From positions 2,208,001 to 2,272,000 of the forward strand of contig CAWETU010000001.1 of the NCBI GenBank assembly GCA_963812135.1: a stretch of DNA of 64,000 nt, in the 5' to 3' direction. Below the pieces are notes generated by a model. The model did no database searches, had not been told where the DNA came from, and saw only the letters and a program-made list of their open reading frames with translations. Positions 1 to 64,000 of this stretch are shown piece after piece (position 1 is the first letter of the stretch; each line of letters starts with the position of its first letter). The stretch comes from Vulcanimicrobiota bacterium (lineage in GTDB: Bacteria; Vulcanimicrobiota; Vulcanimicrobiia; Eremiobacterales; Eremiobacteraceae). Position numbers and translations under genes: made by a program.

Positions 1-607
1 GGTCGGCAACTTCAACGGCGATCCAATGCGGCGCGTCTCCGGCGTGGCCGGCGCGGCGCCGCTGTGGAACCGCATCATGCTGCATCTGCACGAGCAGCGC
101 GACCCGGCCCCGTTCCCCGCTCCTGCAGGGATGGTGGCTCGTCAAATCTGCGCGCAGACCGGCTACAAGCCGACGCCGGATTGCGACTCGGTGGTCTCTG
201 AGTATCTCTGGCCCGAGGATCTGGTCACGTACGAGCGTCCGCAACGCGCTGCCGGTTTACCGCGTGAATACGACGAGTGGCTGGCGCTGCAGCAGCGCGC
301 GCCGACGGCGCCGAGCGGCTTCCGCATCGTCGCGCCGCGGGAAGGCGATTCGTTCTTGGTATCTCCCAAACGCATCGGCGTGCAGCGCCTTGAGTTGCAG
401 GCGCTTGCTTTGCCAGGTCAACGAATCGACTGGCGCCTTGACGGACTACGCATCGCAAGCGGCCCCTCGGTTTTCTGGCCGATGCGTCCCGGCCATTTCA
501 CGATCGAGGCGAGCAGCGCCGGGCGCACGGATCGCGTTAGCTTCGACGTCGAATCTGGGGTGATCGCGCGTCAACCGCGCCCAGGATTCTCGTTGATTTC
601 TCGCTAG
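1..607 (+). CDS. pbpC: Penicillin-binding protein 1C, C-terminal part (gene starts before window)
   Basis: VGNFNGDPMRRVSGVAGAAPLW transpeptidase tail followed by a PBP1C-type C-terminal domain (FRIVAPREG...IDWRLDG...WPMRPGHFTI). Confidence 0.85.
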   Translation, partial: VGNFNGDPMRRVSGVAGAAPLWNRIMLHLHEQRDPAPFPAPAGMVARQICAQTGYKPTPDCDSVVSEYLWPEDLVTYERPQRAAGLPREYDEWLALQQRAPTAPSGFRIVAPREGDSFLVSPKRIGVQRLELQALALPGQRIDWRLDGLRIASGPSVFWPMRPGHFTIEASSAGRTDRVSFDVESGVIARQPRPGFSLISR

Positions 608-622
608 TCAACCATACGCGAC

Positions 623-1921
623 CTAGCCGACCGGGTTCGCGCCGTGGCATTTCTTGAATTTCTTCAAACTGCCGCATGGGCAGAGCTCGTTGCGGCCGGC
701 TTTCGCGAACGCCGCTTCTTGCTCGGCGGCGAGCAGCGTCATGACGCCCTCCGCCTCTTCCCCTCGTTTTATGAGATCGCCGATGAGCCGCATGGGTCCG
801 TCGATGTGATGGAAGAACGCTTTGTAGCCCTCGCATAAGTAGTTCAGCCCGGGCTCGCCGCTGGGCGTGTTGATGAAACGGTTTTTCGGACATTCGCCGT
901 TGCAGGCGAAACGCACATCGCATTCGCGGCAGTACTGCGGCAGCGATTCGAGCTTCGCGCTTCCGAACGCGCGCTGGAAATCCGAATCGAGCATCTCTCG
1001 CATCGGGCGCACCCCGATATTGCCGAGCAAGTACTTGGGTTCGACGAAATGATCGCAGGAATAGAGATCGCCGTTGTGTTCGAGCGCGAGCCCGGTGCCG
1101 CACGTCGCATCGAAAACGCACATGCCGGACGGCATCCCCAGCCAGCTTCTCGCCGCGCCCTCGAAGGTCTGCACGAAAACACGTCCGACGTCGTTGCGCA
1201 CCCACTCGTCGAAGATCGCGATAAGAAAGTCGCCCAGCTGTTTCGGCGTCACGGATCGTTCTGAGACTTTCGAACCCTCCTGATAGAGCGTCCGCCCATC
1301 ATCGTTCACGCGCTCGATGACCGGGATGAACTGGATCCAGGTCGTGCCGACTTCGTCGCGCAAGAAGCGATAGACGTCAAGCGGGTGATCGGCGTTCGTC
1401 CGGTTGACGGTGGTGAGGATGTTGTACTCGACGCCGTTCTTTTGGAGCAGACGTAGGCCGCGCATGACGTTGTCGAACGTGCCGCGACCGCCCTTATCGA
1501 CCCGATTGGCATCGTGGAGTTCGCGCGGCCCGTCGATGCTCAGCCCAACGAGATAGTCGTTCGCCTTGAAGAACTCGCACCACTCATCGTTCAGCAATGT
1601 GCCGTTCGTCTGGAGGGTGTTTTCGAACACCATGCCCGGCCTCTTGTGCTTGTTCTGAAATTCGATCGCGCGGCGGTAAAAGTCAACTCCCATGATCGTC
1701 GGCTCGCCGCCTTGCCAGGCGACCGTGACGTGATCGCTGCGGTGCCCGTCGATCAGCTGCTTGATGTAGGTCTCCAGCATGGCGTCGTCCATGCGGAAAC
1801 GGCTGCCGGGATACAGCTGCTCCTTATCGAGGAAAAAGCAATAGGAGCAATCGAGATTGCATATGGCGCCTGCCGGTTTCGCCATCACGTGAAATCGGGG
1901 TGGGGTCCGTTCTTGTATCAC
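623..1921 (-). CDS. Anaerobic sulfatase maturase (radical SAM/SPASM) with C-terminal SEC-C motif
   Basis: CNLDCSYC radical SAM motif, WQGGEPT, SPASM cysteines (C..GDLYSCDH..CRECDVRFACNGECPK), GRNELCPCGSLKKFKKCHG; start placed at GTG 1921. Confidence 0.92.
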   Translation of the reverse strand: MIQERTPPRFHVMAKPAGAICNLDCSYCFFLDKEQLYPGSRFRMDDAMLETYIKQLIDGHRSDHVTVAWQGGEPTIMGVDFYRRAIEFQNKHKRPGMVFENTLQTNGTLLNDEWCEFFKANDYLVGLSIDGPRELHDANRVDKGGRGTFDNVMRGLRLLQKNGVEYNILTTVNRTNADHPLDVYRFLRDEVGTTWIQFIPVIERVNDDGRTLYQEGSKVSERSVTPKQLGDFLIAIFDEWVRNDVGRVFVQTFEGAARSWLGMPSGMCVFDATCGTGLALEHNGDLYSCDHFVEPKYLLGNIGVRPMREMLDSDFQRAFGSAKLESLPQYCRECDVRFACNGECPKNRFINTPSGEPGLNYLCEGYKAFFHHIDGPMRLIGDLIKRGEEAEGVMTLLAAEQEAAFAKAGRNELCPCGSLKKFKKCHGANPVG

Positions 1922-2036
1922 GCTCTTAGGGTAGTATCCACCCCCCTCGAGGCGTAAGAAGTCCTTGAGAAAAAGTGGTGAGGGGAGTCTCGGAGATGGC
2001 ACAAGGCAGCCGCTCGCAAAGGTAGAATCGCGCGCG

Positions 2037-2795
2037 ATGCAACTGTGGACCGCCACGCTGCCCGCATTCTTAGCCTCATTCGTCGAGTTCGTCGAAGCGC
2101 TGACGGTCGTGCTCGCCGTCGGCGTGACGCGCGGCTGGCGCTCGGCGATACTCGGGTCGGTCGCAGCGGTGGCGCTTCTCGGATTGCTCGTACTGCTCTT
2201 CGGCCCGCTGCTGGCCCGCTTCCCGATCGCGTGGCTGCAGATCGCCGTCGGGTGGTTGCTCATCTTGTTCGGGATGCGTTGGCTGCGCAAAGCCATACTG
2301 CGTGCCGGTGGCGCGATCAGTTTACACGACGAGACCAGCGCATTCGACCAACAAAGGCGAGAGTTGGAGAAATCGGACGCCGGGGGGTTGCGTGGTCTGG
2401 ACCCGGTCGGATTCCTCGCGTCGTTCAAAGCGGTGACGCTCGAGGGGCTCGAGGTGGTGTTCATCGTGATCGCAGTCGGCGCCACCGCGAACGCGCTCAT
2501 TCCGGCGAGCGCGGGTGCCGCGGCGGCCGGCGTGGTCGTGATCGGAGCGGGCGCGGCACTGCAGCGACCGCTCTCGCGTGTACCCGAGAACAGCCTCAAG
2601 TTCGCGGTCGGCGTCTTGCTGTCGGCGTTCGGCACGTTCTGGTTCGGCGAGGGGCTCGGCATGAAATGGGTGGGCGAGGACCTCGCCATTCTCGGGCTTA
2701 TCCTCGGCTATCTTCTGACTGCGTTGATCGCGATTGCGCTGTGCCGGCGAATGATCAGAGCAGACGGTCGAATAAACTCGACCGCTACAACCTGA
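2037..2795 (+). CDS. COG4280-type membrane protein (two ExxE-containing halves; possible metal transporter)
   Basis: ASFVEFVEALTVVLAVG and KAVTLEGLEVVFIVIA repeats, multiple TM segments. Confidence 0.75.
   Translation: MQLWTATLPAFLASFVEFVEALTVVLAVGVTRGWRSAILGSVAAVALLGLLVLLFGPLLARFPIAWLQIAVGWLLILFGMRWLRKAILRAGGAISLHDETSAFDQQRRELEKSDAGGLRGLDPVGFLASFKAVTLEGLEVVFIVIAVGATANALIPASAGAAAAGVVVIGAGAALQRPLSRVPENSLKFAVGVLLSAFGTFWFGEGLGMKWVGEDLAILGLILGYLLTALIAIALCRRMIRADGRINSTATT
2765..2788 (-). repeat. GTAG-type REP copy 1
   Basis: + strand CGGTCGAATAAACTCGACCGCTAC. Confidence 0.85.
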
Positions 2796-2808
2796 TGAGC
2801 GCTGCAAC

Positions 2809-3015
2809 GTGATGTGGATCTGGAACGGGTTGAAAGAAGTCTACGGACTGTTCGTCGACGACGGTCTGTTGTCGCTGGCGATCTGCCTTTGGCTGCTCGT
2901 CGTGTGGTTCGCACTTCCACACGTGCTCCCGGATCCGAGCGTACGGCCGATCGTCATGTTCGCCGGCCTTGCGGTCTTGTTGCTCGATAGCGTGCGCCGA
3001 GGTGCTCGTGCCTAA
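2809..3015 (+). CDS. Small membrane protein
   Basis: 68 aa, GLFVDDG motif plus two hydrophobic segments; tightly coupled to neighbours. Confidence 0.6.
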   Translation: MMWIWNGLKEVYGLFVDDGLLSLAICLWLLVVWFALPHVLPDPSVRPIVMFAGLAVLLLDSVRRGARA

Positions 3016-3631
3016 GGCCAAGCGCGCGACGGCGACCCCCAAGCGTTGTCCGTGGGCTGCGCGCGAGCCCGAGACACAGTATCACGATGAGGAATGGGGC
3101 ATTCCCGTCCACGACGACCGGGTGATGTTCGAATTCATCACGCTCGAAGGCGCGCAAGCGGGGCTGAGCTGGGAGACGATCCTGCGCAAGCGCGCGAACT
3201 ATCGTGAGGCCTTTGACGGATTCGACCCCGCGCGCGTGGCGCGCTTTAACGCCGCGCGCGTCAAGAAGCTGATGAACGATCCGGGAATCGTGCGCAACCG
3301 ATTGAAGATCGCCTCAACGATCGCGAACGCCAAGGCGTTTCTGGCGATCCAACGCGAGTTCGGCAGCTTCGATAAGTATGTATGGAAGTTCGTCGATGGA
3401 GCGCCGATCGACGGCAGACGGCGCCGGATGTCCGACCTTCCGGCGGCGACGAAGCAAGCGGACGCGCTGAGCAAAGACCTGCGTACGCGCGGTTTCCGCT
3501 TCGTGGGCCCGACCATAACGTATTCGTTCATGCAAGCGGTCGGCCTAGTGAACGACCACTTGCTCGACTGTCCTTGGCACGACACAGGTAGGTCGAAACG
3601 CGCGCGCGAAAGGCGCGCGACATCCCGATAA
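3008..3631 (+). CDS. tag: DNA-3-methyladenine glycosylase I
   Basis: RCPW..YHDEEWG, LEGAQAGLSWETIL, IVRNRLKI, FRFVGPTI, NDHLLDC. Confidence 0.95.
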   Translation: MPKAKRATATPKRCPWAAREPETQYHDEEWGIPVHDDRVMFEFITLEGAQAGLSWETILRKRANYREAFDGFDPARVARFNAARVKKLMNDPGIVRNRLKIASTIANAKAFLAIQREFGSFDKYVWKFVDGAPIDGRRRRMSDLPAATKQADALSKDLRTRGFRFVGPTITYSFMQAVGLVNDHLLDCPWHDTGRSKRARERRATSR

Positions 3632-3674
3632 TCTAGCACGCTCGCGATTTTCTTTTCGAGAACGGAGTGGGCAC

Positions 3675-5080
3675 ATGCAACGCAAACGGTTTCTTGCAGT
3701 CGCTGGTGGTTCCGCATTGGTCGCGGCTGGCCGCTGACCAGCTCCTCGGGCTGCGCGCGGCGCTCGCGGGGCCTCCATTCACGCGGCAAGATGTCGGCGG
3801 CCTGACGTCCGCCAGCAAGCATATCAAATCGTACGCCAAAGCGGTCGCCGCTATGAAAAAGCTGCCCGACACCGACCCCACCAGCTGGAAATATCAGGCG
3901 GCTATTCACTGGACGACACTGAGCCCGCTCAAAACGTCGTGGGATTCGTGCCAGCACGGCAACGCATTCTTCTGGTCCTGGCACCGCATGTATCTCTATT
4001 GGTTCGAGCGCATCGTGCGCAAGAAATCCGGCGACCCGTCGTTCGCGCTACCGTTCTGGGCTTGGGACTCACCGAGCGAGAGTCACCTGCCGCCGATGTT
4101 CCGCGATAAGAAGAGCACGCTGTATCGGGCATGGCGAGATCCTAACATGAACAACGGCACGGGATCATTGCCGGCATGGGCCGTCGACTATTCGGGCGCG
4201 TTCGCGACCTCGGTGTTCAGCACGCCGGCCCAGACCGGCGCGAGCGACCTGTTCCAAGTGACGCCGCACGGCAGCGTGCACGTGCTTGTCAACGGCGGAA
4301 TGCACGACGTGCAGACCGCCGCTCCCGATCCTATCTTCTACCTGCATCATGCGAACGTCGACCGGTTGTGGGAGCTGTGGCGCGCGAGCTACGGCGGCAA
4401 AGACCCCATTTGGGACTCCTCGTGGACTAGGCAAGACGTGGACGTTCTTCAATGAGAACGGCAAAGCGGTCACTATGTCTGCGTGCCAGATCCTCAACGC
4501 CGCTTCGCAACTGAACTACGTCTACGAGGCTGGACCGTCGCCGCCGTTGGAGACGTGCCCGTCGCGATTCATCTGCTGCATACCGATCTATGAGTACATC
4601 GAGTTCGTGGGTCCGCCCATTCCGCCGATCGGAGCGCAGCCCGTCCACATCCCGCTGCCGCTCACGACAGAGCAACGTCAGACCTTGACGAACAGAGCGC
4701 CTAGCTCCACGGAGAACATCTATCTGCAGCTCCAGAACGTGCAGGCGTCCTCTGCGCCCAACGTCGTGTGGCAGGTCTACGTGGGACCGGCGACTACGCC
4801 CGCGGCCGCGATGACGCCCAACGCGCCTGCTGGGAAAAACCCGCACTATGTGGGCAACGTCGTGCTGTTCGGACTCGGCGTGAAGGGTGGGATGCCGACC
4901 ATGCCCGCCACTCTGTCGTTCAAGATCAACCGCGCGCTGCTGGCATCGCAGGGCCCGCTTACCATCACGTTCGTGCCCGCGGGCATTCTCATCAACGGCC
5001 AGCCGTCACACCCGCAGGTGCGCGAGACCGTTCAGATCGGCAAGCTCCGCGTCGTGGTGGAGACGATCAAACAAGGATAA
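3675..5080 (+). CDS. Secreted tyrosinase/polyphenol oxidase (two frameshifts, ~3730 and ~4425)
   Basis: CuA (QAAIH..CQHGNAFFWSWHRMYL) and CuB (PHGSVH..DPIFYLHHANVDRLW) motifs; ATG 3675 after GGAG gives Tat-like MQRKRFLAVAGG; C-terminal domain in ORF 4286..5080. Confidence 0.85.
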
Positions 5081-5114
5081 GCTCAGCGACGGGGTCGCGG
5101 TTCATCCCGTTCCG

Positions 5115-5663
5115 TTAATCGGATTTTGTCGAGTCGTCCGTGAACTCCGTGACGATGTACGTCACGATGTCCCACGCGTTGTGGATACCGATGAAGATCA
5201 ACAGCGTCGCGCCGATGGCGAGCGCGAACATCGCGTCGACTGGAACACTGCGAAGCATGATGCCGGCTGCGAGAATGGCGCCATACGCGACAAACGGGAG
5301 AAGCGTGTACCAAGCCCAGTCCTCGAAGTCCGGAGTGTATGAAGTCAGCCGCTTTGTCAGATGCATCAGTCGCGCGAGGTACACGATGCCCACCAGGCCG
5401 ATAACTCCTAGCGTAATGGCGAGGAGAACGGTCGAGCGCCACGGCGCGCTAAGCAGCGCAGCGACGAGCAGTGCGGTGCCGAAGTGCACCACCGTCGGCG
5501 TGCTGAACGTCCCGATCCCGTCCGGGTTGCGCCTCAGGCGGTCTATCCCCGTGACGAGTGTGATCACGACGAACATCAATCCGGTCAGCGATGCGGCCGC
5601 CGACCCGATCAAGATGTAGAAACTCGACCACGGAGTGAGGATGGACGAAAGAGTTTCAGCCAT
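5115..5663 (-). CDS. Conserved membrane protein
   Basis: WSSFYILIGSAAASLTGLMFVVIT...IGIHNAWDIV, about 5 TM segments. Confidence 0.75.
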   Translation of the reverse strand: MAETLSSILTPWSSFYILIGSAAASLTGLMFVVITLVTGIDRLRRNPDGIGTFSTPTVVHFGTALLVAALLSAPWRSTVLLAITLGVIGLVGIVYLARLMHLTKRLTSYTPDFEDWAWYTLLPFVAYGAILAAGIMLRSVPVDAMFALAIGATLLIFIGIHNAWDIVTYIVTEFTDDSTKSD

Positions 5664-5666
5664 CGA

Positions 5667-6986
5667 TCAAACCTCGACACCGAGCGCGACGGCGGTTTCC
5701 GAGGCTGCGCGCATACCGGTTTGGAGCGCCCCGTTCACCGTGCCGCCTTGGCCGTCGGTCGACGTCGCCTCGCCCGCGAAGAACAATGTGCTATCGACTG
5801 GCGTGGCGAGCGTTGCGCGCGCATCCGTTCCGCCGACCACGATGTAGCTGTACGCGCCGCGCGAAAACGGGTCGGCGCCCCAATCGTGCGTAGCGCCGCC
5901 TTCGAATTCCTGGCGCGCGAGCTCGTTCTCGCCGAACAGCGCGCCGAAGCCGTCGAGCGCTTGCCTGATGAGTTCGGCATGCGACGAGCCGCTCAACGCG
6001 GTCGCCTTTGGACCGCCGGCCCACGCCACGATCAACTCGCTGTGCACGGGAAGTTGCGTCCAGTACCCCGCGAACGGCTGGTCCGGACTGCGGAAGAACG
6101 CGGCTTCGCTGTAACGTCCGTTCCTGACCCGCTCCCAAAACGCTGTCCGAAACCAGAGCAGCACGCGGGCGACGTGACCCATCTCGATGCTGCGCAGCGC
6201 GTCGCGTTTGGCGGCCGGGAGATCCGGGGCGAACACGAGCTCGGCTTCATCCCCGATATGGCGCAAAACACCGACAGGAACCGTCACGACAGCAGCTCGC
6301 GCATTGATGGTCTGCGTTTCCTCTAAAGATGTTTTCGCATCGACGGCGACGGCGCCGCGACGCCACGAGATCCGCCGCACGACCGTCGAAAGATGGCTCT
6401 GAACTCCGGCGACGGCGCAGGCGTTGTGCAGGTGCTCGAACATCGGCGCGTAACCGCCGAGCGGCCGCGCGCTCGCGAAATCGACGCCGCTTCGCAACTC
6501 GTCCGCGATCGCTTTCGCGCTTGCGATCGCGGGATCGGCGGCTTCGAATCCTTCGACGAAGGAGCGCGCCATGCGCAGCGCTTCCGCCTTTGTCGGGTCG
6601 TGCTCGAAGCGCCGCAGAAATCGATCAACGCTTTCGTCATCGGCGAGCGCGTGAGCTCCCTCGAGGATGCGAGCCGCAGACCGGAGGTCGTTTTCGTCGC
6701 GCCGCAGGTGCCCGTCCTCGCCGAGCGTCCACGACCCGCTGACGGTGTCGACCGCCGCAGTCCCAGACTCCCTAAGCAGCGCTCTCGTCTGCTCGGCGGG
6801 GCCATGGATGAACTCCGCGCCGAGCTCGGGCGAGGCCGCGCCCGGCCCTGATGGATCCCATCGCACGCGGCCGCCGATGCGATCGCGGGCTTCGAGCAGG
6901 ATCACTTTGAGCGACCCCTGCGCGAGGCTGCGCGCGGCGGCCAGGCCAGCCGCGCCGGCGCCGATCACAATGACGTCAGCGTCCAT
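5667..6986 (-). CDS. Flavin monoamine oxidase family protein
   Basis: VIVIGAGAAGLAAA..LEARDRIGGR, ELGAEFIHG, WGADPFSRGAYS, FAGEAT..GTVNGALQTG. Confidence 0.9.
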   Translation of the reverse strand: MDADVIVIGAGAAGLAAARSLAQGSLKVILLEARDRIGGRVRWDPSGPGAASPELGAEFIHGPAEQTRALLRESGTAAVDTVSGSWTLGEDGHLRRDENDLRSAARILEGAHALADDESVDRFLRRFEHDPTKAEALRMARSFVEGFEAADPAIASAKAIADELRSGVDFASARPLGGYAPMFEHLHNACAVAGVQSHLSTVVRRISWRRGAVAVDAKTSLEETQTINARAAVVTVPVGVLRHIGDEAELVFAPDLPAAKRDALRSIEMGHVARVLLWFRTAFWERVRNGRYSEAAFFRSPDQPFAGYWTQLPVHSELIVAWAGGPKATALSGSSHAELIRQALDGFGALFGENELARQEFEGGATHDWGADPFSRGAYSYIVVGGTDARATLATPVDSTLFFAGEATSTDGQGGTVNGALQTGMRAASETAVALGVEV

Positions 6987-7082
6987 TTCCACGCCGAAAA
7001 CCTTGGGTGCGCAGGTGCTCGAATCCCGTGCGACGCGCAGGTGCTCTGAGGGAAAGCGCCTCCTTTGGCCCAACACGGCTCC

Positions 7083-7527
7083 ATGATCGCGCTTGTCATC
7101 GCGATGGTCATCGCGTCACCCGAGCCTCTCTTGCCGGCTCCATGGGAATCGCAGCCGGGCCGTGTTGTCGGACAGTACGCAAGGTATATCAGGCACGAGC
7201 CGGACGGTAGCGATAGCGAGCTTTCAGGCCTCGCGCGCCGCATGCAACATATGCGATCCCGCGGCCGGGGTGCAGCTATTCGCGAATGCCGCCACATCGT
7301 ATCCAACCGGAACGGCGAAGCACGACGTGGTGTCGCTGTGCGGGCACAGCGCCCATCACGTGCTTGCGCTCGGAATCACCGCCTACGATCCGCGCAAATT
7401 TAACTTCGAAGTGTTCATGTTCCGCGATGGGGCAACGATATACACGCTCTTCTACACGTTTCATGCAAGTGCGCCCGATCCTGACGCGGAAGGCGCCCTG
7501 ACCGCGCTCTGCCCGCCGGCGCCGTGA
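7083..7527 (+). CDS. Secreted hypothetical protein (frameshift ~7230-7250)
   Basis: Hydrophobic N-terminus MIALVIAMVIAS in one frame, globular C-terminus in another. Confidence 0.5.
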
Positions 7528-7576
7528 TCTAGCGCACCGATCCAGCGTAGAGGAGGCGTCCACGCCTCCGCGAAGC

Positions 7577-7608
7577 GTTAACCATGGTTGACAGTAACCA
7601 TGGTTAAC
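7577..7608. promoter_or_regulatory. Tandem palindromic operator overlapping the DtxR/MntR start
   Basis: GTTAACCATGGTTGAC followed directly by AGTAACCATGGTTAAC (core AACCATGGTT, 16-bp period). Confidence 0.7.
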
Positions 7609-8298
7609 AAGACGCGTGACCGGTCGCGTGAGCGGGCGCGCGAAGACTACGTCAAGGGCATCTACCATCTGAGCGGGGATGCGCCCGTGCGCGCCGCCGA
7701 TCTCGCGCGCCACCTGAGCGTCTCGCGCGCGTCGGTGAGCAAGGCGAGACGTGTGCTCGAGTCTGCAGGGTTCGTGCGCACCTCGCAGGGTCGCGTGGAT
7801 GCGTTGCGCCTCACGCCCAAAGGGCTCGAGCTCGCGGTGAGCATGGTGCGCCGCCACCGTCTGGTCGAGACGTTCTTGCATCGGGCGCTGGGAGTGCCGC
7901 TCGAGCGGGTCCACGCGGATGCGGAGAAGATCGAACACACCATCTCGGATGACATCGCGCAGCGCCTCGCCGAGTTTTTGGGCAACCCCTCGACCGATCC
8001 ACACGGCCATCCGATCCCGCGGGCGAGCTCGACCGCGTTCGTCTCCAGCGACGCGCGCCTTTCGCAAGCGCGTGCAGGCGACCACCTCGTCGTCACGACG
8101 CTCGACGACCGCGACGATCGTTCCGTCAAATATCTTTCCGCACGCGGCATGCTGCCGGGCTTGCGCCTCACCGTCGAAGGCACGACTGCTGCCGGCGTCC
8201 GAGTGCGCGCCGGCCGCAAGCGCGTCACCATCTCGCGACAAGCCGCCGACCACGTGCGCTGCGTGGCGGCCGGCGCGAGAAGCGCTAGCCATGAGTGA
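7600..8298 (+). CDS. mntR: DtxR/MntR family metal-dependent regulator with FeoA domain
   Basis: EDYVKGIY, RRHRLVETFL, AEKIEH, DPHGHPIP, C-terminal FeoA-like SH3. Confidence 0.9.
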   Translation: MVNKTRDRSRERAREDYVKGIYHLSGDAPVRAADLARHLSVSRASVSKARRVLESAGFVRTSQGRVDALRLTPKGLELAVSMVRRHRLVETFLHRALGVPLERVHADAEKIEHTISDDIAQRLAEFLGNPSTDPHGHPIPRASSTAFVSSDARLSQARAGDHLVVTTLDDRDDRSVKYLSARGMLPGLRLTVEGTTAAGVRVRAGRKRVTISRQAADHVRCVAAGARSASHE

Positions 8299-9643
8299 TC
8301 TCGCGCAACCGCCCGGTTTGACCCTCGCGCCGACGCGCGAGGAAGAGCTGCGCGAGCGCGATCGCGCGCGTGTGCAAGACGCGCGCGCGCGACATCGGCC
8401 GATCTGGCTCTTCTTCTTGCTCGCCGGCCCCGGCATCTTGGTCATGCTCGGCGAGAACGATGGCCCGAGCATGCTGTCGTACGCGACGACGGGCGCGAGC
8501 TACGGCGTCGGCTTCTTCATCCCGTTCATCCTGCTGACGTTCTTCATGGCGTTCGTCGTCCAAGAGATGACGGTGCGTCTCGGCATCGCGACACAGCGCG
8601 GCCATGCGGAGCTGATCTTCGAGCGCTTCGGCCCGTTCTGGGGCTATTTCTCCATGCTCGACTTGACGATCGGCAACGTGCTCACACTCATCACCGAGTT
8701 CATCGCTATCCGTGCAGGCGCGGCGTATTTCGGGATCCCCGCATTTGTGGCGGTCGCTGCCGGCGTCGTGATCGTCATCTTGTCGGTGAGTTTTCGCCGC
8801 TACTTCACCTGGGAACGCGCCGCGCTGGCGCTGGCGGCGTTCAATCTGCTCTTCGTGCCGGCCGCCCTCATGGCGCATCCGGATTGGAATGCGGTCGCGC
8901 ACGCACTGGGCACATGGAGTCCGTTGCCTGGCGGCGTGACGGCGGTCTTCGTCACGCTGCTGCTCGCGGATGTCGGCGCCACCGTCACGCCGTGGATGAT
9001 CTTCTTCCAGCAGAGCGCGGTGGTCGACAAGGGTATGACGCGCGACGATCTACCGCAAGGCCGCTTCGACACGGGCCTGGGCGCGTTTATCGCGGCTATC
9101 GCGGCAATCGCCGCCGTGTTGGTCTGCGTGCCGCTGTTCGAACACCACGTCAACGCGGCGGCATTCAGCGGTGGCACCGATTTTGCAAGCGCGTTGCGGC
9201 CCTTCATCGGTGGCCCTGGCGCGGCGCTGTTCGCGCTCGGCATGATCGAGGCTGGGATCGTTGCGGCGATGACCATCTCGACGAGTTCGGCCTACGCGCT
9301 CGGTGAAGTGCTGCGCTCCAAGCACAGCCTGAACGCGAGCTTCGTGAACGCCAAACCATTCTACATCACCGGTGCGCTCTCTGTGATCGTCGCCGCGTCA
9401 GTCGTGCTGATCCCGCACGCGCCGCTGCTCGCGATCACGATCGCGGTCAATGTCATCGCGACGCTGCTGATGGCGCCTGCGCTGGTGTTCTTACTACTCC
9501 TGGCCAACGACCGCGAGGTCATCGGCTCTCTAGCAAACGGCATCAAGAGCAACCTGCTCGGAGGCGCGATCGTCGTTCTGATCACGCTCATGGGCACGGC
9601 CTACGGACTGATCACCGTGTTCCCAGGTCTGATCCCCAAATGA
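8291..9643 (+). CDS. NRAMP-family divalent metal transporter (NRAMP-related subgroup)
   Basis: AGPGILVMLGENDG, QEMTVRLG, GATVTPWMIFFQQS; about 11 TM; overlaps regulator stop. Confidence 0.9.
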   Translation: MSDLAQPPGLTLAPTREEELRERDRARVQDARARHRPIWLFFLLAGPGILVMLGENDGPSMLSYATTGASYGVGFFIPFILLTFFMAFVVQEMTVRLGIATQRGHAELIFERFGPFWGYFSMLDLTIGNVLTLITEFIAIRAGAAYFGIPAFVAVAAGVVIVILSVSFRRYFTWERAALALAAFNLLFVPAALMAHPDWNAVAHALGTWSPLPGGVTAVFVTLLLADVGATVTPWMIFFQQSAVVDKGMTRDDLPQGRFDTGLGAFIAAIAAIAAVLVCVPLFEHHVNAAAFSGGTDFASALRPFIGGPGAALFALGMIEAGIVAAMTISTSSAYALGEVLRSKHSLNASFVNAKPFYITGALSVIVAASVVLIPHAPLLAITIAVNVIATLLMAPALVFLLLLANDREVIGSLANGIKSNLLGGAIVVLITLMGTAYGLITVFPGLIPK

Positions 9644-9788
9644 GCGATCAAAACCCGACGCCACTGCCTCGCCGCAAACTCTCACCGGGTTTGGTGGCGT
9701 TGTTGTGGGCGCTGCGCTCTGTATGTCGTGCTCGCCGTACCGCTCGTCTTCTACGCGTTTATCAAAGCGCTACACCAAGCGCCGTAAA
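9640..9788 (+). CDS. Small single-TM protein (1-nt frameshift ~9720)
   Basis: MSDQNPTPLPRRKLSPGLVALLWALR then YVVLAVPLVFYAFIKALHQAP* in the next frame; ATGA overlap with NRAMP. Confidence 0.55.
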
Positions 9789-9813
9789 CGGTCGAATAAA
9801 TTTCGACCGCTAC
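9789..9813 (-). repeat. GTAG-type REP copy 2
   Basis: CGGTCGAATAAATTTCGACCGCTAC. Confidence 0.85.
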
Positions 9814-9814
9814 A

Positions 9815-12800
9815 TCAGGGCGAGACGATCAGCGTCGATGAGGCCGTTCGGCCGAATTCTTCCGGCGCGTACTGCAACCTTGCTTCGCCTCCCGGCCACG
9901 AGTATGTTCCTGGCGTCACCGAGCGCACGAGGTAATGGAAGCTATACACCCCGGCCTCGAGGTGATCGGCATATGCGACCACGCGGTCTTTATAGATCTG
10001 CTGATAGTTGATCTGCCAGCTGTCGCTGTGCGCTTGGAAGTAACGCGTCGATGTCTGGAACGACGTGTCGACGGCTTCCAAACCGGCGGGCAGCGGATCG
10101 GTGATGACCAGGTGCTCGACCGGATGATCGGCGATCACCTCAAGGCCTATGTCGTAGACCGCCGACGGCGCCAGCGTGAGCGCACCCGCGGGAAGCCCCA
10201 GACCGATCGATCGTATCACGGTCTCCGAGTTGGCCGCGCGTATGTCGCGCGTGATGCGCAACCCGTTGAGGATGCCGGGCTGATCGCCCGTCAGGCGGTA
10301 GCGATATGCGAGGACGTAGTGTAGCGTGCCTGTGCCGGTCTTCGAGAGCACGACGTTGCTCGGCCCCTTGGGCAGCTGCGCCATCGGCACGCTCACCACG
10401 CGCAGCGGATTGCGATAGCCGTTGAAGCGCTCGGATGCCCACTGCTTGCCCGCGACCGTCATGATCGCCGTGAAGTCCGCGTTGTTGGGCTGTGCGCGCG
10501 AGTAGTCCACCAGCGCGGTGAGCGCTGCCGCATTGTCGTAGTACTCCGGCCACGAACCGCGCACGCGTTGCGCGATCACCACGCGCACAAGTTTGTCTTG
10601 GAGTTCCATCTGCGCATTGCGCGCGACGAACAAACGCAGCGCGGCCGCCTGTGCGATCGTCGGCGTGCTCAGCCAGCCCACGCGACCCGGCAAGTTGAGC
10701 GACGCGTTGCGCCCGGTCTCGTAGATCGATTGTTCGATCTTCAGCGTCATCGCCGTCGCCTGCGCGCTCCACGCCGGGAAGCGCGTGAGATAGCGCGCGA
10801 GGTTGATCTGGTCGACAGTGTCGAGATCGTCGCGTGCGGCGTAGATGTCGCTGAGGTAGTCGTTGCGCGCTTCACCCAGATCCGCCAGCGCGAGGAGCGA
10901 GCGCAGGCGCAGTTCGTCCGCGCACAGCTGATTGCAATATGGGATCTCGTCAGCCTTCGCGATGGTGTGCTTCAGATACGCGCGCACTTTTGCGAGCATG
11001 CCCTCGTCGACCGCTAGCCCCGCGCTCTGCGTGCGAGCGAGCGCTTCGCCGGCGTACGGCGTCACCCACGGGTCCGAGTCCTTGCCGGTCGGCCACGACG
11101 GGAAGCCGCCGTCCGGCAATTGCATCTTCTGCAGTCGCAGCACGTCGTTCGCCGCGGCCGTCACAGGATGGAAGTCTGGGTAGATCTGGCCGTAGCGCGT
11201 CGCGAGGATCTGCATGTTCGCCGTGATCATGAGCTGGCTCGCGATCGGCTCGAGGAACGGCAGGTCCTCATCTTCATCGAGGTCGGCTTTTGCGGCCGAC
11301 GTGAACTCGGGCAGCAAGATGCTCGCGAGCTCGACGTCGAGCCCGCCCAGGCTCGTGTCGACCTTTTGGTCGACGTTGATCGGCACCGTGCTCGACGTGT
11401 TGGTCGTGCTCGCTTCGATGGCGGATTCGACCAGCGGCAGCGTGCGCAGTTCGAGCGGCACCTCGAACGCGTCGCTCAGCGTACCGAGTTTCGTGGTGAA
11501 GCGCACGCTTGTCTTGCCGAGGCCGGTCGCGGTCATCGCGAAACGATACGCCTGCGTGCCCGACTGCACCGACGGCGAGCTCGACGTGAACTGCGATTGC
11601 TGCCCGTTGTTGACGAACGCGAGCGGGCCGCTGAGCTGGCCCTGGATCGAGAGCTGGCCGTTGAGATTGTCCGCGTTGGTGACCGTGATGCCGGCCGAGA
11701 ACTGATCGCCGGGTCGCGCGAATTGCGGCAGCACCGCGTTGGTCAGCAGCGGCTTCGAGGTGATGAAGGTCGCGTCGCCGCCGCCGAACCGCCAGTTCGC
11801 GCTGGAGCTGCCCGAGCCGCTGACCGCCACGGCGAGGACGCGCCACGTCGTCAGATCGTCCGGCAGCGTGAATGTGACGCTGCCGTTGCCCGACGCATCG
11901 GTGAGCAGTGCGCCCTTGTAGAATGCGAGCGGCTGGAAGTTCGTGCGAATGCGCGTGCCGGCGGCGCCTTCGGAAGGTCCGCCGCCATAGCCCCATCCCT
12001 TTTGCAGCGGCGATGCGAAGGGCCGCAGCACGACGTTCGGACGGTTGTCGGAGAACCGCGTCGGGATCGGCTGCACGGCGAACACCGTGTCGATGAGACT
12101 CGGCGGCCGGTAGCCGGACAGTTGCAGAATCGCTTCGTTGACCACCATGACCGCGAACTCGCCGCGGATCGGCTGGCCATTCGCGTCGCGCATCTGGAGG
12201 TGCACGGTCTGCGATTGACCGGGTTCGAGTTTCGCTTTGGCGGGCGTCAGCGTGACTTTGAGCCGACGGTCGTCGAGATTGACCGTGAGCGGCGCGAAGC
12301 CGGTGCGCGACAGGCTATCGAGACTGTCGGGCACGGATGCTGAGAGCGGCGCTCCGGTGCGCACGAGCACGGCCTCGACCGCGGCATTGGGGAGCATGTC
12401 GGGCGTGACGGTGAAGCTGACGCGCGGCGCGCCGCCCGAAACCGTCACGACCTTTTGGAACAGCGGCTTGTATCGCACGACGCTCAGGTAGAGCTGGCCC
12501 GCGGGGTATGGCGATTCGATGAGCGCCGTCGCGGTATCGCCGGGCTTGTACTTGGTCTTGTCGAGCTTGACCGTCAGCCGGCCGGGATTTTCGTTGCCCC
12601 AATCGACGATGTCGGATCCGGCTGCCCAGACCTCGAGGTCGGTCGCGGTGGCATCGTCTTTGGCGCCGGCGAGATTGGCGCGAATGCGATAGACGCCCGA
12701 GCTGGGCGGCGTGAAGGTGATTTTTTGCGGCGTTGTGCCGGAGGTGACGTCGGACTGTGCGACCGTCTTGTATTCGACTTGCCAGCGATCGTTGGAACTG

Positions 12801-15479
12801 CCTTGCGTGAGCTGGGTGACGCTGCTGTACTTCACCGTCTGCAGCTCGACATGCACGCGCTGGCCGTCGCGCGGCGCGCCTTGCGGATCGGTGACGATCA
12901 CCTGCACCGGATACGCGACGCCGGTCTGCGCGACCCAGTCGCCTTGCAGGCCGATGAGCGAATCGCCCGGCAACGCGGTGAACGTCTTCGAGTCGGCCAC
13001 GGAGAGGTTGGACGCATCGGTCGTCTCCATGTCGACGCGATAGTCCATCGGATAGGGGAGATCGTTCGCCACGGTGATGTTCAGGCTGCTCGTGCCGTCC
13101 GCGGGTATGTCGCCGGCTGCTTGCGTGACATCGCTCGGCATGGACGGCGGCTGCTCGGGCCAGAACCACTGGCGCCCGAACGAATACTGATCCCAACCTT
13201 TGGGTTGGAACGTCGATTGCTGGCGCGTGACGTAGAACTTGTACTTGCCGCCTTGCACCGGCGCACCGAACAGGTACATGCTCTTCGCCGTCGCGGCCAC
13301 CGTTTGGCCGGCCTGGGCGAACTGCTTGTCGAGATTCACCGCGACACTGAAGTTCGGGGGCTTGAACTCGGCGACGCGGAACGTGCCGTCGATCTTGACG
13401 CCGTTGCCGCCTTTCCCCTCGAGCGTGTAGTAGCCGAGCGGCTGAGTCGCTTTGAAATGCAGCTGCACCGAGAACGCGCCGTACGCATCGGTCGTGACGC
13501 TGCCGGCGTCGGCAGAGCCGCCGTCGGGATCCAGCAGGCTGAGCTTGTAGGTGGCGTTCGCGTCGCGCACGAGTTGGCCGTTCGCGAGGTAGTACGCTTC
13601 GCCGGTGAACCAGCCGGACTCGCCGGGCTGGTAGAGCATGCGGTCAGAGAAGATGGTGCCGCGCGATTGCGGATCGGCGTTCCACTCGCTGTTCATGTCA
13701 TAGTCATACGCACCGCTGTACTCGAGCGTGCGGGTGAAGGCCCAGTCGGAGCCTTCGTGCGCCACAGCGAGCAAAGACGGCGCGCTTGCGAAGATCGAGG
13801 CGCCGCCCATGCATTGCGACAACGCGCCCGCCGTGAACGTCACGAGACCGGTGGTGTCCGTGGTGCCTGACGCGCATGCGGACACAGGCAGACGCCGGTT
13901 GTCGTCCAGACGCGAAGGCCAGATCTCCACGCGAGCGCCGCCGCGCCGGCGAGCCGTCGGAGAGATGGTTGACGCGGACGAGCCCGGCGGCGGGGAACCA
14001 TTGGGCGAAGATGCCGAGGTTGGTGAGCTGCACGGCACCGCTCGGCGTCGACTGGTCGGCTGCGCCCGTGTCGGCGATCGCGCCGTACGCGAGCAATCCG
14101 GTGTTGCCTTTGAGTCGCGCGCGCAACGGCACGCTCACGCGCGTGGGCACATTCGCCGCTGCATCCGCCTTGACGGTGGTCGTGTCGTGGAGAAACGCTC
14201 GCGGATCGTTGACCGGATCATCGTAGACGAGCTGCGAGGGCGTGACCACGGCGAACGATTGCTCGAAACGCCTGCGCGGCAGGTTGACGGCCCACAGATC
14301 GAGCTGGAGATTGTCGCCGGACGGGAAGATGAAGAACCCCGACGGCACCCAGACGGCCGGCGTGAGAAAGCCGGTCGCGTAGCTCACGGTCTTCGAACTG
14401 CCGAAGGTCTGGCCGAACGTGTCTTTGAGCCCGGGACCGATCGTGATCGTGTAGCTCGTCGACGGGTCGAGCGGGCTCTCGTCGATGTAGACGTATTTGT
14501 CGCCGTCGTCCGCGCGGAATATCTGCGGCGCACCTTTGGGCGTCGGACTCAAGGTGATGTTCTTCGCCACCGAGTCGCCGTTGAGCGGGTTGTTGAACTC
14601 GAGCCGCTCGGGCGGCCCGCTGAAGCGCCCGGTGTAATCCTCCGGGTTGAGTTTGACGAACGCGAGCGGGCCGTAGACCGCGAAGTCGCCGCTATACGAA
14701 TCGGTGCTCGGGAGGTTCCCGTGCGCGGGCATGATGCCAGGCGTGAATTGCAGCGAGTAGGTCTGGTCGTGCGCCAAAGCAGAGCTGGGCGAGACGTCGT
14801 AGATCCAGGGCTTTTGCGAGGGATCGAATTTTTCTTGTGACTGATCGTCATTGGGACCGGGTGTCGGCTGCTTTTCCAGTTTCACGGTGATCGCGACCGG
14901 CGCGACGCCCTTGGCCGAGATGCTCCCGTGCTGCGCGAGCGACGTTTGATCTAGTTCCACGTTGGATTGGATCTGGAACGTCGGCTGCGGACCGACGGGC
15001 GTCGAATTGTCATCGACCGTCGGCAGGCCGTCCAGCGCGATGCCCGGCGTCGTGAACGTCCACGCGATGTCGTTGGCCAGCGTGTTGTTATTCATGTCGG
15101 TCAGCCCGGCGTGCACGACGACCTTGATGCGAGTGGCGATGGGCAACGCTTGGTCGGCCTGGAAGCCGACCATGCGGGGCGTCAGAAATCGGAAGTGGCC
15201 GGCGAGCGCGGGCGTGACGCTGAAATACCCGAGTTTGGCCTGTTGCGACGGCGTCTCGATGGCTTCGACCGGGATGAGCGGCAGCCGGAAACGGACCCGG
15301 ATCTGCGCGTAATTGTCCGCCTCGCCGGTGGGGCTGATCTGTTCGACCCAGGCGGGGACCTTGGGATTGGGCAGCGGCGACACCGCCGGCATCGGGCCGG
15401 CGCCCGGCTTGCCGCAACCTGCCAGCGCAACAAGAAAAGCGACGACCAGAAGATACTGCCGCCGCGCGACCCTTCGCAT
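9815..15479 (-). CDS. Bacterial alpha-2-macroglobulin family lipoprotein (frameshift ~13950)
   Basis: Lipobox LAGC, Ig-like domains, FSDRMLYQPGE, FRVAEFKPPNF, IRTNFQPLAF, LPDDLTTWRV, DPLPAGLEAVD, APEEFGRT. Confidence 0.92.
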
Positions 15480-15619
15480 ATCCGCCCTCGGTCGAACGCT
15501 TGCCCGACCGCTCCAAATTGTCAGACGATAGATAAGTGCGCGTTTCAAGAACGCGCTATAACATTAGCGCGTTCGGGGTGCGGCGTCAAATGGATTTTTT
15601 GTGCGGGCGGTCTAGCGGT

Positions 15620-17047
15620 CTAGCCGCCGCCCGCGCCGACCCGGTCTGCGCTCGGTTCGACCATCAGCGCCGGGTCGAGGATCTTCGCCAGCTCTTCTTC
15701 TGACAGCTTGGTCTTCTCTCGGGCGACCTCTCGAATCGACTTGCCGGTGGCGGCCGCCTCTTTGACGATCGCCGCCGCGGCGTCGTAGCCGATGATGGGC
15801 GCCAGACTGGTGCCGATCGCCAAGCCGCGCTCGACCATGTCGGGACCCTTGTTGGTGGCCTTGAGCCCGTCGACCGCTTGGCGCGCGAAGTTCTTGGACG
15901 CGTTGGCCAGCAGCTCGATGGATTGGAGCAAGTCGTAGGCCACGAGCGGCATGGTCAGGTTGATCTCGAAGTTGCCGCTCTGCCCGCCGACCGTGATGGC
16001 CGCGTCATTGCCGATGACCTGGATGCAGACCATGAGCACCGACTCGGCGATGACCGGATTGACCTTGCCCGGCATGATAGACGAGCCAGGCTGGACCGCC
16101 GGCAGTTCGAGCTCGCCGATGCCGGCTCTCGGGCCGGATCCCAGCCAACGGACATCGTTGGCGATCTTGGTCATCGATACGGCGATCGTCTTGAGCGCGC
16201 CGCTTGCAGCGACCGCGTTGTCGAGCGCCGATTGGGCTTGGAAATGGTTGCTGGTCTCGCGGATCTTCAGGCCGGTCATCTGCGAGAGCTTGGCGGTCGC
16301 GCGTTTGGCGAATTCTGGATGGGTGTTGATGCCGGTGCCGACGGCCGTGCCGCCGAGCGCGACTTCGCTCAGCTCTTCTTGTGCGGCTTGGGCGCGCGCG
16401 ATGCCGCGCTCGATCTGTCCGGCGTAGCCCAGAAATTCTTGGCCGAGCCTTATCGGAGTCGCGTCCTGGAGGTGGGTGCGGCCGGTTTTGATGATCCCCC
16501 AGAACTCTTTGGACTTCTTCTCTAATGATGCTTGCAGAATGCGCAGCGCGGGAATGAGGTCTTCTTTGATCGCGCTGGCGGCGGCGATGTAGGTCGCCGT
16601 CGGGATCACGTCGTTGCTGGACTGGCCGAAGTTGACGTGGTCGTTCGGGTGGATCTTCTTGCCCTTGGCCGCTTCGCCGGCGATCTGGGTTGCGCGATGC
16701 GCGATCACTTCGTTCGCGTTCATGTTCGTCGACGTGCCCGAGCCCGTCTGGAAGGTGTCGACGACGAAATGCGAGTCGTGCTTGCCGTCGATGACCTCTT
16801 GCGCCGACTTGACGATCGCGTCGGCGATCTGCTTGTCGATCAACCCAAGCTCGGCGTTGGTCTGCGCGGCGGCGAGCTTGACCTGGCCGAGCGCCTTGAT
16901 GAAGCGGCGCGGGTAGCGCAGATTGCTGATCGGGAAGTTGAGCGCGGCTCTTTGGGTGCTAGCGCCATAGAGCGCGGACGCAGGCACCTGCATCTCGCCC
17001 ATGGAGTCTTTTTCAGTTCTGGTTGTCACGTCGTTGCCTGTCTTCAT
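15620..17047 (-). CDS. fumC: Class II fumarate hydratase
   Basis: RTEKDSMG, QTGSGTSTNMNANEV, GRTHLQDATP, GSSIMPGKVNP. Confidence 0.95.
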   Translation of the reverse strand: MKTGNDVTTRTEKDSMGEMQVPASALYGASTQRAALNFPISNLRYPRRFIKALGQVKLAAAQTNAELGLIDKQIADAIVKSAQEVIDGKHDSHFVVDTFQTGSGTSTNMNANEVIAHRATQIAGEAAKGKKIHPNDHVNFGQSSNDVIPTATYIAAASAIKEDLIPALRILQASLEKKSKEFWGIIKTGRTHLQDATPIRLGQEFLGYAGQIERGIARAQAAQEELSEVALGGTAVGTGINTHPEFAKRATAKLSQMTGLKIRETSNHFQAQSALDNAVAASGALKTIAVSMTKIANDVRWLGSGPRAGIGELELPAVQPGSSIMPGKVNPVIAESVLMVCIQVIGNDAAITVGGQSGNFEINLTMPLVAYDLLQSIELLANASKNFARQAVDGLKATNKGPDMVERGLAIGTSLAPIIGYDAAAAIVKEAAATGKSIREVAREKTKLSEEELAKILDPALMVEPSADRVGAGGG

Positions 17048-17142
17048 GCGGACGGCTTTCGGCGCGTGCGCCTGGCCGGCCCTCGGGATCCTTCGACGGA
17101 CGTCTCACTTAAAGCGAACCTCCAGCACGTGAAAACCTGTCC

Positions 17143-17713
17143 CTAGATGGCCGGACGTGGTGGTAAGCCGACATACGTCGCGATCTCGGTGCCGATGGGA
17201 AGTCGTGGGCGGATGTCCCCGACGAGCACCGCACCGGCGAGCGCGGGCGCGTTGCGATCGGACGCTGCAGCGACTTCTTCATAGTACACGCCGAAATGCG
17301 GCAACGCGTTGGTGTCGACGAACTCGCGCGCGCTGACGTCGTAGTCTTCGTCATCGGCGCCGCCGGCCTCGAGCGGGTGGCCCTCCCAATATCGCGTGTA
17401 CGTCCAACCGCCGGTCTCGTCGCTGTAGGTCAGCGCGAGCGTTTCGGCTTTGAGGATGTCCGACAGACCTTCGGCCACGCCGCCGTCGTCGAGCGGATGG
17501 CCGTCCTCGATCACCGTCGTCCAATCGTCCTCTTGCGGCAGCAATGCGAAGCTGCGAATGCGTTTTGACGACGTGACGGGATCGGGCGTCGGCTCGAGTC
17601 CACGTTCTTGCGTCGGCGGTGCGCGTCGCGTCGGCCATCAGCTCGTCGAGCGCGTCTCTGACCTCGTGCAGCGGCACGTCCTTCACGTAGACCGTGCCGA
17701 AATCGAAACTCAC
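17143..17713 (-). CDS. Hypothetical acidic protein (frameshifted)
   Basis: VSFDFGTVYVKDVPL N-terminus and ORF 17143..17544 C-terminus, directly downstream of the proline dehydrogenase gene. Confidence 0.5.
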
Positions 17714-17723
17714 TTGATCGGCC

Positions 17724-18614
17724 TCATCGGCTGAAGATGCTGCGCACGACGAAAAACACGTTCTCTCGTCGCTCGGCGAGGCGGCGGTAGAAATAGCCCG
17801 CCCAATGGGTGCCGAACGGCACGTAGATGCGCACGTTGTAGCCTTGGCGCCGCAGTTCACGCTGGCGTCGCGTGCGGATGCCGTAGAGCATTTGGAATTC
17901 GAATTTGTCCTGACCGATGTTGTTGGCTTTTGCGAATTCTTGCACCGCTGTGATCAGCCGTTCGTCGTGCGTCGCGATGCCGGGATAATTGCCACGGGTG
18001 AGCAAGGCCCGGGCGAGGGTCATATAGTGTTCGCGGATCTCGGGCATGCTCTGCAACGCGACGCTCGGCGGCTCTTTATACGCGCCTTTGCACAGTCGCA
18101 CGCGCATGTTTTCTGCGATTGTGCGTTCGACATCGGCATCGGCGCGTTTGAGGTAGGCTTGCACGACCGGCCCGATCTCTTTGTATTGCATGCGGGCGCG
18201 GTCGAGGATTCGATAGGTCGAGTCGACGGTCGCCGAGCCTTCCATATCCAGCCTGATGAACATGCTTTGTGTCCGTGCATGATCGATGATGTGCGAGAGA
18301 TTCTCGAATGCGACGTCGTCGGAGATCGCTTGGCCGATGGCGCTCAGCTTCACCGAGACGTTGCATTCGGCGTGCGCCTCTGCGATGCGGTCGATCATCG
18401 TCTGGTACACTTGCGCGGTGTGCGCGGCTTCGGTCTCCGAGAAGACGTCTTCGCCGAGGAAGTCGAGCGAGGCGGTGAGGCCGTCGGCGTTGAGCGCTTT
18501 GACGGCGTCGAGCGCACTGTCAATCGTCTCGCCGGCCACGAAGCGGCGCGCCAGAAAGAATAGGCGCCGCTGCAACCCGGGGCGCTTGTTGAGGACGTCG
18601 GCAAACGTGGCCAT
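17724..18614 (-). CDS. Monofunctional proline dehydrogenase
   Basis: RRFVAGET, SVKLSAIG, IRLDME, RLCKGAYKE, ATHD, FQMLYG, YFYRRLAER. Confidence 0.93.
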   Translation of the reverse strand: MATFADVLNKRPGLQRRLFFLARRFVAGETIDSALDAVKALNADGLTASLDFLGEDVFSETEAAHTAQVYQTMIDRIAEAHAECNVSVKLSAIGQAISDDVAFENLSHIIDHARTQSMFIRLDMEGSATVDSTYRILDRARMQYKEIGPVVQAYLKRADADVERTIAENMRVRLCKGAYKEPPSVALQSMPEIREHYMTLARALLTRGNYPGIATHDERLITAVQEFAKANNIGQDKFEFQMLYGIRTRRQRELRRQGYNVRIYVPFGTHWAGYFYRRLAERRENVFFVVRSIFSR

Positions 18615-18692
18615 GCGGCATGAGGCTTACCACGCGCGAGCGCGGCGCGCCTTCGGCAGGAGTCGTCAGGCTTGCGACCGCACCTGCACGCC

Positions 18693-20606
18693 ATGGCGCT
18701 CACAGCTTCCGAGCTCACGACTTTGCGTTTGCTCGAGGCGACTTTCGCGCCCGTCGAGTGCGACGTCGACACCGCGACCGCGCAGGTGGCGACCGCGCTC
18801 GAGTTGCTGGCGCCTCACAAACGCGACCAGTTGCGCAGCCTGCTGAGTCTGTTGGAATCGCCCTTCTTCAACTTGTTCCGCGGCGGCTTGTTCAGGCCGT
18901 TTTCGGGGTTGGATCAAGAGCAACGCACGCGCGTGCTCGTGGGGATGGGCGACAGCATGTTCCCGTTGCTGCGCACGGGCTTCCAAGCGTTCAAGCGGTT
19001 GTGCACGTCGGCGGCGTACTCGGCGGTGGACGCGCATGGGCGCAATCCGCTGTGGGCGCTGAACGGGTATCCAGGGCCGCGCAATGACCGGCCTGCGTCT
19101 TCGAGCGTTCCGCCGCTGCCGATCACCGAGCCGGACGCGCAGGAGCTGCACGCCGATGCCGTGGTGGTCGGCTCTGGTGCGGGCGGCGGCGTGGCCGCTG
19201 CGTTATTGGCCGCTTCCGGCAAGCGAGTCATCGTGCTGGAAGCCGGGCCACGCGCCGATCCCGCGGAGTTCACGCAGCTCGAAGCTGCTGACATGTCGCG
19301 CTACTATCTCGACAACGCGTTAGCCGCGACTGACGATCTCGGCGTCGTGTTGCTCGCGGGCGCGTGCGTGGGGGGCGGCACGACTGTCAACTGGTGCACA
19401 TCGTTGCGCATATCCGACAAAGTCGCAGCCCAGTGGGGCGCGGCGAGCGGGGGTATCGATTTCGGGTCTTCGTTAGCGCCGCACTACGACGCGGTCTCGG
19501 AGCGGCTTGGCCTGATCGCCGTGAACGAGCACAACAAGAACAACGCCGCGCTGCTGCGCGGTTGCCAGGCGCTGGGTTGGCATGCGGCCTGCAATCTGAA
19601 GAACAGCGTCGGCTGCGGCGATGGCTGCGGGTATTGCGGCTTCGGCTGCGTCTACGGCGCGAAGCGCTCGACAGCGGCGACCTATTTGCTGGATGCGGTT
19701 GGCGCGGGCGCCACGATCGTGGCCGACGCGCGCGTAGAGCGGGTCTTGGTGGAGCGGGCCGCGGCGCGCGGCGTCGTCGCACAGTATAAAGGAAGAGAGT
19801 TGCACGTCCACGCGCCTTTAGTGGTGCTTGCGGCGGGCGCTTTGAGGACGCCTGGCATCCTCGCTCGCAGTGGAATCGACTCTCCGCATGTCGGACATCA
19901 TCTCAAGCTGCACCCGACGACGGCGTTGTTCGCTTCGTTCGACGAGCGCGTCGAGACCTACATCGGCCCGATGCAGACGGTGTATTCAGATCAATTCGGC
20001 GACCTCGACGATGCATACGGGGCCAAGATGGAAGTCGCGCCGGCGCATCCCGGGCTTGCCGCGTTCTCGTTGCCATGGCGTTCGCGCGAGCAGCATGCGG
20101 CGGCGATGCGCGAATCACCGTATGCGGCGGCGCTGATCTCGTTGACGCGCGATCGCGGCGAGGGCAGTGTCGGTCTGGACAAGCGCGGCGATGTGCGCTA
20201 CCAGGTGAACGAGTACGACATGCGTCATTTGCTCGACGGCCTCAACGGCTGCATCGAAGTCGCATTCGCGGCCGGCGCGCGTAAAGTCATCACGCTGCAT
20301 CAACGCATCATGGAGCTGACGCGCGAAGAGGCGACGCCCGAGCGGCGCCGCGATTTCGCCGAAGCGATCTTGCTCGGGGACAGCGCGCCCAACCGTTTAG
20401 CCGTGTATTCAGCGCATCAGATGGGAACGGCGCGGATGAACCGCGACCCGGGCAACGGCGTGGTCGACGAGCGCGGCGCGGTGAATGGGATGTCGGGGCT
20501 GTACATCTCAGACGGATCGGTATTTCCGCTCGCATCGGGGGTCAATCCGATGCTGACGATCATGGCGCTCGCGCATCGCACGGCGACGGCGTGCGCGCGC
20601 GGTTAA
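18693..20606 (+). CDS. GMC oxidoreductase (long-chain alcohol oxidase-like)
   Basis: VVVGSGAGGG, GACVGGGTTVNW, CGYCGFGC, SAHQMGTARM, GVNPMLTIMA. Confidence 0.88.
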   Translation: MALTASELTTLRLLEATFAPVECDVDTATAQVATALELLAPHKRDQLRSLLSLLESPFFNLFRGGLFRPFSGLDQEQRTRVLVGMGDSMFPLLRTGFQAFKRLCTSAAYSAVDAHGRNPLWALNGYPGPRNDRPASSSVPPLPITEPDAQELHADAVVVGSGAGGGVAAALLAASGKRVIVLEAGPRADPAEFTQLEAADMSRYYLDNALAATDDLGVVLLAGACVGGGTTVNWCTSLRISDKVAAQWGAASGGIDFGSSLAPHYDAVSERLGLIAVNEHNKNNAALLRGCQALGWHAACNLKNSVGCGDGCGYCGFGCVYGAKRSTAATYLLDAVGAGATIVADARVERVLVERAAARGVVAQYKGRELHVHAPLVVLAAGALRTPGILARSGIDSPHVGHHLKLHPTTALFASFDERVETYIGPMQTVYSDQFGDLDDAYGAKMEVAPAHPGLAAFSLPWRSREQHAAAMRESPYAAALISLTRDRGEGSVGLDKRGDVRYQVNEYDMRHLLDGLNGCIEVAFAAGARKVITLHQRIMELTREEATPERRRDFAEAILLGDSAPNRLAVYSAHQMGTARMNRDPGNGVVDERGAVNGMSGLYISDGSVFPLASGVNPMLTIMALAHRTATACARG

Positions 20607-20749
20607 ACGAAGACTGTGGGAAATCGTCTACGTTGATCGGTATTCGTTGCCATGGACAGTCACGGCCAGACAGTACGGCACGCGGCCCTCGCACTATCCC
20701 TGAGGCGGCGGCGGCGGCGGCTCCGGACAAGACGGATACACGACCAGCA

Positions 20750-21293
20750 CTAGAGCGCCGGTCGACGATCCCAGTTTCCGGGGTGGTACCCGGTCCTGTT
20801 CGCCGGCATGGTGAGCTGGAGTGGGCCAACGGCTCCGCAGTCCGGATCCGTCGTCACAAGTAGAGCGTGCTTCCGAACGGCACTTGAAGCTACCGTGGAT
20901 CCAACAGTCGGCGCCGGTCGTACCGTGATAGAAATCCGAGCTGCGATTGCTCGAAAAACTGAGGTCTGCGGGCGATGGGCCGCGACACTTGCCGGCGCAT
21001 AGCCGTGGCCTACGTTCGGAATGATCTGGAGATCCAACGCAAAGCACTTCAGCTCGGCTGCGGCAAGAGGTGGGGATGGCTTTGATCGGGCCGCTGCTGG
21101 GCCCACGCATCCTCCAGGAGGGAGGCGGCGGCAGGACGTGGATGTTCTGCAACGCGCACGGGTTTGTGGTGGTGAACGTCCGGTGTCCGGCCCCGGTTAC
21201 CGCCGCGTTTGCTCCAACAGAAGTCAAGATTTGAAGACCGACTAGCGCGGCTGCTGCGACGAACGTGACCGAGTGCGCTACGATTGTCCTCAT
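20750..21293 (-). CDS. Secreted hypothetical protein (probably frameshifted)
   Basis: Signal peptide MRTIVAHSVTFVAAAALVG after GGAG; 3' part ambiguous between frames. Confidence 0.4.
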
Positions 21294-21418
21294 TGCGTAG
21301 CACTCCCTGTCATATCTGATCAAGGCCGGAGGCCGCGGCACGCGGCGAACTTAGCCGGCTAGGACGGCACGCTCGGTCACACCGGGAAAGCAGAGAACCC
21401 GTGATGAAAACGTGCGAC

Positions 21419-22078
21419 ATGAGCAGACGTATCATTCTCACGCTTCTCATATTGCTATGTTGCGCAACCGCTCCGGCGACCGCGGATGACGCTTCCTCGG
21501 CTGCGGCTCGTTTAGCAAAATGCGACGGTCAGGCAAATGAGACGCCGATTCCGACAGCCGAGCTCGTGCAAGGTAGCTACGCGGTGGTCGGCTTGAAATG
21601 TGAGCCCGACGACGGCTTTGTGGTTGTGCTCCATCAAACCGCAAGCGGGTGGTCGGCTCCTATTAAGACCGACGCATCCCATCTTCAGCAAAATCCCTTC
21701 GCCGTAAGCGGCGTGCCGCAAGATGTCGCCTCGTCGTTGTGGGCGACGTGGAAGGCTCGCGGAACCGGCCAATTCACCGACCCAGCTGATGCAGCAGATT
21801 CAGCCGCGGCGATCGCGGCCGCTCGGGCCGCTGGAAGCGCGCATCCAAACGCTAAAGCTGTGGTGGGTCCTTGGATTATCGGCCCGTGGGCAGAGGCGTT
21901 GTGGAGCGACGGGATCCACGGCAACGGCGATATCGTGCTCCACAAAGAGAACGGCAAGTGGATCGTGGTCGTGTGGGGGCAGCGGCTTCTCGGTGGGCCA
22001 TTCCACCTCAGCGCATTCGGCATGCCGTATAACATCGCGTGGCGTTTGATGGAATCGGAACATCGCCTCGAGCCCTAA
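21419..22078 (+). CDS. Secreted hypothetical protein with two similar small domains
   Basis: Signal peptide; GSYAVV..VVLHQTASGWS vs GPWAEA..IVLHKENGKWIV. Confidence 0.6.
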   Translation: MSRRIILTLLILLCCATAPATADDASSAAARLAKCDGQANETPIPTAELVQGSYAVVGLKCEPDDGFVVVLHQTASGWSAPIKTDASHLQQNPFAVSGVPQDVASSLWATWKARGTGQFTDPADAADSAAAIAAARAAGSAHPNAKAVVGPWIIGPWAEALWSDGIHGNGDIVLHKENGKWIVVVWGQRLLGGPFHLSAFGMPYNIAWRLMESEHRLEP

Positions 22079-22157
22079 CGTTTCCGGCGGGACAGCTTTA
22101 GAGCACATCGGGCACGGTCCGAGGACGGACGTCGCGGCCTGCCCTCATCAACGCCGA

Positions 22158-22191
22158 GAGCGGCTCACATTTCGTGGGCCGCTTTCGTTTG
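22158..22191 (+). terminator. Intrinsic terminator between convergent genes
   Basis: AGCGGCTCAC-ATTTC-GTGGGCCGCT followed by TTCGTTT. Confidence 0.6.
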
Positions 22192-22211
22192 TCTTCACGA
22201 GCGTACGCTCG

Positions 22212-22664
22212 CTATGCAGTACCCTCCACCGTCTTCTTCAGACCATCTAGGACCATTGACCAGTTCTTCTCGAGCTCTTTCTTCGAATCGGCATCGACAT
22301 CGCCAGCGCCCTGCCGATTGTCCTGGGTAAGCGTCACATTCGTCTGATCACCGGAACCGGTCAGCTCGAATGTGACAACATGATAATTTTCGGGAGTGTC
22401 CGCCATTCCTGAAAGCGCACTCCAATGGGTAAAGCTCAGGCGCTTGCAGGGCTCGACAGAGACGATCTCTCCCTTGTCCTCGTACTTCTTGCCTTTATAC
22501 TCCCCGCGGAAATAGATAGGACTTTCGACGTTCCAATCCGTGTCGACGTCACTGCCAAAGAAATACTTCTTAAGCATCTCGGGCGTCGTAAGGGCAGTCC
22601 ATACCTTTTCGGGTGAGGCGTTCACTAGGGTCGAGACTTGAGCCGCTTGCGTAGTTGTCGTCAT
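22212..22664 (-). CDS. SRPBCC/Aha1-like protein
   Basis: ASPEKVWTALTTPE..YFFG..NWSMVLDGLKKTVE. Confidence 0.85.
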   Translation of the reverse strand: MTTTTQAAQVSTLVNASPEKVWTALTTPEMLKKYFFGSDVDTDWNVESPIYFRGEYKGKKYEDKGEIVSVEPCKRLSFTHWSALSGMADTPENYHVVTFELTGSGDQTNVTLTQDNRQGAGDVDADSKKELEKNWSMVLDGLKKTVEGTA

Positions 22665-22731
22665 TGCAAAACCTCCACCCTTGTTTTACCCAAGAACAAT
22701 GAGGGTACGCTATCGGTAACCGAGGATAGGG

Positions 22732-24109
22732 TTACTTGAGCGGGGCGGGGGTCGCGAGGTAGTCATCGGGGCATGACCCGATCACGTATTTGTGCGACGG
22801 GTCCGCCGTGACGCCGACGCAGATCTTGTAGCCGGCGAAGTTCACCGCGCGCAGGATCACGTAGATCGTGCCGTCATCCTTCTTATACTTGGTGCCGTTG
22901 CGCAGCACGTATTCGGTGTCTTTGGGCAGCGTGCGCTCGTCGTGCACCAACATCGCGGTGAGCTGCGCGACCGCGCGATAGAACGAATCGTTGTCGGTCC
23001 GATAGTGGAAGCCGATCACAGGCCCTTGATCGAGGCCCTCGTTCAGCTTCGCGTTGAGCCGGTCGATCGACGAGTTGCTCGTCGGCGATGGTTTGGGGCG
23101 CGGTGTCGGCGTCGGCGTCGGCTGGGGTGTCGGGCGCGGCGTGGGCAATGGGAGCGGCAAAGGAATGCCGTGCGTGCCGCCCGGCGGGCCCGGGGTTGAG
23201 CCCGTGCCTTTTGGTCCGCCCTTGGCGACCTGCGGTCCAGGTGATGCGGTCGAAGGCGCGGCGCTTGCCTTCGCTGGCGCGCTCGTCGGTGCGCTAGTGG
23301 GGGCGCTTGTCGGCGCAGAGGTCGGCGCTCGCGTTGGCGCATTCGTCGGCGCGTTGGTGGGCGCGCTCGTCGGCGCGCTCGTCGGTTTTGCTGTCGGCGC
23401 ATTCGTCGGCGCGGTGGTCGGTGCAGTGGTCGGCTTCGCGGTGGGCGGCGAAGTCGGCGCGTTCGTGGGTTTCGCGGTGGGTGCAACGACCGGCGCAATC
23501 GTCGGCCTGGCCGTCGGTCGTACCGTCGGCGGTGCGGTGGGTGCGATCGTCGGCGGCGCAGTCGGCACTTGCGTGGGTTTCGGCGTCGGCGGCAATGTCG
23601 GCGCGCGTCGTCGGTTTGGGCGTCGGTTGCGGCGTGGGCTTCGGCGTCGGCGGCTGCGTGGGTTGTGGCGTCGTCACGGCGACTTGCGTCGGCGACGGTT
23701 CAGGTGATGGCGACGGCGATGCCTTCGGTTGAATCGTGGGTCGCGGATTCGGTTTGGGATGCGCGGTCGGTTTCGGCTGCGGCGTCGCGCCGTGTTTGGC
23801 AGCGAGCTCGACGGGCACCGGCACGCTTACGACGCGGTGCACGGTGACCGGCCTCGGCGTGGGCCGAGGTTTGGGCGGTTGGGCCGGCGGTTGCGGCTGG
23901 CGGATGAGGGTTTGGACGACGACGTTCTGGCTGCTCTGGGTTGTCTCAGAGCGCGATCCGGATTCGATGTACGTCGCGGCGACGAACAGCAATAAGAGAA
24001 TGAAGAGCGCATGGACGATGACCGACGAGCCGAATCCAAAGGGCATATTCCAACGGTTTTCCCGTCGGGTACGCTCGACCGGAGTTAATGGACTCGGTGG
24101 CGGCAGCAT
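22732..24109 (-). CDS. Membrane-anchored Pro/Thr-rich protein (TonB-like architecture; frameshift ~23600)
   Basis: SSVIVHALFILLL TM with SxxxH, long PT(S/N/A)A tandem repeats, small C-terminal domain with two Cys. Confidence 0.65.
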
Positions 24110-24187
24110 GCGGTCCCCCAAAGACTACGTTGCCGTGCGGCTCGATGTCGACTGCCTAGGACCCGCGCGGAAGGATTCCCTTTCGCG

Positions 24188-24652
24188 TCAGGTCTTAAGG
24201 TAGTTTTTGCCCGCGCTATCGACGAGCTCGCCGGCGGTGGTCCAGACCTCGCCGCCACGCAGGTTACCGTCCTGCACCATCACTCTGACTTGGACGTCTT
24301 CACGTCCACCATAACTGAAAGACTTGACTTCTTCCACCACACCGCGCGTGCCGTTCGGGATGACGAGCGCGTGCTCGCCGATCGCTGTAACCGCCGCTTG
24401 GCTATTCGTGTAGATCTGCGGATTGCGCGCTGCTTCGATCGTGAATCGCAGATACGTCTGCAACCAATACTCGTTGTAGAATCCCCAGCCGAAAGTTTCG
24501 CCGCCGACCGAACCGTCGAAGCGCACGGAATCGCCTTTGCTCGGCGAGCGGCCGTATGGGCTCGCGGCCGACGCGGCGAGCGGCGCCATGGCGAACAGCG
24601 CGAACAGCGCGCACACCGCGACGACGGTGGCAAATCTCTTGAATCGCGTCAC
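24188..24652 (-). CDS. Secreted hypothetical protein
   Basis: Signal peptide ending ASA; GTGA coupling to upstream gene. Confidence 0.65.
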   Translation of the reverse strand: MTRFKRFATVVAVCALFALFAMAPLAASAASPYGRSPSKGDSVRFDGSVGGETFGWGFYNEYWLQTYLRFTIEAARNPQIYTNSQAAVTAIGEHALVIPNGTRGVVEEVKSFSYGGREDVQVRVMVQDGNLRGGEVWTTAGELVDSAGKNYLKT

Positions 24653-25317
24653 GGGCTATCGACGACCGGTTCGACCGTCGCGTAAGGATTGGGTTCGGGC
24701 GTCGGCGTGCCCGGAGTCGGGGTCGTCGGCTCTTCGGTCGGTTGCGCTGGTGCGACCGGACGCGGCTGCGCTCCACTCGAGCTGCCGACCATGCCGCACA
24801 ACGTCGTCAACGACTGACGCGCTTCGGGCAGCGACGGCTGCGTCATCAGACGCGTGTAGACGGCGAACCATGCGTATCCGTTGAGGAGCGTCGACATCTG
24901 TTCGTACAGGACCTGATGCCCGTGGATGACGCTGGAGTACGAGAAGTAGTGCGCGGGCCGTCCACCGCACGTCGTCGTGTTCTCGTCGGCGCCGAGCTGG
25001 AAGCCCGGCAGGCCTCTGGCGAGCATCGCGATCGCGTGTTGCGCGTAGGCCGATGAGGAAAGCTGCGTGGCTTCACGGCCGACGACGATGTTCTGGCGGA
25101 AGTCGGTGTCGCCGGGGTGCACCCATACGCCGAGCATGCCGCGCGGCGGCTGCGTGGACTGCCATCCGGCCGGGGGCAGGAAAGGCAGGCTATCGCCGAA
25201 GACCCGCGTTGCGATGCCCGCTATGCCGACGATCGCAAAGCAAAGCGCGCACGCCGTCGCAAGACGGCGGCGCGCAATGAGGCTCAACTCCCGAACGTGA
25301 ATGCCCCTCGTGCGCAT
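24649..25317 (-). CDS. DcrB/PsbP-like exported protein (start uncertain)
   Basis: FLPPAGW..FRQNIVV..TTCGGRPA..LTTLCG pattern, Pro-rich tail. Confidence 0.55.
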   Translation of the reverse strand: MRTRGIHVRELSLIARRRLATACALCFAIVGIAGIATRVFGDSLPFLPPAGWQSTQPPRGMLGVWVHPGDTDFRQNIVVGREATQLSSSAYAQHAIAMLARGLPGFQLGADENTTTCGGRPAHYFSYSSVIHGHQVLYEQMSTLLNGYAWFAVYTRLMTQPSLPEARQSLTTLCGMVGSSSGAQPRPVAPAQPTEEPTTPTPGTPTPEPNPYATVEPVVDSP

Positions 25318-27410
25318 GGATAGTATATCGGTTTTTCGGGGCTCGAAGCTTACGTGGGCCGTGCTGGCGGGCGCCCTGCTGTTCGGCGCTTTGGGGATCG
25401 CGCCCGCGAACGCGGCAGGGCCGCCGCCACCCGACGTCGCGATCAAATTGCGTGATGGCCACTACTTGCATCTCGCGCCCTTGCCGTTCGGGGGCCTCGC
25501 AGCGGTGCCCGTCGGCGCCGCGCGCTTTGACGCGAGCGGCACGCGCGCGGTGCTGCTCGCGACGTTTCCTGGCGGCGCGATCCGCGGCGAGTGGCGCGGC
25601 GCAAGTCCCACGTTCGCGTATCTCGTCGATGCCGGACGGGGCACGCTGACGCAGTTGTCGACCGATGGCCACGCGGTGTCGGTGGCGTGGAGCGGCGCGA
25701 ATGCGGTCACGATTCTCGAAGCCGCGCATCAACCGTTCGAGCTGGCGGTGGCGGGCGCCGGCGGCGGGGCGCTGCCCGTTGCGCGTTTTCGCCCCGGCTC
25801 CGATGTGCCCGACGGCAGCGCGTATGTGTCGCCGAAGACGACCGATCGATTCGCGGTCTTTCGGGCAGGCGATGGACGCTATGTCGTGCAGCAAATCGGC
25901 GCGCGCCGATTTCGGATCGGCGGCGTGGCGAGCAACGGCGCGTATGCGGTCATCGGCTCGTACCTCGCGTGGATCGACGGACAGCGGCACATCGCTCATC
26001 AAGTCGCGCGCTTCGGGCCCGATCTCGTGGAGCCGCTTTCTTTCGCAGGATCGCCGTACGGCGACGCGCTCGTCCCTATCCTGCCGTTGGGCAATCCCGT
26101 GTATCAGGCGGCATATCGCAACGGCGTCGCCTATTTTTCATTCTCTTACGGCGTGCAGCGCATCGTCGCCGCGACGAACGACTTGGTGAATTTCTGGTTT
26201 CCGACGCTGCCGCACGATCCGTTGTTCACCGTGGGCGACGGTTTGGGCGCGAGTCCCGACGGCGCGCTGTACTTCATCCGGCCCGAAGAGGATACGATGC
26301 TCTTCACGCGCGGCGGGCGGTACGTGCGCGTGAACATATCCGGCTTGGATGCGGCGCGCGACGAGCATGCATTGCACGCAGCGCTGCACTACATCGATCC
26401 GACCGAGGACGCACTGCACGCGGCGCTGCTCGAGTGGCGCTTCTATCCCGTCGGCGATGCGGCCGGCCAGCGGTGGGTAGCGTCGCGACTCGGGCATCTT
26501 GTTGATCGGCGATCGTGCCGGCCATTTCACCTTGGTGAACCCGCCGCGATTTCCGTTCGCCGTGTTGGGTCGCACGGATGATGGCCGGTTGTGGGGCGCG
26601 TCGCCGTTAGCGCAACTGCCGCCGGCGGGCTCGAATGACTTGATGAGCGCGCTATGGTCATCGCGCGACGGCGTGACGTGGCAGCGCGTCGGTATTTTCC
26701 ACGGCGATATCGGGGCGATCGGTTCGCACGCCGGACAGATCTGGATCGCGGTGACGCAGAGTTGGCACGGACATCCGATGATCTTTGTGGCGCGCATCGA
26801 CAGCGCCGATCCGCAATGGAAGGCGCTGTTGCCGACCGGCGGCACGTATGGCGGCGAGCAGTTGTCGTTCGCCGATCTCGCCGGCGGCTTCTATCTTCTT
26901 TGGGGAGCGACGCCCGGCCGGCGTCTGGCCGGCGAAGGCGGACCGCTCTCGGCCTTTCGGATCGATGCGTCAAAGCTCGCGGCGGTCGACACGTCCGGCG
27001 AAAATATCTACACGACGCAACGCCTGGAACCCGATACCGATCCGTCGATGCCTGCGCTGGGCGATCAGGTCGCCGGCGCGACCGATATCCTTGCGCCGGC
27101 GCTTGCGCGCGCACGTGCGCCTGAGGGTCGCTTGCGCTTCACGATCGTGACGAACATTGCGGTCGATCCCGCGGACAGCCGCGGCATAACGATCATGAGT
27201 CCGGATCAGGAACGCGCTTTTGAGCTCAAGTACGCCGGCAAATCGTATCCGGTCGAAACGGTCATAGTTGGCCTGCTCGGCGATGAAGCACTTGCCTCAC
27301 GTTTGATCGAGTTCGCGCCGTTGCACGCCACTGGGCAGTCTGAGCGCTGGATCAAGACGCCGGCCGGCGGGTGGCGTCTTGCCGGCGTCTTGTCTTCTTT
27401 CAACTACTAG
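25301..27410 (+). CDS. Large secreted beta-rich hypothetical protein (frameshift ~26500)
   Basis: Signal peptide; ORFs 25301..26581 and 26499..27410 join; Asp-box-like SRDGVTW. Confidence 0.6.
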
Positions 27411-27414
27411 CTTC

Positions 27415-27801
27415 TTACTGAGAAGCGCTGTCCGAGACGACGATCGTGCCGGTCATGTTCGGATGGTACGAGCATACGTACGAGTACGTCCCCGCTTTGG
27501 TGAACGTGAACGAGTACGTCATGCCCTTATCGAGATTGTGAGAATCGAACGCGCCGCCTGAATCGGTGGCGGTGTGCGAGATCCCATCGTCGTTACGCCA
27601 CTGCACGGTCGTGCCCGGCTTGATGGTGAGGCTTTGCGGTTTGAACGCGAAATCGTTGATGACGACAAGCACGGGTGCGCTGGTCGCACCGGCCATGGGG
27701 CTCGACGTGTCGGCGGACGCGCCGTTCATCGCGGCGAGCAGTATGATGGCGGTCGTGCCGGCGAGCGCGGCGAGCAGTCGGGCTGCGTGGCGAGCGATCA
27801 T
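27415..27801 (-). CDS. Cupredoxin (amicyanin/plastocyanin-like blue copper protein)
   Basis: Signal peptide; WRNDDGISHT and YVCSYHPNMTG (His-Cys-His-Met type-1 Cu ligands). Confidence 0.9.
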   Translation of the reverse strand: MIARHAARLLAALAGTTAIILLAAMNGASADTSSPMAGATSAPVLVVINDFAFKPQSLTIKPGTTVQWRNDDGISHTATDSGGAFDSHNLDKGMTYSFTFTKAGTYSYVCSYHPNMTGTIVVSDSASQ

Positions 27802-27887
27802 TCAATCCTCCTTGATTGCATTGTTCCAGTCACATAACGTTCATGCTGCGCGCGGCGTCGCGGTTCCTTAAGGTACGCGCCTTTCTT

Positions 27888-29087
27888 TCAGGCGCTTTTC
27901 ATCCGGCGCGAGCGGACAAGCGGTACGAGCAGCACGAGGCCGAGCGCGCAAAGAGTGCCAGCGGAGCCGAACGCGACAACCGGTCCCGCGGCCTGCCACA
28001 GCAACCCAACGGTCGCGCTCGAAAAGAAATCGCCGATCCCGTTGATCGCGGCTAATACGCCAAAGCCGGTGCCACGGCGTTGCGCGGGCAGCAGCTCGGT
28101 GGCAAACGTGCCTTCCATCGGCTCGAGGATCGCGAATCCGGTGGCCGCGAGCACAAACGTGATGATGACGACCGGAATCGACATCGACCCAAAGGCGAGC
28201 AGCACGCCCACGCTTGTGAACAACGCGAACGCCGCGAGCAACATCCGTCCGGTGCCGATGCGCTCGCTGAGCACGCTCGCCGGAAATGCGAGCGATGCGT
28301 ACAGCACGTTGTGGCCGAGGTAGAGCGCCGTCGCGAACACGATCGCCTGCGCCGGCGTGACATACGGTGCGAACGCTCGCATGGCGACGAGCACGAGCAA
28401 CGTCGCGGAGAAATTCCCCAGCCCGAAGACACCCGCGCTGAGCAGGTAGCGCTTGAAATCGCCAGGCAGGTTCGCGAGCGCGATGGGCAAGCGTTCGCGC
28501 GGTGGGGTCGTGCGCGGCCTTTCCTTGACAAAGATGTACATCGCGCCGGCGAGGATGCCGGGGATGAGGCCGAACAGGATGGCCTGCCGCAGCGGCACGT
28601 GCATGGCGATGAACGTGATCGCCAGCGCCGGACCGATGACGGCGCCGACGGTGTCGAGCGCGCGCTGGAAGCCGAACGCGCGGTTCACGTACTTCGGATC
28701 GGTGTCGTCCACTAGCAGCGTGTCGCGGATGGGGCTGCGGAACCCGCGGCAGATCCAAGCAAGCGAGCGTAACGCGATCACCATGGGAATTGACGTCGCG
28801 AACGCGATCGCAGGCATGAATAGTCCGACGCCGAGGTAGCCGGTGGCGGTCCATGCGCGTCGGCGCCGCGTGTGATCTGCGAGCTGACCACCCCACAGCT
28901 TGAACGCCGCTGCAAGCGCGTCAGCGAGTCCCTCGACCAGCCCGAGCGCGGCGGCACCACCGCCGAGGGTTGCCAGAAACGCGGGCAAGAGAGGGATGAT
29001 CAGCTCGTAACACGCGTCGGAAAAAAGACTCGCAACGCCGATGGCCAAGACCGACGTCGTCAGCCAGGTACGTGTTGCGGGCTTCAT
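27888..29087 (-). CDS. MFS transporter
   Basis: About 12 TM; SLFSDACYE, GFRSPIRD, AFGFQRALDTVGA. Confidence 0.9.
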   Translation of the reverse strand: MKPATRTWLTTSVLAIGVASLFSDACYELIIPLLPAFLATLGGGAAALGLVEGLADALAAAFKLWGGQLADHTRRRRAWTATGYLGVGLFMPAIAFATSIPMVIALRSLAWICRGFRSPIRDTLLVDDTDPKYVNRAFGFQRALDTVGAVIGPALAITFIAMHVPLRQAILFGLIPGILAGAMYIFVKERPRTTPPRERLPIALANLPGDFKRYLLSAGVFGLGNFSATLLVLVAMRAFAPYVTPAQAIVFATALYLGHNVLYASLAFPASVLSERIGTGRMLLAAFALFTSVGVLLAFGSMSIPVVIITFVLAATGFAILEPMEGTFATELLPAQRRGTGFGVLAAINGIGDFFSSATVGLLWQAAGPVVAFGSAGTLCALGLVLLVPLVRSRRMKSA

Positions 29088-29157
29088 CGGGTCCGCATAT
29101 CATCCGTCCGCCGCGAACTCCTTTGCACACGTGATCTTTCTTCAAGGAGCCCACGCA

Positions 29158-29673
29158 ATGTCTAGGCGCAACCTGCCCATCGCCTTCGCGGTTCTTACCG
29201 CCTTGCTTCCGCTGGCGGCGTTCGCGTATACGCCCCCGTCCTTCACGCCGTTGACGCTCAAGAAACCCGATCTCACCCTCGGCGGCATCAAGACCACAGC
29301 CATGCTGCCATGCTCGCAAGGAGTGCCGAGGTTGCGCTTCATCGTCACCGTTCAGAACGTCGGAAGGGCTGACTACAGTCCCGCCCCGGCAAATCAAGCG
29401 CTCGCCGTCAAAGGGCCTTCGCACCTTGTCGTGGCGGATCTGCCGTTCATCGCGGCGGGCGGATCGTCGCAAGTAGAGCTCGACTACGCGCCGCAACCCT
29501 TGGAGAACGCGGCGTATCCGGATACGACGTTCAAATTCTCGGTGAACTCGAGCGGTCGCATCATCGAGTCGAATTACGACAACAACGTCAAGACGATCCA
29601 CGTGATGGTCAAGCCGGTCTGCCCGTCGCCGTCTGCTCCGGCGATGTCGCCGCCTGCGTCGCCTGGGCATTAG
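29158..29673 (+). CDS. Secreted CARDB-like domain protein
   Basis: AGGAG RBS; KPDL..VTVQNVG..IIESNYDNN. Confidence 0.65.
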   Translation: MSRRNLPIAFAVLTALLPLAAFAYTPPSFTPLTLKKPDLTLGGIKTTAMLPCSQGVPRLRFIVTVQNVGRADYSPAPANQALAVKGPSHLVVADLPFIAAGGSSQVELDYAPQPLENAAYPDTTFKFSVNSSGRIIESNYDNNVKTIHVMVKPVCPSPSAPAMSPPASPGH

Positions 29674-29676
29674 GAA

Positions 29677-29700
29677 CGGTCGAGTAAACTCGACCGCTAC
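29677..29700 (-). repeat. GTAG-type REP copy 3
   Basis: CGGTCGAGTAAACTCGACCGCTAC. Confidence 0.85.
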
Positions 29701-29722
29701 GTTTCTGGTTGCGGTATGGTGC

Positions 29723-31280
29723 TTGCTCGGTGGATGCGGGCGCGCGGGGCCGCCGCCGACGGTCGATCACAGCGTCATCTCGTTCAACGTCTCAGAAGAT
29801 CCGCATTCGCTTAACCCGATCCTGGCACGCAGCGACGACGAGCGTCAGCTCGCGCACCTGACCTTCGACATGTTGCTCGACGTCGACGCGCACGGACAGC
29901 CGGTGCCTGCGCTCGCGACTGTCGTGCCGACGCTGTCGAACGGCGGCGTGAGCGCGGACGGCCGGCGCATCACCTATCACCTGCGGCGCGGCGTGCGCTG
30001 GCAGGATGGGGCGCCGTTCACGTCACGCGACGTGCGCTTCACGTGGCGAGCGGTGATGGATCCGCGTAATGCGGTGGCAAGCACCCGCGGCTATGATCTG
30101 ATCGAGGCCATCGATACCCCCGATCCGCTCACCGCCGTCGTACATCTCAAGCGGCCGTGGGCGCCTGCAGTTGAGACTCTCTTCACGTATGGCGCGCATC
30201 CGATTCCGATTTTGCCGGCACATCTGCTGGAGAACGCGGATCGAACGGGGTGGGCTGCGTTCGATCGCGCGCCGGTCGGCACGGGCCCGTTCGTGCCGGT
30301 GAGCTGGGAGCGCTCGACGAGGATCATCTACCGAGCCAACCCTCACTACTATTTGGGCGCGCCTCGCGTCGAACCAGATCGCCGCGATGGTAATCCCGGA
30401 TTTCAACACCGATCTGACGATGTTGCGCGCAGGGCAGCTCGATTGGTCGCTGCTCTCTCCGGCGCAGCGCCTGGCGTTGGGGACGGAGCCGTCACTGCGC
30501 ATCGTGTACGCGCCGTTCGCGGGTTTTGGCGCGCTCTCGTTCAACCTGCGGCGCCCGCCGTTCGACGACGTCCGCATGCGCCGCGCCATCGCGCAAAGCA
30601 TCGATCGACGGCGCTTGAGCGACGCGATCACGCGCGGCCAGTACCCAGTCACCGATAGCGATCAGCCACCGTTCTCGTGGGCCTACGATCCAACAGCTCG
30701 ATTGCCGGCGTACGATCCGACGGCTGCGGACCACGCGCTGGATATGTTGGGTTGGAAGCGGCAGGCCGACGGCATGCGCGCGAAGGACGGGCGGCGACTC
30801 GAAATCGCGTTCGCCGTTTTCCCGGAAGGGGATACAGCGGTGCGCACGGCCGTGTACGTCCAGCAAATGCTGGCGGCGCGCGGCATCGACGTCACGATCA
30901 AAAAAGTGACGTTGGCGCAATTTTACTTGCCGGCGGCGCTCGGCGGCCTGTTGATGAGCGGCAAGTATGACGTCGCGTATTTCGCATGGCGCACCGGCGA
31001 GGACCCGGACGATTCGGATCTAGTCACCTGTTCGGGCGCTTCGAACTACGCGGGATATTGCGAGGCCGCGCTTGACGCGCTCGAGCTTCAGGCGCTTTCG
31101 ACACCCGACCAATCGCGACGCCGGACTTTGTATTCGGAAATCCAAGGGACGCTCGCGCGAGACGTCCCCTATCTTTATCTGTACGCGCCGACGTACGGTT
31201 ACGCCGTCAAGAATCAGCTGCGCGGCTTCGAGCCGACGCCGTTCTCACCCACATCGAATTCGTGGCGCTGGCAGCGATAG
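29723..31280 (+). CDS. Peptide ABC transporter substrate-binding lipoprotein (family 5; frameshift ~30375; true start probably upstream)
   Basis: LGGC lipobox, DPHSLNP, LRRGVRWQDGAPFTSRDV, PVGTGPF, DVRMRRAIA. Confidence 0.85.
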
Positions 31281-31342
31281 GTAAGGGCTTCATCAACCTC
31301 TAGACGCTGTCGCGCCTGGCGTGATATGCTCGGCATGACGAC

Positions 31343-31879
31343 ATGCACGAGATCATCTTACCCGACGCGAAGCCGGCGCTGGAATGGGTCAACAATCGGG
31401 TCGTTCAGAAAGTGAGCGCAGGGCGCAGACATGCGCTCGCGCAGGCAGCGTTTGCGAGCGCGCTCGGCTTGTGGACGCACGAACGCGGCAATGGAATGGC
31501 CGGCATCGAGTGGGCGTTCCAGGTGCGGCCGCCGGGAGAAATTGGGCGAACCCTTGTGCCCGACGTCGCGTTTCTTTCTTACGAGCGAATGCCGTTCGAG
31601 GAGCAGGAAGCCTTGGAGACCGTTCGGATCGCGCCCGACGTGGTCGTCGAAGTGCGTTCGCCCGGTGACCGGCAGCGAGACATCGACGAAAAGATTCGAG
31701 TCTACTTGGCTGCCGGAACGATGGTGGTGTTCCTGGTCGATCCCGAAACGAAGACGGTCACCGTCCGAGATGTGCGAGAGACGCGAACGATCGGTATTGA
31801 CGACACGCTGGAATATCCGGCTTTGGTAGGGTTCTCACTACCAGTCCGGGCGCTTTTTGATCTTCCACGCCCGAAGTAA
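31343..31879 (+). CDS. Uma2 family endonuclease
   Basis: LVPDVAF..APDVVVEVRSP..KIRVYLAAG..LVDP. Confidence 0.88.
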   Translation: MHEIILPDAKPALEWVNNRVVQKVSAGRRHALAQAAFASALGLWTHERGNGMAGIEWAFQVRPPGEIGRTLVPDVAFLSYERMPFEEQEALETVRIAPDVVVEVRSPGDRQRDIDEKIRVYLAAGTMVVFLVDPETKTVTVRDVRETRTIGIDDTLEYPALVGFSLPVRALFDLPRPK

Positions 31880-31895
31880 CCGCGATCGAGCGGAG

Positions 31896-32918
31896 CTACG
31901 GAGCGAGCACTACCTTTCCGACGTTCTTGCCTTCTTGCAATCGTCGAAACGCGTCGGGTGCTTTTGCGAACGGCACGACTTGATCGATGATCGGCTTAAT
32001 GGCGCCGCCGTCGTATAGCTTGATCACCGCTTGCAGCTCGCCCAGCATAAGCCCGGGATCTTTCTGGAGGATGTGCAGCGTATTGACGCCGGCCACCGCG
32101 CGGTTCTGCGACATCATCTTCATCACGTCGAACTTGGGCACGGAGCGCAACTGCATGAGCACGCGCAACATATTACGCTTTGGTCCACTGACCAGATTTG
32201 CGAAACCGAACGCGATCAACCGGCCGGCCGGCTTGAGCAGGCCGTAGTCTTTGCTCAGCGTGTCGCCGCCAAGCGCGTTGAGCGAGATGTCCACACCCGC
32301 GCCCTTCGACAGCTGCTTCACTTCGGCGACGTAGTCTTTGGTCCGATAGTCGATGGGGTACGTGCAGCCATTCGCGCGGATAACATCGTGCTTCGCGGCG
32401 GATGCGGTGCCAAACGTCACCACGTTTTGCACGGTCCGGCAAAGCTGCAACGCGGCGATGCCGACGCCGCCAGCCGCCATTTGGACGAGCACCGACTCGC
32501 CGGCGCGCAGCGCACCGACATGGAACAGCATGTGATAGGCGGTGAGGTAGTTGACCGGCAGCGCGGCGCCTTCTTCGAACGACATCGAGTCGGGCATCGG
32601 GAATGTCTGGCGCGCATCGACGCACACCAGCTCGCTATGCGCACCGAATTCGCAAAAGACCATCACGCGGCGGCCGATCAGATCTTGCGATGCGCCTTGG
32701 CCGACCGCGTCGATCACGCCGGCGGCTTCGTAGCCGAGCACGCATGGAGTCGGGGGCGCGTCCGGATAGAGGCCTTGGCTTGCCATCAGCTCGGCGAAGT
32801 TCACCCCGGCCGCGTGCACGCGCACGCGCACTTGGCCCGCCGCGGGCGCAGGGTCGGGCGATTCGCGCACTTGGAACGAGTCCGGTCCACCGTGGCCTGT
32901 CAACCAAACGGCTCGCAT
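31896..32918 (-). CDS. MDR-family quinone oxidoreductase (VAT-1-like)
   Basis: AAGVNFAE..GLYP..LGYEAAG, PVNYLTAY, AAGGVG, KNVGKVVL. Confidence 0.88.
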   Translation of the reverse strand: MRAVWLTGHGGPDSFQVRESPDPAPAAGQVRVRVHAAGVNFAELMASQGLYPDAPPTPCVLGYEAAGVIDAVGQGASQDLIGRRVMVFCEFGAHSELVCVDARQTFPMPDSMSFEEGAALPVNYLTAYHMLFHVGALRAGESVLVQMAAGGVGIAALQLCRTVQNVVTFGTASAAKHDVIRANGCTYPIDYRTKDYVAEVKQLSKGAGVDISLNALGGDTLSKDYGLLKPAGRLIAFGFANLVSGPKRNMLRVLMQLRSVPKFDVMKMMSQNRAVAGVNTLHILQKDPGLMLGELQAVIKLYDGGAIKPIIDQVVPFAKAPDAFRRLQEGKNVGKVVLAP

Positions 32919-32941
32919 CTCGCGCTCCTGTCTGTCCTAGA

Positions 32942-33925
32942 TCAAAGGTTGACGCTGCTCATGTCGGCGTAGCGCTGGCCTGCGAACGCGCCGGGCGGAG
33001 CGATCTCGTCGATGCGCTTGAGGTCTTCCTTTGAGAGCGTGACGTCGGCGGCGGCGCAGTTCTCTTCTACACGGCTCCTGGTCCGCGAGCCCGGAATCGC
33101 CACGATGTCTTCCCCCTGATTGAGCAACCAGGCGAGGGCGAGCTGCGCGGGGGTTAGCGATTTCTCTTCTGCGATCTCGCCGAAATGGCTCACACGATCG
33201 ACGTTGCGCTCGAAATTCTCGTCGCTGAATCGAGGATAGCCCGAGCGGCGCACGTCGTCTGGGGCGAGCAGGGCCTTGTCGACGATCGTGCCCGTGAGCA
33301 GACCCTGCGCGAGCGGGCTGTACGCCACAAAGCCGACACCGAGCTCGCGGCACGCCGGTAGGATCTGGGCTTCGACGTCGCGCGCCGCCACCGAGTATTC
33401 GGTCTGCAGCGCAGTGATCGGATGAACGGCGTGCGCGCGCCGCAACGTCGCCGGCGATGCCTCGCTCAATCCGATGTAGCGCACCTTGCCCGCCTTGACG
33501 AGCTCGGCCATGGCGCCGACCGTGTCTTCGATCGGTGTGTTGCGGTCCAGGCGATGCTGGTAGTAGAGATCGATGTGGTCGGTTCCGAGGCGCTTCAACG
33601 ACGCATCGCAGGCCTCGTGGACGTACGCGGGCTTTCCATTGAGCCCGAGCCAGCGCCCATCAGGCGCGTGCTGATGCCCGAACTTGGTAGCGATGAAGAC
33701 TTTGTCGCGCTTGCCAGCGATGGCTCTGCCGACGAGCAGTTCGTTCTTGAACGGCCCGTACGTGTCGGCGGTGTCGAGCAGCGTGCAGCCGAGTTCGATG
33801 GCGCGATGGATCGTCGCGATGGATTCGTCGTCGTTCGCAGGTCCGTAGAACGCGGACATGCCCATGCAGCCGAGCCCCAACGCGGACACCAGCGGTCCGT
33901 TCTTTCCGAGCCGACGCTGTTGCAC
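32942..33925 (-). CDS. Aldo/keto reductase
   Basis: [34 protein letters not shown]. Confidence 0.93.
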
Positions 33926-33940
33926 TCGATCGAACCTTTC

Positions 33941-34216
33941 TTAGCCTGTGAGCCGCCAGGTCTCCGCGGCGGGATCGGCGCTGAGCAGACCGATGTCGGT
34001 CAGGATATCGAACAGCTCGCGCGTACGCTTGCGATCGTGTTTATTCGGCATGCCCTGCCACAGCATCGCGACCTGCGCGACGGTGATCGGCGCGCCCGCT
34101 ACGAGCACATGCTTGACGATGAACGCCGGCGTGAAGCCGAGCTTCTCGATGCGCGCCAGCATCTCATCGCCTTGGCCGCTCGATTTCACGCGTTCGAGCA
34201 GTTCTTGTTCAGTCAT
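33941..34216 (-). CDS. Small hypothetical protein
   Basis: 91-aa ORF in tandem with the AKR gene. Confidence 0.6.
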   Translation of the reverse strand: MTEQELLERVKSSGQGDEMLARIEKLGFTPAFIVKHVLVAGAPITVAQVAMLWQGMPNKHDRKRTRELFDILTDIGLLSADPAAETWRLTG

Positions 34217-34304
34217 ATCAATGAGAACGGAGCGGGCGATCGGTCATGCCGATCGCTGCCGCTCCGCTTCGTGTACGGCGAGTCCGCCGAATGCAACCTT
34301 GACG

Positions 34305-34745
34305 CTAGTTCGGCGACGTGAGGTTGGCGCACGCCATGTAGAGGTTGAGCTGGGCTGCCGATTTGTGGACGTTGACCGAGTTACCCGTGACCTGGACCTT
34401 GCTGAGCGGTGCGCTGACGAGCGTCACTGAGTGACCCGCGACCACATCGGTCAGCGGATAGATCACGGCGCCGGGATGGGCGCAATTGCCGGTGTGCACG
34501 TGGGCGGGCTCGATCGCGCCGTTGGGCTCGCCGGTGATGGCGATCGTGACGCGCGTCTTGTTGCCGACGGCCGCCATCGTGACTGTGCCTTGCTGGGCTG
34601 ACTTATTCATGGGGTTGAACTTGAACGAGGTGCCCACTTCTTTGGGGCCGTTCTCGCTCATCGGCGGGTTCGGGCCAGCAAGGGCGATGGCCGCCGAGCC
34701 CGCGATCACCGCGAACGCGAGCAGACCGTAGGAAAACTTACGCAT
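34305..34745 (-). CDS. Secreted hypothetical protein (CHRD-like PAHVH..C / NVH..AC family)
   Basis: AGGAG RBS, signal peptide, EPAHVHTGNC, SVNVHKS, MACANL. Confidence 0.7.
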   Translation of the reverse strand: MRKFSYGLLAFAVIAGSAAIALAGPNPPMSENGPKEVGTSFKFNPMNKSAQQGTVTMAAVGNKTRVTIAITGEPNGAIEPAHVHTGNCAHPGAVIYPLTDVVAGHSVTLVSAPLSKVQVTGNSVNVHKSAAQLNLYMACANLTSPN

Positions 34746-34951
34746 GGAATCTCCTCTTCTTATTGCAAAAAAAGTGCCGTCGCACAGACGTGAGCACGCG
34801 ACGTTGGACGCTCACCGATGATTCGTGCAGTCTCGGCGAGCGCCCTCGTCGACTGTCCCAAGCGGGGCGTTGAAACTTTCAGCAGCTCGCTTGGTAGTCA
34901 TACATGTGAACGCACTTGGGCGGCCGGAACGTTCCGGCAAAGGAGCAGATC

Positions 34952-35053
34952 ATGACCATCCGGGAAGGCACCATCGGACTTGAATTCCCGACGATTCTGA
35001 CCCCCGACGCACAGCCGGGCGGTTTTCAGGGGTGGGGCGTGCGGATCGGCTAA
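34952..35053 (+). CDS. 33-aa small ORF MTIREGTIGLEFPTILTPDAQPGGFQGWGVRIG
   Basis: AAAGGAG RBS 6 nt upstream of ATG; hairpin and T-run right after the stop. Confidence 0.6.
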   Translation: MTIREGTIGLEFPTILTPDAQPGGFQGWGVRIG

Positions 35054-35083
35054 GCGACCCGCCTTTTTTTTCGAGCCGACCTT

Positions 35084-36450
35084 TTAGCTTTCAAGCAGCC
35101 GTGCAACCGCGGCACGGCGGTAGGCGAAGATCTTACGCAGGTCCGCTCGCACCAGCGGCAGCGCGAGACCGCTCAACGGGGCAAGCGGCAACGAGTACGC
35201 GACGCGATCGCGGACAAGCGTACCACCCGGATCCGCCGTAAAACTATGTTCGTGACGCCACAGCTCATACGGGCCGCGCACCTGATGATCGACGAAGCGA
35301 ACGCCCGCCTGCCAGTCGCTGATCAGCGACTTCCACTTCATCCGAATCCCGTGGACCTTTAAGCGAGTACTCCATGACGGAACCCCGGCGCAAGTCGCCC
35401 GGGGTTTTTGCATCCATATGGAAGTCGACTTCGGACGGCGTGAGTCGCGCGAGGTTGCCTGGGTCTGCGAAGAAGGAAAATATTTTTTCGAGCGGCGCTT
35501 TGACGACAAGCTCGTCCTCGAATCGCTGGATGTTCGGCTCGCGTTTTTGACCGGGCGCGAGAATATCGAGCAAAGCTTGTTCGAGCAGCTCGTGTTTGAA
35601 TCGGAAACCGGCGGATAGCGCGCGATCGGGCAACACCAGTTGGCTCGCGAGCAGCGTCGAGGCGAACTCGCCTAAGACGGTGTAGAGCGCGATGCCCGGC
35701 GCGTACGCGAGCGCTGGGCGACGAAGCACGTCGCCGATCGCGTGGGCGAGCCGCGCACTGGTGGCGACGTCGGGAGAGACCGCGTTAAATGTTCCAGATA
35801 CGTCGTTGTCGAGCGCGTAGAGAAAGAGTGCGACGTCGTCGTCCAGATGGATCCACGGCATCCACTGCGATCCATTGCCGTACGGCCCGCCGGCGAAAAA
35901 CCTGAACGGCGGCAACATCTCGTCGAGCGCGCCGCCGTCGCGACCGAGCACGATTCCCTGGCGCAAGCAGGCGATACGCAGCCCGATGGACCGCGCGCGC
36001 TGCGCCTCGCGCTCCCAGTCGACGCAGACCTTGGCGAGGAAGTCACTGCCTGGCGGGCTGCTCTCGAGCAACGGCTCGTCTTTGCGATCGCCGTAGTAGC
36101 CGGACGCCGATGCGCAGACCAGGATCCGCGGCTTTCGCGCGGCTGGCTGCGATCGAGTCGACCACCGTCCGCGTGCCCAAGACGCGCGAGTCGTAGATCG
36201 CGCGCTTCTTCTTCTCCGTCCAGCGGCCCGCGACGGTTTCGCCGGCGAGATGGACGACGGCGTCGGTGCCCTCGAACGGCGACGGGTCGGGCGCGCCCAT
36301 CGGATCGAAGCGCGCGATCTGGACGCCCTCGTCGAACCGCGCGGCTTGCGGGTTGCGAGTCAACGCGGTCACCTGATCGCCGCGCGCCTGCAGCGCGCGC
36401 ACGATCGCGTGTCCGATGAATCCGCTGGCACCGCTGACGACGACTCTCAT
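35084..36450 (-). CDS. TIGR01777/YfcH NAD-dependent epimerase fused to SRPBCC domain (frameshifts ~36130, ~35350)
   Basis: VVSGASGFIG, HLAGETV..RWT, DFLAKVCVDWE, WMPWIHLDD, then FFADPGNL..FVDHQVRGPY..WRHEH..IFAYR. Confidence 0.85.
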
Positions 36451-36563
36451 CGCCCTGTGGTTCGTCAAGCCGCTTGACTGGCGCTCTTGGAGCACGATGG
36501 GAAGTCCGGGAGACTGAGACGAAGGCGGCAGCCAGCCTCGGGCCAACCATGGGAGACTTGCAC

Positions 36564-37064
36564 ATGATCGGGTATGTCGTCGCGGCATTAACATTCACGC
36601 TCGCGAGCAGCGCGTTTACTGACGGCGGCACGCTGCCGAAGTCGGCTGAATTCAACCATTACGGCTGCACCGGGCAGAACGCGGCGCCTGAGTTGCATTG
36701 GTCGGCAACGCCCGCCGGCACGAAGAGCTTCGCGCTAACGATGCACGATCCGGATGCCCAGGCGCCCGGCGGCTGGTGGCATTGGGTCATGTTCAACATT
36801 CCCGTCGGCGAGACCAAGATCGATACAAAGGTGCAGAGCATGGTGATCCCATGGGTCGAGGGCACGACGAGTTTCAAGACGCCGGGCTATGGCGGGCCGT
36901 GTCCGCCACCTGGCAAGCCGCATCATTACAACTTCACGCTCTATGCGTTGGATATTTCGACTGTCTCCGGAGCGACGGGCGCGACGACGGGGCCGGAGCT
37001 GGTGAAACTGATCGAAGGCCACGTGCTCGGCAAGACGGTCTTGACAGGCTTGTATGGCCGCTGA
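36564..37064 (+). CDS. YbhB/YbcL (PEBP/Raf kinase inhibitor-like) protein
   Basis: HDPDA..WWHWV..GYGGPCPP..HHYNFTLYALD. Confidence 0.92.
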   Translation: MIGYVVAALTFTLASSAFTDGGTLPKSAEFNHYGCTGQNAAPELHWSATPAGTKSFALTMHDPDAQAPGGWWHWVMFNIPVGETKIDTKVQSMVIPWVEGTTSFKTPGYGGPCPPPGKPHHYNFTLYALDISTVSGATGATTGPELVKLIEGHVLGKTVLTGLYGR

Positions 37065-37082
37065 GTTGGGCGAGCCGACGTA

Positions 37083-37688
37083 GTGGCTAAGAAGACGCGC
37101 ATCTACACGCGCGGGGGCGATAAAGGCGAGACCGGTCTTGTAGGCGGGCAGCGTGTCGCCAAGGACTCGCTGCGCATCCGCGCGTTCGGCGACATCGACG
37201 AATGTTCGAGCGTCATCGGTCTGGCACGCCGCGCGCTACGCGATGGTGGTGAGGCTGTCGCCGTCAGCACGCTCGATCCGTGGCTCGCGTGGACGCAAGA
37301 TATGCTCTTCAATCTCGGCAGCGACTTGGCGACGCTGCCGGCCGAGCGGCGCGCGTCGATTCCAAAGGTCACGCAACGCGATGTCGATGCGCTCGAGTCG
37401 GCGATCGACGCTGCCGAGGATCGCCTGCCGGCGCTCGATGCGTTCATCCACCCGGGCGGTTCGCAGGCCGGCGCGTTCTTGCACCTCGCGCGCGCGGTGT
37501 GCCGGCGCGCCGAACGCGACATCGTCGAGCTTGGGCGCGCCGAAACGGTCGAGCCGCTCGTGCTTGCTTACGTCAACCGTCTATCGGATGCGCTCTTCGT
37601 GTGGGCGCGTTTGATCAACTATGAACGAGGTGCGGGCGAGCACCGTTGGGACCAGGGGGCGATCCCGCCCGACGCCGCCGGACTCTAA
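37083..37688 (+). CDS. PduO-type ATP:cob(I)alamin adenosyltransferase
   Basis: IYTRGGDKGET, GDIDE, RAVCRRAER, YVNRLSDALF. Confidence 0.92.
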   Translation: MAKKTRIYTRGGDKGETGLVGGQRVAKDSLRIRAFGDIDECSSVIGLARRALRDGGEAVAVSTLDPWLAWTQDMLFNLGSDLATLPAERRASIPKVTQRDVDALESAIDAAEDRLPALDAFIHPGGSQAGAFLHLARAVCRRAERDIVELGRAETVEPLVLAYVNRLSDALFVWARLINYERGAGEHRWDQGAIPPDAAGL

Positions 37689-38733
37689 GCACTCGCTCGA
37701 ATGCGGCGATGGTCTGCGACGCGGTGACGTCCCACGTCATCTGCGCCGCGCGCCGGCGGCCGAGCTCGCGCAGATTGTCCGCGAGTTCATCTTCCGAGAG
37801 CACGAGCGCGATCGCATTGGCGAGCGCGTCGACGTCGCCGCTCGGGAAGTAGAGCGCCGCGTCGCCGCCTGCTTCGGGAATGCCGGCTGCGTCCGAGGCG
37901 ATCACGGGCGCGCCGTAGGCCATGGCCTCCAGCACCGGTAGACCGAAGCCTTCATAACGCGACGGATAGACGACGGCCTTGGCGTGCGCATATAAAGATG
38001 CAAGCACGCTTTCCGAGACGTGCCCGAGATATCGGGTGGGCGTCTTCGGCTCGCTGACCGTGCGCTCGTCTTTGAGCGGCACTTCGCTGCCGCTGTGCTT
38101 GCCGGCGATGATCAACAATGGCGGTTCCGGGATTCGTGCGAGCGCTTCTTCGAGCAGGTCGAGGCCCTTGCGCGCTTCGTTCTCGCCGACGAACAGAATG
38201 AAGGGCTCGCCGAATGGCGGCGCGCTGGGCGCGACGCGTACGGGATCGACGCCCAGATGCACGACATCGATGCGGTCCGGCTCGATGTTGAGATACTTGG
38301 CGAGCTCGCCCTTGGAGAAATGTGAATCGGTGATGATTCTTTGGGCGGTCGCGGCGGCCACCCGGAACGGGCGCTGCTCGCGCTCGCGGACTTCTTGATT
38401 GTCAGGCGGCATCGCGAAGAGCGATGCGTCGTGCAACGTCGCGATGCCGATGCCCGGTGGGATCCAGCTCATGCCGTTCCACGGGAACCACACCATATCG
38501 AACGATTTGACGGTGACGCCGTTGCGATGGATCGCCGGTATCGGCAAACCGCCGAGCTCTTGACGGTATCTCGGCGCGTGCAGCAGCGGCGGCCATTCGG
38601 GGATGATCAGCGTCAGCGCGACTTGGTCGCGTCCGTAGGCGGACCAGGCTCTGAGCAGCGCGCGCGTGTAACGTCCGATGCCGCGATGATCACCGGGAAG
38701 ATTCCAGGCGTCGACGCCAATGTGGAGAGCCAC
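37615..38733 (-). CDS. Glycosyltransferase family 4 (start may be 38733 or 38790)
   Basis: GIGRY, TLHD, RKGL, YPSRYEGFGLPVLEAMAYGAPV. Confidence 0.9.
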   Translation of the reverse strand: MALHIGVDAWNLPGDHRGIGRYTRALLRAWSAYGRDQVALTLIIPEWPPLLHAPRYRQELGGLPIPAIHRNGVTVKSFDMVWFPWNGMSWIPPGIGIATLHDASLFAMPPDNQEVREREQRPFRVAAATAQRIITDSHFSKGELAKYLNIEPDRIDVVHLGVDPVRVAPSAPPFGEPFILFVGENEARKGLDLLEEALARIPEPPLLIIAGKHSGSEVPLKDERTVSEPKTPTRYLGHVSESVLASLYAHAKAVVYPSRYEGFGLPVLEAMAYGAPVIASDAAGIPEAGGDAALYFPSGDVDALANAIALVLSEDELADNLRELGRRRAAQMTWDVTASQTIAAFERVLRVRRRRAGSPPGPNGARPHLVHS

Positions 38734-38788
38734 GTGTTCACCACCTCGTGCGGAGGGTGCCAGCGTTCGAGCGGGCAATTCGGACGCC

Positions 38789-39679
38789 ATGACCGCCGCT
38801 CCCGGTGTCGTCGCTCACATGATCGTCGGGCGACGCATCGAGCCGTATCTGGCTGATGCGCTCGCGTCGATCGCGGGCGTCTGCGCGCACGCTGTGATCA
38901 ACGACAATTCGGGTGCGCAAGGCGGTCCCAATGATAGTATCATCGGCGCAAGCGCCTTCGCACAAGACGGACGCCTGACACACTTGCGCACCGAATTCGT
39001 CGATTTTTCCACCGCGCGAAACGCGTGCATCGAGGCGACCCCGTTGGAGTTTCGGGGCGGCTGGGCGTTGTATGCTGACGCAGACGAAGTCCACGGCCCC
39101 GAGCTGGGGGACATGACAAGGCTGTTGGACCGCCTGCCGGCCGATGTGGACAGCCTGGACGGCTACTCGCGCAACTTCATCGGGTCATTCGATTATTGGA
39201 ACACGATCCACCGGCGGCTGCGCTTTTTCCGCCTGACGGCGGGTCGGCGCTGGGTGGGTGAGGTGCACGAGCGTTTGGAGCCGCTCGGCCGGCGCGAAGT
39301 CGTGCCTGCAGTGGGGGAGCATTACGGCCACGTCTGCACGCCCGCGATGGAAGTCGAGCGCGAACGGCTTTATAAATCGTTGGGCCAGCCGGTCACGCTA
39401 TTGGATAAAGCTTCTTTAGAAGAGGTCACGCCAGCGGTGGTGTGGGGCGAGCAGCTCAAGGATGCGTTGCCGTTTCGCGGCGAGCATCCGGCTGAGGCCC
39501 GTGGGACTATCGCTCGGCTGCGCGAGCAGTGGGCCGATACGTTTGCCGCGGTCTCGCGCGAGGTCGCACGCCAGACGCTCGGCGATCGGTTGCGAAACAG
39601 TTTCCGCGCGGCGAATTACGGCCGGCTTCTTCTCTTTCGCCGCATTGAGGCGCGGCTTCGCTGGGACTACAGGCCGTAA
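38789..39679 (+). CDS. GT2-like glycosyltransferase
   Basis: DFSTARN, DADE, WVGEVHERL, EHYG. Confidence 0.7.
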   Translation: MTAAPGVVAHMIVGRRIEPYLADALASIAGVCAHAVINDNSGAQGGPNDSIIGASAFAQDGRLTHLRTEFVDFSTARNACIEATPLEFRGGWALYADADEVHGPELGDMTRLLDRLPADVDSLDGYSRNFIGSFDYWNTIHRRLRFFRLTAGRRWVGEVHERLEPLGRREVVPAVGEHYGHVCTPAMEVERERLYKSLGQPVTLLDKASLEEVTPAVVWGEQLKDALPFRGEHPAEARGTIARLREQWADTFAAVSREVARQTLGDRLRNSFRAANYGRLLLFRRIEARLRWDYRP

Positions 39680-39738
39680 ATCAAGGAGCGGGCTTTTGAG
39701 AACCCGCTCCATTGTCGCGTGGGCGTTCGGATGTAGGC

Positions 39739-40212
39739 TTAGTGGCCACGGTCCGATTCGAGCGCCTCTTCGATCTGCTCCCGGCCCTGTTGCAGGCGGC
39801 CGATCGCGTCCACGCGATGTCCGCCGTAGTCCGTGTTGTCGCGCTGGAGGACATCGATGACGTTATCGATGTCTTGGCGCACGTATGCCAGGTTGGCGTC
39901 GCTGCGATTGTAGTTGTTCGCTTCGAGGGAAGGCATCGGCGCCATCGCCGTGTTGTAGTCGTGATACTTATCGTAGGTGAGCGCGACGGTGATCTGGTTG
40001 CGGCTGTCTTGGAAGGCCTCGATGGCCTTCACGCGGTGGCCGTCGTAATCGCGGTTATCGCGCTGCAGCATGTCGATGTCGCGCTCGACGTGCGCGCGAG
40101 CCCAACGCAGACTGTTGTCGCTTTGTTGCGGCCAAACTCCGGCCAGCGAGATCGAGGGGATTAAGGCGCTTAGGATGAGCGCGGTCAGAGTGACTGTTAG
40201 GGGACGTTTCAT
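39739..40212 (-). CDS. Secreted protein with an internally duplicated helical repeat
   Basis: SDNSL..LQRDNRDYDGHRVKAI and SDANL..LQRDNTDYGGHRVDAI. Confidence 0.75.
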   Translation of the reverse strand: MKRPLTVTLTALILSALIPSISLAGVWPQQSDNSLRWARAHVERDIDMLQRDNRDYDGHRVKAIEAFQDSRNQITVALTYDKYHDYNTAMAPMPSLEANNYNRSDANLAYVRQDIDNVIDVLQRDNTDYGGHRVDAIGRLQQGREQIEEALESDRGH

Positions 40213-40341
40213 CGGATCGACTCCTCTTGGCATGATGCGACCGGGCGATATCCGCCCGATTCTTATCCAAGAAACGGTCAAACGATCGTCAGACGTCGCG
40301 ACGCGCCGTGAGGAGTCGATGAACGGGGCATGAAGCGCGAC

Positions 40342-40896
40342 TTAGAGAGCGCTCTTCGGTTTGACGGGCTCGAAGACCGAAGCGACCCGAATCGTGAATC
40401 CCGGCAATGCGTCGTGCGTGAAGGTCTCATTGCGAGAGAAGCTTTGCACTCCCCGGACGTCGTGCGCTTCGAATGCGTGCCGGACTGGATCCACCAGCAC
40501 GACCAGCCTGGCACCGGCGGCAAGATAGACACGGATTTTGTCTTCGATATCGGCTCGGCGGTCGCCAGGCGATACGATCTCGATGGCGACGTCCGGCGCG
40601 AGATACGGAATTTGGGCCTGTTCGCCCTGATCATGACCAAGCCGATCAAATGACAAGAAGGCGACGTCGGGTACGAGGGGACGTGTGGCTTCGCCCGGCG
40701 GCGTGACCCGAAACTCCCACTCCGAGCCGACGCGTCCTGCGCCGGCGGTCTCGGCCCAGAAAAGCAACGCAGCGCCAAACCTGAGTTGCGCGCGGGCATG
40801 CTCCTCGCGCGGGCTCAACTTTTGAAGCGCACGCCCGTTGACCCACTCGGATGCGGGTTTTGTATCGGGCACTGTGATCTCGCGGACCGTCGACAT
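40342..40896 (-). CDS. Uma2 family endonuclease
   Basis: LVPDVAF..APDVAIEIVSP..KIRVYLAAG; paralog of 31343..31879. Confidence 0.88.
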   Translation of the reverse strand: MSTVREITVPDTKPASEWVNGRALQKLSPREEHARAQLRFGAALLFWAETAGAGRVGSEWEFRVTPPGEATRPLVPDVAFLSFDRLGHDQGEQAQIPYLAPDVAIEIVSPGDRRADIEDKIRVYLAAGARLVVLVDPVRHAFEAHDVRGVQSFSRNETFTHDALPGFTIRVASVFEPVKPKSAL

Positions 40897-40942
40897 TGTG
40901 ATCCCCTCATGGGGGATTATATCACGCGCGATCGCTGACGCG

Positions 40943-41527
40943 TCAATGAGTGGTCGAATGGCCAGGGTGCTTGTCTTCAGCAGCCCACGGATCGCGCAAC
41001 GGCTCGCGCTTCACGCCGCTCGGGAACGTGCCGTGGGGATGCGCCGCGAGCCACGCCCGTGCGCGCATCGCAAGGAACTCGAAATCGTGATACTGCACGT
41101 CGCTGCGGCGACGGCGCATCACCGCGATCGCCGGCTCGAGATGCTCCCAATACGCCACGACAAGACGGCTGAACATGTCCATGAACGCGTCTTCAGTGAC
41201 GAGCTGATTTTTTACGAGCGTCCCCATCTCGTTGAACCAATTGCAGGCTTTGACTTCGAGATGCGTGCGCTCGTCGATGAAGCCTGGCGCTTCGAGCTCG
41301 TTACGATAGCCCGGGTCGCGCAGTTTGAATGGCAGCTCGCGCTGGACGTAGCGGAATGCTTCCTGCAGATCGTGACCGCGAAAATCGCGTTCGAGCGACA
41401 GCACCGCGTCGAGCTGGTTGGCAGCGCGCAGGTGGCGCAGTTGGATGATCGCGGCGACGGCCGTCGCCGCGATCACTACAAACGTGCCGATCGAGCCGAT
41501 GGCGGTGAGCCACTCGGGCGACATCAA
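40943..41527 (-). CDS. DUF4760-like N-terminally anchored protein
   Basis: WLTAIG..AAIIQL TM, NWFNEMGTLVK, FEFLA. Confidence 0.6.
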   Translation of the reverse strand: MMSPEWLTAIGSIGTFVVIAATAVAAIIQLRHLRAANQLDAVLSLERDFRGHDLQEAFRYVQRELPFKLRDPGYRNELEAPGFIDERTHLEVKACNWFNEMGTLVKNQLVTEDAFMDMFSRLVVAYWEHLEPAIAVMRRRRSDVQYHDFEFLAMRARAWLAAHPHGTFPSGVKREPLRDPWAAEDKHPGHSTTH

Positions 41528-41539
41528 CGCGATCGAGCG

Positions 41540-41812
41540 CTAATGGAAGAAGTACGGATCGAGAACGCTGACTTCCGAGATCGTATCGACCGGGAGCCCG
41601 TTACGTTCGGCGGCCTTGCGGATGGCGTCCGGACTCGGACCATCGTAGATGCAATAGGTCTTCTTGTGATCCGTGGAGACGTATGAATGGACCCAGGTCA
41701 CGCCAAGATCGCCGTTCTTGTCGACGACGCTCTTGCACGCCGCGGCGCCTTCGTTCGTGGCCGGGATGAAGAGCCCGTCCTTGAACGTCCGCTCGATCAC
41801 ATATCGAGGCAT
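41540..41812 (-). CDS. DUF4242 (SCO4226-like) small protein
   Basis: MPRYVIER..WVHSYV..KTYCIYDGPS..GLPVDTISEV. Confidence 0.85.
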   Translation of the reverse strand: MPRYVIERTFKDGLFIPATNEGAAACKSVVDKNGDLGVTWVHSYVSTDHKKTYCIYDGPSPDAIRKAAERNGLPVDTISEVSVLDPYFFH

Positions 41813-41952
41813 ACAAAACCCTCCAGCAATTTCGCGCCCGGAACGCACGCACGCATTCGCGGGCCATGTAAGGGTCAATTATATCGTGCGGCGCTCCGGC
41901 TTGCAAGCCAGGGCTAGGGCTCTGAGCGCGGCCAGCCGAACCGTCGCACTCG

Positions 41953-43944
41953 ATGCCACACAACACTCGGACCAAGGAGCGCCAGCCGAAAAAGACCCAG
42001 TCGCTGCCCACCGGCACGGTCACTTTTCTGTTCTCAGATATCGAAGGCAGCACTGAGCGTTGGGAAAAGCATCACGCGCCGATGAAGGCCGCGGTCGCGC
42101 GCCACGAACGTCTGATGCGAGATGCGATCGCCCGACATGATGGCCACGTCTTCAAGACCGTCGGCGATGCGTTTTGCGCCGCGTTCGCCACGGCGCCGAA
42201 CGCTGTGAACGCCGCGCTCGACGCGCAACGCGCGCTCAGCGCGGAAGATTTCTCGGCGGTCCACGGTTTGCGCGTCCGCATGGGTCTGCACACCGGCTAC
42301 GCGGAGGAACGCGACGCCGACTATTTCGGGCCGGCCGTCAACCGCGTCGCGCGGCTGGTGTCGATCGGCAACGGCGGCCAGATCCTGTTGTCCGGCGCAG
42401 CCTATGAATTAGTGCAGCACGACGCACCGCAGGAGATGCGCTTCTCAGACCTCGGCTCGCACCGGCTCAAAGACCTTGCCCAGCCCGAGCACGTGTGGCA
42501 AGTGACCGCGAAGGATATGCCGGACGAATTTGCGCGTCTCAATTCACTGGACACGCTGCCGAACAACCTGCCGGTTCAAGTTACGACCTTCCGCGGACGC
42601 GAGAAAGACCTAGAAGATCTGAAGGCACAGCTCGCCGAGCATCGATTGATCAGCCTCATCGGCGCCGGGGGCGTCGGCAAGACGCGACTGGCTGCCCAGC
42701 TCGGCGCGGAAGTGCTCGACCGATTTCCGGACGGTGTCTGGATCGCGGACCTCGCCTCGGTGACCGATGCCGGACTGGTGACGAGCGTGGTCGCCAAAAC
42801 GTTGGGCGTGAGCCAAGCGCAGGTGCGTCTGGTCGACGAGTCCATGACGCAATCCCTCAAACGTAAGCGGCTTCTTCTCGTGTTGGACAATTGCGAGCAC
42901 GTGCTTGAGGCGGCCGCTGCGCTCGCCGATTCCGTTCATCGGCAGTGCCCAGACGTGTGGATCCTCACCACCACGCGCCAAGCCATGGGGATAACCGGGG
43001 AAAAAGTGCTGCGACTCAGTTCGCTCGCAGTACCGGAGAAGATGGTCAGCCACGACGCAACCACCGCGCTGAGCTTCGGCGCGGTCGCGTTGTTCGCCGA
43101 TCGCGCGTCGCTTGTCGACCAAACATTTCGGCTCGGAGACGAAAACGCCTCAGCGGTATGCGATATCTGCCGCCGGCTCGATGGCATTCCGCTTGCGATC
43201 GAGCTCGCCGCCGCGCGCGTGAAGGGGATGAGCATCCCGACGCTCGCCAAGCGGCTCGACGAGCGCTTCAAGATCCTGACGGGCGGCAGCCGCACCGCGC
43301 TCCCGCGGCAGAAAACGTTGAGCGCCCTCTTCGATTGGAGCTACGACCTGCTTTCGCCGCAGGAGCGAACGCTATTCGCTCGCGCGGCGATTTTTGCCGG
43401 CGGCTTCACGCTTGACGCCGCGGCATCGGTGTGCGGCGGCGGGGAGATCGAATCCGCGGATGTGCTTGACCTGCTCGCGTCGCTGGCGGATAAGTCGCTG
43501 ATCCAGATCGACACGACCAGTGGACACGAGAGCCACCGCATGCTTGAATCCACTCGCCAGTACGCGCTCGAAAAACTCACCGCGAGTGCCGAGCACGAGT
43601 CACTTGCACGCCGGCACGCCGACTATTTCCGCGACGTCGCAAAGAAGGCTGAGGGCAGCTTCGGGTCGATGCCGCTGAGCGATTGGCTCGGGCGTCTCGA
43701 GCCGGATGTCGAGAACTTTCGCGCGGCGATGGATTGGGCACTCGTCAACGATCACGATGTGGCGCTTGGCGGCACGATCGCCGCTTCGTTGGAGATGTTG
43801 TGGTGGCACGGCGGCGTCGAGGCGGAGGGGTTCCGGTGGATCGATGCCGCGTTCCATAAGATCGACGAGAGCGAACACCCGGAGGTAGCGGCTGAACTGC
43901 GCCGGGCGCTCGGGCTTCTCATGTCGCGCGTGCTCTACTCCTAG
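41953..43944 (+). CDS. Class III adenylate/guanylate cyclase fused to NB-ARC/STAND ATPase
   Basis: FSDIEGST, FKTVGDAF, FGPAVNRVARL, GAGGVGKT, LLVLDNCEH, LDGIPLAIELAAAR. Confidence 0.9.
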   Translation: MPHNTRTKERQPKKTQSLPTGTVTFLFSDIEGSTERWEKHHAPMKAAVARHERLMRDAIARHDGHVFKTVGDAFCAAFATAPNAVNAALDAQRALSAEDFSAVHGLRVRMGLHTGYAEERDADYFGPAVNRVARLVSIGNGGQILLSGAAYELVQHDAPQEMRFSDLGSHRLKDLAQPEHVWQVTAKDMPDEFARLNSLDTLPNNLPVQVTTFRGREKDLEDLKAQLAEHRLISLIGAGGVGKTRLAAQLGAEVLDRFPDGVWIADLASVTDAGLVTSVVAKTLGVSQAQVRLVDESMTQSLKRKRLLLVLDNCEHVLEAAAALADSVHRQCPDVWILTTTRQAMGITGEKVLRLSSLAVPEKMVSHDATTALSFGAVALFADRASLVDQTFRLGDENASAVCDICRRLDGIPLAIELAAARVKGMSIPTLAKRLDERFKILTGGSRTALPRQKTLSALFDWSYDLLSPQERTLFARAAIFAGGFTLDAAASVCGGGEIESADVLDLLASLADKSLIQIDTTSGHESHRMLESTRQYALEKLTASAEHESLARRHADYFRDVAKKAEGSFGSMPLSDWLGRLEPDVENFRAAMDWALVNDHDVALGGTIAASLEMLWWHGGVEAEGFRWIDAAFHKIDESEHPEVAAELRRALGLLMSRVLYS

Positions 43945-43971
43945 ATTTCAGCGAAGAAACGGAGGATCCCG

Positions 43972-44505
43972 ATGGATGCAGAGCGCTTGCGCGCGCTACA
44001 GGCGCCGATCAAAGATCACTATCGCGCAGATCCCGCGGCTGCGCTCATGACGCTCACGGCTAGCGGCAAGGTCGATGATCCCGAGGGGGTAAGCTGCAGT
44101 GTCGAGACGGGACGCGCGCTTGTGAAGGCCGGCCTCCATCCCGCGACCGGCGGCGACGGGTCGTTCGCGTGCTCGGGTGACATGTTGTTGCAGGCGCTCG
44201 TCGCGTGTGCCGGCGTGACGTTGCGTTCCGTCGCGACGGCGAAAGGCATTGCATTGCGCGGCGGCACGCTGCACGCCGAGGGCGATTTGGATTTTCGCGG
44301 CACGTTGGGGGTCGACCGCGATGCGCCCGTCGGATTCAAGAGTATTCGATTGCGCTTCGACCTTGACGCCGACGCGACGCCCGAGGAAATCGCGTCGTTG
44401 CAAAAACTGACGGAACGCTACTGCGTCGTCTACCAAACGCTTGCAAGCGGCGTCAAACCGGAGGTCGAGTTCCGCGTCGGTCCCCCGCTCGGTGCTTCGC
44501 ACTGA
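43972..44505 (+). CDS. OsmC family protein
   Basis: ACSGDMLLQALVACAG..GDLDFRGTLG..ERYCVV. Confidence 0.9.
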   Translation: MDAERLRALQAPIKDHYRADPAAALMTLTASGKVDDPEGVSCSVETGRALVKAGLHPATGGDGSFACSGDMLLQALVACAGVTLRSVATAKGIALRGGTLHAEGDLDFRGTLGVDRDAPVGFKSIRLRFDLDADATPEEIASLQKLTERYCVVYQTLASGVKPEVEFRVGPPLGASH

Positions 44506-45124
44506 CCGAACCGTCTTTTTCGGCGCTGGGGTGGACGCCGACGCGATAGCCGGCAGCCAGAACTGCAACGGTTGATCGAGGAGTCAGCACGTCTACCTCC
44601 CGATGCGCTGGGCGCGCGCGGCGTTCCGTGTATCGCGTGTCTGACCAAGCGAACAGCGTCTTTCCGCTGACCAGCCACGCTCGGCCATCTTCTACTATAT
44701 ATGTGCCGTCTGGAAGGTCGGCTAGTTCGGCACGATAGGTGCGTTTGACGCGCGGTCCGGTGAGCCGCTCGCTGTGAAGCTGTCGATCAATGAGATCGGC
44801 GTTCACGGGCTTGCCGTGGCAAAGTTCCCAGAGATCGGCGAACTTTCGATAGTCCGCATGCCGGCATTCGGCGCATGGCCGATGACCGGCGGCGAACGCC
44901 GTCGCCTCGTCGAGGAAGAAGAGTTCGGTGTAGGAGTGCGGCCGCATGACCACGCGGTGTCGGCCACGGAACTCGGTCACGCACGCGATCCAGCGCCGCA
45001 GCGCTGAATAGCGGACGAGCCGCCGTGCATCATCGTGCAGGATTCCCCGGTTCCCCATCACGAGGCCGCGCCCCGCGAGGGCGACGATGTCGCCGAACGG
45101 GGTGACGCGGTTTTGGAGCGGCAT
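44453..45124 (-). CDS. Conserved hypothetical protein with CxxC
   Basis: MPLQNRVTPFG, MGNRG, YTELFFLDEATAFAAGHRPCAECR. Confidence 0.75.
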   Translation of the reverse strand: MPLQNRVTPFGDIVALAGRGLVMGNRGILHDDARRLVRYSALRRWIACVTEFRGRHRVVMRPHSYTELFFLDEATAFAAGHRPCAECRHADYRKFADLWELCHGKPVNADLIDRQLHSERLTGPRVKRTYRAELADLPDGTYIVEDGRAWLVSGKTLFAWSDTRYTERRARPAHREVDVLTPRSTVAVLAAGYRVGVHPSAEKDGSVSAKHRAGDRRGTRPPV

Positions 45125-45242
45125 ACCAGATCGCTTCGAGGCGGCCGTTTGTCGCCACTTCTTGGCGCTGCCCGGGTGCGGGCGCCGCACGTGTCGAACT
45201 GCCGCGGCCTCCGCGAAGCGGTTCCGGTAGAGGAGGGCGATC

Positions 45243-46522
45243 TTGAAGAACCGGCCGGCGCTTACGTTCGTGCTTCCAGCTCATCGCGTGCGTCGCATTC
45301 GTGCTGACGGCCTGGACCGTTGCGAGCGCGGATCCACCGGCCTCGCTGACGATCCACATCCGCATGGAAGCCGTGATCCTTTCGGATAACGACGGCAGCA
45401 ACCCGAGCGGCGTGCTCAGCGGCGCGCAGCTCGAGCAATGGATCGACAACGCGAATCAATCGTTTAGCGTTTCAAATGCGAACATCGTCATCGACTTCGA
45501 TTCGAAGAAGGACCTCGCGCACGTGCGCAACAGCACGATCAACCATTTGAACCACAACCATGATTCCATCGCTGCTGCGCAGGCCGCCAACTACCCGAAC
45601 AAGATGGTCGTCTTCTTCCGCGCGTATGGGGCAGCCGGTTCGGGCGTCGGCGTGACCGGCAATGGGTATACCGCGTACAATGAGTACGCCCCTGAAGGCA
45701 GCAGCGGGTGCACGGGTCATACGCACTCGGCCTGCAGCGCGAGCTTTACCGTCATGCCGTCCGTGTATTGCGGAACGACGGTCAGGACCGACCGCATCAA
45801 GCCAAAGCAGCCCGACGGACCGCTGGGACCCGACAAGTCCGGGTGCGGCATCACGAATTACGGCGGCTGGTATGTCTACCAGAATTACGGCCAACTCACG
45901 CACGAAGTCGGCCACTACTTCGGTTTGCCGCACACGTTCCCGGGCACCAGCGACTTTCTGTCGACGCCCGCGCTGCTGCAATCGTGGTACGACGGCAACC
46001 CTCGCACCGGAACCGATGCGCTCGATCAGGATCTACGATGGCGATTCAGCCGATGGGCCGCTGATAAGCGACGGCACCAGTCTCACCAGCGGCTGGACCT
46101 TCACGGTGCCGGACACACCGCCGGATGCAAGCGCGTCATTGTTCGTGAATAACAACGTCAGCATGTGCGACACGCCCGATACGACGATCAAGGACAGCAG
46201 CGGCGCGAGCGTCGTGTTCCGCGGCGGCCGATACACGCTCCACGCCAAGTACGCCGGCAAGCCGGTCACGTTGACGTTTCATCCGGACAAGGGCGACGTG
46301 ATGAGCTACTTCTTGTGCAAGCGGCCGATGACGTTCAGCGACGGACAGGTGGCGACGATGCGCCACGTGCTGACGACCGACCCGCAGCGCAACTACCTCA
46401 TCTGCACCAATAGCGATGATAAGCCGCTGCGCCGGTACATGACGTGTCCGACGACGATCCCGCACATCGTCCATCGGAAACCGGTGCAACAGATGCCCGG
46501 CGGTCAGTACACCGCGTACTGA
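45243..46522 (+). CDS. Secreted metzincin metalloprotease (M43-like; frameshifts ~45280, ~46015)
   Basis: HEVGHYFGLPHTF, DTPPD, Met-turn DVMSY, FSDGQVATMR. Confidence 0.8.
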
Positions 46523-46602
46523 CCCCTTTATTTATGCTCAATTGCACCAGGAAGACGCGCGTGCGGAGGGAACGTTCGGGCGGCGCGCGCAAGGTCCCGT
46601 TC

Positions 46603-47031
46603 ATGGAACCTCTTGACCTCACTCAACATCCGCCACGCCGCGCCGGCGAGCGTCTCGACGGCCTTGTCATGCTGCCGCGCACGATCGACAAGCTGCGCGC
46701 CTCGCTACCCGGCGGCAAGATCGGTTCGTACAAGATCCCGGGCTTCAGCACGAAGTTACTCGAGCTGCTTGGCGTCTCAGAGGCGGACATGCTCGAAGCG
46801 GTGCGCACGGCATCGACCGACGACGATGTCGCCGCCTGGGTGCGCGCGCACAGCGATCCTTCGAAGTATCCGAAGATCAGCGAGCATTTCGAACGTCGCA
46901 CGGTCGCGGATCTGGCGGATCCTGAAGATTATCACCGCCGCTATCCGATCGCGAAGCGGCTCGGCCTGACCAGATTGATGGACGTGTTGGACGCAGACGA
47001 CGCAGAGAGTTTCGCGACGAAGAGTTCTTAG
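46603..47031 (+). CDS. DUF5069-like protein
   Basis: LDLTQHPPR..LPRTIDKLRA..LDADD. Confidence 0.75.
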   Translation: MEPLDLTQHPPRRAGERLDGLVMLPRTIDKLRASLPGGKIGSYKIPGFSTKLLELLGVSEADMLEAVRTASTDDDVAAWVRAHSDPSKYPKISEHFERRTVADLADPEDYHRRYPIAKRLGLTRLMDVLDADDAESFATKSS

Positions 47032-47300
47032 CCGGGGAGCTGGGCCAGCTTCGCGTCGATGCCGGCGCGAGTTAGGCCGCTGACCGCGAAGAGTTTTTCT
47101 TTCGATCGTGCACCGCGAACCAACGCGACCCGCGAGGGGGCGATGTCGAGGGCTTTCGCGAGCGCGTTGCGCACCGCTTCGTTCGCCTTGCCCTCAATCG
47201 CTCGCTCGCGGACGCGGATGACGAGATGAGAGCCATCCCAACTCAGTCCGGGTGACTTCGAACCAGGCTTTGCGACGACGGTGACCGTCATGTCGCTCAT
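47028..47300 (-). CDS. DUF167/YggU family protein
   Basis: VVAKPGS..IEGKANEA..LVRGARSKEK. Confidence 0.85.
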   Translation of the reverse strand: MSDMTVTVVAKPGSKSPGLSWDGSHLVIRVRERAIEGKANEAVRNALAKALDIAPSRVALVRGARSKEKLFAVSGLTRAGIDAKLAQLPG

Positions 47301-47361
47301 AGGAACTTCACGCCGTACAACGTACACCGCGTGAGAGCATGCGCACCTGTCTGGACCTCAC

Positions 47362-48782
47362 TTGATCAGATGGTTGTGGCTGGCGTCGGCGCTGTATGCG
47401 CTGGCCGCCGGCACGCTGGTGACGATCCATTGGATGCGCTGGCAGACCGGCGTGGACACGGGCGTCTACACGCAGGTCGTGCTCAACACGTTCAACGGGT
47501 TCCGCTCGACCTTCGAAAACGGGCCGCACTTCGCGGTGCACTTCTCCCCGCTGCTCGGCATCTTCTTCCCCTTGGTGGCTGTCACGCATTCTGGTCTGGC
47601 GCTGGAACTCGCGCAGGTCGCGCTCATCGCGTGCGTGCCGCTTGCGCTCTATGGCTTCGTTCTGCCTCACGTCGGCGAGGCGCTGGCGCTGCGCGTCGGC
47701 TTCATCGCGCTGCTGTATCCGCCGCTTGCCGCGATCGGCATCGGCGAATTTCATATCTTGGCATGTTTGCCGCTGCTCGTCATCGGCGCCCTGTGGGCGT
47801 TGGACCGAGGGCACGGCGCCTGGTTTGGGTTGTTCGCGGGCATGTTGTTGTTGGTGCGCGAGGACGTGCTCCTCGAATTGCTGGTCATCGGAGTGGTCGG
47901 TGGCATCGTCGCGTTACGCGCCTCGCATGGCGTGGGTTCGCTGTTCGCGTCGCCTGCGTCGCGCGGTTTGGTGGGCGCCGCGAGTATCGGGCTCGGCGTC
48001 GCGTCGGGCGCAATGGCCGGATTGTATTTCGGCGTCATCCAGCCGGCGTTCGGCCACTACGGTTGGTACCCGCTGCTCTACTATCGTTTCGGCATCACGC
48101 GCGGCTCGGTGGGCGCGCTCTCGCAGCCGCCGGTCGGCCCGCCACCGAACCCGAGCGCGTCATTGCCGCGACAGCTTTTCGAACGCTTCACGTACTTGCT
48201 CGAGGCGTTCGTGCCGCTGGCGCTGTTGCCGTTTCGCACATGGTGGTGGTTGCTTGCGGTGCCCGGCTTGACGATCGTCCTTGCGGCGACGAGCGCGTCG
48301 ATCTGGACCATGGGCTCGCAGTATGCGCTCTTGTGGGCGCCGTGGCTGCTCGTCGCGACTGCGGTCGCCGTGATCCACGTTCGCGCCACGCTGGGGGAGG
48401 CCGTGGCGCGCCGTTGGACGGGAGCTGCGATCGGCTTATGCCTTGTCTTTCTCGTCGCGATCAACCCGATGCATCTGCAATACTATTTCCGGCCGCCCTA
48501 TCACGATTTGGCTTCCGCACAGCGCGCGCTGGCGTGTGTGCCGAGAAGGGGCATCGTGTGGCGACGCACGACGAATGGTTCACCCACATCGCGGGCACCA
48601 ATCCGCTTGCCAACGGCAATGTCGTCACCGGCGTTGACTACCTCGTGTATGCCGACGACTATCCGGATGCGGCGTTCGAGCGCGAGGTCAAACCCAAGTT
48701 ACAAGCGGAGATCGCGGCCGGCCGCGTGCGCGTGTTGTGCTCGTTCGGGAGCGTGAAAGCGTATCAGAAAACGGTCGAATAA
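47362..48782 (+). CDS. DUF2079 family membrane protein (frameshift ~48555)
   Basis: GVDTGVYTQ, HFAVHFSP, EFH, VRED; multiple TM. Confidence 0.8.
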
Positions 48783-48795
48783 ATTCGACCGATAC
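48772..48795 (-). repeat. GTAG-type REP copy 4
   Basis: CGGTCGAATAAATTCGACCGATAC. Confidence 0.8.
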
Positions 48796-48812
48796 GGGCG
48801 TCGAGAAAATGC

Positions 48813-48843
48813 GAGAGCCGGCTGCGTGATGCAGCCGGCTCTC
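48813..48843. terminator. Hairpin terminator between convergent genes
   Basis: GAGAGCCGGCTGC-GTGAT-GCAGCCGGCTCTC, 13-bp stem. Confidence 0.7.
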
Positions 48844-48869
48844 AAGTATTTTATGTATGGATTACGTGG

Positions 48870-49019
48870 TTAGGGAAGCGCGTTGATCTCCGGTCGCTCG
48901 AAGACAAGCTTGGTCATCGAGACGATCGCGATGTAGTACGCGTGCATTTCGGCCCGCGTGAGCCGCTGCGTCGCGGCCGTTTGGCGTAGGTTCCCTTGGG
49001 TCAGGATCTGCTTTTTCAT
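48870..49019 (-). CDS. 49-aa small ORF MKKQILTQGNLRQTAATQRLTRAEMHAYYIAIVSMTKLVFERPEINALP
   Basis: GGAGGT RBS, upstream TTGCTC-N17-TAGAGT, downstream hairpin. Confidence 0.6.
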   Translation of the reverse strand: MKKQILTQGNLRQTAATQRLTRAEMHAYYIAIVSMTKLVFERPEINALP

Positions 49020-49117
49020 TGCCGCCACCTCCGTGGCCGTCATACTCTATATCGGTAAAACTAAGCGAGCAAGCACAACGTTACGGCTGCGCTGATGAAA
49101 GCCGCATTAGAGTCAGG

Positions 49118-49173
49118 AAAAAGAAAGAACCAGCGCTTTTACGCTGGTTCTGGTGCGGGTGCAGACCTGTCAC
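49118..49173 (-). ncRNA. Putative antisense sRNA, module 1
   Basis: TATAAT at 49184-49179; 24 nt complementary to 49293-49316; terminator AGAACCAGCG-TAAAAG-CGCTGGTTCT-TTCTTTTT. Confidence 0.65.
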
Positions 49174-49258
49174 TTATGATTATACCGTCTCCTTCGTAGA
49201 GGATCGCAAGGGGCCGGCGTCAGACCTGTGCCGCCGCCCCCTTCCGCATAGCGGAGGC

Positions 49259-49326
49259 TGGAGGCGTCGGGAATCGAACCCGAATGCACGACGTGACAGG
49301 TCCGCACCCGCACCAGCGGCGCCCCC
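49259..49326 (-). ncRNA. tRNA-like RNA, module 1 (GUC loop, G3:U70, A73)
   Basis: GGGGGCG/CGCCTCC-A acceptor, CCGC-TGGT-GCGG mini D arm, loop CTGTCAC, TCGGG-TTCGATT-CCCGA T arm; 68 nt. Confidence 0.75.
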
Positions 49327-49443
49327 AACCGCGTTAGATATCACGACGGCACCCGCAACGTCAAGAAGCGTGGCGGATCTGGCGACTCGCGTTTTCATTT
49401 TGCTTTCACGCGAAGGCTGGCTTGGGTTGCTATCCTTGGTGCT

Positions 49444-50775
49444 GTGAAGCTCCTGAGAAATTCTGCCCTCGCGTTGCTGGCTTTCGTGGTCCTTGCAGGT
49501 TGCGCCGGCGGTGGCGGCGCCGGCCTTCCACCGCCCGGCCCGACCCCGACGCCTCCGGCTGCGTCAAAAATCAAATACGTCATCATCATTTTCCAAGAGA
49601 ACCGCACGCCGGACAACCTGTTCCACGGTCTGCCGGGTGCCGACATCGCGAACAGCGGCACGAATTCGATGGGCCAAGTCGTGCCGCTCATCCCTGTGGA
49701 CATCACCGCACCGTACGATCTGGACCATAGCCATAAGGGTTTTACGACCGAATACAACGGCGGCGCGATGAACGGCTGGGATCTGGTCGGCGTGAATTGT
49801 CCAAGCCACGCTTGCAATCCGCAAACCGCGTTTGGTTACGTGCCGCAGGCCGAAGTGCAACCGTACTTCACGATGGCTGAGCGCTTCACGTTCGCCGACC
49901 GGATGTTCCAGACCAATCAGGGCCCGAGCTTCCCCGCGCACCAGTTCATCATCTCGGGTACGTCGACCGATTCGGTGGGCAGCACGCTGCTGGCCGCCGA
50001 GAACCCGAACTACTTCGCCAATAACAAGCTCGATTGCGACGGCTCGACCCAGTCGCTGGTGAAGATGATCGATCCGTCGGGCAGCGAGGCGACGTCATTG
50101 CGGCCCTGCTTCGATCACCCGACGCTGTTCGACTCGCTCGATGCCAAGGGTATCACCTGGCGTTACTACGATTCGTTCAACGGCGGCCTGTGGTCCGCGC
50201 CAGACGCGATCGCGCACATCCGCAACGGCACCGACTGGAACAACGTCAGCCTGCCGAGCTCCAATATCCTGACCGACATCTCGAGCGGGCAGCTGCGCCA
50301 GGTCTCGTGGGTCATCCCGTCAGCCGCCGCTTCCGACCACGCGCTCTCAACCGATGGCAGCGGACCGGCGTGGGTGGCGTCGGTCGTCAACGCGGTCGGC
50401 CAAAGCCAGTACTGGTCTAACACCGCGATCTTCATCACGTGGGATGACTGGGGAGGTTGGTTCGACCACGTCCAGCCGCAGATGTTCAATTCATACGAGT
50501 TGAGTTTCCGGGTCCCGTTGATCGTGGTGTCGCCCTACGCGAAGCCTGCGTACGTGTCGCACGTGCAGCACGAGTACGGCAGCATCCTGAAATACGTCGA
50601 AGAGACGTATGGCCTGCCGTCGCTCGGCTACACGGATGCGCGCGCGGACGATCTTTCGGATTGCTTCAACTACAGCCAAACGCCGATCGTCTTCCAAATG
50701 ATCCCGGCGGACCGCAAGGCGGCGGACTTCATCCGCGCGCCGATGGTCAACGTGCCGCCCGACGACGATTTTTAG
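49444..50775 (+). CDS. Phospholipase C/phosphoesterase family lipoprotein
   Basis: LAGC lipobox, IIIFQENRTPDNLF, GPSFPAH, ITWDDWGGWFDHV, FRVPLIVVSPY. Confidence 0.9.
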   Translation: MKLLRNSALALLAFVVLAGCAGGGGAGLPPPGPTPTPPAASKIKYVIIIFQENRTPDNLFHGLPGADIANSGTNSMGQVVPLIPVDITAPYDLDHSHKGFTTEYNGGAMNGWDLVGVNCPSHACNPQTAFGYVPQAEVQPYFTMAERFTFADRMFQTNQGPSFPAHQFIISGTSTDSVGSTLLAAENPNYFANNKLDCDGSTQSLVKMIDPSGSEATSLRPCFDHPTLFDSLDAKGITWRYYDSFNGGLWSAPDAIAHIRNGTDWNNVSLPSSNILTDISSGQLRQVSWVIPSAAASDHALSTDGSGPAWVASVVNAVGQSQYWSNTAIFITWDDWGGWFDHVQPQMFNSYELSFRVPLIVVSPYAKPAYVSHVQHEYGSILKYVEETYGLPSLGYTDARADDLSDCFNYSQTPIVFQMIPADRKAADFIRAPMVNVPPDDDF

Positions 50776-50798
50776 GGTCGAATGAATTCGACCGCTAC
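50775..50798 (-). repeat. GTAG-type REP copy 5
   Basis: GGGTCGAATGAATTCGACCGCTAC. Confidence 0.85.
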
Positions 50799-50799
50799 A

Positions 50800-51273
50800 T
50801 CAGGCCTTGTCGTAGGCCTCTTGCAGGCCCTTGATGTCGATCTTGTTCATTTCGAGCATGGCTTTCATAACCGCGCTCGATTTTTTTTCGTCGTCGTCTC
50901 CCATAAGTTCGCCCAACGCCGACGGGATGATCTGCCACGACAGGCCGAATTTGTCGGTCAGCCAGCCGCACTGACTCTTCTTGCCGCCCTCGGACAGCCG
51001 CTCCCACAAGTCATCCACCTCTGTCTGTGTCTTGCAGTCGACGAAGAACGAGAAGGCCGGCGTCAACTGGAAGTGCGGCCCGCCGTTGAGCGCCATGATT
51101 TCTTGACCCTCGAGCTCGAAGGTCACGAACATCACAGATCCTTCCGAGCCAGGCCCTTCGTTACCGTGGCGCGAGACGTTCAGGATCTTCGAGTTCTTGA
51201 AGATCGACGTGTAGAATTTCGCCGCTTCTTCTGCTTTGTCGTCGAACCATAAGAACGGTCTGATCTTTTTCAC
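50800..51273 (-). CDS. VOC/PhnB-like (3-demethylubiquinone-9 3-methyltransferase family) protein
   Basis: KIRPFLWFDDKAEEAA..ALNGGP..CGWLTDKFGLSWQI; own RBS (AAGGA) and GTG. Confidence 0.88.
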   Translation of the reverse strand: MKKIRPFLWFDDKAEEAAKFYTSIFKNSKILNVSRHGNEGPGSEGSVMFVTFELEGQEIMALNGGPHFQLTPAFSFFVDCKTQTEVDDLWERLSEGGKKSQCGWLTDKFGLSWQIIPSALGELMGDDDEKKSSAVMKAMLEMNKIDIKGLQEAYDKA

Positions 51274-51301
51274 GGATGTGTCCTTTGCTTTTACGCTGGT
51301 G

Positions 51302-51771
51302 TTAGAGTGTTGGCAGCAGTTCCGCGAGACGTCGAGCTGCTGGTTCCAGCCCTCGCTCATCCCTTCGAGCATGTAGGCCGCTTCCGGCGCAGCCTTGACC
51401 GGGGTTGCCTGCATCGAAATCTTGGTCTTACCGTTTTGATCGGTGAACGTGACGGTGCTGAGCACTTCGAGCACGACGTTGCCCTTGTCGTCCTCGACGA
51501 AGTGGGTCATGACGAGCCGTTCAGGCTCGACGACTTCGTGATACACGCCGTGCATCGGATAGATCGTGCCTTCGGGACCCCGCATGTGGATGCGAAGCTT
51601 GCCGCCCTTGCGCGCATCCGACTCGACGAGCGGCGCCGTGAAATGCTTGGGACCCCACCAGCGCGTCATCATCTTCGGATCGGTCCATGCTTTGAACACG
51701 AGACTGCGCGGCGCGTCGAACACGCGCGTGATCGTCAAGGTTGCCGCGGCCGGGCTATTTTTTGCGTCCAC
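51302..51771 (-). CDS. SRPBCC/Aha1-like protein (1-nt deletion near 3' end)
   Basis: ITRVFDAPRSLVFKAWTDP..WWGP..GWNQQLD(R)LAELL*. Confidence 0.85.
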
Positions 51772-52105
51772 GTTTCTTCTCTTTCCCCTGGAGCTCGATG
51801 AGGTAATCGTCGAGTCTCTCGAAGCTTTGGTCCCAAAAACGCCGATAGCGCTCCATCCACTGCGCCACTTCTTTCAGCGGCGCGGCATCGAGCTTGCGAG
51901 GGCGCCGCTGCGCATCGCGGCTACGGGTGACGAGGCCGGCGCGCTCCAGCACCTTGAGGTGCTTGGAAATGGCCGGCAGCGTCATGTCGAATGGTCGCGC
52001 CAACTCGGTCACCGATCGTTGACCCGAGGCGAGCCGCGCGAGGATGGCGCGCCGGGTGGGGTCGGCGAGCGCCGCAAGGGTGTTGCTGAGGCGGTCGGCT
52101 GTCAT
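51755..52105 (-). CDS. ArsR/SmtB family regulator
   Basis: ALADPTRRAIL..AISKHLKVLERAGLV..FWDQSFERLDDYL. Confidence 0.92.
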   Translation of the reverse strand: MTADRLSNTLAALADPTRRAILARLASGQRSVTELARPFDMTLPAISKHLKVLERAGLVTRSRDAQRRPRKLDAAPLKEVAQWMERYRRFWDQSFERLDDYLIELQGKEKKRGRKK

Positions 52106-52121
52106 TTCCTCTGTCTTTATG

Positions 52122-52177
52122 AACCTGTTGGTTATGTAACCTTTTGGTATATTACACCTGGACGATCGGGCTGTCAA
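52122..52177 (-). promoter_or_regulatory. Sigma70 promoter with two ArsR-type operator boxes
   Basis: TTGACA(52177-72)-N17-TAATAT(52154-49); AACCTGTTGGTT 52122-33 and AACCTTTTGGTA 52138-49. Confidence 0.75.
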
Positions 52178-52237
52178 GCGCGGAAGCCCCAAAATTGTGA
52201 CGGCTGTCCAGCCGGCTATTTGGGTATTATCCGTACG

Positions 52238-52732
52238 ATGAAATCCACGCGTCTTTTCTTGCCCGTCGTGCTGCTGCTGCTCATCGCGTCGCCTGCCGTC
52301 GCCGACCTCGGTATGGATCTGCGCTGCAAGACTGCGGGGACTTCGATGCAGGCGTTGACCAAGCAGTGCGGGGTCGCGGGCGGGACGATCGCGGGCGCTG
52401 ATGCCCGGCTGTGCGTCGAGGCGCATGCGTCTGAGCTTGCACAAACAGCGTCGGTGTGCGTCTACGCGGCGCAAAATCACTATGCCGCGGCCCACGATCT
52501 TTCGGGCTACGATGCGGATCGCGAGCTCATCGGCGGCGCGACGTTCTTGGGCATCGCCGCAGAGGCCAACGTCTACCTCGAGCGGCGCGACCTCGCAACC
52601 GCGCAGCTTAAGTCTGTCATCACAATGGCGACGCAAGTGGCGTCCGATCCCCTTGCCGCCAACCTCACAGGCATGGCGTATAGCGAGCAGGCGGTCGCAA
52701 ATAGCTTGTTGCATTCGCTTGCCGCGAGATAA
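52238..52732 (+). CDS. Secreted helical hypothetical protein
   Basis: Signal peptide ending AVA; 4 Cys. Confidence 0.6.
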   Translation: MKSTRLFLPVVLLLLIASPAVADLGMDLRCKTAGTSMQALTKQCGVAGGTIAGADARLCVEAHASELAQTASVCVYAAQNHYAAAHDLSGYDADRELIGGATFLGIAAEANVYLERRDLATAQLKSVITMATQVASDPLAANLTGMAYSEQAVANSLLHSLAAR

Positions 52733-52762
52733 ATGTGATCAGGGCTGAAGTCTCGCGCATTT

Positions 52763-52819
52763 GAAAACAGGTCGACCGCGCCTTTCAGCGCGGTCGATTG
52801 CTAACACTGGACCGTCACC
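52763..52819 (-). ncRNA. Putative antisense sRNA, module 2
   Basis: TTGCAG-N17-TATAAT (52852-52824); 19 nt complementary to 52943-52961; hairpin TCGACCGCGC-TGAAAG-GCGCGGTCGA then CCTGTTTT. Confidence 0.65.
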
Positions 52820-52906
52820 TTAAATTATACCGATTCCTGAAGCGAGCTGCAAGTGGGCAGCGTCTGGTCCGTGGTCGCTGCCCGCTCTCCGCTTTGTATC
52901 GGAGGC

Positions 52907-52974
52907 TGGAGGCAGCGGGACTCGAACCCGCGACACGCGGCTTGACGGTCCAGTGCCGGCACCTGCCCACCCCC
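52907..52974 (-). ncRNA. tRNA-like RNA, module 2 (GUC loop, G3:U70, A73)
   Basis: GGGGGTG/TGCCTCC-A acceptor, GGC-AGGT-GCC mini D arm, loop CCGTCAA, GCGGG-TTCGAGT-CCCGC T arm; 68 nt. Confidence 0.75.
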
Positions 52975-53026
52975 AACCAACCGCCCCTATCACTGAAAGC
53001 GCTCTGGCCGTAAAGGTCTTGGGGCG

Positions 53027-54489
53027 TTAGGGCAGGTCGACGATATCGCGGACGACCTCGTCCTCGGCGTCGAAAAACGGCCCGGGGTCGCCGGTCGCGT
53101 CGCCCACCATGACGGCGAAGATGACGCGCCCGTGGTGCAAGGTGTCGGCATAGCCGGTGAGGACGATCGCGTGCTGCATGTAGCCGGACTTGCCGTGCAC
53201 GCGGCCGACCGCATCGGTACCAACCAGCCGACCCGCCAACGTGCCGTCCATGCCGGCCCGCGGCAGCGCGTCGATGAAGTCGTTGCCGTACGAACGTTTG
53301 GCCGTCGAGCGTAGAATGACGACGAGCGTGCGCGGCGTGATGCGATCGGCAGCGCACAAGCCCGAGCCGTCTTGAGCATCGAGCGAGTCCTTGTCGATGC
53401 CGAGCTCTTGCACGGCAAAACGCTGCTCGACCGTCGCGCCGCCGATGAAATTGCCGCGTTGGGATAGCTTGCGCACCGCGAGCATCTTGAGGATGTGCTC
53501 CGCGATGAAGTTATCGCTTTTGGGCAGCATGGTGCGCAGGATGTCGATAAGCGGCGGCGAGTCATGGATCCATACGAGCGTCCCGGTCGCGATCTGTGCT
53601 TTCGGGAGCGGGGTATCATCGATGACGTCAAGCGGCACGTTCGGCGGCGGCGGCCCGGCAGCGACAGTGCCGACGCGGATGCCCGCCGCGACGAGGACGC
53701 TGCGTAGCGTCTTGACCGCGAAATCGGCCGTATCTTCGACCGCGCAGTGCAGCGTGTCTTCCGAAGAGCCGACCGGCATGCGACCAACGATAAGTATTTG
53801 CGTCGTGCCGAGACGGCGCGAACACCGCGCCGGGTCTTCGTATGGTCCCGAGCCCATGGTGGCGCGCGACGCGATGGTGTAGCCGGCGCTCGGACTGAGC
53901 AGTCTTGCGGATACAAGGTCGCCGCTGCGCGCGCCGGGGCTGATGACGACGCCGACCGTGCCTTCGTCGACGGCGAGCGCTTGGATGGGCGCTTGATAAT
54001 AGAACGGGGTGCCATCCCAGGCCCAATCCGGGCCCCAGCGGCGTTGGTCGAACAGCGTCGTGTCGGCAAGCACCGTGCCGCTCACCTCGCGGATCCCCGC
54101 GCGCGTGACGGCCGCAGCGGCGTCGACGAGATCGTTGGACGTCAGCATCGGATCGCCGCCGCCGACCAGGATGAGGTCGCCGTGCAGCACGCCATTGTCG
54201 ATGGTGCCGCGCGCGCGCAGCGACGTCGTGAATCGGAACTGCGGACCGAGGACGTCGAGCGCCGTCGCGGAGAGCAGGACTTTGAAGCTCGACGCGGGCG
54301 TGAAGGTGTGGTCGGCCTGATACGAGGCGAGCACGTGGCCGGTTGCCGCTTCGAGCGCGAACACGCCGAGTTGTGCGTGATTCATCGGGGCACGACGCGC
54401 GATGGACTCGACGGTAGCCTGCAGCGAATCTGCGCGCACGCCGACCGGCGCGAGGAACGCGCCAGAAGACCAGCGCCGCGAGCGCCATG
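53027..54489 (-). CDS. dacB: D-Ala-D-Ala carboxypeptidase/endopeptidase PBP4 (frameshift in signal peptide)
   Basis: PASSFK (SxxK), GGGDP, KSDN (SxN), DGSGL, KSG. Confidence 0.9.
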
Positions 54490-54502
54490 CGCCGAATCGT
54501 CG

Positions 54503-55318
54503 TCAGGGCAGCACGCCGAACACCAGCGTTTGGCCCGGATATTCCGGCAGCGTGAGATGGAGCGAGTCATATTTGAGCGGCAGGACTTCGCCGCTTTGCG
54601 GATCGCGCATGTCGAACGGGCCGATCACCGTCCATTGCGCGGGCGAGAGAACGTCGAGATCGGTCCAGAGCCGGGTGAAATCTTTGCTCGCCGCGCGCAG
54701 CGATGTGATGAGGCCTTCGAAATCGCGGTCGCCGACGTATTCCGCGTACTCGGCGCGGAACGCCGCGACGAGCCGGCCCGCGTAGTCTTCCCAACGCGGA
54801 AATACGGTGCGCGCGTCTTTGTCGGTGAACAGCTTCCACAGCGCGTTGCGTTCGAGGCCGGGCGACGTGTGATCGAGCTTCTGCATCTTGCCGAAGCGAT
54901 CGTTCCACGCGAGGTAGTCGAAGCGCGAGTTGCGCAGATAGGCGTAGCCGTCTGTGAAGCGCTCGACGAGGTGGCGGACGCCGTCGTCCACCTCCATCTC
55001 CCACACGTGGGGCTGGTCGGTGTGCGGCCGGACGAGCTTTTGCAGGTATTCTATTTCGGAGGAGGTGAGGCGCAGCGCCGAGCCGATGCGTTCGAGCGTC
55101 TCCTCGCTGACGGCGATCGGGCGTCCTTGCTCGAGCCACGTGTACCACGTCAACCCGACGTCGGCGAGCAGCGCGACTTCTTCGCGGCGCAGACCTTTGA
55201 CGCGCCGTCGCACGCCTGACGGCAAGCCGAGGTCCGCGGGCGCAAGCCGTTCGCGCCGCGATCGAAGGAATGAGGCGATCTCAGCGTGACGGTCGCTGCG
55301 GGCTGGAACACCTGACAT
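54503..55318 (-). CDS. XRE HTH / MmyB-like regulator
   Basis: FLRSRRERL..RRRVKGLRREEVA..WYTWLEQGR plus PAS-like ligand-binding domain. Confidence 0.9.
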   Translation of the reverse strand: MSGVPARSDRHAEIASFLRSRRERLAPADLGLPSGVRRRVKGLRREEVALLADVGLTWYTWLEQGRPIAVSEETLERIGSALRLTSSEIEYLQKLVRPHTDQPHVWEMEVDDGVRHLVERFTDGYAYLRNSRFDYLAWNDRFGKMQKLDHTSPGLERNALWKLFTDKDARTVFPRWEDYAGRLVAAFRAEYAEYVGDRDFEGLITSLRAASKDFTRLWTDLDVLSPAQWTVIGPFDMRDPQSGEVLPLKYDSLHLTLPEYPGQTLVFGVLP

Positions 55319-55400
55319 CGTGGAAAGCGACTTCGACCGGTCGCTTCAGGTCCCTAGCCCATGACCGTAGGGACAGCGCGTGCGCGGGTGCGGGAATCGG

Positions 55401-55565
55401 CTATGCGATCACGTCCGTCCGGTCACTGGGGTCTGCTGGAACCGCCGGCGGTTCGAACAGCTCGTCAATCCGGCCGGCTTTGAGGCACTCGTCGCAAATA
55501 TGATGCGCCGTGCCGGGAACCAAAAACACTTCGCCGCTGGACTGACAGATATCACACCGTTGCAT
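55401..55565 (-). CDS. 54-aa C4 zinc-finger protein
   Basis: CDIC..ICDEC spacing like the ClpX-type Zn finger. Confidence 0.45.
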   Translation of the reverse strand: MQRCDICQSSGEVFLVPGTAHHICDECLKAGRIDELFEPPAVPADPSDRTDVIA

Positions 55566-55758
55566 AGTGGGCCTCAATTTTGCGCCCCGGTACGAGGGGC
55601 GGGTTATGTTTGTTTCGCGTCTGTGTACCGTGCCCTGCAAGCGTACAGCGATGCGTAAGTATGTCGATATCTCGCAGCATCGTCTTAGAATGCTTGGGAA
55701 CAATGATATCGAACCATTTTGCCCCCCAGCAGGGCTTCCGGTCAAATCGGAGGCGGTG

Positions 55759-56007
55759 ATGAGTCCTCTCGAAATATGCAATATCCTCGTCAGGCACGAT
55801 CCAATCCATATAGATGCCGGAGACGACACCTACTCGATCGAGTCGCGAGTTCTCGCTCGCAGGTTCTCGAAGAACACCAGCGTGGCGGATTGGCGGCGCG
55901 CGGTGCACGAGGATATGGAGTTTTGGTCGGACGACGAGGCGGCTGGCTCCGAAGAAAGCTATCAGTCGATCGCGCAAGAGCTCTGGAACGGTTTTCACCT
56001 CAATTGA
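55759..56007 (+). CDS. Small hypothetical protein (DUF1871-like)
   Basis: GGAGG RBS; HDPIHI..DTYSIE..YQSIAQELW. Confidence 0.5.
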   Translation: MSPLEICNILVRHDPIHIDAGDDTYSIESRVLARRFSKNTSVADWRRAVHEDMEFWSDDEAAGSEESYQSIAQELWNGFHLN

Positions 56008-56049
56008 ACGCGCTCGGATAAGATAGCGGCCCCGCGCACGTCACGCGCG

Positions 56050-56806
56050 GGGCCGAGCGGAATTCCGACGAAGCGAATCGTTATCTGGAGATGCGCACGT
56101 CGCGGGTCGCGGTGCGCTTCGACGTCATGCCCGCGACGCGAAGTTCGAGCCCATCGTGATGCTCTTGACGCTACGGACTGCGACCTATGCGGGCCGGTGA
56201 CCGTGAACGTACGTCGTAGACGTTGTCGCGTCGGGTACCCACAAGGCGTCGCCGTGTAGAATGCCGCCGGCTGCGAGAAGCGAGCGCGAACTCGTTGAAG
56301 TCGCCGACATTGACCCTTGACAGTCCGCCGCGTAATTGGACGTTGAATTGGTTTGCTTGCGCGACCTGTTGGCGACGTAGAGATAAGGTCCCCTGGGTCA
56401 CGGGTCGACGTTTGGTGCCTCGTACTTGGGAACGATCGCACCGTCGGCGAGAATGGTCGCCGCCAGGACTTTGCATGCGGCGCCACGGTTTGATGGCATC
56501 TGACTCGGCGCCGGCGGGGAATTTGGCTGACGGCCGAGCCACGTCCATGTGCGCTCCCATCCGGGTTCAGCGCGTCGACGTGAAGCTTCAAGGTGGTCAC
56601 GGTGCCGTTGGCCACTGCTCTTTGCGCTTGAAATTGACCCACTGCGAAGGCCGGCAAACCGGCGGGCACCGGGGCGTGATGGTGCCTTTGAGCGTGTAGG
56701 TGAATTGGTCGCCGACCGCACGGGTCGCGGCGCTGGCTGGTGCAGCCATGCAAAGGAGGCCCAACGCAGCAAGGACGAGGTCGCGGATCCGGCGGTCGAG
56801 TGTCAT
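56050..56806 (-). pseudogene. Secreted hypothetical protein, multiply frameshifted (errors or decay)
   Basis: GAGGAG RBS and signal peptide at 56806; coding-like fragments in several frames. Confidence 0.4.
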
Positions 56807-56817
56807 ATCAATGCTCC

Positions 56818-57660
56818 TCAGTGAAGTCGGATGGCGGTGAGAAAAGACCGGCTTCTCGTTCGCCCGTAGATCGGATGTTGCCGAGCTCGGTCAAGGATCG
56901 TGATATCTCCTGCGATGCTCGGGCGCATCGAGAACGAACGGTACATCACCAGCTTGCCCGGTTCGAACGCCGATGCGGTCGTCGACGGCTGGCATGCGCT
57001 CGCGAGCACGCTTGCCGGATCCGGCGCTTTTGACGGCGCATTGTCGGGGTCTGGAAGATCCGTGACATACTCCACGATGTCGACCTCGTGGTTTCCCGCT
57101 TTGAACCAGCCGACTGGCTGCGCCGATTGAAGAGTGCCGCTCAGATGATAGTCGCGCACGTGCTGGTGCTCGATCGCCGTGGGCGTGAGCGTCGCGATAG
57201 GGCGTGCCGACGAGTTCGGAGACCGGCGCGGGCGTGGCGTGAACTGGTAACGGTCGTGATGCCGGGGTGACGCTTGCGACGGTATGATATCTGCGGCGGA
57301 ATCAAGGACGAGCGGGAGCCCTTGTCCGGTTTGATGATCGTGGCGTAGTGGCCGGCGTCACTCGCCGCCAGCCGCGCTAGTAGGCGATCTGGGTCATCGG
57401 CCGGCGCTCATCAATGCTCTGGATTGTGACGCGATCTGCCCCGGCGTGTTTCTGGGCGGCGTTGAAAGCCGTGCAGGCCGCCACCGACGCACTCGCTGCG
57501 AGGAATGAACCCACGCCGGATGGCGGCTGAGCAATCCCGTCAACAGTCCGGCCGCCATGCTCGGGGCGGCTGGACCGCTGTTGAAATGATAGGGCGGCAA
57601 TTTGGCGATCGGGTCGCGTGAGCGGCGAAGCTGTCCGGCGGTGGCGGCGTGCCCGATACG
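56818..57660 (-). pseudogene. Hypothetical protein fragments, multiply frameshifted
   Basis: ORF pieces 56818..57159 and 57394..57600 with no clean frame. Confidence 0.3.
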
Positions 57661-57815
57661 ATGACCCTGGCGATAATATCGTAGGTTATGTCAAAATGAG
57701 GCGCCAAGGGAGGCGCTCAATGGCAGAGGTTTGCGACTACGCAGGCAAAGGTTGTGCAAAAACAAGTCACAATAGTTACAAGTCTCATGCGGACAGTCTA
57801 GCTGAATTTGCTACA

Positions 57816-58865
57816 TCATTTCGTGCATGCGAAGCTGATCCGGAAGTTCGGCGGATTGACGGTGTAATGGGGCCTCCCAACGCGTACGTTCTGCTTGGCA
57901 GCGTCGAATGGTACGATCAGTTTCGCCGGCTTGTCGTTGGGGTCGAGGGGGCCTTGGCGGAAGCGCTGCTGGTACGTGAACGAACTGCCCGGCGCGAAGG
58001 TGCGGTTCATCAACTGCCCCCAGTTCATCGACGAGCCAGCGCTGTTGGTCACCCCTATGGTGTTTCCGCTCGCCAGCGCGAGCTGCTGCTCGCTCGTGTT
58101 GGTGTCGCCTGGCGCGAGCGGACTACTCGTCACATTGACCCAGTCCTCCGTGATCATCCAGCCGACCTGCGGATTGCTGGGATTGTTGTCGTTGCCATAG
58201 TCGGGTCCGAACGCGGTGGCTCTGACCTTCCATATCCCGTTGGACATCCACTGGTTCAAGCAGCCCTCTTTGGCCGGGATCTCCGACGAACCACCTTGGG
58301 CCGCCGCCGTCGTCGCGCTCGCGGTGCAGTCGAGCTTGATCCGGAAGTCATATTTTTTGGTGGAGAATTGCGGCTGGAACCTGGCTTGCGATAGCTTTGC
58401 GTTGTCGAACGAGATGATCAGCGCCTTGGGCTTGTTGTTCGCATCCACCGCGCCCTTTGCCGATCGAAACATCTGCACGTATTGGAACTGGCCCGACGCG
58501 GGCAGGGCATGCGAGTCGATCACCGACTGCGACATTTGAGACGTATTGGTGTCGGTCGTGGAGAGCGAGGTGCCGTCGGTGAGCTGGAGCTGCTGCGGTT
58601 TGGTGAAGCTGTTACCGGGAGCGATGTTCTGAGTCGTGCCGTTGCGCCACACCTCGGTCACTTGCCAGCCGACCTGCTGGGCACCGTCCATGAGCGGTTC
58701 AACTTTGGTCGCCTGAACGCGCCAGACACCGTTGAACATCCATTGATTCATGCAGCCTTCGCTGGTCGTCGCGTCACCGGCGCTCGTCGAGCGCACGCTG
58801 ATCAACGCGATGAGGATTAGACCAGCCGCTAACGACAGCGCCGGCCGTACCAGGAAATGCCGCAT
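57816..58865 (-). CDS. Secreted protein with tandem duplicated beta domain
   Basis: EGCMNQWMFNGVWRVQAT..FRIKLDCT and EGCLNQWMSNGIWKVRAT..FRISFACT. Confidence 0.8.
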   Translation of the reverse strand: MRHFLVRPALSLAAGLILIALISVRSTSAGDATTSEGCMNQWMFNGVWRVQATKVEPLMDGAQQVGWQVTEVWRNGTTQNIAPGNSFTKPQQLQLTDGTSLSTTDTNTSQMSQSVIDSHALPASGQFQYVQMFRSAKGAVDANNKPKALIISFDNAKLSQARFQPQFSTKKYDFRIKLDCTASATTAAAQGGSSEIPAKEGCLNQWMSNGIWKVRATAFGPDYGNDNNPSNPQVGWMITEDWVNVTSSPLAPGDTNTSEQQLALASGNTIGVTNSAGSSMNWGQLMNRTFAPGSSFTYQQRFRQGPLDPNDKPAKLIVPFDAAKQNVRVGRPHYTVNPPNFRISFACTK

Positions 58866-58945
58866 GGGAACCTCCTCAGGGGCAAGTTGGCAGGATGGGC
58901 ATGAGTGTACCGTCCGCGCTTGCGAAAACCTCTTTGCCGCTTGCT

Positions 58946-58991
58946 CGGTCGAATAAATTCGACCGCTACGTCTCTCTTATTCGACCGCTAC
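58946..58991 (-). repeat. GTAG-type REP copy 6 plus tandem half copy
   Basis: CGGTCGAATAAATTCGACCGCTAC-gtctctctt-ATTCGACCGCTAC. Confidence 0.85.
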
Positions 58992-59195
58992 ATTTTACGA
59001 GAGCGTTCAAGCAGCAGTTCTCGCTCGCGGGCGTTCTTGGTGAGGGCTGCCGCGCGCTCGAACTCGGCACGCGCTTCTGCGTGGCGGCCGAGCTTTGCGA
59101 GCAGGTCGCCGCGCACGCTCGGCAAGAGATGATACGATTTGAGCGATGGCTCATCGGCCAACGCATCGACGATCTCAAGACCCGCTGCGGATGGC
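58988..59195 (-). pseudogene. 3' remnant of an ECF sigma factor with C-terminal TPR extension
   Basis: AGLEIVDAL..YHLLPSVRGDLLAKLGRHAEARAEFERAAALTKNARERELL; sigma2/4 regions absent. Confidence 0.75.
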
Positions 59196-59272
59196 CAAAT
59201 CGACACCAAGGGCATAGGTGCGTCCCGCTCGTATGACCTTATCTACCTTACGGCTTTAGAAGGACGTGCATA

Positions 59273-59551
59273 ATGGCTGATCCAGAGAAAGCGACCAAAG
59301 GGAGCGATTGTTTCGCCGAGTGCCGCCAGCTCCTCGATGATTGTATGTCGATGGCCCAGACCGATGCTGACAAAGCCGCGTGCGCAGCGGATTTCAAGAC
59401 TTGCGTCAGCTATTGTCCGGATCAGTTCGCCGAACGCGATTGCTATACCGCGTGCGCGACCGCCTACGACTCGTGCATGGCAACTGCCGGCAGCGATGCC
59501 GAGAAGGCCGCGTGCGCGGTGAAGTATCAGAATTGTCTCGCCAACTGTTGA
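59273..59551 (+). CDS. 92-aa Cys-rich protein, two C-x3-C-x6-C-x12-C-x6-C-x3-C repeats
   Basis: AAGGA RBS; 12 Cys in two exact repeats. Confidence 0.75.
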   Translation: MADPEKATKGSDCFAECRQLLDDCMSMAQTDADKAACAADFKTCVSYCPDQFAERDCYTACATAYDSCMATAGSDAEKAACAVKYQNCLANC

Positions 59552-59575
59552 CGGTCGAATAAATTCGACCGCTAC
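59552..59575 (-). repeat. GTAG-type REP copy 7
   Basis: CGGTCGAATAAATTCGACCGCTAC. Confidence 0.85.
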
Positions 59576-60006
59576 AAGGGCAATCTGGGGCGCGGATAGT
59601 GCTCTGCGAGAACTTGGCCGACTTCGGTCACGCCGTGGACGATGCCGATGGTGAGGTCGCCGGTCTTTATCTGATCGGCGATCTCGTTGGCGATTCGATC
59701 CCAAAACGCTTGGCCGACTTTTTGATGGATGCCCGAACCGCCGAGCACGCGCAGCGAGCGCTGCGACGGCACGACGAATAACAGCACGCCGTTCTCGTCC
59801 ATCGGATGCGAGGAGCGTAAGCGCGCGAACGCGTGATTCGCGTAGCGATGGTGGTGGCCGAACAAACGCGGCGCCAGCGTGACGTAGATCTTGCCGGTGG
59901 TCTCCTTCTCCGCGGCCGTGATGGCGTCGCTGATCCGCTTGGCGTCCACTTGGCGAGCCAGCGGATGGCGCGTCCGGTCAGCAGGATCGTGCGGCAGGTT
60001 CACCAT
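59572..60006 (-). CDS. TPM domain protein
   Basis: AITAAEKETTGKI..NGVLLFV..GIHQKVGQAFW..LAEHYP. Confidence 0.88.
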   Translation of the reverse strand: MVNLPHDPADRTRHPLARQVDAKRISDAITAAEKETTGKIYVTLAPRLFGHHHRYANHAFARLRSSHPMDENGVLLFVVPSQRSLRVLGGSGIHQKVGQAFWDRIANEIADQIKTGDLTIGIVHGVTEVGQVLAEHYPRPRLPL

Positions 60007-60815
60007 GATGCCGATGCTCCGCCGCCGCCGCCCATGCCGCCGCCACCCGAGAAGCCGCCGCCACCGCCGCCGCCGAAATCGCTGTCGCCCGAACTGCCGC
60101 CGCTAAAGCCGCCGACCCCGCCCCACCAACCCGGGCCGTAACCACCCGAGCCGATCGTGTAGCCGCGTCGCGCGGCGTATGTCGCGCTGCGGATAAAGGT
60201 GACGATCATGAAGATCATGACCATGATGAACACGACGAACGGTGCGACGACCCAGAAGGTTGGAGGGACGCCTGAGGTTTGGGTTTCACCGGTCTGCTCC
60301 GGCGTGGCACCGCCGATCGCGGCGATGAGGGCGTTGACGCCCGCGGTCACGGCGCCGTCGACGTCGCCTTCCTTTAGATGGGTGGCGATGATGGTGCGCG
60401 CGATCTGCGAGGCGCGCGCGTCGGTGAGCTGGCCCTCGAGTCCGTAGCCGACTTCGATGCGGATCTTGTGGTCGCGCATGAAGATGAACAGCGCGAGCCC
60501 GTCGTCGAGTCCCTTGCGACCGACTTTCCAATTGGTGAAGGCGTGGATCGTCCAGTCCTCGAGCGGCGTATCGCCGGTGGTCTGGGCGATGTACACGATG
60601 AACTGATGGCCCGAGGTGCGATAGTATTCGGCGAGTTGCGCGTTGATCGCGTCGCGCGTCGTCGGCGAGAGCGCACCCGCGGCGTCGGTGACCCATTGGG
60701 TGGGCATCGGCGGGATGGGTTCTTCGGCGGCGCGCGCTTGTTGAACGCCCAGCGCGAGCGAGACGAACAGTGCGAGCGACGCGAACAACGCGCCGCGCGC
60801 GGTCAGGCGCAACAA
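60000..60815 (-). CDS. TPM domain (YgcG-like) membrane protein with Gly-rich tail
   Basis: VTDAAG, WKVGRKGLDDG, RIEVGYGLEG, GGGGASASW. Confidence 0.92.
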   Translation of the reverse strand: MLRLTARGALFASLALFVSLALGVQQARAAEEPIPPMPTQWVTDAAGALSPTTRDAINAQLAEYYRTSGHQFIVYIAQTTGDTPLEDWTIHAFTNWKVGRKGLDDGLALFIFMRDHKIRIEVGYGLEGQLTDARASQIARTIIATHLKEGDVDGAVTAGVNALIAAIGGATPEQTGETQTSGVPPTFWVVAPFVVFIMVMIFMIVTFIRSATYAARRGYTIGSGGYGPGWWGGVGGFSGGSSGDSDFGGGGGGGFSGGGGMGGGGGASASW

Positions 60816-60816
60816 A

Positions 60817-61422
60817 CTAGAAGTTGACCTGTGGCGCAGTCTGCGCGCCGGGCTGCGACTTGAAGTATTCCCTCGGTTTGAATTTGTCGCCGAACATGCC
60901 GGCGACGAGCACGGTGGGGAATTGTTGGCGCGTGGTGTTGAACGTCTGGGCGACCTGATTGTAGCGGTTGCGCTCGACCGCGATGCGGTTCTCCGTGCCC
61001 TCCAGCTGGGATTGCAGCTCGAGGAAATTCTCGTTGGCCTTGAGCTGGGGATAGTTCTCGACCACCGCGAGCAGGTGCGTGAGCGCGCCGCTCAGGCTGT
61101 CCTGCGCGGCTTGGAATTTGGCGAACGCGGCGGGATCGGTCGGCAGGTTCGAGGCGTTGACGTTGAGCTGGCCGACCTTGGCGCGCGCTTCGGCGACCTG
61201 CGTGTACGTGCTCTTCTCGAAATTCGCGACGCCTTTGACGGTCGCCACCAAGTTCGGGATGAGGTCGGCGCGCCGCTGGTAGACGTTTTCGACTTGCGCC
61301 CACTGCGCATCGACGGCTTGGCTCAGCGACACGAGATTGTTGTACGTGCTCGCCAAAAAGAGGCCGACGACGGCGATGATGAGCACGATGGCGATCAGAC
61401 AGCCTAGTAGACCGCGACTCAT
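60817..61422 (-). CDS. lemA: LemA family protein
   Basis: YQRRADLIPNLV, ENYPQLKANENF, LEGTENRI. Confidence 0.95.
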   Translation of the reverse strand: MSRGLLGCLIAIVLIIAVVGLFLASTYNNLVSLSQAVDAQWAQVENVYQRRADLIPNLVATVKGVANFEKSTYTQVAEARAKVGQLNVNASNLPTDPAAFAKFQAAQDSLSGALTHLLAVVENYPQLKANENFLELQSQLEGTENRIAVERNRYNQVAQTFNTTRQQFPTVLVAGMFGDKFKPREYFKSQPGAQTAPQVNF

Positions 61423-61493
61423 CCTTGTCCCCCTTAAGGTCAGCTCGCGCGATGTAGGGGTCAGGTTCCGTCGGGGCTTCGAACTCCCCTCGG

Positions 61494-61544
61494 AAAAGAA
61501 GAAACCAGCCTCGTTTGGCTGGTTCCAGCGCTGGCTCGTCAAGC
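61494..61544 (-). ncRNA. Orphan antisense-type sRNA related to modules 1 and 2
   Basis: TATAAT 61556-51, body GCTTGACGAGCCAGCGCTG, terminator GAACCAGCC-AAACGA-GGCTGGTT-TCTTCTTTT similar to module 1. Confidence 0.55.
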
Positions 61545-61770
61545 AAAGCCATTATAGCGCCCGTGTTTGTTGGCAATAGGGTGTGAGGAGAGAAGGTCAA
61601 GGTGAGCTTGTCGTCACCTGGATAGAGATTCCGGCAGACGAGCCGGTCGTCAGCGTTGAATGCTTACTGTCTGGCCCAGCTTTGTCGACACGCTACGCTC
61701 TTGCGGAGAGCGTTGTGTTTTGGCTTTTTCATTGTGCTGATATTGTAGCGCTGGAGCGGATTTGGTCAAT

Positions 61771-61794
61771 CGGTCGAACAAATTCGACCGCTAC
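61771..61794 (-). repeat. GTAG-type REP copy 8
   Basis: CGGTCGAACAAATTCGACCGCTAC. Confidence 0.85.
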
Positions 61795-61806
61795 AGATGA
61801 GCGGGA

Positions 61807-62055
61807 TCAGCGCTTGCTGCGGCTTTGGCTCGTGCGCGGCGCGGACCCGGACGGACCGCGGCTGGGCTGTGCGCATGCTTTCTGAAGGCTCGCCGGTTCG
61901 TACTCGAGGTAATAGTCAATCGCATCGCGGGTAAGGCGAGCGACTTCTTGGCGCGTTGCGCGAGCGACCGCGATTGCCACCTCGGGTCTGACGACGGCGG
62001 CATAGCCGGTTCGAGTTTTCTGGATACTAAATCGGAAGCCGCGGTGCTCTATCAT
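61807..62055 (-). CDS. hicB: HicB-like antitoxin
   Basis: TGYAAVVRPE..ARATRQEVARLTRDAIDYYLE; ATGA overlap with hicA. Confidence 0.7.
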   Translation of the reverse strand: MIEHRGFRFSIQKTRTGYAAVVRPEVAIAVARATRQEVARLTRDAIDYYLEYEPASLQKACAQPSRGPSGSAPRTSQSRSKR

Positions 62056-62249
62056 AGACGTTCAATCCCCATGGTTCGGAAAATAGATTTCAGCAGACCA
62101 ATCGGCTGTTCCCGGTCGTCATTGCCGGCCAAGACGACGACTCCGCTCCGCTTCGGATGTTTCCATATTTGGTGGCTGCCGCGTTGTCGAGCGACATACC
62201 ACCCGTTCTTGAGCAGACGCGCGCGAATCTCTCGGTTTTTGGGCGGCAT
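62052..62249 (-). CDS. hicA: HicA family toxin
   Basis: LLKNGW..RQRGSHQIWKHP..GLLKSIF. Confidence 0.9.
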   Translation of the reverse strand: MPPKNREIRARLLKNGWYVARQRGSHQIWKHPKRSGVVVLAGNDDREQPIGLLKSIFRTMGIERL

Positions 62250-62295
62250 GACCGGCGAATCACGCGCGGCAACCGTTTCGTCTAGCCTAGTCTGA

Positions 62296-62319
62296 CGGTC
62301 GAATAAATTCGACCGCTAC
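62296..62319 (-). repeat. GTAG-type REP copy 9
   Basis: CGGTCGAATAAATTCGACCGCTAC. Confidence 0.85.
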
Positions 62320-64000
62320 TCATGGCGTGGAGAAGCGGACGACTTGCGACGAGCTGCGCGTCCCGTCGGTCACCACGATCTTCACTTGGTGCTTGCGTAC
62401 GTGTGGTTCGAGCAAGACGTCGAACGACTTGGCGTTCGTTTCGAAGACGCGGTCGATCCACGTCTTGCCGTTGTCGGACGAGTACAGGACGACGATAGCG
62501 TCGTGGCGCTGTTCGGTTGTGACCGTCCACGTGACGTGGACGGTTCCATTATGCGGTTGGACGGTATTCGGTCGAATCAATTCGACCGCTACATGGACGG
62601 TTGGTGCGCTGCGCGCTGAGTTGCTGGCTTGCGAGCACCGCGCTGCCCGGGCCGACGACGTCCACGCGCGCAAGCGTTGCGTCGCGGGATTCGATAACCG
62701 AACGCGATGAGGTTGCGATCTTCCTTTGTGACGGGCAAGCGCCACAGCGGATTGAACTGAAACGTCAAGGGGTATGCCGAAAGCGTCGTAGGCGACGATG
62801 TCGTAGTCAGCTGGCTTCCGGCTGTGAGATCCGCGTGACCGTCAGCGTATAGAACGCGCCGAAGACCGCGGTGTTCAGCTTGTTGTACCGGAACTGCACG
62901 CCGCGGACCAACAAGACCGGCGGATCGAGCGGTTGGGTCAACGTGTTGAGCAAGTGCCAGTACGTGCACTCGGTGATCCACTTCTCGGGATCCACCGGGC
63001 CGGCGGGGTTGGCGACCGCCATCGGCCAGTTAGCTGGGATCGCGGTGTTGGGCGACGGCCCTTTGCCAGACGCGCCCATGAGCGGGAACGACTTATCCTT
63101 GCGCACGCGCGCGGCCAGCACGCTGGCGGTCGTGAGGCGCTCGCCGTTAGCGATGAGATCCTGTTTGTTGTGGTAGTCAAGGTCGCACTCGGCCAGCATT
63201 TCAGGCGAGCTCCAACTCGCCACCGGGATGCTGTGGGTTAATTCGTGCCCGACGGTCTGGAAGTTCATGAATTCCGGGATGAGGATAAGCTTGGTCGTGA
63301 CCGTGATGCCAAGCGAATCCGGCGGCGCGATCGCGAAGTAGTCGTGATCGCTGAGCACGGCGACCGTGCGGCCTGCGCCGTCGATGATGCCGCTGGTGGT
63401 CAGCTGGTCGGTGATGGCGGCCTCGAGTTTTTCGCGCTCGTGGATGAGTCTGTTCGCGGTGACGGTCGCATCGCTCACGTTCGCGAGGTGCTTCGCAAGG
63501 AAGCCAAGGATCGCATCGGTCTTGTCTTGCGACAGATCTTTATTATGGAAATCGAATAGCTCGCGGATGACGGTCGGCAAGTCCCACGGCTTGAGCGGAT
63601 AGAAATCGGGGACGTACTTGTGAGTGTCTTGCGCGATGGCGATCGTGCGCTATCGTGAGATCGCGTTTGGTCGCCGGCGTGAAGAACGACGAATCGTACG
63701 ACAGCAGTAGCGGGATGTAGCGGATGGTAGGCCCGTGCGTGACCTCGGCGTGGCCGTCGACGATGACCTTGGCGTCGTCGATCGGCGCGCCTTGGTCGTC
63801 GATGAGCTGGTCGACGATGCGGTAGTCGGTGTCGGGCAAGAATGTGAAGGTCGAATTCGCAGGCACGCCGGTCGGCGCTGGAAGTTTGACTTTCACGTGC
63901 TGCCACGAACCGGCAGGTGGGCGAATGGGGATATTGTCGAGCACGTCGCTCGTGAAGATCGTCTTTTGGACGGTGCCGGATTCGCCGGTGAAGCGCATCC
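62320..64000 (-). CDS. Large hypothetical protein, 3' part, with HExxH motif (several frameshifts; starts beyond window)
   Basis: ORF pieces 63543..63998, 62807..63580 (TVGHELTHS), 62320..62745 (YSSDNGKTW Ig-like end). Confidence 0.6.
62569..62592 (-). repeat. GTAG-type REP copy 10 (intragenic)
   Basis: CGGTCGAATCAATTCGACCGCTAC. Confidence 0.85.

What the first reader, a model, noticed from the sequence alone, without database searches (positions are those of the whole stretch)
49118..52978. Repeated RNA-only module: tRNA-like RNA plus its own promoter-driven antisense RNA (candidate tRNA-mimic toxin/antitoxin)
SEEN: two minus-strand intergenic units (49118-49330, 52763-52978) share the same parts in the same order. 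(i) A 68-nt cloverleaf-like domain (49326-49259; 52974-52907). (ii) A small hairpin. (iii) A GC hairpin with a 12-13-nt loop. (iv) CTTGC...CGGTATAAT: TTGCAG-N17-TATAAT in copy 2 and TTGCGA-N19-TATAAT in copy 1. (v) A segment starting 5-6 nt after TATAAT that is complementary to that copy's own D/anticodon arm: 49150-49173 vs 49293-49316 (23 WC + 1 GU of 24) and 52799-52817 vs 52943-52961 (16 WC + 2 GU + 1 mismatch of 19). (vi) An intrinsic terminator. The paired segments differ between copies yet complementarity is kept, i.e. covariation. No regulated ORF follows: copy 2 meets a convergent gene, and the ORF after copy 1 has its own promoter. KNOWN: RNA-RNA toxin/antitoxin pairs exist (type VIII, CreTA), and RNase P-processed antisense RNAs exist in phages (P1 c4, P4 CI). 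I do not recognise this architecture. INFERENCE: a ~55-nt antitoxin RNA neutralises a cognate tRNA-mimic RNA.
Basis: partly seen in the sequence, partly recalled or inferred. Interest (0 to 1): 0.93.

Follow-up and report, generated by a model that had tools for sequence, protein, structure and literature searches.

The report
tRNA-shaped RNA with dedicated antisense partner
Bacteria related to this one (records titled Eremiobacteraeota/Vulcanimicrobiota) carry small RNA-only gene pairs, a miniature alanine-type tRNA look-alike followed by a short RNA built to pair with and unfold it, which I could not find described and which may act like a poison and its antidote.

Summary
The two units are the only copies in this genome. 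They belong to a family found in 58 of 151 sampled genomes of the same class. Records carrying it are mostly titled Eremiobacteraeota/Vulcanimicrobiota.

Each unit has five parts:
- a weak upstream promoter-like site;
- a 68-72-nt four-arm cloverleaf with G3:U70, A73, a canonical T-loop and no encoded CCA;
- a conserved sigma-70 promoter (P2);
- a segment complementary to the cloverleaf's anticodon-like loop and 5' half;
- a terminal hairpin.

Covariation supports both the cloverleaf and the long-range duplex. These are therefore two alternative selected states.

No conserved protein neighbour exists, and 42 of 51 annotated downstream genes are convergent. No Rfam family reaches threshold in the window, and seven literature searches found no description.

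New here: the short-RNA gene often survives alone (14 of 42), whereas no intact cloverleaf lacks it.

Best reading: a dedicated antagonist sRNA neutralises an alanine-type tRNA mimic, with toxin-antitoxin-like logic. Expression, processing and toxicity are untested.

The parts
49336..49364 (-). Copy 1 upstream promoter-like site P1: TTGACG (49364-49359) and GTGATATCT (49344-49336)
   Evidence: coordinates. A G[TG]GA motif lies 16-18 nt before G1 in 65 of 83 units. Not listed by the generic scan.
49259..49330 (-). Copy 1 leader GGTT (49330-49327) plus 68-nt alanine-type cloverleaf (49326-49259)
   Evidence: Covariation of the acceptor, D-like, anticodon-like and T arms. G3:U70 and A73. T at -1 in 79 of 83 units.
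49243..49255 (-). Copy 1 small hairpin
49209..49242 (-). Copy 1 GC hairpin; its loop (49229-49221) is complementary to the anticodon-like arm
   Evidence: Loop-arm pairing is 88% paired across 12 units, with 4 of 9 pairs showing double changes.
49179..49209 (-). Copy 1 internal promoter P2: TTGCGA (49209-49204), 19-nt spacer, TATAAT (49184-49179)
   Evidence: The family pattern TTGNNN-N16-18-TANNNT occurs in 81 of 89 units; this copy is one of the 8 exceptions because of its 19-nt spacer.
49118..49173 (-). Copy 1 predicted ~55-nt sRNA: complement (49173-49150) plus terminator (49151-49118)
   Evidence: 23 WC + 1 GU of 24; terminator; cofold ddG -20.7 with its own cloverleaf vs +1.7 for this cloverleaf with copy 2's sRNA.
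52985..53014 (-). Copy 2 upstream promoter-like site P1: TTTACG (53014-53009) and GTGATAGGG (52993-52985)
   Evidence: Weak match; not listed by the generic scan.
52907..52978 (-). Copy 2 leader GGTT (52978-52975) plus 68-nt alanine-type cloverleaf (52974-52907)
52887..52904 (-). Copy 2 small hairpin
52853..52885 (-). Copy 2 GC hairpin; its loop segment 52872-52864 is complementary to the arm with one mismatch
52824..52852 (-). Copy 2 internal promoter P2: TTGCAG (52852-52847), 17-nt spacer, TATAAT (52829-52824)
52764..52819 (-). Copy 2 predicted ~54-nt sRNA: complement (52819-52799) plus terminator (52797-52764)
   Evidence: cofold ddG -14.7 with its own cloverleaf vs -6.1 for this cloverleaf with copy 1's sRNA.

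Best explanation
Each unit is a stand-alone, RNA-only pair of genes.

1. A weak upstream promoter (P1) makes a precursor. Its 5' part folds into a compact tRNA-shaped RNA of 68-72 nt with the marks of an alanine acceptor: G3:U70, A73, a canonical T-loop, GG in a mini D-loop and U at -1.
2. By inference, RNase P and a 3' nuclease trim this precursor, CCA is added, and alanyl-tRNA synthetase can charge it.
3. A stronger internal sigma-70 promoter (P2) makes a ~55-nt sRNA. Its 5' end starts at the complement of the anticodon-like loop.
4. The sRNA docks on that U-turn-type loop and zips through the 5' strand of the arm and the D-like arm. In type 2 units it also reaches into the acceptor stem. 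The resulting duplex is 21-37 bp.
5. This unfolds the cloverleaf and blocks whatever the mimic does. RNase III cleavage of the duplex is a further inference.

I read the logic as toxin-antitoxin-like. The free tRNA mimic is costly to the cell, for example by engaging AlaRS, EF-Tu, the ribosome or SmpB, and the sRNA is its dedicated antidote.

Shown here: the anatomy, the two mutually exclusive selected pairings, promoter conservation, cognate specificity and asymmetric decay. Inferred: transcription starts, processing, charging and harmfulness.
For: - Cloverleaf covariation, type 1: 99.2% of cells paired, 12 of 20 pairs with double changes, 0 of 500 shuffles as high. D-like arm 100% paired, 2 of 3 pairs covary.
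- Cloverleaf covariation, type 2: 94.4% paired; 7 of 8 pairs of the arm covary.
- Duplex with the downstream segment, type 1: 98.0% paired, 11 of 21 pairs covary.
- Duplex, type 2: 87.3% paired. In the variable helix 11 of 15 pairs covary, including loop nucleotides that are unpaired in the cloverleaf.
- Alanine marks among 89 units: G3:U70 in 85, A73 in 89, a 7-bp acceptor in 77, encoded CCA in 0. The 4 exceptions to G3:U70 are degenerate copies.
- T at -1 in 79 of 83 units.
- P2: TTGNNN-N16-18-TANNNT in 81 of 89 units, a 17-nt spacer in 72, TG before the -10 in 60. The spacer sequence varies.
- The complement begins 5 nt after the -10 hexamer in copy 1.
- The cognate sRNA is the best predicted partner in 10 of 10 rows.
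- G-U exceeds A-C among transition mismatches, 69 vs 32 in per-unit alignments of 79 units.
- Stand-alone status: no conserved neighbour among 144 flanking ORFs. 42 of 51 Pfam-annotated downstream genes are on the opposite strand.
- Asymmetric decay: 14 of 42 strong sRNA genes lack an intact cloverleaf. All 27 cloverleaf hits in those loci, and all 79 intact units tested (of 83 intact), keep the sRNA or complement.
Against: - No expression data; no RNA run was listed.
- The generic promoter scan lists neither P2 in the window, and copy 1 has a 19-nt spacer.
- No terminator separates the cloverleaf from P2, so a P1 read-through transcript could pair in cis. The MFE folds do exactly that.
- On the type 2 column alignment G-U does not exceed A-C (58 vs 56).
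- The units lie among housekeeping genes at syntenic sites, with 1 transposase among 144 neighbours and no viral-contig match. This is not the mobile or defence context typical of many TA systems.
- Orphan sRNA genes that remain well conserved can equally mean that the sRNA has another job.
- The lower half of the cloverleaf is non-canonical: a 3-4 bp D stem with a 4-5 nt loop, a 7-8 bp arm with a bulge, and almost no variable loop. Engagement with the translation apparatus is therefore uncertain.
Confidence: 0.42

Rival explanations
1. Regulated useful tRNA mimic. The alanine-type cloverleaf has a beneficial, non-toxic role, for example as an alanine donor or a factor acting on stalled ribosomes. 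The sRNA merely tunes its level.
For: Units sit at conserved syntenic sites among housekeeping genes. The G3:U70, A73 and T-loop marks are strictly kept. The family is widespread in the class.
Against: The cloverleaf is often destroyed while the sRNA is kept (14 of 42). The genome has no FemAB-type transferase and only one AlaRS and one SmpB. Copy number varies from 0 to 9 sRNA matches per genome.
Confidence: 0.2
2. The sRNA is the main effector, with other targets, and the cloverleaf is its cis-encoded sponge or decoy.
For: Orphan sRNA genes score as high as paired ones (84-105 bits). The type 2 3' hairpin is conserved in sequence. The sRNA of copy 1 begins with 8 nt complementary to the anticodon loop of the genome's own tRNA-Asp.
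Against: The seed sequences differ between paralogues and co-vary with their own cloverleaf. BLAST of both units against the genome shows no other extended match. A sponge would not need G3:U70, A73 and a canonical T-loop.
Confidence: 0.15
3. One long RNA. P1 transcribes the whole ~215 nt, and the long helix forms in cis as part of a single structured RNA or a switch between two folds. P2 is secondary.
For: The MFE and centroid folds of both units use the long helix, as does the consensus fold. No terminator lies between the cloverleaf and P2.
Against: P2 shows a promoter-type conservation pattern: fixed hexamer positions with a variable spacer. sRNA genes with P2 persist without P1 and without the cloverleaf. 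The cloverleaf arm that competes with the long helix also covaries.
Confidence: 0.12
4. P1 c4 / P4 CI-like control. The tRNA-shaped RNA is the regulator, and by pairing with the P2 transcript it alters termination and read-through into downstream genes.
For: In type 1 units the complement overlaps the 5' strand of the terminator stem by about 3-7 nt. In this respect the layout resembles a tRNA-like antisense RNA with its target encoded downstream (recalled from the P1/P4 literature).
Against: 42 of 51 annotated downstream genes are convergent. In type 2 the complement ends just before the hairpin, without overlap. There is no phage context. No Rfam hit other than weak tmRNA and tRNA matches.
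Confidence: 0.05
5. DNA-level element. The inverted repeats flank an invertible promoter segment, or they are ends of a small mobile element.
For: There are 19-24-bp inverted repeats around a promoter-bearing segment of about 120 bp.
Against: G-U is tolerated more than A-C on the transcribed strand (31 vs 5 in the units that one search's script labelled type 1; 69 vs 32 overall). No recombinase lies next to the units. The promoter faces only a terminator. The repeat arm also covaries with a local hairpin partner. There are only two copies in this genome.
Confidence: 0.03

Closest known systems
tRNA-like domain of tmRNA (SsrA)
   Same: G3:U70 acceptor with A73 and a canonical T arm. The acceptor stem of copy 1 is identical to that of this genome's own tmRNA. 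The best Rfam matches are tmRNA at 27.5 bits and permuted tmRNA at 29.3 bits.
   Different: Both matches are below the gathering score of 47. The units have no tag reading frame and no pseudoknots. The genuine tmRNA lies elsewhere in the genome. Here a closed anticodon-like hairpin and a mini D arm complete a cloverleaf.
Canonical tRNA, in particular tRNA-Ala and natural or engineered tRNA-Ala anticodon variants that mistranslate (search listing and abstracts only: PMC11415595, 10.1101/2022.11.23.517754)
   Same: Four-arm cloverleaf, alanine identity marks, and a 7-nt loop that usually has U at the position of U33. With relaxed ARAGORN settings the loop triplets read GAU (30 calls), GAC (11) and GUC (8).
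   Different: ARAGORN at default settings in the window and 4 of 89 units. Rfam tRNA reaches its threshold in 1 of 20 units. The D arm is shortened, the arm has 7-8 bp with a bulge, and there is almost no variable loop. Every intact copy has its own antagonist RNA.
RNA-RNA toxin-antitoxin pairs (type VIII: SdsR/RyeA, CreT/CreA; recalled, and named in reviews listed)
   Same: Two adjacent non-coding RNA genes, one able to base-pair with and neutralise the other. The supposed antidote has the stronger promoter. Orphan antidotes are common.
   Different: The candidate toxin is a tRNA-shaped RNA, not an sRNA acting on mRNAs and not a mini-ORF that traps a rare tRNA. No CRISPR effector is involved. 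Both RNAs lie on the same strand. Toxicity is untested.
Phage P1 c4 and P4 CI antisense RNAs (recalled)
   Same: A tRNA-like RNA thought to be cut by RNase P, with its complementary site encoded downstream on the same strand, and specificity set by co-varying sequences.
   Different: Those RNAs control phage mRNAs (ant/icd translation, or transcription termination). Here the context is chromosomal, no downstream gene is controlled, and the complementary site is the 5' end of an independent sRNA.
Type I TA antisense recognition (hok/Sok-type tail-to-loop pairing with a U-turn loop; recalled)
   Same: The single-stranded 5' tail of a short RNA is complementary to a 7-nt loop of its target, and pairing can then extend.
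   Different: The target is not an mRNA for a toxic peptide. No conserved ORF lies in the unit: indels are not multiples of three and the spacers are variable.

Membership tests
canonical tRNA | Four-arm cloverleaf supported by covariation | tested here: met
   the acceptor, D-like, anticodon-like and T arms all pair, with compensatory changes.
canonical tRNA | Recognised by tRNA finders or the Rfam RF00005 model at threshold | tested here: not met
   ARAGORN finds 0 in the window and 4 of 89 units at default settings. Rfam tRNA scores 18.6 bits against a threshold of 29 for copy 2. 1 of 20 units reaches threshold.
canonical tRNA | Standard D arm, 5-bp anticodon stem and variable loop | tested here: not met
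   The D stem has 3-4 bp with a 4-5 nt loop. The arm has 7-8 bp with a bulge. 0-2 nt precede the T stem.
canonical tRNA | Aminoacylation and decoding | not testable with these tools
   G3:U70 in 85 of 89 units and A73 in 89 of 89 predict alanine charging. There are no biochemical data.
tmRNA | tRNA-like domain with G3:U70 | tested here: met
tmRNA | mRNA-like tag frame and pseudoknots; Rfam/ARAGORN recognition | tested here: not met
   27.5 bits against a threshold of 47, with a 326-position deletion in the alignment. ARAGORN finds the single tmRNA elsewhere in the genome.
RNA-RNA toxin-antitoxin (type VIII-like) | Antitoxin RNA base-pairs specifically with the toxin RNA | tested here: met
   Pairing potential with covariation. 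The cognate partner is preferred in 10 of 10 rows. This is prediction only.
RNA-RNA toxin-antitoxin (type VIII-like) | The toxin RNA arrests growth when unopposed | not testable with these tools
   Indirect evidence only: 14 of 42 sRNA genes are orphaned, against 0 orphan cloverleaves.
RNA-RNA toxin-antitoxin (type VIII-like) | Two independent transcripts | tested here: inconclusive
   P2 is conserved and sRNA genes persist alone. No RNA data exist, and the generic scan misses P2 in the window.
P1 c4 / P4 CI antisense RNA | The target lies in an mRNA and controls downstream genes; phage context | tested here: not met
   42 of 51 downstream genes are convergent. Neighbours are housekeeping genes. 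No viral-contig match. The family is not listed among the E-value matches.
cis-regulatory leader (T-box or riboswitch type) | A regulated gene downstream on the same strand | tested here: not met
   In the window, copy 2 faces a convergent ORF (52238-52732 +).
invertible DNA switch | A recombinase nearby; inverted repeats equivalent on both strands | tested here: not met
   No recombinase among 144 neighbours. G-U vs A-C is 69 vs 32, although 58 vs 56 on the type 2 column alignment.

The most novel reading that the evidence does not exclude
The cloverleaf is a genuinely alanine-charged tRNA mimic. When freed from its sRNA it enters translation, either mis-inserting alanine at Asp, Ile or Val codons or jamming ribosomes or SmpB like a tag-less tmRNA. 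The module would then be the first RNA-only toxin-antitoxin pair whose toxin is a tRNA mimic, or equivalently a natural switch for regulated mistranslation. It would be a lineage-wide invention of Eremiobacterota, with orphan sRNAs serving as immunity against paralogous or incoming copies.
Probability: 0.25. Interest if true: 0.93.

Novelty: new variant of a known kind. Interest (0 to 1): 0.84.

Why it matters
If the reading holds, a bacterial cell keeps a potentially disruptive alanine-accepting tRNA look-alike under the control of a dedicated RNA that unfolds it.

- That would add a new kind of toxin to RNA-only toxin-antitoxin systems, or a natural device for switching mistranslation or ribosome interference on and off.
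- It would also be a rare example of an sRNA whose selected target is the body of a tRNA-shaped RNA.
- Whatever the function, this is a widespread, strongly co-varying RNA family in a poorly studied, mostly uncultured phylum. It matches no Rfam family at threshold.
- It offers a clean model for how specificity in an RNA-RNA pair diverges among paralogues within one genome.

Tried and rejected
- **RNA-seq support:** no RNA holder was listed for window:48900-53100.
- **Viral origin:** the family pattern has 0 matches in viral contigs.
- **Cell-wall alanine-donor idea:** prompted by the PBP4-type gene next to copy 2. There is no FemAB family match in the genome. AlaRS and SmpB are single-copy.
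- **Generic promoter scan:** it lists neither P2 nor P1 in the window. The promoter argument therefore rests on family conservation only.
- **RNAduplex energies over long flanks:** too noisy to separate cognate from non-cognate partners.
- **Longest gapless helix:** also a poor measure. Cognate helices of 14 or more in 67 of 85 units, against 201 of 1020 non-cognate comparisons, because type 2 units share a constant segment and their duplexes carry bulges.
- **G-U vs A-C on the type 2 column alignment:** no bias, 58 vs 56. Per-unit local alignment gave 69 vs 32, and the type labels in that script were imprecise.
- **Hits outside the class:** the three in the phylum sample are genuine tRNA-Asp genes, so they are false positives of model R1.
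- **Records with other phylum labels:** six of them carry typical type 2 modules at the same syntenic site. I take these as labelling or binning differences, not spread.
- **Neighbouring genes:** they show no conserved partner.
- **Literature:** seven full-text searches returned no paper describing a tRNA-like RNA with a dedicated complementary sRNA. I saw only listings and abstracts, and subscription journals are not covered.
- **Type 1 alignment of 23 units (A5):** misaligned in the sRNA region and not used for counts.

Full report
**1. The observation**

Reading the minus strand shows two units, at 49330-49118 and 52978-52764, with the same parts in the same order. They align at 78% mean column identity.

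- 49293-49316 against 49150-49173 gives 23 Watson-Crick + 1 G-U of 24;
- 52943-52961 against 52799-52817 gives 16 + 2 G-U + 1 mismatch of 19.

Minimum-energy folds of both units use this long helix. Their z-scores are -6.20 and -4.93, and 0 of 200 shuffles fold as well in either case.

The generic scan lists both terminators (49151-49126 and 52797-52772). It lists neither internal promoter, because TTGCGA and TTGCAG match TTGACA at only 3 of 6 positions. Copy 1 also has a 19-nt spacer.

ARAGORN finds no tRNA in the window, and Rfam finds nothing at gathering thresholds.

**2. A family, not a pair**

BLAST and a covariance model (R1, built from 12 units) find only these two copies in the genome. 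They score 111.1 and 103.3 bits; the next hit scores 25.1 bits.

- In the same taxonomic family, R1 matches 23 of 32 genomes at E <= 0.001. The weakest of these matches are ordinary tRNAs.
- In a sample of the class, 58 of 151 genomes match at E <= 1e-6: f1 14/31, f2 43/116, f3 0/3.
- In a phylum sample, the only matches outside the class (f6, 3 of 19 genomes) proved to be genuine tRNA-Asp genes.
- These tallies include two unpublished genomes (G010, G129). No sequence-level statement rests on them.

Of the 80 rows shown, 66 carry titles such as Candidatus Eremiobacteraeota, Vulcanimicrobiota, WPS-2, Baltobacteraceae, Cybelea or Elarobacter. Six records with other labels carry typical modules at the same syntenic site.

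No match was found in viral contigs. Units occur singly or in tandem arrays, for example four in about 1.1 kb in L113.

**3. Anatomy**

I collected 89 units. Two main types exist.

*Type 1* (the window's type) has, after the cloverleaf, a small hairpin and a GC hairpin, then the promoter, the complement and a terminator.

*Type 2* (family f2) lacks the GC hairpin. It has a constant D-like segment and a 3' hairpin that is conserved in sequence.

The alanine-acceptor marks, out of 89 units:

| Feature | Units |
|---|---|
| 7-bp acceptor stem | 77 |
| Acceptor stem of at least 6 bp | 82 |
| G3:U70 | 85 |
| A73 | 89 |
| Trailer after A73 is GCC | 61 |
| Trailer after A73 is CCA | 0 |

The four units lacking G3:U70 are degenerate copies.

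Of ten genuine RNA genes of this genome that I printed, four encode CCA and six do not. The missing CCA is therefore not disqualifying.

The T-loop is canonical. T stands at -1 in 79 of 83 units and G at -3 in 82 of 83. From recall, U at -1 is the base that RNase P prefers.

The acceptor stem of copy 1 is identical to that of the genome's own tmRNA. The best sub-threshold Rfam matches are tmRNA at 27.5 bits and permuted tmRNA at 29.3 bits (threshold 47), and tRNA at 18.6 bits (threshold 29).

ARAGORN at default settings of 89 units. With relaxed scoring it makes 81 calls, among them Ile(GAU) 30 times, Val(GAC) 11 times and Asp(GUC) 8 times. Rfam tRNA reaches its threshold in 1 of 20 units.

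**4. Two competing structures are both selected**

| Structure | Alignment | Cells paired | Pairs with changes on both sides |
|---|---|---|---|
| Cloverleaf | A2, 12 type 1 units | 99.2% | 12 of 20 |
| Mini D arm | A2 | 100% | 2 of 3 |
| Long helix to post-promoter segment | A2 | 98.0% | 11 of 21 |
| GC-hairpin loop to the same arm | A2 | 88.0% | 4 of 9 |
| Cloverleaf | A4, 39 type 2 units | 94.4% | 7 of 8 in the arm |
| Long pairing | A4 | 87.3% | 11 of 15 in the variable helix |

- In all these tests the slid controls fall to 17-72% paired.
- In the type 2 variable helix the co-varying pairs include loop nucleotides that have no partner in the cloverleaf.
- The type 2 duplex runs from the loop to acceptor nucleotide 4 (about 34 bp, with bulges).

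The 5' strand of the arm thus co-varies with two mutually exclusive partners.

Transition mismatches favour G-U over A-C, 69 to 32, in per-unit alignments of 79 units. This argues for pairing at the RNA level on this strand. On the type 2 column alignment there is no bias (58 vs 56).

Predicted co-folding prefers the cognate partner in 10 of 10 rows. In the window, the copy 1 cloverleaf gives -20.7 kcal/mol with its own sRNA and +1.7 with copy 2's sRNA. The copy 2 cloverleaf gives -14.7 with its own sRNA and -6.1 with copy 1's.

**5. The internal promoter and the short RNA**

TTGNNN-N16-18-TANNNT is found between the cloverleaf and the complement in 81 of 89 units. The spacer is 17 nt in 72 and TG precedes the -10 in 60.

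The other eight units are:
- copy 1, with its 19-nt spacer;
- five units in which I read an extended -10 without a well-spaced -35 (from the sequences);
- two degenerate units.

Only the hexamer positions are conserved, while the spacer varies. That is the pattern of a DNA signal, not of an RNA structure.

The complement starts 5 nt after the -10 hexamer in copy 1. A transcript from P2 would therefore begin with the sequence that pairs with the anticodon-like loop.

The upstream site P1 is weaker. A G[TG]GA motif lies 16-18 nt before G1 in 65 of 83 units, with a TTG-type -35 in about a third.

**6. Context**

The nearest ORFs on either side were scanned, 144 in all. They are housekeeping genes of many kinds. 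Recurrent syntenic sites lie next to a radical-SAM gene and between acyl-CoA dehydrogenase and succinyl-CoA ligase genes. One neighbour is a transposase, and there is no conserved partner.

Of 51 downstream neighbours with a Pfam match, 42 are on the opposite strand.

In the window:
- copy 1 is divergent from a phosphoesterase gene;
- copy 2 follows a Peptidase_S13 (PBP4-type) gene and faces a convergent ORF;
- between the two copies lie ArsR and AHSA1/3-dmu-9_3-mt genes.

The units are therefore stand-alone RNA genes, not leaders.

**7. Asymmetric decay**

A second model (R2) of the type 2 promoter-sRNA-hairpin part matches 69 of 151 class genomes at E <= 1e-4.

In the 30 loci fetched there are 42 strong sRNA matches (75 bits or more).
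- All 27 cloverleaf matches of 30 bits or more in these loci have an adjacent sRNA match.
- Fourteen sRNA genes have no intact cloverleaf upstream. It is deleted, truncated after the first arm, reduced to its last ~15 nt, or replaced by a repeat element. P2, the seed and the hairpin remain intact.

Among the 89 R1 units, six have a broken cloverleaf. One of these (L069) has also lost the sRNA part. The other five keep the complement, though in L092 the promoter has also decayed (read from the sequences). All 79 intact units tested (of 83) have a local complement of at least 10 Watson-Crick pairs.

So the sRNA outlives the cloverleaf, never the reverse.

**8. Interpretation**

The anatomy fits an antagonist pair. 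A short RNA with a free 5' tail is aimed at a 7-nt loop, and pairing can extend to unfold the D-like arm, the arm and part of the acceptor stem. This would abolish every feature that RNase P, the CCA-adding enzyme, AlaRS or EF-Tu would need.

The purpose is inferred. Three things fit toxin-antitoxin logic:
- strict retention of the alanine identity marks in intact copies;
- a stronger promoter for the antagonist;
- frequent loss of the cloverleaf but not of the sRNA.

Against this, the chromosomal, syntenic, non-mobile context and the well-conserved orphan sRNAs leave three rivals open: a tuned useful RNA, an sRNA with other targets, or a single cis-folding transcript. A DNA-level switch and a c4/CI-type control of downstream genes are unlikely.

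I did not test it. It suggests the theme may be wider.

**9. Novelty**

No Rfam family matches at threshold. Seven full-text searches (listings and abstracts only) found no description.

The closest known things are the tmRNA tRNA-like domain, tRNA-Ala anticodon variants, type VIII RNA-RNA toxin-antitoxin pairs and the phage P1 c4 / P4 CI RNAs (the last two recalled). Each shares some features, and each fails at least one defining feature tested here.

Noticed in passing
L285 (~2999-3100), L309 (~1330-1500), L312 (~1400-1500), L313 (~1330-1500): In several type 2 loci the cloverleaf has been replaced or split by copies of a short repeat ending in ...CTGAGCTTGTCGAAGG..., sometimes in tandem. 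This looks like a REP/MITE-type element inserting at or deleting the tRNA-like gene.
   Followed up: no
A7 columns 79-106 (e.g. L108:1675-1695 region): The 3' hairpin of type 2 sRNAs is conserved in sequence (an 11-bp GC stem with loop AGUAAU or AGCAAU) and is often followed by a poor U-run. It may be more than a terminator, for example a protein-binding or stabilising element.
   Followed up: no
window 49229-49221 and 52872-52864 (minus strand): The loop of the GC hairpin between cloverleaf and promoter repeats the first part of the sRNA seed, so it can pair with the same arm in cis. It covaries but exists only in type 1 units. Its role is unexplained; it could mask the precursor.
   Followed up: partly
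window 49297-49291 vs G000:C1:1291033-1291109: The 7-nt loop of copy 1 is identical to the anticodon loop of the genome's own tRNA-Asp(GUC). The predicted sRNA therefore starts with 8 nt complementary to a genuine tRNA. Model R1 also cross-hits tRNA-Asp genes in another class.
   Followed up: partly
L203:251-480: A contig labelled Planctomycetaceae holds a G3:U70-type tRNA-like sequence that ARAGORN does not call. It is followed by a terminator and a direct (not inverted) repeat of its arm segment, with no internal promoter. It is a different thing, possibly an integration scar.
   Followed up: no
window 48870-49043 (minus strand): A 57-aa ORF with no Pfam match lies directly after copy 1 and is followed by a strong bidirectional terminator (48812-48844). 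The same ORF follows the orthologous unit in a related genome (L084/L050).
   Followed up: partly
window 50803-51771 (minus strand): A single ORF fuses an AHSA1/SRPBCC domain with a 3-dmu-9_3-mt (PhnB-like) domain, next to an ArsR-type regulator at 51758-52105.
   Followed up: no
L067:1323-1399; L085 downstream of the unit: Some units sit within about 100-150 nt of genuine tRNA genes, for example tRNA-Pro(GGG) upstream of the unit in L067.
   Followed up: no

Follow-up and report, generated by a model that had tools for sequence, protein, structure and literature searches.

The window (the whole 64,000-nt stretch of DNA that was analyzed) carries, ahead of lemA, a hicA toxin gene with a putative hicB-like partner, a REP-like palindrome, and a small-RNA unit, which we term unit 3. 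Its position relative to the neighboring genes and its component elements are as follows.

62052..62249, minus strand: hicA toxin gene (Pfam HicA_toxin, E = 1.4e-15)
61807..62055, minus strand: putative hicB-like partner gene, 82 aa (no Pfam match)
61771..61794, no strand: REP-like palindrome of the GTAGCGGTCGAAnnnnTTCGACCG family (repeat families D1 and D2), right after the hicB-like gene
61742..61769, minus strand: promoter-like TTGACC-N16-TACAAT, 10/12 consensus matches, 185 nt upstream
61489-61580, minus strand: unit 3 as a whole, larger than the span first noted
61571..61576, minus strand: -35-like hexamer TTGCCA, aligned with the family TTGCnn box (nhmmer alignment)
61557..61570, minus strand: promoter spacer, 14 nt (3-nt gap in the nhmmer alignment)
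61551..61556, minus strand: perfect -10 box TATAAT (sequence read)
61544-61526, minus strand: 19-mer GCTTGACGAGCCAGCGCTG (sequence read)
61517..61544, minus strand: antisense segment GCUUGACGAGCCAGCGCUGGAACCAGCC, 28 nt, starting with GCUUGACG (profile alignment)
61501..61526, minus strand: terminator hairpin GGAACCAGCC-AAACGA-GGCTGGTTTC (terminator scan, 10 pairs)
61494..61500, minus strand: U-rich tail UUCUUUU, i.e. TTCTTTTCC after the hairpin (sequence and terminator scan)
60817..61422, minus strand: lemA gene, downstream of unit 3 (Pfam LemA, E = 3e-56)

The elements that the sequence-only reading of this DNA had listed for unit 3 (TATAAT, the following 6 nt, the 19-mer, the hairpin, and TTGCCA) are all present base for base on the minus strand, and the module-1 terminator quoted beside them is found at 49127-49150, likewise on the minus strand. 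TATAAT occurs only five times in the window, and three of these hexamers are the -10 boxes of units 1, 2, and 3. In unit 3, it is connected to the 19-mer by the 6 nt GGCTTT, while TTGCCA is directly preceded by CCCTA, which matches the family motif CCTATTGC. Measured against the family promoter form TTGCnn-N17-TAtaAT, both boxes are in place and the spacer is 14 nt, 3 nt under the N17 that is found in 16 of 17 family units and also in two protein-gene promoters within the window; the poor -35 spacing described earlier thus stands, and a TG extension is missing. With the spacer 3 nt short, expression of unit 3 is probably either weak or limited to the 3′ end of a longer transcript coming from upstream. 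Judging from the sequence, a transcript starting at the promoter-like site 61742..61769 would stop at the unit-3 terminator and would include the antisense segment.

The 3′ end of the antisense segment also forms the 5′ arm of the terminator, whose stem comprises 10 bp including one G·U and closes on the loop AAACGA. This is the layout of the family, in which a 5′ arm of the ACCAGC/ACCACC type ends the antisense segment and is followed by a U-run, and the same terminator design occurs at loci L013, L017, and L022. For the 52-nt unit-3 RNA, a fold of -19.1 kcal/mol is predicted (z = -2.38). Rfam yields nothing on the unit-3 region, neither at the gathering score nor up to E = 5, and accordingly no T-box riboswitch (stem I, specifier loop, antiterminator) around unit 3 up to this limit.

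Unit 3 had been noted to lie ~250 nt from hicAB, and the HicA gene at about this distance is genuine by its Pfam match. The REP-like palindrome recurs in many copies across the genome. In five of five same-genus genomes with a lemA match, the stretch carrying unit 3 is missing upstream of lemA: none of the five upstream regions matches the DNA found here, and none contains a unit (0/5, nhmmer E ≤ 1). As judged from this genome comparison, unit 3 sits in a strain-specific hicA insertion before lemA.

Homology to a family of two-RNA cassettes

Two further loci of the window, modules 1 and 2, contain both a tRNA-like RNA and an antisense unit.

49259..49326, minus strand: module-1 tRNA-like RNA (covariance model R1, 66.2 bits)
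49114..49213, minus strand: module-1 antisense unit (R2 match; 24-nt complementarity, 96%, repeat I6)
52907..52974, minus strand: module-2 tRNA-like RNA (R1, 83.7 bits), the best in-genome partner of unit 3 (23/28 pairs, -42.0 kcal/mol)
52759..52857, minus strand: module-2 antisense unit (R2 match; 13-nt core complementarity)

Unit 3 is truly homologous to the module-1 and module-2 units, because an nhmmer profile built on 17 units of other loci, with unit 3 left out, finds window positions 61489-61580 in the 2.8-Mb genome at E = 8.4e-8. The alignment runs from the -35 box through the -10 box and the antisense segment to the terminator, and the score of 32.4 bits compares with 34.9 bits for the module-2 unit. 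The sequence-only model R2, from which unit 3 was also excluded, places it at E = 7e-10. The earlier proposal of a third unit of the same family is thereby confirmed.

The tRNA-like RNA is a 68-nt cloverleaf with a canonical T arm, a tiny D arm, a 9-bp “anticodon” arm, and a 7-nt loop. Its acceptor stem is of the alanine type, with an invariant G3:U70 (10/10 sequences) and A73, and in module 1 it equals that of the tmRNA of the same genome (GGGGGCG/CGCCTCCA). In the alignment, 94.6% of the cells are paired, compared to at most 54% with the partners slid, and double changes are found in 12 of 24 pairs; on this comparative evidence, the structure of the tRNA-like RNA is genuine. ARAGORN reports no tRNA or tmRNA gene in the window (0), and the true tmRNA and tRNA-Asp of the genome are located elsewhere. 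At the gathering score, Rfam finds nothing in the window, while permissive searches return sub-threshold tmRNA, tRNA, and mascRNA matches on modules 1 and 2 only (tmRNA 27.5 versus 47 bits, obtained on module 1; tmRNA_permuted 29.3 versus 47; tRNA 18.6 versus 29). The reading of the loop as a GUC anticodon is shaky, given the 9-bp arm and the C that many members carry instead of U at loop position 33. This C speaks against ribosomal decoding, as does the length of the arm, which exceeds that of a tRNA anticodon stem by 4 bp.

In the complete cassette, the cloverleaf RNA is followed by two hairpins and then by a small RNA of ~50 nt, which is predicted to start from its own separate promoter ~85-95 nt past the cloverleaf 3′ end. 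In all 25 modules (17/17 and 8/8), the unit is complementary to three parts of its own tRNA-like RNA: the D arm, the loop, and, within the anticodon arm, the 5′ strand. When all duplexes are compared in a matrix, 14 of the 17 rows show their best duplex with the cognate (cognate mean -51 versus -31.5 kcal/mol). The pairing of the unit and the tRNA-like RNA covaries across the family and takes place at the RNA level and on this strand, because among 589 duplex positions G·U prevails over A·C by 32 to 6. Complementarity exists at a second site as well, namely the hairpin-2 loop, which belongs to the 3′ trailer of the mimic itself; the complementary stretch measures 9 nt or more for 13 of the 24 cognate combinations, compared to 14.5% of the non-cognate ones.

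The cassette is patchily distributed: of the 32 genomes from the taxonomic family, 13 carry one to four copies each and 19 carry none, including the 97%-complete genome G005 of the same genus. Several divergent copies can coexist in a genome, and at one orthologous locus (L044 versus L058) the specificity region changes fast. The 49 flanking ORFs contain neither a conserved protein neighbor nor a conserved recombinase. Module 1 and the cassette L015, which belongs to another genus, have flanking genes in common; the cassette can therefore pass vertically for long, which fits a host function and an addiction module alike. An empty-site comparison for module 1 found flanks rearranged among genus members and no clean empty site.

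Decay of the cassettes is asymmetric. Out of 34 unit places, 18 lie behind an intact tRNA-like RNA, 10 have none, three retain a weak remnant only, and three are unassigned; intact tRNA-like RNAs without a unit do not occur (0/25). One module of this genome has an internal deletion in the tRNA-like part only, the copy L019 has lost its 5′ half, and genome G029 carries three solitary units in tandem, adjoining a full cassette. Units of this solitary kind are common, and in many of them the promoter spacing is N16-18. Retention of the unit after loss of its partner, as had been suggested for unit 3, is hence a recurring pattern in the family, with at least 10 of 34 units partner-less.

Rfam has no match to the cassette family, and in the literature searched (subscription journals lay outside its scope) no tRNA-like RNA accompanied by its own antisense RNA is described. 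The cassette is a previously undescribed two-RNA pair of soil Eremiobacterota, a phylum with almost no cultured members.

Search for a partner of unit 3

When run over the whole window with filters off, R1 detects modules 1 and 2 only, the next candidate scoring 12.7 bits, and the full-cassette profile aligns to unit 3 with its positions 147-239 alone, the tRNA-like part missing. The earlier statement that no tRNA-like domain is visible upstream of unit 3 is thus upheld, and the region ~85-95 nt upstream, where a cognate tRNA-like RNA is expected in the family, contains none by R1, profile, and genome scan. The same holds for the entire genome: neither R1, nor the profile, nor the target scan reveals a cognate tRNA-like gene (GGTTCCAGCGCTGGCTCGTCAAGC-like) there or elsewhere in the window, so that unit 3 is without a partner as originally proposed, where R1 scored 150 of ~5000 first-look candidates per genome and a divergent partner could escape. 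With the 28-nt segment as query, the best non-self sites of the genome pair at 23/28 positions (module 2, complements of other solitary units, and one random site). In 400 other genomes of the phylum, allowing up to three mismatches, two matches were obtained, which is the level of the reversed-pattern control. Among metagenome contigs, the exact 19-mer has 16 matches, all in unrelated contexts and none with a family profile match.

Two further candidates were rejected. The genuine tRNA-Asp pairs with the 19-mer at 14/19 positions, and a supposed degenerate tRNA-like remnant upstream of unit 3 (8-nt match GGCTCGTC at ~61629-61636, three TGACGA words) gains no support as a homologue from R1 or the full-cassette profile.

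Pairing of the 19-mer with the module-2 tRNA-like RNA at 16 of 19 positions was borne out on recount and consists of 15 Watson-Crick pairs and one G·U; with the module-1 RNA, 14/19 are paired. By itself, 16/19 is not above the genome background, since no fewer than 11 unrelated sites reach 17-18 pairs out of 19. The predicted duplex with the module-2 RNA includes eight contiguous pairs over the loop and amounts to -42.0 kcal/mol, which is the value of module 2's own weak unit but falls within the non-cognate range (mean -31.5, 5th percentile -46.1) and far short of the cognate mean of -51. According to this duplex model, unit 3 can pair with the module-2 mimic only in part.

Possible function and comparison with known systems

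Our preferred reading, to which we give slightly less than even credence, is that unit 3 represents the solitary small-RNA gene of a two-RNA cassette, that this cassette is toxin-antidote-like and made of RNA only, and that the poison partner has been lost. The 5′ UGAC of the small RNA would meet the cloverleaf loop, while its body would pair with the D arm as well as with the anticodon arm on its 5′ strand, leading to unfolding of the cloverleaf. The free tRNA mimic would be harmful to translation, either because it delivers alanine to incorrect codons or because it titrates away SmpB, AlaRS, or EF-Tu in the manner of a message-less tmRNA, and the antisense RNA would neutralize it. Unit 3 would then be an antidote gene left behind after loss of the poison gene. 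We infer toxicity and neutralization, as well as any function that unit 3 may have at present. The asymmetry of decay, with partner-less units common and unit-less intact mimics lacking, fits toxin-antidote logic; herein lies the importance of unit 3, as no other indirect sign of this logic is as strong as antidote genes without a partner.

Extended to the whole family, this reading would describe an RNA-only addiction/immunity system of Eremiobacterota, with an alanine-accepting tRNA/tmRNA mimic as the poison, corrupting or blocking translation, a 50-nt antisense RNA as the antidote, opening the D and anticodon arms of the mimic, a quickly diversifying specificity region, and solitary or tandem units providing immunity to related cassettes, a possibility that we consider somewhat doubtful. 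If true, it would be the first toxin-antidote pair with a tRNA-shaped RNA toxin and no protein, and alanine identity (G3:U70), tmRNA-like mimics, and antisense control would be joined in one compact portable cassette. Even with the toxin idea wrong, the family constitutes a well-supported new pair of structured RNAs.

The cassette may instead be a regulatory pair, in which the mimic is useful, for example by supplying or sensing alanyl-tRNA or by modulating trans-translation, the small RNA is a dedicated anti-sRNA, and unit 3 is spare or decaying. The common flanks of module 1 and L015 across genera point in this direction, strict co-occurrence and covariation fit any obligatory pair, and the complementary hairpin-2 loop in the 3′ trailer of the mimic suggests a built-in maturation control. 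Nevertheless, we regard it as unlikely in view of the patchy occurrence (absent in 19/32 family genomes, G005 among them), the several divergent copies per genome, the fast divergence of the specificity region between L044 and L058, and the many partner-less units that face no unit-less mimic. Alternatively, unit 3 could be an active trans-acting antidote, that is, an “anti-addiction” or immunity RNA made from its own TATAAT or as part of the 61769-61742 RNA and directed against the module-2 mimic or the mimics of incoming related cassettes. Its 14-nt spacer, the missing TG extension, four non-Watson-Crick positions out of 19 against module 2 (three unpaired, one G·U), a duplex energy within the non-cognate distribution, and a cognate that was not found in the 400 phylum genomes or the metagenome contigs render this quite improbable, even though the -10 box is perfect, the terminator is intact, the profile score is as good as that of the module-2 unit, the duplex with the module-2 mimic, including its eight contiguous loop pairs, equals that of module 2's own unit, and solitary units are frequent, many of them with N16-18 promoters.

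It is very unlikely that unit 3 is a mere hicAB terminator or lemA attenuator or leader and resembles modules 1 and 2 by chance. Its hairpin and U-run lie 72 nt ahead of the lemA start, behind hicAB and on the same strand, and will terminate anything coming from upstream; from its sequence, unit 3 surely still supplies a terminator between hicAB and lemA. As an account of origin, this explanation is contradicted by a similarity that takes in both promoter boxes (-35 and -10) and the 28-nt segment (E = 8e-8), and such an element is lacking in all five same-genus lemA upstream regions. Moreover, the downstream gene is convergent at 9 of the 13 family loci with a Pfam-supported downstream neighbor (two of the nine being orthologous), and thus the unit terminator is not an attenuator in general. 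It is exceedingly improbable that the complementarity stems from inverted repeats acting at the DNA level, for instance in an invertible promoter or at a recombination site, rather than from RNA pairing. Inverted repeats of 24 and 13 bp do flank a promoter in modules 1 and 2, but the strand bias of G·U over A·C is unexpected for DNA repeats, unit 3 and other solitary units are single-armed, and no recombinase is conserved nearby.

Compared with known systems, the cassette resembles type I toxin-antitoxin loci with a neighboring, non-overlapping antisense RNA (tisB/istR-1, shoB/ohsC, and zor/orz) in that a small RNA, equipped with a promoter and a terminator of its own, lies beside its target, pairs over ~15-25 nt, and exists in diverged copies per genome. 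In contrast to type I, where the target is the mRNA of a toxic peptide, the target here is a non-coding cloverleaf RNA with no conserved peptide gene, and both genes are arranged in tandem on the same strand. In the type VIII RNA-RNA pairs SdsR/RyeA and CreT/CreA, as in the toxin-antidote reading of the cassette, poison and antidote are both RNA and neutralization is proposed to occur by base pairing. SdsR and RyeA overlap in cis, CreA requires Cas proteins, and the class is not known to include a tRNA-shaped toxin.

Irregular tRNAs with G3:U70 are described near toxin-antitoxin systems by Mukai et al (2017, PMC5389517), and two variants killed E. coli; allo-tRNAs and irregular tRNAs stem from soil metagenomes, are often close to toxin-antitoxin genes, and are in some cases lethal in E. 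coli. The cassette RNAs share with them an alanine identity combined with non-alanine “anticodons”, but have 7/5 acceptor/T stems and a shrunken D arm where allo-tRNAs have 8/4 or 9/3 stems, and they possess an antisense partner, of which that paper makes no mention (the word “antisense” occurs 0 times in its text). A message-less “TLD-only” tmRNA occurs in mycobacteriophage DS6A, engineered TLD RNAs inhibit tmRNA, and the inhibition by a TLD-only RNA is strong, perhaps via titration of SmpB (PMC4131195). The cassette RNAs are similarly short and non-coding, with an alanine-type acceptor stem and a T arm, yet differ by a D hairpin, a 9-bp arm, a 7-nt loop, and the dedicated antisense RNA. As mentioned above, the Rfam tmRNA models match the modules weakly (27.5 and 29.3 bits) without reaching the gathering score of 47, and ARAGORN calls them neither tRNA nor tmRNA.

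Orphan antitoxins and immunity genes act as anti-addiction modules, and antidote genes outlast poisons and accumulate, sometimes in arrays. The known orphan antidotes are protein genes or type I antisense RNAs. By analogy, G029, with its full cassette and the three solitary units in tandem beside it, may harbor such an array. Against the toxin-antidote reading, solitary units with good predicted promoters, such as these three, may point to an independent role of the small RNA.

Unit 3 and its missing partner

Unit 3, a solitary antisense-RNA unit, lies between hicAB and lemA, and every element that the sequence-only reading had assigned to it is present base for base on the minus strand.

Unit 3 and neighboring features (window positions; unit 3 and its boxes by sequence read)
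61580 down to 61489, (-): unit 3, full extent
61576-61571, (-): -35-like TTGCCA, preceded by CCTA
between TTGCCA and TATAAT, (-): promoter spacer, 14 nt
61556-61551, (-): -10 box TATAAT, with GGCTTT after it
61544-61526, (-): 19-mer GCTTGACGAGCCAGCGCTG
61526-61501, (-): terminator hairpin GGAACCAGCC-AAACGA-GGCTGGTTTC, then TTCTTTTCC
61769-61742, (-): promoter-like site TTGACC-N16-TACAAT, after the hicB-like gene
61807-62055: partner ORF of hicA, 82 aa, without Pfam match
62052-62249: HicA toxin gene (Pfam E=1.4e-15)
60817-61422: lemA (Pfam E=3e-56), with two TPM-domain genes after it

In a consensus scan the 10-pair hairpin is listed as terminator-like, and the predicted 52-nt RNA (61545-61494) folds into a largely open 5′ part and the terminator hairpin (-19.1 kcal/mol, z = -2.38). 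The terminator of module 1, one of two complete cassettes in the window, to which this hairpin had been compared, was located at 49127-49150 (-). TATAAT is scarce (157 genome-wide, five in the window), and three of the five are the -10 boxes of the three units. Against an nhmmer profile of 17 units from which unit 3 was left out, 61489-61580 aligns with E=8.4e-8 and 32.4 bits, while module 2's own unit reaches 34.9 bits; R2, our sequence-only model of the antisense unit, yields E=7e-10. The profile alignment spans the -35 box through the U-run; relative to the profile, unit 3 lacks 3 nt in its promoter spacer and has 3 extra nt separating the -10 box from TGAC. By sequence homology, unit 3 almost certainly descends from a cassette antisense unit, and it is the first recognised solitary member of the cassette family.

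The earlier statement that no tRNA-like domain lies upstream holds. The covariance model of the tRNA-like RNA, R1, run with filters off over the whole window, finds modules 1 and 2 and no other tRNA-like RNA, and the whole-cassette profile aligns at unit 3 only over profile positions 147-239, with nothing recognisably cassette-derived 5′ of the -35 box. Across the source genome, only modules 1 and 2 exceed 35 bits among the 150 of ~5000 candidates that were scored. The perfect target of unit 3, GGCTGGTTCCAGCGCTGGCTCGTCAAGC, has no other occurrence in the source genome (genome scan) and, at up to 3 mismatches, no matches above chance level in another 400 genomes from the phylum; metagenome contigs gave 16 exact hits to the 19-mer, none of them within a cassette. 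Pairing of the 19-mer with the module-2 tRNA-like RNA at 16 of 19 positions was confirmed, and the genuine tRNA-Asp, put forward as a target to check, pairs at just 14 of 19. Among 25 tRNA-like RNAs, the best duplexes of unit 3 (L022, -44.2; module 2, -42.0; L054, -41.6; L044, -38.8) are all weaker than typical cognate duplexes. Unit 3 very probably has no cognate in the source genome, and it is unlikely to be still active in trans.

Pfam bears out the proposed flanking genes for hicA and lemA, the hicA partner ORF having no match. The lemA coding region is kept in five of six other genomes of the genus (78-84% identity). Since the DNA 5′ of lemA is not conserved in these relatives, and neither a unit nor hicAB lies upstream of lemA in any of the five, unit 3 sits in what the comparison marks as a strain-specific insertion, which also contains hicAB and copies of a REP-like palindrome that is abundant. 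This palindrome, (GTAGCG)GTCGAAnnnnTTCGACCG, occurs seven times in the window's last 20 kb (48772-48795, 50775-50798, 58946-58969, 59552-59575, 61771-61794, 62296-62319, and 62569-62592) and has dozens of BLAST matches across the source genome and genus relatives; copies bracket the hicAB cassette, and one lies just 5′ of the tmRNA gene. The TTGACC-N16-TACAAT site could drive a predicted ~240-nt RNA ending at the unit 3 terminator. After this site, an ORF of 22 codons would encode a strongly basic peptide (MKKPKHNALRK..., 61654-61722, (-)), and the plus strand carries a terminator-like hairpin with a T-rich tail at 61695-61713.

The tRNA-like RNA and its pairing with the antisense unit

Modules 1 and 2 share strand (-) and order of parts. 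A promoter-like site, a 68-nt RNA (49326-49259, (-), in module 1; 52974-52907, (-), in module 2), a short GCCTCCG-initial hairpin abutting its 3′ A, and a second hairpin precede TTGCnn, a spacer, and TATAAT, which is followed 5-6 nt on by a TGAC-initial complement of the 68-nt RNA and a terminator. The reverse-complementary part of the 68-nt RNA measures 24 nt (at 96%) in module 1 and 13 nt in module 2. ARAGORN makes no tRNA or tmRNA call in the window, and neither cassette RNA matches Rfam 15 at gathering scores; permissive Rfam scores of the 68-nt RNAs are all sub-threshold (tmRNA 27.5 bits, permuted tmRNA 29.3, tRNA 18.6, mascRNA 21.1). The genuine tmRNA, tRNA-Asp(GUC), and three tRNA-Ala genes are located elsewhere in the source genome, and the module 1 acceptor stem, GGGGGCG/CGCCTCCA, is identical to that of its tmRNA. 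Just 3′ of module 1, an ORF of 49 codons has a GGAGG ribosome site (48870-49019, (-)). Conservation of its DNA is 78-80% across three genus relatives, and in one of these (G006:C61) it stands 400 nt 5′ of another cassette.

R1 was built from ten 68-nt members. Their cloverleaf has a 7-bp acceptor and A73 and lacks a variable loop. The D stem measures 3-4 bp and is capped by an NGGT loop; the long arm, 9 bp with a single bulge, ends in a loop of 7 nt; and the T stem, of 5 bp, carries the loop TTCGANT. In the alignment, 94.6% of cells are paired versus 41-54% with partners slid, 12 of 24 pairs show changes on both sides, and 0 of 500 shuffles reached the observed values. The structure is well supported, and G3:U70 occurs in all ten sequences.

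In each of the 17 first-collected modules (L019, a copy without the 5′ half, was left out before counting), the best complementary stretch in the downstream unit measures 14-31 nt, with G.U counted as paired and a few mismatches in some. Despite wide sequence divergence among modules, it pairs with the D arm, the 5′ side of the long arm, and loop positions through A37. All eight further tRNA-like RNAs from the R1 family search follow the same pattern (25/25 in total). Predicted cognate duplexes average -51.2 kcal/mol (range -39.8 to -61.8) versus -31.5 (sd 8.3) for non-cognate ones, and 14 of 17 matrix rows have the cognate as top partner. Complementarity could also reflect an inverted repeat at the DNA level, a reading disfavored by the strand bias of the cognate positions (520 Watson-Crick, 32 G.U, 6 A.C, 31 other, under scoring that treats G.U and A.C alike): the excess of G.U indicates pairing between RNAs read from the annotated strand. 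The covarying intermolecular helix would unfold both the D arm and the long arm. The second-hairpin loop repeats the core of the antisense segment, and this complementarity is 9 nt or longer in 13 of 24 cognate versus 14.5% of non-cognate combinations.

The predicted unit promoter, TTGCnn-N17-TAtaAT, is found in 16 of 17 units (module 1 has N19); two protein-gene promoters in the window share this design, which is thus how promoters look in this organism. On these features the cassette consists of two RNAs, each with its own putative promoter. At one chromosomal site in two genomes (L044 in G003:C73 and L058 in G002:C69, flanked by PaaX/metallo-beta-lactamase/3-hydroxyacyl-CoA-dehydrogenase), the acceptor stem is kept while long-arm sequences and loops differ wholly (GCC versus GUC), with units altered to match; the specificity region therefore turns over fast.

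Predicted mode of action

The tRNA-like RNA carries the alanine identity marks G1-C72, G2-C71, G3.U70, G4-C69, and A73 and a canonical T arm. Because G3:U70 in an acceptor/T minihelix suffices for charging by AlaRS, this mimic is probably chargeable by AlaRS, and it would be matured like a tRNA. The free mimic might then harm translation, and the small antisense RNA would neutralise it. Harm could arise by decoding of Asp or other codons with alanine: most members have GUC in the loop, others GUA, GCG, GCC, or GAU. The length of the arm and the C33 that many members carry argue against such decoding. Alternatively, the mimic may titrate SmpB or other tRNA-binding factors; for tmRNA, strong inhibition by a TLD-only RNA is described, perhaps through SmpB titration (PMC4131195). 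In soil bacteria, irregular G3:U70 tRNAs are described near toxin-antitoxin genes, and two variants killed E. coli (PMC5389517). That the cassette family works as a poison-antidote pair is a tentative proposal, somewhat short of even odds. Full-text literature, with most subscription journals outside coverage, yielded no description of a tRNA-like RNA that has an antisense RNA of its own.

Partner-less units, distribution, and subtypes

With R2, 34 unit places emerge in 15 of the 32 Eremiobacteraceae genomes; one place, in an unpublished genome, was left out of further use. Eighteen lie behind an intact tRNA-like RNA (R1 score 59 bits or more), three behind a weak remnant only (22.9-36.7 bits), and ten have no R1 match upstream; three are unclassed (one at a contig end, one sequence not retrieved, one in the left-out genome). 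Conversely, none of 25 intact tRNA-like RNAs lacks a unit.

Partner-less units and a deleted cassette
61580 down to 61489, (-): unit 3
G000:C1:1931631-1931725, (+), near-identical copies at C3:3007-3101 and C4:2516-2610 (source genome): second solitary kind, TTGCAA-N17-TATAGT, TGACGGGTCTACGCTGGCACCAGCC, terminator
G029: three tandem units
G028, G022, G011: one unit each
G000:C1:2282598-2282790, (-), 10.6 kb past the window end: internally deleted cassette

The second kind, directly 3′ of a methylmalonyl-CoA-epimerase-like gene on C1, finds its best partners in other genomes (L012, -58.7; L018, -56.4), the best within the source genome being module 1 (-48.6). In the deleted cassette both promoters and hairpin 2 survive and the unit is intact, but the tRNA-like RNA is reduced to its 5′ third (~first 27 nt), with the loop, T arm, and 3′ acceptor strand lost. 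The tandem trio (L146 1805-2265, (+); G029:C1, ~331.4-331.9 kb), each unit with its own TTGC-N16-18-TATA box, stands back to back with a complete cassette; G029 holds three further complete cassettes, two within 6 kb.

A pattern drawn from the T arm, the 3′ acceptor strand, and the first of the two hairpins has matches in 13 of 61 related genomes. R1 finds 24 places in 13 of the 32 family genomes (1-4 each); genomes without any include G005, which belongs to the same genus and is 97% complete. Cassette-bearing public contigs are titled Candidatus Eremiobacteraeota or Vulcanimicrobiota MAGs (Baltobacteraceae, Cybelea, Aquilonibacter). A 9-kb contig titled Candidatus Binatus sp., of another phylum, carries a complete cassette (L077; R1 62.7 bits, unit E=8e-16), either by horizontal transfer or by binning error. 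The 49 flanking ORFs show no recurrent protein family; neighbors include NusA, GroEL, DnaB, transporters, and dehydrogenases. The gene 3′ of the unit is convergent in nine of 13 Pfam-supported loci (two of the nine orthologous), so the unit terminator is not a general attenuator of the downstream gene.

A second subtype is frequent on public Eremiobacterota MAG contigs (L060, L063, L067, L075, L080, L090, L108-L111, L118, L121, L124). Its tRNA-like RNA of 72-73 nt, GGGGCGC...GCGCTCCA, has the acceptor GGGGCGC/GCGCTCC-A with G3:U70 and loops containing GAUA, GACA, or GAGA, and ARAGORN calls some members tRNA-Ile(GAU). The spacer is shorter, a covarying complement of loop and arm again lies downstream, and the terminator, CGAGGCGCCGCAGTAATGCGGCGCCTCG, is conserved.
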